Notes under the pieces: generated by a model | Seen by the model: the letters and a program-made list of their open reading frames with translations, nothing else | The model's database searches: none | Told to the model about the DNA's origin: nothing | Assembly (NCBI GenBank): GCA_043750125.1 | Contig: JAYVCD010000168.1 | Coordinates: 1 to 10,980 of the forward strand | Source of the DNA: Archangiaceae bacterium | Lineage (GTDB): Bacteria > Myxococcota > Myxococcia > Myxococcales > Myxococcaceae | Direction: 5' to 3' | DNA: 10,980 nt | Program-made: the position numbers and the translations under genes | Shown: positions 1 through 10,980 of the stretch, piece by piece | Position numbering within the stretch: position 1 is the first letter of the stretch | How the letters are laid out: every line of letters begins with the position of its first letter

Positions 1-98
1 CCGGGCTTTAGGGGGCTCGCGGTTTGATTCTTCCGTTGGCGCACGGTTGAAGCATACTGCCCGTCGCTGGAAACGCTCGAAGCGGATCAAAATCCCGG

Positions 99-617
99 GT
101 GCCCCTCTTGAACCTTCGCTGTCCCTTCATTCGGCCCGTCGCGACCGTGGCGCTGATGGCTGCTCTGCTGCTGCCCGGCCTCGCGCTCGCTTCGGGCTCG
201 TGGGCCGTTCCCCGCTTCACTCCCACCTGGGCCGAGCTCGAGCGCGACCTGCGCTTGCTCGGGCTGAAGAGCAGACCCATCGCCCGACGGCCCCGCCCGA
301 TTGCCCCGGCCGCCGTGGCCGCGACCGCCGTTCCCAACAGCAGCACCGAACCAGTCCCCGTTGCGGGCACCAGTCCCGGCGCTGCTGCTGCCGCCGGAGG
401 GTCCACCGCCGGCACTTCGAACGCTCCGGGCGGTACCGACACCGCGGGCGCCAACGTTCAATGCAAGTGCTCCGAGCCGCCGCCGCCTCCCAAGTGCCCC
501 GAGGTCGCTCCTGCAGCGCCGGCGGTCGCCGACCCGGTGAAGAAGAAAAAGAGACCGTCTGCGCCTGCCGACCCGAAGAAGCTCGATCGCAAGAAATACT
601 GGTGGCAGGAGAATTAA
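99..617 (+). CDS. Hypothetical exported Pro/Ala/Thr-rich protein with Cys motif and basic/aromatic C-terminus
   Basis: GTG at 99 (alternative in-frame ATG at 156) to TAA at 615-617. Signal-peptide-like segment VATVALMAALLLPGLALA, low-complexity linker, CKCSEPPPPPKC, and C-terminal KKLDRKKYWWQEN. GC-rich third positions in this frame. No family recognised. Confidence 0.7.
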   Translation: MPLLNLRCPFIRPVATVALMAALLLPGLALASGSWAVPRFTPTWAELERDLRLLGLKSRPIARRPRPIAPAAVAATAVPNSSTEPVPVAGTSPGAAAAAGGSTAGTSNAPGGTDTAGANVQCKCSEPPPPPKCPEVAPAAPAVADPVKKKKRPSAPADPKKLDRKKYWWQEN

Positions 618-1917
618 CCGCCGGGTTCCGTGGTGGTTTTTAGCGCTCGCTGCCTTCAGCCTGGCTGGAGCCGTCGGCTACACGTTTCTTCCCCTCGAGC
701 CCGGCCGCAGGGCGATCGCCTTCATCGCCCTTCAACTGTTGCTGGTCTTCCCCGCGTGGGCAGCGTGGAAGCTGCGGCCCACCGACGTGCTCGGCCTGGG
801 GTGGATCCTGGCAGCCGCGCTGGTCCTGCGCCTGGCGTGCCTGCCCGGCGATCTGATCTTCGAAAACGACGTCTTTCGCTACCTCTGGGACGCCCGGGTC
901 AGCGCCGAAGGAATCAACCCCTACCGGTACGCCCCCGCTGCCCCCGAGCTTGCCGCGCTGGTCGACGATTGGATTTTCCCCCAGATTCCCTACCGTCAGG
1001 TCCCCACCGCCTACCCCCCGCTGGCTCAGCTGCTGTTTGCATTCGCGCGGAGTCTGTTCGGCGAAAGCGTCTTCGGTCTTCAGGCCCTGATGATCGCCCT
1101 GGATTGCGGCACGGTCTGGGTGCTGTTCCGGTTGGGCCAGAAGCTCGACGCCCCGCGGGCCGCAGCCGTCTATGCCCTGCATCCGTTGGTGCTCAAAGAG
1201 TTCGCCCAGGCCGCCCACATCGACACCGCGGCCGTCCTCCTCGTCACCACCGCCGCCCTGCTCTTGACCGCCCGACGTCCGCGCTGGGCAGCCCTCGCTC
1301 TGGCCTTCGCCACGCTGGTCAAAATCTTTCCCGTATTCCTGCTGCCGGCCGTGGCGCGGCGGCTCGGGTGGCGCAACCTGGGGGTGTACGCCGCGGCCGT
1401 CGGCGCTCCGTTTCTGGGCCTCCTCGCGCTCGGGGTGTGGCCTTTCGGCGGGCTGCAGACTTTCAGCAGTTACTGGATTTTCAACCCCTCGCTCTACGAC
1501 CTGGTCGCGCGGACCCTGGGAATGGGGCTCCCGCCCGAGCAGGCCTTTGCGGTCGCGCGCCCGGTGTGCGGGTTGGTGCTGCTGGGCGCGCTCGCGGTGA
1601 TCTTCGCCCGCACCCGCCCGGCGGAAGATCGATCTGTCCTCGCGGGCATGCTCGCCTGCACGCTGGCGCTGCTGCTGTGCTCGCCGGCCGCGAACCCCTG
1701 GTACATCACCTGGCTGGTTCCCCTCGGGCTGGTGCTGGGCTCGGTGCCCGCGGTGGCGTTCACCTTCCTCGCCTCGCTGGCGTACGGTTTTTATCTGAAC
1801 GGGGAGGACCTTCCGTGGACGCGCCTGCTCGAGTACGGCCCGGTCTACGGACTGCTGGGGCTCGAGCTTTGGCGCCGCCGCAGCCGAGCCCAGGGCCCCG
1901 CGCGTCTGCCCACATGA
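613..1917 (+). CDS. GT-C fold multi-pass membrane glycosyltransferase (GT87/DUF2029, MptB-like); start uncertain, first canonical start is TTG 739
   Basis: Motifs ENDVFRYLWDA...GINPY, PTAYPPLAQLLF, YALHPL..E...AHID, ATLVKIFP, WIFNPSLY and NPWYITW, with many hydrophobic helices. The frame is open from 541 and encodes further TM-like sequence upstream of 739. Stop TGA at 1915-1917. Confidence 0.8.
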   Translation: MNRRVPWWFLALAAFSLAGAVGYTFLPLEPGRRAIAFIALQLLLVFPAWAAWKLRPTDVLGLGWILAAALVLRLACLPGDLIFENDVFRYLWDARVSAEGINPYRYAPAAPELAALVDDWIFPQIPYRQVPTAYPPLAQLLFAFARSLFGESVFGLQALMIALDCGTVWVLFRLGQKLDAPRAAAVYALHPLVLKEFAQAAHIDTAAVLLVTTAALLLTARRPRWAALALAFATLVKIFPVFLLPAVARRLGWRNLGVYAAAVGAPFLGLLALGVWPFGGLQTFSSYWIFNPSLYDLVARTLGMGLPPEQAFAVARPVCGLVLLGALAVIFARTRPAEDRSVLAGMLACTLALLLCSPAANPWYITWLVPLGLVLGSVPAVAFTFLASLAYGFYLNGEDLPWTRLLEYGPVYGLLGLELWRRRSRAQGPARLPT

Positions 1918-1952
1918 AGAAAGAAAAAACGTCGAGCGGATGATCCTCGACG
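1918..1952 (-). terminator. Possible intrinsic terminator facing the minus strand
   Basis: Perfect 7-bp inverted repeat CGTCGAG (1930-1936) / CTCGACG (1946-1952) with a 9-nt loop. The A-rich run 1918-1929 reads as a U-tract after the stem on the minus strand. Confidence 0.35.
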
Positions 1953-2035
1953 GAATGGTGTCGCGGGTGACAGCATGCCGGCGAGGGAAGAGGGTCTTGC
2001 GCCGTCCACGACCTGAAGCGACTGCAGGGGAAAGC

Positions 2036-3286
2036 ATGAAGAACGCAACCAGACTGCTCGCGGCGATTGTGCTGTTCGGATCTTTCGCGGCCTACGCGCA
2101 GGTCAGCGTCGAATACCGGCGCGCCCTGATGGCCCCCTTCCCCGAAGATCGCTGGGACGCGATCTTGAACCTGGCCCGCAGCGAAGGCGAGGTGCGCTGG
2201 TGGATGTGGAACGGGGACAAAAACACCAACGTCTGGGTCGATGAGTTCGCCTCGCGCCAGCTGTTTGAAGTCTACGGAATCAAGTTTCGCCGGGTCGGGG
2301 TCGGACACCCTTCGGTCTTCATGAAGCAGCTCGAAGACGACATGAAGAAGGGCGTGCCCCAGGGGCAAATCGACCTGGTCTGGATCAACGGCGAGAACTT
2401 CCGCGTCGCGCGCAAGAAGGACCTGCTCTGGGGTCCCTTCGCCCACCATCTTCCCAACTTCACCAAGTACGTCGACCCCGCGGCTCCCGACATCGCTTAC
2501 GACTTCGGCTTTCCGACCCAGGGTTTCGAGACCGTCTACAGCCGCGCCCAGCTGGTCTTCTATTACGACAGCGCGCGGGTGAAGGCCCCGCCGACCAACC
2601 TGGTGCAGCTGGTCCGTTGGGTGCGCGAACACCCCGGCCGCTTCACCTACCCCCAGGTCGACGACTACACCGGGTCGGCGTTCGTGCGGAACGTGTTCTT
2701 CCACACCAACACCACCGGCGGGTACCAGAGCTTCCTCAATGGCCCGTTCGACGCCGAGCTGATCTCGAACACCGCTTCGACGACCTGGGCCTACTTGAAC
2801 GGCCTCAAGCCGTACCTGTGGCGGCAGGGAAAGGAATACCCGAAGACGGTCAGCGAGCTCGATGAGCTGTTCCAGAAGGGCGAGATCGATTTCACCATCT
2901 CCTATTCGCCGCTGAAGGGCGCGAACATGATCAAGGTCAACGCCTGGCCCGACACCGTGCGCAGCTTCGTGCTCGCCGAGGGGACGCTGCGAAATGCCAA
3001 TTTCGTCGCCATCCCCTTCAACGCCAAGAACAAGGCGGCCGCGATGGTGCTGGCCAACCTGATCATGTCTCCCGAGTTTCAGATTCTTTCGGGGACGATG
3101 ATGGGCATCGACTACTCGAAGCTGAACGAGAAACAGCAGTCGGTCTACCAGAGCCGGGTCGGCGGTAGCCCTGCAGCACTGCCTCCCGTCGTGCTCGACC
3201 GCCAGGCGATTCCCGAAGTCCCCGAGGAATACGTGCTCGCGATCGAGTCGGGGTGGAAGAAAAACGTCGGCGCCCCCAAGCCCTGA
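2036..3286 (+). CDS. ynjB: ABC transporter periplasmic substrate-binding protein, YnjB family
   Basis: ATG at 2036 with AGGGGA upstream and signal peptide MKNATRLLAAIVLFGSFAAYA (preferred over the ORF-track start at 1940). YnjB-like motifs IDLVWINGENF, GPFAHHLPN, DFGFPTQGFE, AQLVFYYD, PGRFTYP..DYTGSAF and NFVAIPFNAKNKAAAMVLAN. Symbol denotes family, not proven orthology. Confidence 0.85.
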   Translation: MKNATRLLAAIVLFGSFAAYAQVSVEYRRALMAPFPEDRWDAILNLARSEGEVRWWMWNGDKNTNVWVDEFASRQLFEVYGIKFRRVGVGHPSVFMKQLEDDMKKGVPQGQIDLVWINGENFRVARKKDLLWGPFAHHLPNFTKYVDPAAPDIAYDFGFPTQGFETVYSRAQLVFYYDSARVKAPPTNLVQLVRWVREHPGRFTYPQVDDYTGSAFVRNVFFHTNTTGGYQSFLNGPFDAELISNTASTTWAYLNGLKPYLWRQGKEYPKTVSELDELFQKGEIDFTISYSPLKGANMIKVNAWPDTVRSFVLAEGTLRNANFVAIPFNAKNKAAAMVLANLIMSPEFQILSGTMMGIDYSKLNEKQQSVYQSRVGGSPAALPPVVLDRQAIPEVPEEYVLAIESGWKKNVGAPKP

Positions 3287-3359
3287 GCTCCAGCCCCTGC
3301 ACCCTCTGCCCGAAATTCCCGTCGTTCAGATCCGCGTTCACGGGGACGTACCGCCCGAT

Positions 3360-4178
3360 GTGACGGCGTCGTTCATCAGCTGCGGCCTGAAGCCCACCTC
3401 CCAGGCGATGCGGGCGCCTCGGGTGGTTCCGATCGCCGCGCTGGCCACCCAGGTCGACGACGGCACCCCGATCGTGGCCTTGTTCGACGGGAAGATTCAG
3501 CCGGAACATGCCGCGCTGCTGCGAGTGGCCCGGCCTCCGTTGCTGCTGGCTTGCCGGTCGGATGGCAAGCCCAGCCCCTGGGAACTGCGCGCCCTGGCGG
3601 TTCTGCTCGGGGCCGCGCCCCTGACGGCCATCGCCCCGGTGGCCTCGTTTGCCTGGAAGATCGGGGGAATGAACGACCTTCGGGCCCTGGCCCAGGAAGC
3701 CGAGGCGGCGGTGAGAAATGCCGGTGCGGGCTCGGCGGCCGCGGCGATCGTCGCCGACGTGATGTACGAGCTGGCCGCCAACGCCTTGTTCGATGCGCCC
3801 CACACCGACGAAGGTGTGCCGAAGTATGCGCATCAGCGCGGGGTCGAAGTGGAATTCGCAGCCACGGACGCTTGCCGGGCCACCGTGGCGGTTGCAGACG
3901 GCCGGGCCTACCTTTCGGCCACCGATCTGTTCGGGCGGCTCACCGCGGTCCCGATCGCAGCCATGCTCGAGGGCCTGGGCGCCAAGGCGCAGGTCAACAA
4001 ATCTGGAGGGGGAGCGGGGCTGGGTTTGCGCAGGGTGGTCGAGCAGTCGGACCTGTGGGCGGTTCGGGTCTCTCCCTCGGTCGTTACTGAAGTTCTGTGT
4101 GTCGTCGATCTGGGGGATACTCGGCGCCGCGCCGGCAGTCCCAAGTCCTTGTTGTTCACTGCCTTAGCGGGTCGATAG
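3360..4178 (+). CDS. GHKL/HATPase_c domain protein, RsbW/SpoIIAB-like (anti-sigma-type Ser kinase); start could be ATG 3408
   Basis: N-box-like YELAANALFDAP (~3765-3800), G1-like DLFG (3924) and G2 box GGGAGLGL (~4005-4028). No H-box dimerisation domain recognised. Ends 10 nt before the STAS-containing kinase gene. Confidence 0.75.
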   Translation: MTASFISCGLKPTSQAMRAPRVVPIAALATQVDDGTPIVALFDGKIQPEHAALLRVARPPLLLACRSDGKPSPWELRALAVLLGAAPLTAIAPVASFAWKIGGMNDLRALAQEAEAAVRNAGAGSAAAAIVADVMYELAANALFDAPHTDEGVPKYAHQRGVEVEFAATDACRATVAVADGRAYLSATDLFGRLTAVPIAAMLEGLGAKAQVNKSGGGAGLGLRRVVEQSDLWAVRVSPSVVTEVLCVVDLGDTRRRAGSPKSLLFTALAGR

Positions 4179-4188
4179 AGAAAAAAAG

Positions 4189-7100
4189 GTGGCAACAGTC
4201 CGCAGCTCTCATGCTCTGGCAGAACGGTCAATTGTCGGCCCGGTGACGCACGTCCGCATTTCCGGAATCATCGACGAGACCTTTTCGCCCAAGACCATCA
4301 GCGCGGACCTGACCGGCCACGTCATTCTCGACCTCGGGCGGCTCGAACGAATCAGCTCTTTCGGGGTGCGCCAGTGGATGGAATTTACCCGCACCCTTCC
4401 GCCCGGCGCGACCGATTTGTACGTGGTCAATGCGCCTCCGATCGTGGTCGACCAATTGGCGATGGTCGACGGCTTCGCCGGGGTGGCGCGGATCCTCTCG
4501 ATGCTCGCGCCGTACGTGTGCGACGCCTGTGAAGAAGAGCGGGTGCGCCTCATCGACCTGCGCACCGATTCTGCGATCATCGCGGCCAACGAGGCTCCCG
4601 CCCACGTCTGTGGAGTCTGCGGCACCAAGCTGCGCTTCAACGATTCACCGGCCCAATACTTCGCCCACGCCCGACTTCAACCGCTGGTCGACGTAGCGCC
4701 GGCAGTCGACGGATACCTGAACAGCCTGCGGCCGGTGGAAACCGATCTGCCGCAGCAGCACCTGAAAATCGTCGAGGGCGACATCAGCTTCATTCGCCTC
4801 GCCGGAAAGCTCGACCGCGACCTCAACGTCCGGCGCCTCGCCGGAGGCCTGCAGGGACGGGTCGCCTTCGACTTCGCCCACGTCAACGGCATCGACGACG
4901 GTGGCACCACCCAGCTCGCGGCGATGCTCAACGCGGCCGCCAAAGAAGCGGTGGTGTTCTTGTGGCGCGTGCCTCTGTTCATCCTCAAGGCACTGTCCAG
5001 AATTCAGCTGGAAGGAAAAATCGGTCTCGCCACCCTCTGGCTGACCTACGAGTGCCGAAACTGCGGCCAGCGGTTGCCCCAAAGGATGTTGGCTCACGAG
5101 CAGGCGACCAGCCTGGGCGGCGGCGAAATGGAAGAGCGCCCCTGCGGCCTGTGCGGCGGGGCGGCCCGCGCTCCTTCACTGCAGGCCGTTCAGTCCCTGT
5201 TGTTGCGGCTCGCGGTCCACAACGCCCCGTTCGACGAGCTCGACCTGCTCGAGCCGCGCGCGCTCAGCCAGTCGCTCAACAGCATCGCCGGGGTCAAGGC
5301 CGAGCACACCCCGAGCAAGTCGCCGGGAGAACTGCTCGAACAGGTCGTCAGCGAAGGAGTCGCCGGGCCGAAGCTTCAGATTCTCAAGCGCATCGGCCAG
5401 GGCGGCATGGCCGAAGTCTTCCTCGCGCGTCAGCTGGGTCTGAAGGGTTTCGAGAAGTACGTGGTGCTGAAGAAGATTCTTCCCCAGTTCGCCGGGTCTC
5501 AGCACTTCATCGACATGCTCTTCGCCGAGGCCCGTTCCTCCGCGCGCCTGACCCACCCGAACATCGTGCAGATCTACGACGTGGGCGAGCTGCAGGGCAG
5601 CGCCTACATCACGATGGAGCACGTGCGCGGGCCCGACCTGCGGCGGCTGATGGTGCTGTTGAGCAAGGCGAGCCTGAGCCTTCCGCTCGAGCACTCGCTG
5701 CGCATCGTCTCGGAAATTGCCGCCGGCTTGAACTACGCGCACAGCTACGTGGATCCCACCGGGGCTCCCCACCCCGTGATTCACCGCGACGTGAGCCCCC
5801 ACAACATTTTGATCTCGCTCGATGGCGCGATCAAACTGTCGGACTTCGGCATCGCCAAAGCGCTGGGCGAAAGCGAGACCACCCAGCCGGGAATGATCAA
5901 GGGCAAGGTCGCCTACATTCCTCCCGAGTCGGTGAAGGGCGAGCCGGTCGATGGCCGCGGCGACGTCTTTTCCCTCGGCGTCGTCCTCTTCGAGCTGCTG
6001 ACCGGAAAGACTCCTTTCCGCCGCGAGAGCGACGTTGCGACCCTGCAGGCGATCGTCACGATGCCCCCGCCGAACCCGGTGCTGCTCAACCCCAAGATTC
6101 ACCCCAGCATCGCAGCGGTGATGCTCAAGGCTTTGGAAAAGCAGCCCGAGAACCGGTTCCAGACGGCGGGCGAGTTTCGCCTCGAGATCGAAGAGGTGAT
6201 GAGCAAGAACGGCCTGCGTTCGGCACCCGACCGGGTCGCCGACTACTTCAAGGAAAAGCTGGGCGACAACGTGGTCGAGTTCCGGATCGCCGCGCCGGTG
6301 AACCTGGCCACTCCCAGCGGCTCGCCCCCCAAACCCGGGCACGTGAGCAAGACCGCCGTCCCCCCGCCGCTGCCTTCTCCTGAGGCCCCGGGGACCAACA
6401 GTCCCGGAACCAACGACAGCATCTCGCTGGTCTTCGAAGAGTTGTTGCCCGGACACATCGACGAATCGACGAAGACTTCCGCCCCCAACCTGAACGCGGT
6501 CGGGTTGCCCACCCCGGCGCCGATCGTGAAGAGCTCGGCCCCCAGTCCGGTTCCGAAGAATCGGCAGGTCCCCTGGATGTCGGCCGCCTCGAGCCAGAAA
6601 CTGGTGGCGCTCAAAGCGGCGATCGAGGCGCCGCCGGCCGCCGCACATCCGCTCGACGAGCCCGACACCGGCCCCGGGCTGATCACGACGGTGAAGAAGA
6701 AGCGAGGGTGGATTGGTGCCGCGGCAGCCGCCGGCCTGGCCTTCCTCGCAATCGTCGGAGTGGTGCGCGCCACCACCGGCCTGGTGGAAGTCGTCAACCT
6801 CGCCGCCGATGAACGGGTCTACCTCAACGGGCTGCGCGTCGACGCCACCCAGATTTCTCCCGACAAAAGCGGCGAGATGGTGCTGGCGATCGCCAAAGAT
6901 GGAATTCTGAAGCGGTTCGGAAAGATCAAACGCTCGCGCAGCATCGATTCAGACTCGCTGCCCCTGGCCCGCGCCGACCTGAAAGATCGCGCCAACCTCT
7001 GGGTGGGCAGTGACCCCAAGGGCTGCGAAGTGATGGTCGACGGAGCGCACACCCTGACCACCACTCCGCTGGCGATGGAAATCAAGGCGGGTCAGGAGCT

Positions 7101-7209
7101 GCTGGTGGAAGTGATGTGCCCCGGCTTGCCTCGTCGCACCCAGTGGGTGCTGGCGGCGCCCGGGCAGGAAGTGCAGGTCTCGGCCCGGATGTTCGACGAG
7201 CACCGCTGA
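4189..7209 (+). CDS. Membrane Ser/Thr (Hanks) protein kinase with two N-terminal STAS-like plus Zn-ribbon modules and a C-terminal PEGA-like region
   Basis: STAS-like VRISGIIDE..LDLGRLERISSFGVRQW followed by CDAC/CGVC. Second copy IRLAGKLDR..FDFAHVNGIDDGG followed by CRNC/CGLC. Kinase motifs GQGGMAEV, VVLK, HRDVSPHN (5782), DFG (5842), YIPPE, DVFSLG. Pro-rich linker, KKKR then TM helix (6709-6765), and PEGA-like LWVGSDPKGCEVMVDG..TTP. Confidence 0.92.
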   Translation: MATVRSSHALAERSIVGPVTHVRISGIIDETFSPKTISADLTGHVILDLGRLERISSFGVRQWMEFTRTLPPGATDLYVVNAPPIVVDQLAMVDGFAGVARILSMLAPYVCDACEEERVRLIDLRTDSAIIAANEAPAHVCGVCGTKLRFNDSPAQYFAHARLQPLVDVAPAVDGYLNSLRPVETDLPQQHLKIVEGDISFIRLAGKLDRDLNVRRLAGGLQGRVAFDFAHVNGIDDGGTTQLAAMLNAAAKEAVVFLWRVPLFILKALSRIQLEGKIGLATLWLTYECRNCGQRLPQRMLAHEQATSLGGGEMEERPCGLCGGAARAPSLQAVQSLLLRLAVHNAPFDELDLLEPRALSQSLNSIAGVKAEHTPSKSPGELLEQVVSEGVAGPKLQILKRIGQGGMAEVFLARQLGLKGFEKYVVLKKILPQFAGSQHFIDMLFAEARSSARLTHPNIVQIYDVGELQGSAYITMEHVRGPDLRRLMVLLSKASLSLPLEHSLRIVSEIAAGLNYAHSYVDPTGAPHPVIHRDVSPHNILISLDGAIKLSDFGIAKALGESETTQPGMIKGKVAYIPPESVKGEPVDGRGDVFSLGVVLFELLTGKTPFRRESDVATLQAIVTMPPPNPVLLNPKIHPSIAAVMLKALEKQPENRFQTAGEFRLEIEEVMSKNGLRSAPDRVADYFKEKLGDNVVEFRIAAPVNLATPSGSPPKPGHVSKTAVPPPLPSPEAPGTNSPGTNDSISLVFEELLPGHIDESTKTSAPNLNAVGLPTPAPIVKSSAPSPVPKNRQVPWMSAASSQKLVALKAAIEAPPAAAHPLDEPDTGPGLITTVKKKRGWIGAAAAAGLAFLAIVGVVRATTGLVEVVNLAADERVYLNGLRVDATQISPDKSGEMVLAIAKDGILKRFGKIKRSRSIDSDSLPLARADLKDRANLWVGSDPKGCEVMVDGAHTLTTTPLAMEIKAGQELLVEVMCPGLPRRTQWVLAAPGQEVQVSARMFDEHR

Positions 7210-7217
7210 AGCGGCGA

Positions 7218-8075
7218 TTACTTCGGGGTGACGGGCAGTGCCTTGTCGCTGGACCATTCCCAGAACGAGCCGTCGTAGTTGGCAACCTTCTTCGCGCCCG
7301 CGACCTTCAAAGCGAGGAACGCAAAGCCCGAGCGCACTCCGCCGGTGCAGTAGACCACCAGCGATTCGTCAACAGAGATCCCCCGAGCGCTCAAGAGGCT
7401 CTGCAGCTCAGGCTTCGGCAGCAGCGTCCCGTCCTTCGCGAAGAACTGTTTCCAGGGAAGGCTAATCGCTCCGGGAATGTGACCGCCCCGGACTTCTCCG
7501 TACTTGATTGCGCCTTCGAACTCATCGCGGTCGCGAACGTCGAGCAGCTTCACTTTGTTTGCCGCAAGGGCGGCGGTCAGCGTGACCTTGTCGATGCGGG
7601 CCGAGAGATCGGTTCCGGCGCGGAACTTCTTGTTCGGCCGCTGCGGACCTTCGGTGGTGACAGGAAAGTTGGCGCGCTTCCAGGCCGCGAGGCCCCCATC
7701 GAGCACGCTCACTTTTTGATGGCCGAGGTACGAAAGCGTCCAAAACAGCCGCCCCTCTTCCCCGAAGCCGTCCTGCCCCGCTCCGTAGACGACGACCCAA
7801 CTGTCCGAAGGAATACCGCGGGACGTGAGGATCTCGGCCATCTCAGCCGACGAGCGAGCCAATGGGCTCTTGGGCATCTGGGCCAGCTCGATCCACGGGA
7901 CGGAGATTGCGCCGGGAAGGTGACCCTCTTCGTACATTTGCCAGTCTCGGGCATCGACGATCACCGCACGCGCCGCCTGCGCATGCAGCGCCTCGGGGCG
8001 AATCATCAGGGAAGGAACCGGCTTGGCGGCTGAGGAAATCAGCATCGCCCACTGCACGAGGAAGATGAGCTTCAC
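7218..8075 (-). CDS. Tandem-domain rhodanese/sulfurtransferase with N-terminal signal peptide (YnjE/SseA-like)
   Basis: GTG start with GGAGG RBS (8080-8084 on the minus strand). Motifs VIVDAR..YEEGHLPGA, VLDGGLAAW, LLDVR..EF.G, GHIPGA, active-site loop YCTGGVRS and YDGSFWEW. Hydrophobic N-terminus MKLIFLVQWAMLISSAA. Confidence 0.9.
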   Translation of the reverse strand: MKLIFLVQWAMLISSAAKPVPSLMIRPEALHAQAARAVIVDARDWQMYEEGHLPGAISVPWIELAQMPKSPLARSSAEMAEILTSRGIPSDSWVVVYGAGQDGFGEEGRLFWTLSYLGHQKVSVLDGGLAAWKRANFPVTTEGPQRPNKKFRAGTDLSARIDKVTLTAALAANKVKLLDVRDRDEFEGAIKYGEVRGGHIPGAISLPWKQFFAKDGTLLPKPELQSLLSARGISVDESLVVYCTGGVRSGFAFLALKVAGAKKVANYDGSFWEWSSDKALPVTPK

Positions 8076-8246
8076 GCGGCCTCCGGGCGAACGGCGATCC
8101 TACGGCAAATGCAGCGTCGTATTGTAGGGGCGAAGAGCCGACGGTAGCCCGCTCGCCTACATCGACTCTCCTGAAACATCCTCGAATTTCCGGACGATCG
8201 CTGCGAAAGTACGAGCGACGGGCTGCCCTTCGCCATCGGTTTTTTC

Positions 8247-9716
8247 ATGAGCGCGCCTTCTCCAAGCGACGACGTCCAGCCCGGTCAAAGAATTGGCCGG
8301 TACACCGTGCTGCGTCGGCTGGGCAGCGGAGGAATGGCCGAGGTCTACCTGGCGCGCCATGAGGGCCCCAAAAACTTCTCGAAGGTGGTGGTCCTGAAGC
8401 AAGTGCTGCCGCGCCTGGCGAAAAACGAGAAATTCATTCAGATGTTCCTCGATGAAGGCCGGCTGGCGGCGCGGCTTTCCCACCCCAACATCGCGCAGAC
8501 TTTCGAGTTGGGAGAGCACGAGGGGCGCTTTCACATCGCGATGGAGTACGTCCCCGGCGAGTCGCTGTCGAAGGTGGTGAAGAAGGCCCGACGGGAAGGG
8601 TTGGCGCTGCCCCTGGGCACCGTGCTGAGGGTCGCCGTGCAGCTGCTCGAAGCGCTCGACTACACCCACGATTTAAAGGGCGAGCGGGGCGAGTGGCTTC
8701 GGGTGGTGCATCGCGACGTGAGCCCCACCAACGTGGTCCTGACCTACTACGGCGCAGTGAAGCTGCTCGACTTCGGAATCGCCCGCGCCGCCAGCCACGA
8801 GCACCACACCCAGGTCGGGGCCGTGAAAGGCAAGGGCGGCTACATGGCGCCAGAGCAGGCCCGCGCCCAGCACGTCGACCAGCGGGCCGACATCTACGCG
8901 GTCGGTGCTCTGCTGTACCTGCTCACGACCGGGGTGGGACCGTTTGACGACGCCGGCGACGTCTTCGCGATGATGCGCGCGGCGGTCGAATCGCGCTTCC
9001 CTCGCCCCAGCGAGCGCAACCGCAACGTCAATCCTCAGCTGGAACAAATCATTCTCAAGGCGATGGCCGGGCGCCCCGACGATCGCTACCCCACCGCGCG
9101 ACTGATGCTCGCCGACCTCGAGTCTTGTGCCACGTCGCAGCGCCTGTTCGCCGGGGCTCAAGAGCTTGCTGGGCTGATGCGCACGCTGTTCGGAGAGCGC
9201 GCGGACCTCGCTCACGCCGCGTGGGACCAGGTGCCCGACGAAGAGCTGATGGAAAAGGTCGCCGAGAGCTTCAGCGATCGCGACGACGACGAGCTGATGG
9301 GGGTGCCGACGATGCGGGCGCGACGCCCCCGGGTGCAACCCCTTCCGACGCCCCGGCCAGAGCCGTTCAATCGTGCTCCCTCAGGAGACCGAGCGGTGCG
9401 AAGCGTGGCGACGGCGCCGGCGGTTCCCATCGCGTCGCTGAAGGGGGCGTTCGACGACGACGACCACGCGACCGAAATGGTGATCTCGACCCAGTTCATC
9501 AGCAACAAACTGAATCTGAAGCCCAACGCGATCACCCTGGCCCCGACCACCCTGGGCCTGCCGCCCGATGCGACGGGCCCCGGAGCCACCGGCGAGTCGA
9601 CCCGAACGACTCCGCCCCGAGGACGGCCCAACTCGCTCTCGAAGCCGCGGCTGATGGTCCTGGTGACCGGCGGAGTCTTGTTGGGCACTGCGCTGGCCTG
9701 GGTGCTGCTGCACTGA
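8247..9716 (+). CDS. Ser/Thr (Hanks) protein kinase with C-terminal membrane anchor
   Basis: Motifs GSGGMAEV, VVLK, FLDEGR, HRDVSPTN, DFG, YMAPE, DIYAVG and DDRY. Acidic and Pro/Thr-rich linker. Terminal hydrophobic helix LMVLVTGGVLLGTALAWVLLH. Confidence 0.92.
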   Translation: MSAPSPSDDVQPGQRIGRYTVLRRLGSGGMAEVYLARHEGPKNFSKVVVLKQVLPRLAKNEKFIQMFLDEGRLAARLSHPNIAQTFELGEHEGRFHIAMEYVPGESLSKVVKKARREGLALPLGTVLRVAVQLLEALDYTHDLKGERGEWLRVVHRDVSPTNVVLTYYGAVKLLDFGIARAASHEHHTQVGAVKGKGGYMAPEQARAQHVDQRADIYAVGALLYLLTTGVGPFDDAGDVFAMMRAAVESRFPRPSERNRNVNPQLEQIILKAMAGRPDDRYPTARLMLADLESCATSQRLFAGAQELAGLMRTLFGERADLAHAAWDQVPDEELMEKVAESFSDRDDDELMGVPTMRARRPRVQPLPTPRPEPFNRAPSGDRAVRSVATAPAVPIASLKGAFDDDDHATEMVISTQFISNKLNLKPNAITLAPTTLGLPPDATGPGATGESTRTTPPRGRPNSLSKPRLMVLVTGGVLLGTALAWVLLH

Positions 9717-9723
9717 AACGCGA

Positions 9724-10770
9724 TCAGCCGGAAGTCGCGCCCCCGCAGCTCGAGCCCGCGCCGGCGGTGCAGCCGAAGCAATGGCGGCCGACCCGAATCG
9801 AACGCGCGGCCAGCGCCGCTGAATCAAAGTCCCGGATGTGGTGCGGAGCACCCGCCGCCAACCCCAGCTCGAGCATCTGGTTGAAGTCGCAATCGTACAG
9901 CTGCCCGTCCCACCCCACCGAGAGCATCGTCCGGCACATCACTCCGGCGGCGGCCTGGGGGTTGAATGAGGTGACCAGCTTTTCCATGTAGCCTTCGAGG
10001 TTGCCAGTCTCGAGCAGCCAGTCGAGGTACCGCCCGATCGGCATGTTGGTGAGGCAGTACAGCGCATCGAAGGACACTCCGTGCAGACGCATCAGCTCGC
10101 GCTTCCACTCTCGTTCCAGCGAGGCCTGGCCTCCGGGAAGAAAGGCGCCCACGGGGTTGGTCACCAGAGTGAGGGTGAGGCCCGACTTCCCGTCGCCGTA
10201 GCCGAGCGCATTGAGCCGCTGCAGCGCGGCGATCGACTTTTCGTAGACCCCTTCGCCGCGCTGACGATCCGTGCTCAGGGCGCGGTAGTGGGGAAGGGAG
10301 CAGACCAGCTCGACCCGCTGGGCGGCGAAGAACTCGGGAAGATCCCAATGAGGCGCGGTCTGCAGAATGGTGAGGTTGCAGCGGTCGATGACTTTCGCCC
10401 CGCGCGCCACGCACTGCTCGACGAGCCAACGAAAGTGGGGGTTCATCTCGGGAGCGCCGCCGGTCAGATCGACGGTTGAAATCCGGTGACGATCGAGCTC
10501 GGCCAGGCAGTGTTCCATCGTCTGGCGGGTCATGATTTCGCGCCGATCGGGCCCCGCGTCGACGTGGCAGTGGCGACAGGTCTGGTTGCACAGCTTGCCG
10601 ATGTTGATCTGCAGCACGTCCAGCGCCATCGGCTTCAGCGGCCAGAGCCCCGCCTGCTCGAGCGCGACCTCGAACTCAGGCGACAGGCGCAGCCTGGCAA
10701 GCGAGCTCAGCTGCGAAGCGGGCGCCGCGAGCGGACTGCCTCGGGCTGAAAGCGAGGGAGGCATCGACAT
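9724..10770 (-). CDS. arsS: Arsenosugar biosynthesis radical SAM protein ArsS family (Cys form), DUF3641-type C-terminus; start 10773, 10770 or 10764
   Basis: LQINIGKLCNQTCRHCHVDAGP (CxxxCxxC), DLTGGAPEMNPHFR, IDRCNLT, SLPHY, NMPIGR, MCR..LYDCDFNQML and the terminal HCFGCTAGAGSSCGG signature. Directly follows its usual partner, the CMD-like gene. Confidence 0.9.
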   Translation of the reverse strand: MSMPPSLSARGSPLAAPASQLSSLARLRLSPEFEVALEQAGLWPLKPMALDVLQINIGKLCNQTCRHCHVDAGPDRREIMTRQTMEHCLAELDRHRISTVDLTGGAPEMNPHFRWLVEQCVARGAKVIDRCNLTILQTAPHWDLPEFFAAQRVELVCSLPHYRALSTDRQRGEGVYEKSIAALQRLNALGYGDGKSGLTLTLVTNPVGAFLPGGQASLEREWKRELMRLHGVSFDALYCLTNMPIGRYLDWLLETGNLEGYMEKLVTSFNPQAAAGVMCRTMLSVGWDGQLYDCDFNQMLELGLAAGAPHHIRDFDSAALAARSIRVGRHCFGCTAGAGSSCGGATSG

Positions 10771-10779
10771 CAAAACTTT

Positions 10780-10980
10780 TTACATCCCCACTTTTTCGGC
10801 GTGGTTGCGCATTTGAATTCCGTGCACCAGGGACGACCCTCCGCGAATCGCGGCCGTGACGTGAACGGCCTCGGTCAGCTGATCGAGGTCCGCCCCCTTC
10901 TCGAGCGCGTCCTTGCTGTAGGCCTCGATGCAGTAGGGGCACTGCACCGCGTGGGCGACGGCGAGGGCGATCACCGATTT
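10780..10980 (-). CDS. AhpD/carboxymuconolactone decarboxylase family protein (arsenosugar biosynthesis-associated peroxidase-like); 5' end outside the window
   Basis: Frame open to the window edge: KSVIALAVAHAVQCPYCIEAY..EAVHVTAAIRGGSSLVHGIQM with a CxxC motif. Stop TAA at 10780-10782, 9 nt upstream of the arsS ATG at 10770. Confidence 0.88.
   Translation of the reverse strand, partial: KSVIALAVAHAVQCPYCIEAYSKDALEKGADLDQLTEAVHVTAAIRGGSSLVHGIQMRNHAEKVGM

Follow-up and report, generated by a model that had tools for sequence, protein, structure and literature searches.

STAS anti-anti-sigma factors such as RsbV and SpoIIAA are the usual binding and phosphorylation targets of the RsbW and SpoIIAB kinases, and in these classical systems it is the GHKL protein that changes partners. 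In the SiaB-SiaC and SypE-SypA pairs the STAS protein is a free-standing single domain, and the output is a diguanylate cyclase or biofilm control. Some STAS partners of the MlaB type function without phosphorylation, and the chain of Rv1364c also includes a STAS domain. PknD is said, in the title of a 2007 report by Greenstein, to phosphorylate an anti-anti-sigma factor homologue.

SiaB-SiaC (PDB 6kko) and SypE-SypA (PMC10120452) are described as pairs of an RsbW-type kinase and a STAS protein with non-sigma outputs. CapK is described as an RsbW-like kinase that is activated by ssDNA and phosphorylates the STAS-type CapS, which is itself the effector, a DNA-binding repressor whose oligomeric state changes upon phosphorylation (Chambers et al., EMBO J 2026, PMC13373217). 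LvrC of Leptospira (PDB 9qih, PMC13269768), described as an anti-sigma factor, begins with a regulatory alpha/beta domain, a genuine receiver that a histidine kinase phosphorylates, and continues with an RsbW-like GHKL domain. Rv1364c of M. tuberculosis (PDB 3ke6) has partner-switch components, phosphatase and kinase, in one multidomain chain without a Hanks kinase. Hanks kinases and STAS domains have been linked by fusion or as enzyme and substrate: Sorangium cellulosum was noted in 2010 to have STAS (COG1366) domains fused to eukaryote-like kinases (PMC2887360), and a review table places Rv0516c, an anti-anti-sigma factor homologue, among the PknD targets (PMC6213207). The passages describing these two cases do not mention a dedicated GHKL partner, zinc ribbons or a mechanism, and their likeness to the present locus is one of description.

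The window analysed here, 10,980 nucleotides from an Archangiaceae bacterium, contains a GHKL gene followed by a gene for a STAS-fused receptor Hanks kinase. Both proteins have their best fold matches in SpoIIAB-SpoIIAA and RsbW-RsbV of Bacillus (PDB 1l0o, 1tid, 1th8 and 6m36), with which they share a GHKL fold without an H-box, a STAS fold, adjacent genes and, in the complex predicted here, a Ser at the start of a STAS helix facing the Glu of the N box and the ATP lid. Unlike those systems, the pair has no linked sigma factor or PP2C phosphatase; its STAS domain is duplicated, interrupted by four-Cys zinc ribbons and fused to a membrane Hanks kinase; its GHKL protein is extended by a 92-aa N-terminal domain and carries an insertion behind the N box; and its GHKL and STAS parts fall under Pfam or NCBIfam thresholds. 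The STAS domain, free-standing in SiaB-SiaC and SypE-SypA, is here part of a Hanks kinase. CapK-CapS, as described, also joins an RsbW-like kinase to a STAS-bearing effector with an output other than a sigma factor, but here a receptor Ser/Thr kinase is the fused effector; the likeness is one of design (PMC13373217). An earlier sequence-only reading of the locus had suggested that the architecture is novel. This was too strong, as the Sorangium fusions (PMC2887360) and CapK-CapS (PMC13373217), as far as they are described, precede it.

The gene pair and its relatives

The two ORFs confirm that the GHKL gene ends 10 nt before the receptor kinase gene (Table 1). This short gap suggests an operon with possible translational coupling, since orthologous pairs are also tightly spaced on the same strand. 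The start codon of the GHKL gene may lie further upstream, at a non-canonical codon between 3297 and 3330: the family profile match starts at 3330, upstream of 3360, and the in-frame peptide upstream of the ORF is similar to the N-terminus of P0006. Each gene occurs exactly once in the source genome, and the two copies adjoin. A homologue search identified MXAN_4558 as the GHKL orthologue in M. xanthus, and the receptor kinase orthologue is protein ABF90050.1 of M. xanthus DK1622. As the sequence-only reading had noted, no sigma-factor family and no PP2C/SpoIIE family was found by the Pfam scan among the nine ORFs of the window; two to three SpoIIE-type genes are located on other contigs of the source genome.

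Table 1. Coordinates of the GHKL gene, the receptor kinase gene and their features in the window
Feature	Position	Strand	Basis or remark
RsbW/SpoIIAB-like GHKL gene	3360-4178	+	ORF, 272 aa, GTG start
N-terminal alpha/beta domain, aa 1-92	3360-3635	+	model secondary structure; family unassigned
GHKL (Bergerat-fold) domain, aa 93-253	3636-4118	+	VIA-align and Foldseek
N box, E137-x3-N141-A ... D145-A-P147	3768-3800	+	invariant in alignment
G1 box, D189-x-F-G192	3924-3935	+	invariant in alignment
G2 box / ATP lid, G216-G-G-A-G-L-G222	4005-4025	+	invariant in alignment
Intergenic gap, 10 nt	4179-4188		between GHKL gene and receptor kinase gene
Receptor kinase gene, STAS-STAS-Hanks kinase-TM-PEGA-like	4189-7209	+	ORF, 1006 aa, GTG start
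STAS module 1, aa 5-179, zinc ribbon before last helix	4201-4725	+	VIA-align, Foldseek
Ser56-Ser57, candidate phospho-acceptor	4354-4359	+	invariant in alignment; predicted complex contacts
Zinc ribbon 1, C111, C114, C141, C144	4519-4620	+	Cys invariant in alignment
STAS module 2, aa 190-367, degenerate duplicate	4756-5289	+	secondary structure, BLASTP
Zinc ribbon 2, C289, C292, C319, C322	5053-5154	+	Cys invariant in alignment
Hanks-type Ser/Thr kinase domain, aa 397-658	5377-6162	+	Pkinase E 2.2e-40
Pro/Ala/Ser-rich low-complexity juxtamembrane linker, aa about 690-835	6256-6693	+	composition
Single TM helix, aa 841-859, after KKKR	6709-6765	+	hydropathy scan
Extracytoplasmic tail, aa 860-1006	6766-7206	+	weak PEGA-like stretch inside
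PEGA-like stretch, aa 936-970	6994-7098	+	PEGA 14.8 bits, cut-off 20.8

The two genes lie next to each other and point the same way in every one of the 32 other myxobacterial genomes examined, namely at 29/29 non-self loci and in three further genomes from eight larger loci. In 8/8 of these larger loci (about 16-20 kb) the genes adjoin each other on one strand, and no neighbour besides the pair is conserved across them. A zinc-ribbon STAS gene also directly adjoins 14 of 22 distant GHKL paralogues and all four giant proteins (1520-1590 aa) with a C-terminal GHKL domain, and only 4-6 zinc-ribbon STAS matches were found per genome in five such genomes. The other eight of the 22 paralogues lack such a direct neighbour; one of them (L033) adjoins a Hanks-PEGA kinase without a STAS domain, and a second zinc-ribbon STAS kinase, in G282, has no adjoining GHKL gene. 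The two domains are also found fused, with the zinc-ribbon STAS part first in P0231 and P0326 and GHKL before STAS in P0237. P0333 is a SpoIIE-GHKL fusion, which ties the GHKL family to partner-switch phosphatases. We have rejected the idea that the pair is a one-off hybrid, because distant GHKL paralogues are also paired with zinc-ribbon STAS genes. The co-occurrence of the two families expected by the sequence-only reading is thus borne out, and the pair belongs to a large family of GHKL and zinc-ribbon STAS pairs that lacks annotation.

As the support for contact consists of gene order and predictions, the two genes might be mere operon neighbours without direct physical or regulatory contact. 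This explanation is already disfavoured and we give it very little credence: the pair is kept in 32/32 genomes while other neighbours change, distant paralogues are repeatedly paired though the zinc-ribbon STAS family is rare per genome, GHKL/STAS fusions occur, and the complex prediction described below passes its controls.

Fold and active site of the GHKL protein

The 272-aa protein has no match in the Pfam scan (E<=0.1) or the NCBIfam scan (E<=1). In VIA-align, its AlphaFold2 model (pLDDT 92.1, pTM 0.90) matches six RsbW-class structures over residues about 91-253 with Z scores of 12.4-9.4: SpoIIAB (12.4), UsfX (11.4), SiaB (10.5, the third best), RsbW (10.2), LvrC (10.1) and the RsbW domain of Rv1364c (9.4). 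The best Z score to a histidine-kinase CA domain is 6.1, and a DHp or H-box helix is absent from the model. The modelled fold is that of a SpoIIAB/RsbW-type GHKL serine kinase, in agreement with the N, G1 and G2 boxes and the missing H-box on which the sequence-only reading had relied.

Among 32 aligned homologues, E137, N141, A142, A146, P147, D189, G192 and G216-G222 are invariant. We also compared 130 distant representatives of at least 200 aa, obtained from the 150 listed of 2094 matches; among these, E137 and G192 are found in 130/130, N141 in 129/130, D189 in 128/130 and G217-G222 in 114-129/130 (128-129 except for L221). The alignments indicate that the active-site motifs are under strong selection. 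The canonical G1 box is D-x-G-x-G, and that of the GHKL protein, D-x-F-G, differs from it. One relative, P0330, scores 27.5 bits against Pfam HATPase_c_2 (cut-off 27.4), three more among the 10 distant relatives scanned show sub-threshold matches, and the paralogue in L042 scores 26.2 bits; P0330 is a bridge at the sequence level from the GHKL family to HATPase_c_2. The GHKL protein is probably a divergent, catalytically competent serine kinase of the RsbW/SpoIIAB class.

With an alpha/beta domain ahead of its GHKL domain, the protein is laid out like LvrC, and the N-terminal domain is possibly a truncated receiver-like domain. Residues G44, P59, L62-A64, R66, W74 and E75 are conserved in the family, Foldseek aligns the protein over its full length to the REC-GHKL protein LvrC, and one paralogue shows a faint Response_reg match. 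The domain is shorter than that of LvrC and has no Response_reg match in the Pfam scan, and a family lookup in Atlas returned none.

The receptor kinase and its predicted complex with the GHKL protein

The layout of two STAS-like domains, a complete Ser/Thr kinase, a TM helix and a PEGA-like tail, as first read from the sequence, is upheld by models and profile scans. Matches to STAS (residues 42-92, 19.5 bits) and STAS_2 (residues 221-257, 20.7 bits) are under the Pfam cut-offs. In the model of residues 1-380 (pLDDT 82.5, pTM 0.79), STAS module 1 shows VIA-align Z scores of 11.9-11.5 to the YchM STAS domain, a Haliangium antagonist, SpoIIAA and RsbV, and the best five Foldseek matches of the N-terminus are all SpoIIAA. 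Module 2 is a degenerate duplicate of module 1; the two match each other by BLASTP (E 2e-8) with the same order of secondary structures, and module 2 has Asp-Asp where module 1 has Ser-Ser. In distant first or standalone STAS modules, Ser occupies the Ser57 column in 31/31, position 56 may be S, T or N, and the cysteines of zinc ribbon 1 are kept in 30/31. Zinc ribbons had been named only in passing by the sequence-only reading; here both modules carry one, each with four invariant Cys. The kinase motifs are intact (G-loop 403, K428, HRD 532, DFG 552, PPE 578), and the KKKR ahead of the TM helix places the N-terminus in the cytoplasm. The PEGA-like tail is weak here, and among eight orthologues one passes the cut-off (P0138, 22.7 bits) and one comes near (18.2 bits).

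The predicted complex of the GHKL protein with the N-terminus of the receptor kinase has an ipSAE of 0.79 (0.79, 0.81 and 0.79 in three runs), and the best control reaches 0.19. At least 91% of contacts recur between runs, and the partner pLDDT is at least 81. Among solved complexes 58 of 80 came up to the ipSAE mark, and among mismatched pairs 2 of 110 did; these counts hold only roughly because our own alignments were used. The pass may be partly owed to a likeness to the solved SpoIIAB-SpoIIAA and RsbW-RsbV complexes. STAS module 1 docks on the GHKL protein in the prediction and module 2 does not. Ser56 and Ser57 are placed against Glu137 of the N box and the G2 lid, in contact with residues 133, 136, E137, 140, 221, 222 and R225, of which E137, G221, G222 and R225 give the lowest-error contacts; GHKL residues 220-222 and 225 touch STAS module 1.

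A binding role alone could also be considered, in which the GHKL protein is a nucleotide-dependent clamp or scaffold that binds ATP and STAS module 1 without phosphotransfer and, for example, holds two receptor kinases together. The departure of the G1 box from the canonical form, the absence of a linked phosphatase (none in the window, none conserved across the eight loci) to reset a phosphorylated STAS domain, and MlaB-type structures among the STAS fold matches are in line with this. The putative catalytic Glu137 and Ser57 at the acceptor position are conserved even in very distant members, which counts against a pure binding role, since this would not need both. We consider such a clamp improbable.

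Direction of signalling

It is somewhat more plausible than all other readings together that the pair is a hard-wired partner-switch-like module with the Hanks receptor kinase in the place of the sigma factor; the folds and the co-occurrence support the earlier proposal of a partner switch whose STAS target is built into the receptor. The GHKL protein would dock on STAS module 1 of the downstream receptor kinase and phosphorylate Ser57, the most likely acceptor, which we take to be the position phosphorylated in SpoIIAA and RsbV. Binding and phosphorylation would change the cytoplasmic part of the receptor in its conformation or its oligomeric state, and because the STAS target sits within it, the Hanks kinase conformation would respond to the GHKL protein. 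The Hanks kinase output would thus be set by the GHKL and STAS parts in place of a classical sigma factor, and an unlinked PP2C/SpoIIE phosphatase may reset the phosphorylated STAS domain. Against this reading stand the lack of a PP2C/SpoIIE gene beside the pair in the window, the altered G1 box, the eight distant GHKL paralogues that do not adjoin a zinc-ribbon STAS gene and the kinase in G282 that does not adjoin a GHKL gene.

Signals might also flow in reverse as a true partner switch, with the receptor kinase controlling the capture and release of the GHKL protein by STAS module 1. The PEGA-like tail would sense a cue, cis-phosphorylation or conformation would alter the availability of STAS module 1 as a membrane-anchored antagonist, and the output would be the targets of the free GHKL protein, reached through its GHKL face or N-domain. 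It is the GHKL protein that switches in classical systems, and here it carries a conserved additional N-terminal domain. Furthermore, one GHKL paralogue adjoins a Hanks-PEGA kinase without STAS, and a zinc-ribbon STAS kinase exists without its own GHKL gene. Rv0516c is listed among the PknD targets (PMC6213207), and an anti-sigma role is described for the REC-GHKL protein LvrC (PMC13269768). Nevertheless, no third partner is conserved beside the pair in the eight 16-20 kb loci, the nine window ORFs include no match to a sigma-factor family, and the invariant catalytic motifs with a Ser at the active site suit phosphorylation of STAS by the GHKL protein at least equally well. We therefore regard reverse flow as rather unlikely, though clearly a better candidate than the clamp. 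The two directions are not mutually exclusive, and both can hold.

With the receptor kinase as the output of the GHKL protein, our preferred reading, the pair suggests that two unrelated kinase families have been wired into one switch.

Folds and motifs of the GHKL protein and the receptor kinase

The 272-aa protein P0001 has a Bergerat ATP-binding fold and is without a DHp or H-box domain. The sequence-only reading had recognized N, G1 and G2 boxes in it, and the invariant columns in an alignment of 32 homologues are exactly those GHKL boxes: E137, N141 (with A142, A146 and P147), D189, G192 and G216-G222. The AlphaFold2 model computed from this alignment (pLDDT 92.1, pTM 0.90) was subjected to an exhaustive structural comparison, in which residues ~91-253 match SpoIIAB (Z 12.4, rmsd 2.7, 135 aligned residues), UsfX (11.4), SiaB (10.5), RsbW (10.2), LvrC (10.1) and the RsbW domain of Rv1364c (9.4). 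These top six matches are all RsbW-class, the best histidine-kinase CA domain reaching only Z 6.1, and Foldseek concurs (E 6.5e-5). At the sequence level P0001 has no match in Pfam at E<=0.1 or in NCBIfam at E<=1, it is missed when the window's genome is scanned with PF13581 (HATPase_c_2), and searches of PDB sequences with P0001 and its profile return chance-level matches only.

Among 8000 candidates scored, 88 homologues of similar length and the window's own protein make 89 matches at E<=0.001, and those with names are myxobacterial "hypothetical proteins", including MXAN_4558 of M. xanthus DK1622. The GHKL profile finds 2094 relatives at E<=0.001 among 1.84 billion representatives, 46 of them at E<=1e-30. 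In the 130 representatives of at least 200 aa among 150 listed of these 2094, E137 and G192 are kept in all 130, N141 in 129 and D189 in 128, and G217-G222 are kept in 114-129 (128-129 except for L221), so that each GHKL box residue other than G216 and L221 is found in at least 128. This conservation across distant representatives argues, on sequence grounds, for a working nucleotide site in the family. The G1 box of P0001 is spaced D-x-F-G, which differs from the canonical form of GHKL proteins. One relative, P0330 (E 1.1e-22 with the GHKL profile), passes the HATPase_c_2 cut-off (27.5 bits, cut-off 27.4), and three more of the ten relatives scanned as well as one paralogue show matches below it, with scores including 26.2, 22.5 and 20.0 bits. 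Thus, the family is tied to RsbW-type kinases by sequence besides fold.

Residues 1-92 of P0001 form a separate small alpha/beta domain. An ESM Atlas search with residues 1-95 gave no usable feature match and named no family; the structures it returned, below the threshold for naming, are small folds of the alpha/beta type (rhodanese-like, RLAN, psi subunit). Two pointers lead to a degenerate receiver: in Foldseek the REC-GHKL protein LvrC aligns with the whole of P0001, and one GHKL paralogue has a faint Response_reg match (16.8 bits, cut-off 30.2). The Response_reg model does not match P0001 itself, and Asp43, which lies at a strand end, is not invariant in the homologue alignment. On these weak leads the domain might be a degenerate receiver. 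It is also possible that the annotated GTG start of P0001 lies too far downstream and that the true start is upstream of 3360. The family GHKL profile match begins at nt 3330, and the in-frame peptide 5′ of 3360 resembles the N-terminus of P0006, a homologue with 70% identity. Between 3297 and 3359 there is no in-frame ATG, GTG or TTG, only CTG (3297, 3306), ATT (3315) and ATC (3330), and in the gene calls for the close homologues P0004 and P0005 the start is an ATG near 3360.

The 1006-aa protein P0002 carries a Pkinase domain at residues 397-658 (E 2.2e-40) with all catalytic motifs present (GQGGMAEV at 403, K428, HRD at 532, DFG at 552 and PPE at 578). Matches to the Pfam STAS models at residues 42-92 (19.5 bits, cut-off 22.6) and 221-257 both fall below threshold, and three of eight P0002 orthologues pass the STAS cut-off (24.5, 27.9 and 31.3 bits). 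A model of residues 1-380 built from 18 sequences (pLDDT 82.5, pTM 0.79) contains one succession of strands and helices in two copies. The first module, STAS1 (residues 5-179), matches the YchM STAS domain (Z 11.9), a Haliangium antagonist (11.7), SpoIIAA (11.7) and RsbV (11.5); the top five Foldseek matches of the N-terminal model are SpoIIAA chains, and a STAS profile run against PDB sequences gave chance-level matches only. The structural alignments of STAS1 cover ~5-105 and then a helix at 171-179, skipping a stretch that bears the four invariant cysteines 111, 114, 141 and 144, which is therefore an inserted zinc ribbon. STAS2 (residues 190-367; Cys 289, 292, 319 and 322) is a diverged duplicate of STAS1 (BLASTP E 2e-8) with the same order of secondary structure, though the fold search hardly reached it. 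STAS1 has the invariant motif R54-I-S56-S57-F-G59, with S56 and S57 shared without exception by 18 orthologues, at a position that we take to be equivalent to SpoIIAA Ser58 (N-terminus of the second helix). STAS2 has Asp-Asp there in P0002 and E/D-x in the orthologues, and is therefore without a conserved phosphorylatable Ser/Thr at this position.

From the kinase domain P0002 runs on into a linker rich in Pro, Ala and Ser, then a single TM helix at 841-859 with KKKR before it, and ends in a tail of ~147 aa. The PEGA (PF08308) signal in the tail is weak (14.8 bits, cut-off 20.8); among the eight orthologues one passes (22.7), one comes near (18.2) and six have no match at E<=0.05. One STAS-kinase orthologue, P0168, bears the source label 'Comamonas sp. 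JC664', while the remaining named orthologues are myxobacterial; its assembly is probably mislabelled or contaminated.

Conservation of the gene pair and its paralogues

The gene order of the window is listed in the table, together with the features of other loci. The genes from the left edge through that of P0002 are co-directional; the three upstream genes have overlapping ends, and 10 nt separate the P0001 and P0002 genes. Window-wide scans for promoter consensus (0 found, 0.6 expected) and terminator consensus (10 found, 9.1 expected) are at chance level and uninformative on an operon. A look for RNA evidence of co-transcription over window 3300-5400 yielded no RNA data set, only five DNA runs from two studies, two of which may derive from the source of this DNA. 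A second Hanks kinase gene lies ~1 kb downstream of the STAS-kinase gene on the same strand, and is bracketed by the rhodanese and radical-SAM/DUF3641 genes.

Features of the window and of loci around related GHKL and zinc-ribbon STAS genes
Feature	Location	Strand	Remarks
ORF	window 2-643	+	5′ end open; no family; faint Cys-rich TNFR-like match
ORF	window 630-1943	+	neither Pfam nor NCBIfam family
Solute-binding protein gene	window 1940-3286	+	SBP_bac_8
P0001 gene	window 3360-4178	+	ORF; 272 aa
P0002 gene	window 4189-7209	+	ORF; 1006 aa
Two-domain rhodanese gene	window 7218-8075	-	family scan
Second Hanks Ser/Thr kinase gene	window 8247-9716	+	family scan; 489 aa, without STAS modules
Radical-SAM/DUF3641 gene	window 9724-10773	-	family scan
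Giant GHKL-ending protein	L048 6062-10624	-	convergent zinc-ribbon STAS gene adjoining
Giant GHKL-ending protein	L049 1285-6027	+	convergent zinc-ribbon STAS gene adjoining
Giant GHKL-ending protein	L050 1936-6672	+	convergent zinc-ribbon STAS gene adjoining
Giant GHKL-ending protein	L051 1862-6433	+	convergent zinc-ribbon STAS gene adjoining
FIST_N/FIST_C, zinc-ribbon STAS and C-terminal PDZ	L040 31-5550	+	GHKL paralogue adjoins
FIST_N/FIST_C, zinc-ribbon STAS and C-terminal PDZ	L043 817-4221	-	GHKL paralogue ~2.8 kb off
Hanks kinase with clear PEGA, no STAS	L033 4630-7552	-	GHKL paralogue directly downstream
PAS-GGDEF, standalone zinc-ribbon STAS and GHKL paralogue genes	L035 4410-6867	-	in a row
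Second STAS-zinc-ribbon Hanks kinase of G282	L058 13091-15031	-	35% identical to P0002; no GHKL gene adjoining within the locus

It is evident that the two genes travel together. Each of the two families has exactly one member in the window's genome (89.4% complete), and these two genes are neighbours. The GHKL profile matches in 92 of 301 sampled genomes of the phylum and in 70 of 115 of the window's own family (tallies that include one unpublished genome, G196). The STAS-kinase gene lies directly 3′ of the GHKL gene on the same strand in all 29 non-self loci returned, and the pair is again adjacent in eight loci of ~16-20 kb from eight genera, which add three further genomes, giving adjacency in 32 of the 32 genomes examined. 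The observation of the sequence-only reading, a GHKL gene next to that of a STAS-fused Hanks kinase, is therefore confirmed by folds, motifs and synteny. That the two genes have no functional link, their proximity notwithstanding, is very improbable.

No other window gene is conserved across the eight larger loci. The solute-binding protein, rhodanese and radical-SAM genes recur only in G282, the closest relative, and for the second Hanks kinase only kinase-domain cross-matches were seen, with no distinct orthologue adjoining the pair; all four were excluded from the system because they are without conserved linkage in these loci. G282 also has a second STAS-zinc-ribbon Hanks kinase (L058 in the table).

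We then sought the same pairing beyond the orthologues. In other families of myxobacteria, 20 loci surrounding distant GHKL matches were scanned in six frames with GHKL and STAS-zinc-ribbon profiles. A zinc-ribbon STAS gene directly adjoins the GHKL match in 14 of 22 cases, in either order. Among the eight matches without one, two have a zinc-ribbon STAS gene 2.7-2.8 kb off; in one of these loci a single gene clearly separates the two, and in the other the gene calls conflict. Since zinc-ribbon STAS matches number only 4-6 per genome (five of these genomes, 6.4-11.6 Mb), this neighbourhood cannot be chance. Four proteins of 1520-1590 aa end in a GHKL domain, and each has an adjoining zinc-ribbon STAS gene; the one scanned has an N-terminal PilZ domain and no Pfam family in the remainder. 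The default filters of HMMER miss this C-terminal domain, which --max recovers at E 1e-16 to 3.5e-19, and other weak GHKL paralogues may have been missed likewise.

Zinc-ribbon STAS modules take several forms: free-standing (~150 aa), doubled with a Hanks kinase, fused to PDZ, placed between FIST and PDZ domains (L040, L043), or fused to TPR repeats. Genes for PilZ, REC, PAS-GGDEF and histidine kinase proteins are further neighbours. In 31 distant first or standalone modules the Ser57 column is always Ser, the position before it varies among S, T and N, and all four cysteines are kept in 30. Direct fusions of the GHKL and zinc-ribbon STAS domains occur in three (P0231, P0326 and P0237) of the 142 listed representatives P0212-P0353, and in a family member from a Planctomycetota MAG a dCache-HAMP-GAF-SpoIIE phosphatase is joined to a GHKL domain. 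As fusions on metagenome contigs can be gene-calling artefacts, they are counted as support only. Two further layouts stand apart: the Hanks kinase of L033, which hints that a GHKL-Hanks link does not need a fused STAS domain, and the gene row of L035, which is reminiscent of the SiaB/SiaC system, a controller of a diguanylate cyclase.

Predicted contact and possible mechanism

The complex of P0001 with residues 1-370 of P0002 was predicted with a separate alignment for each partner. The ipSAE is 0.79 (0.79, 0.81 and 0.79 in the individual runs) against 0.19 for the best control. In the calibration of the tool, 58 of 80 solved complexes attained that mark, as did 2 of 110 mismatched pairs, counts that hold only roughly here because user-built alignments served as input. 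At least 91% of contacts are common to the runs, and the pLDDT of the partner is no lower than 81. The predicted interface is on STAS1 and not on STAS2. The pairs with the lowest error join S56/S57 to residues 133, 136, E137, 140, G221, G222 and R225 of P0001, which would set the serine at the acceptor position facing the ATP lid and the Glu of the N box. Of the 28 residues on the STAS side of the interface, 19 show at least 90% conservation in a shallow orthologue alignment, compared with 83 of 190 in module 1 overall, a modest enrichment. The SpoIIAB-SpoIIAA and RsbW-RsbV complexes have been solved, and for this reason the high score may partly be recall of those structures; the predicted complex is best taken as likeness to known complexes rather than as binding.

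The sequence-only reading had interpreted the pair as a partner switch whose STAS target is built into the receptor kinase, and at the computational level this is supported by folds, motifs, synteny, family co-occurrence and the predicted interface. P0001 and P0002 are most likely a partner-switching pair in mechanism. We describe the pair as working like such a system and do not call it an anti-sigma module, because two canonical features are missing: neither a sigma-factor gene, which P0001 as an anti-sigma factor would usually have nearby, nor a PP2C/SpoIIE phosphatase gene was found among the nine window ORFs scanned. A distant sigma partner, encoded away from the pair, is conceivable. The window's genome does have SpoIIE-type genes on other contigs, two clear and one marginal, none of them linked to the pair.

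We lean, with some reserve, towards P0001 being a dedicated kinase and partner of STAS1 that sets the output of P0002 via Ser57; the phosphotransfer, its site and its effect are what we infer. P0001 would dock ATP-dependently on STAS1 of the receptor kinase and phosphorylate Ser57, and docking and phosphorylation would change the hold of the tandem STAS modules on the kinase domains and so set the output. The extracytoplasmic tail of P0002 would be a second input, and a phosphatase would be needed for reset. Binding of P0001 to STAS1 without phosphotransfer is a reading that we consider distinctly improbable. In the main rival the flow is reversed, with the receptor kinase governing access to its own STAS1 and released P0001 acting on other targets by way of its GHKL face or N-domain. 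We hold this rival to be rather unlikely, and the two directions of control can coexist.

Partner-switching pairs with outputs other than sigma factors include SiaB-SiaC and SypE-SypA. Greenstein reportedly found in 2007 that PknD phosphorylates a homologue of anti-anti-sigma factors. In a review, the table of PknD targets includes Rv0516c, a homologue of anti-anti-sigma factors (PMC6213207). In CapK-CapS, the STAS protein under the control of an RsbW-like kinase is the effector itself (PMC13373217). A 2010 study notes STAS domains fused to eukaryote-like kinases in Sorangium, its passages on them giving neither a GHKL partner nor a mechanism (PMC2887360). A literature search on MXAN_4557 and MXAN_4558 gave 0 occurrences, and, judged by titles and abstracts, no listed paper dealt with zinc-ribbon STAS domains, this GHKL family or the pair.

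Significance for kinase control in myxobacteria

The GHKL/zinc-ribbon STAS pair is seen attached to Hanks receptor kinases, to FIST/PDZ proteins and to TPR proteins, and genes for PilZ and PAS-GGDEF proteins are found next to it. We tentatively propose, as a possible but doubtful reading, that Myxococcota and a few other lineages have a large, as yet unannotated family of GHKL proteins, with a degenerate receiver-like head, and zinc-ribbon STAS modules that serves as a general plug-in regulator, the version in the window being mutual regulation of two unrelated Ser/Thr kinase superfamilies in one complex. On this reading a redox or metal input might come in through the zinc ribbons.

Among bacteria, myxobacteria have, to our knowledge, some of the largest complements of eukaryote-like kinases, and the control of most of these is not known. 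The pair offers a concrete, testable control mechanism for one receptor kinase conserved across Myxococcaceae, and it is present in the genetically tractable M. xanthus DK1622, as MXAN_4558 and the neighbouring kinase ABF90050.1. The GHKL family, of ~2,000 sequence clusters, has no name in current Pfam and NCBIfam models, so that genome annotations record too few partner-switching modules for these organisms. If phosphorylation from GHKL to STAS gates the Hanks kinase, two kinase superfamilies that are usually treated separately would be directly linked; and if the plug-in reading is true, GHKL-STAS switching would join two-component and Hanks systems as a third layer of general signalling in these bacteria.
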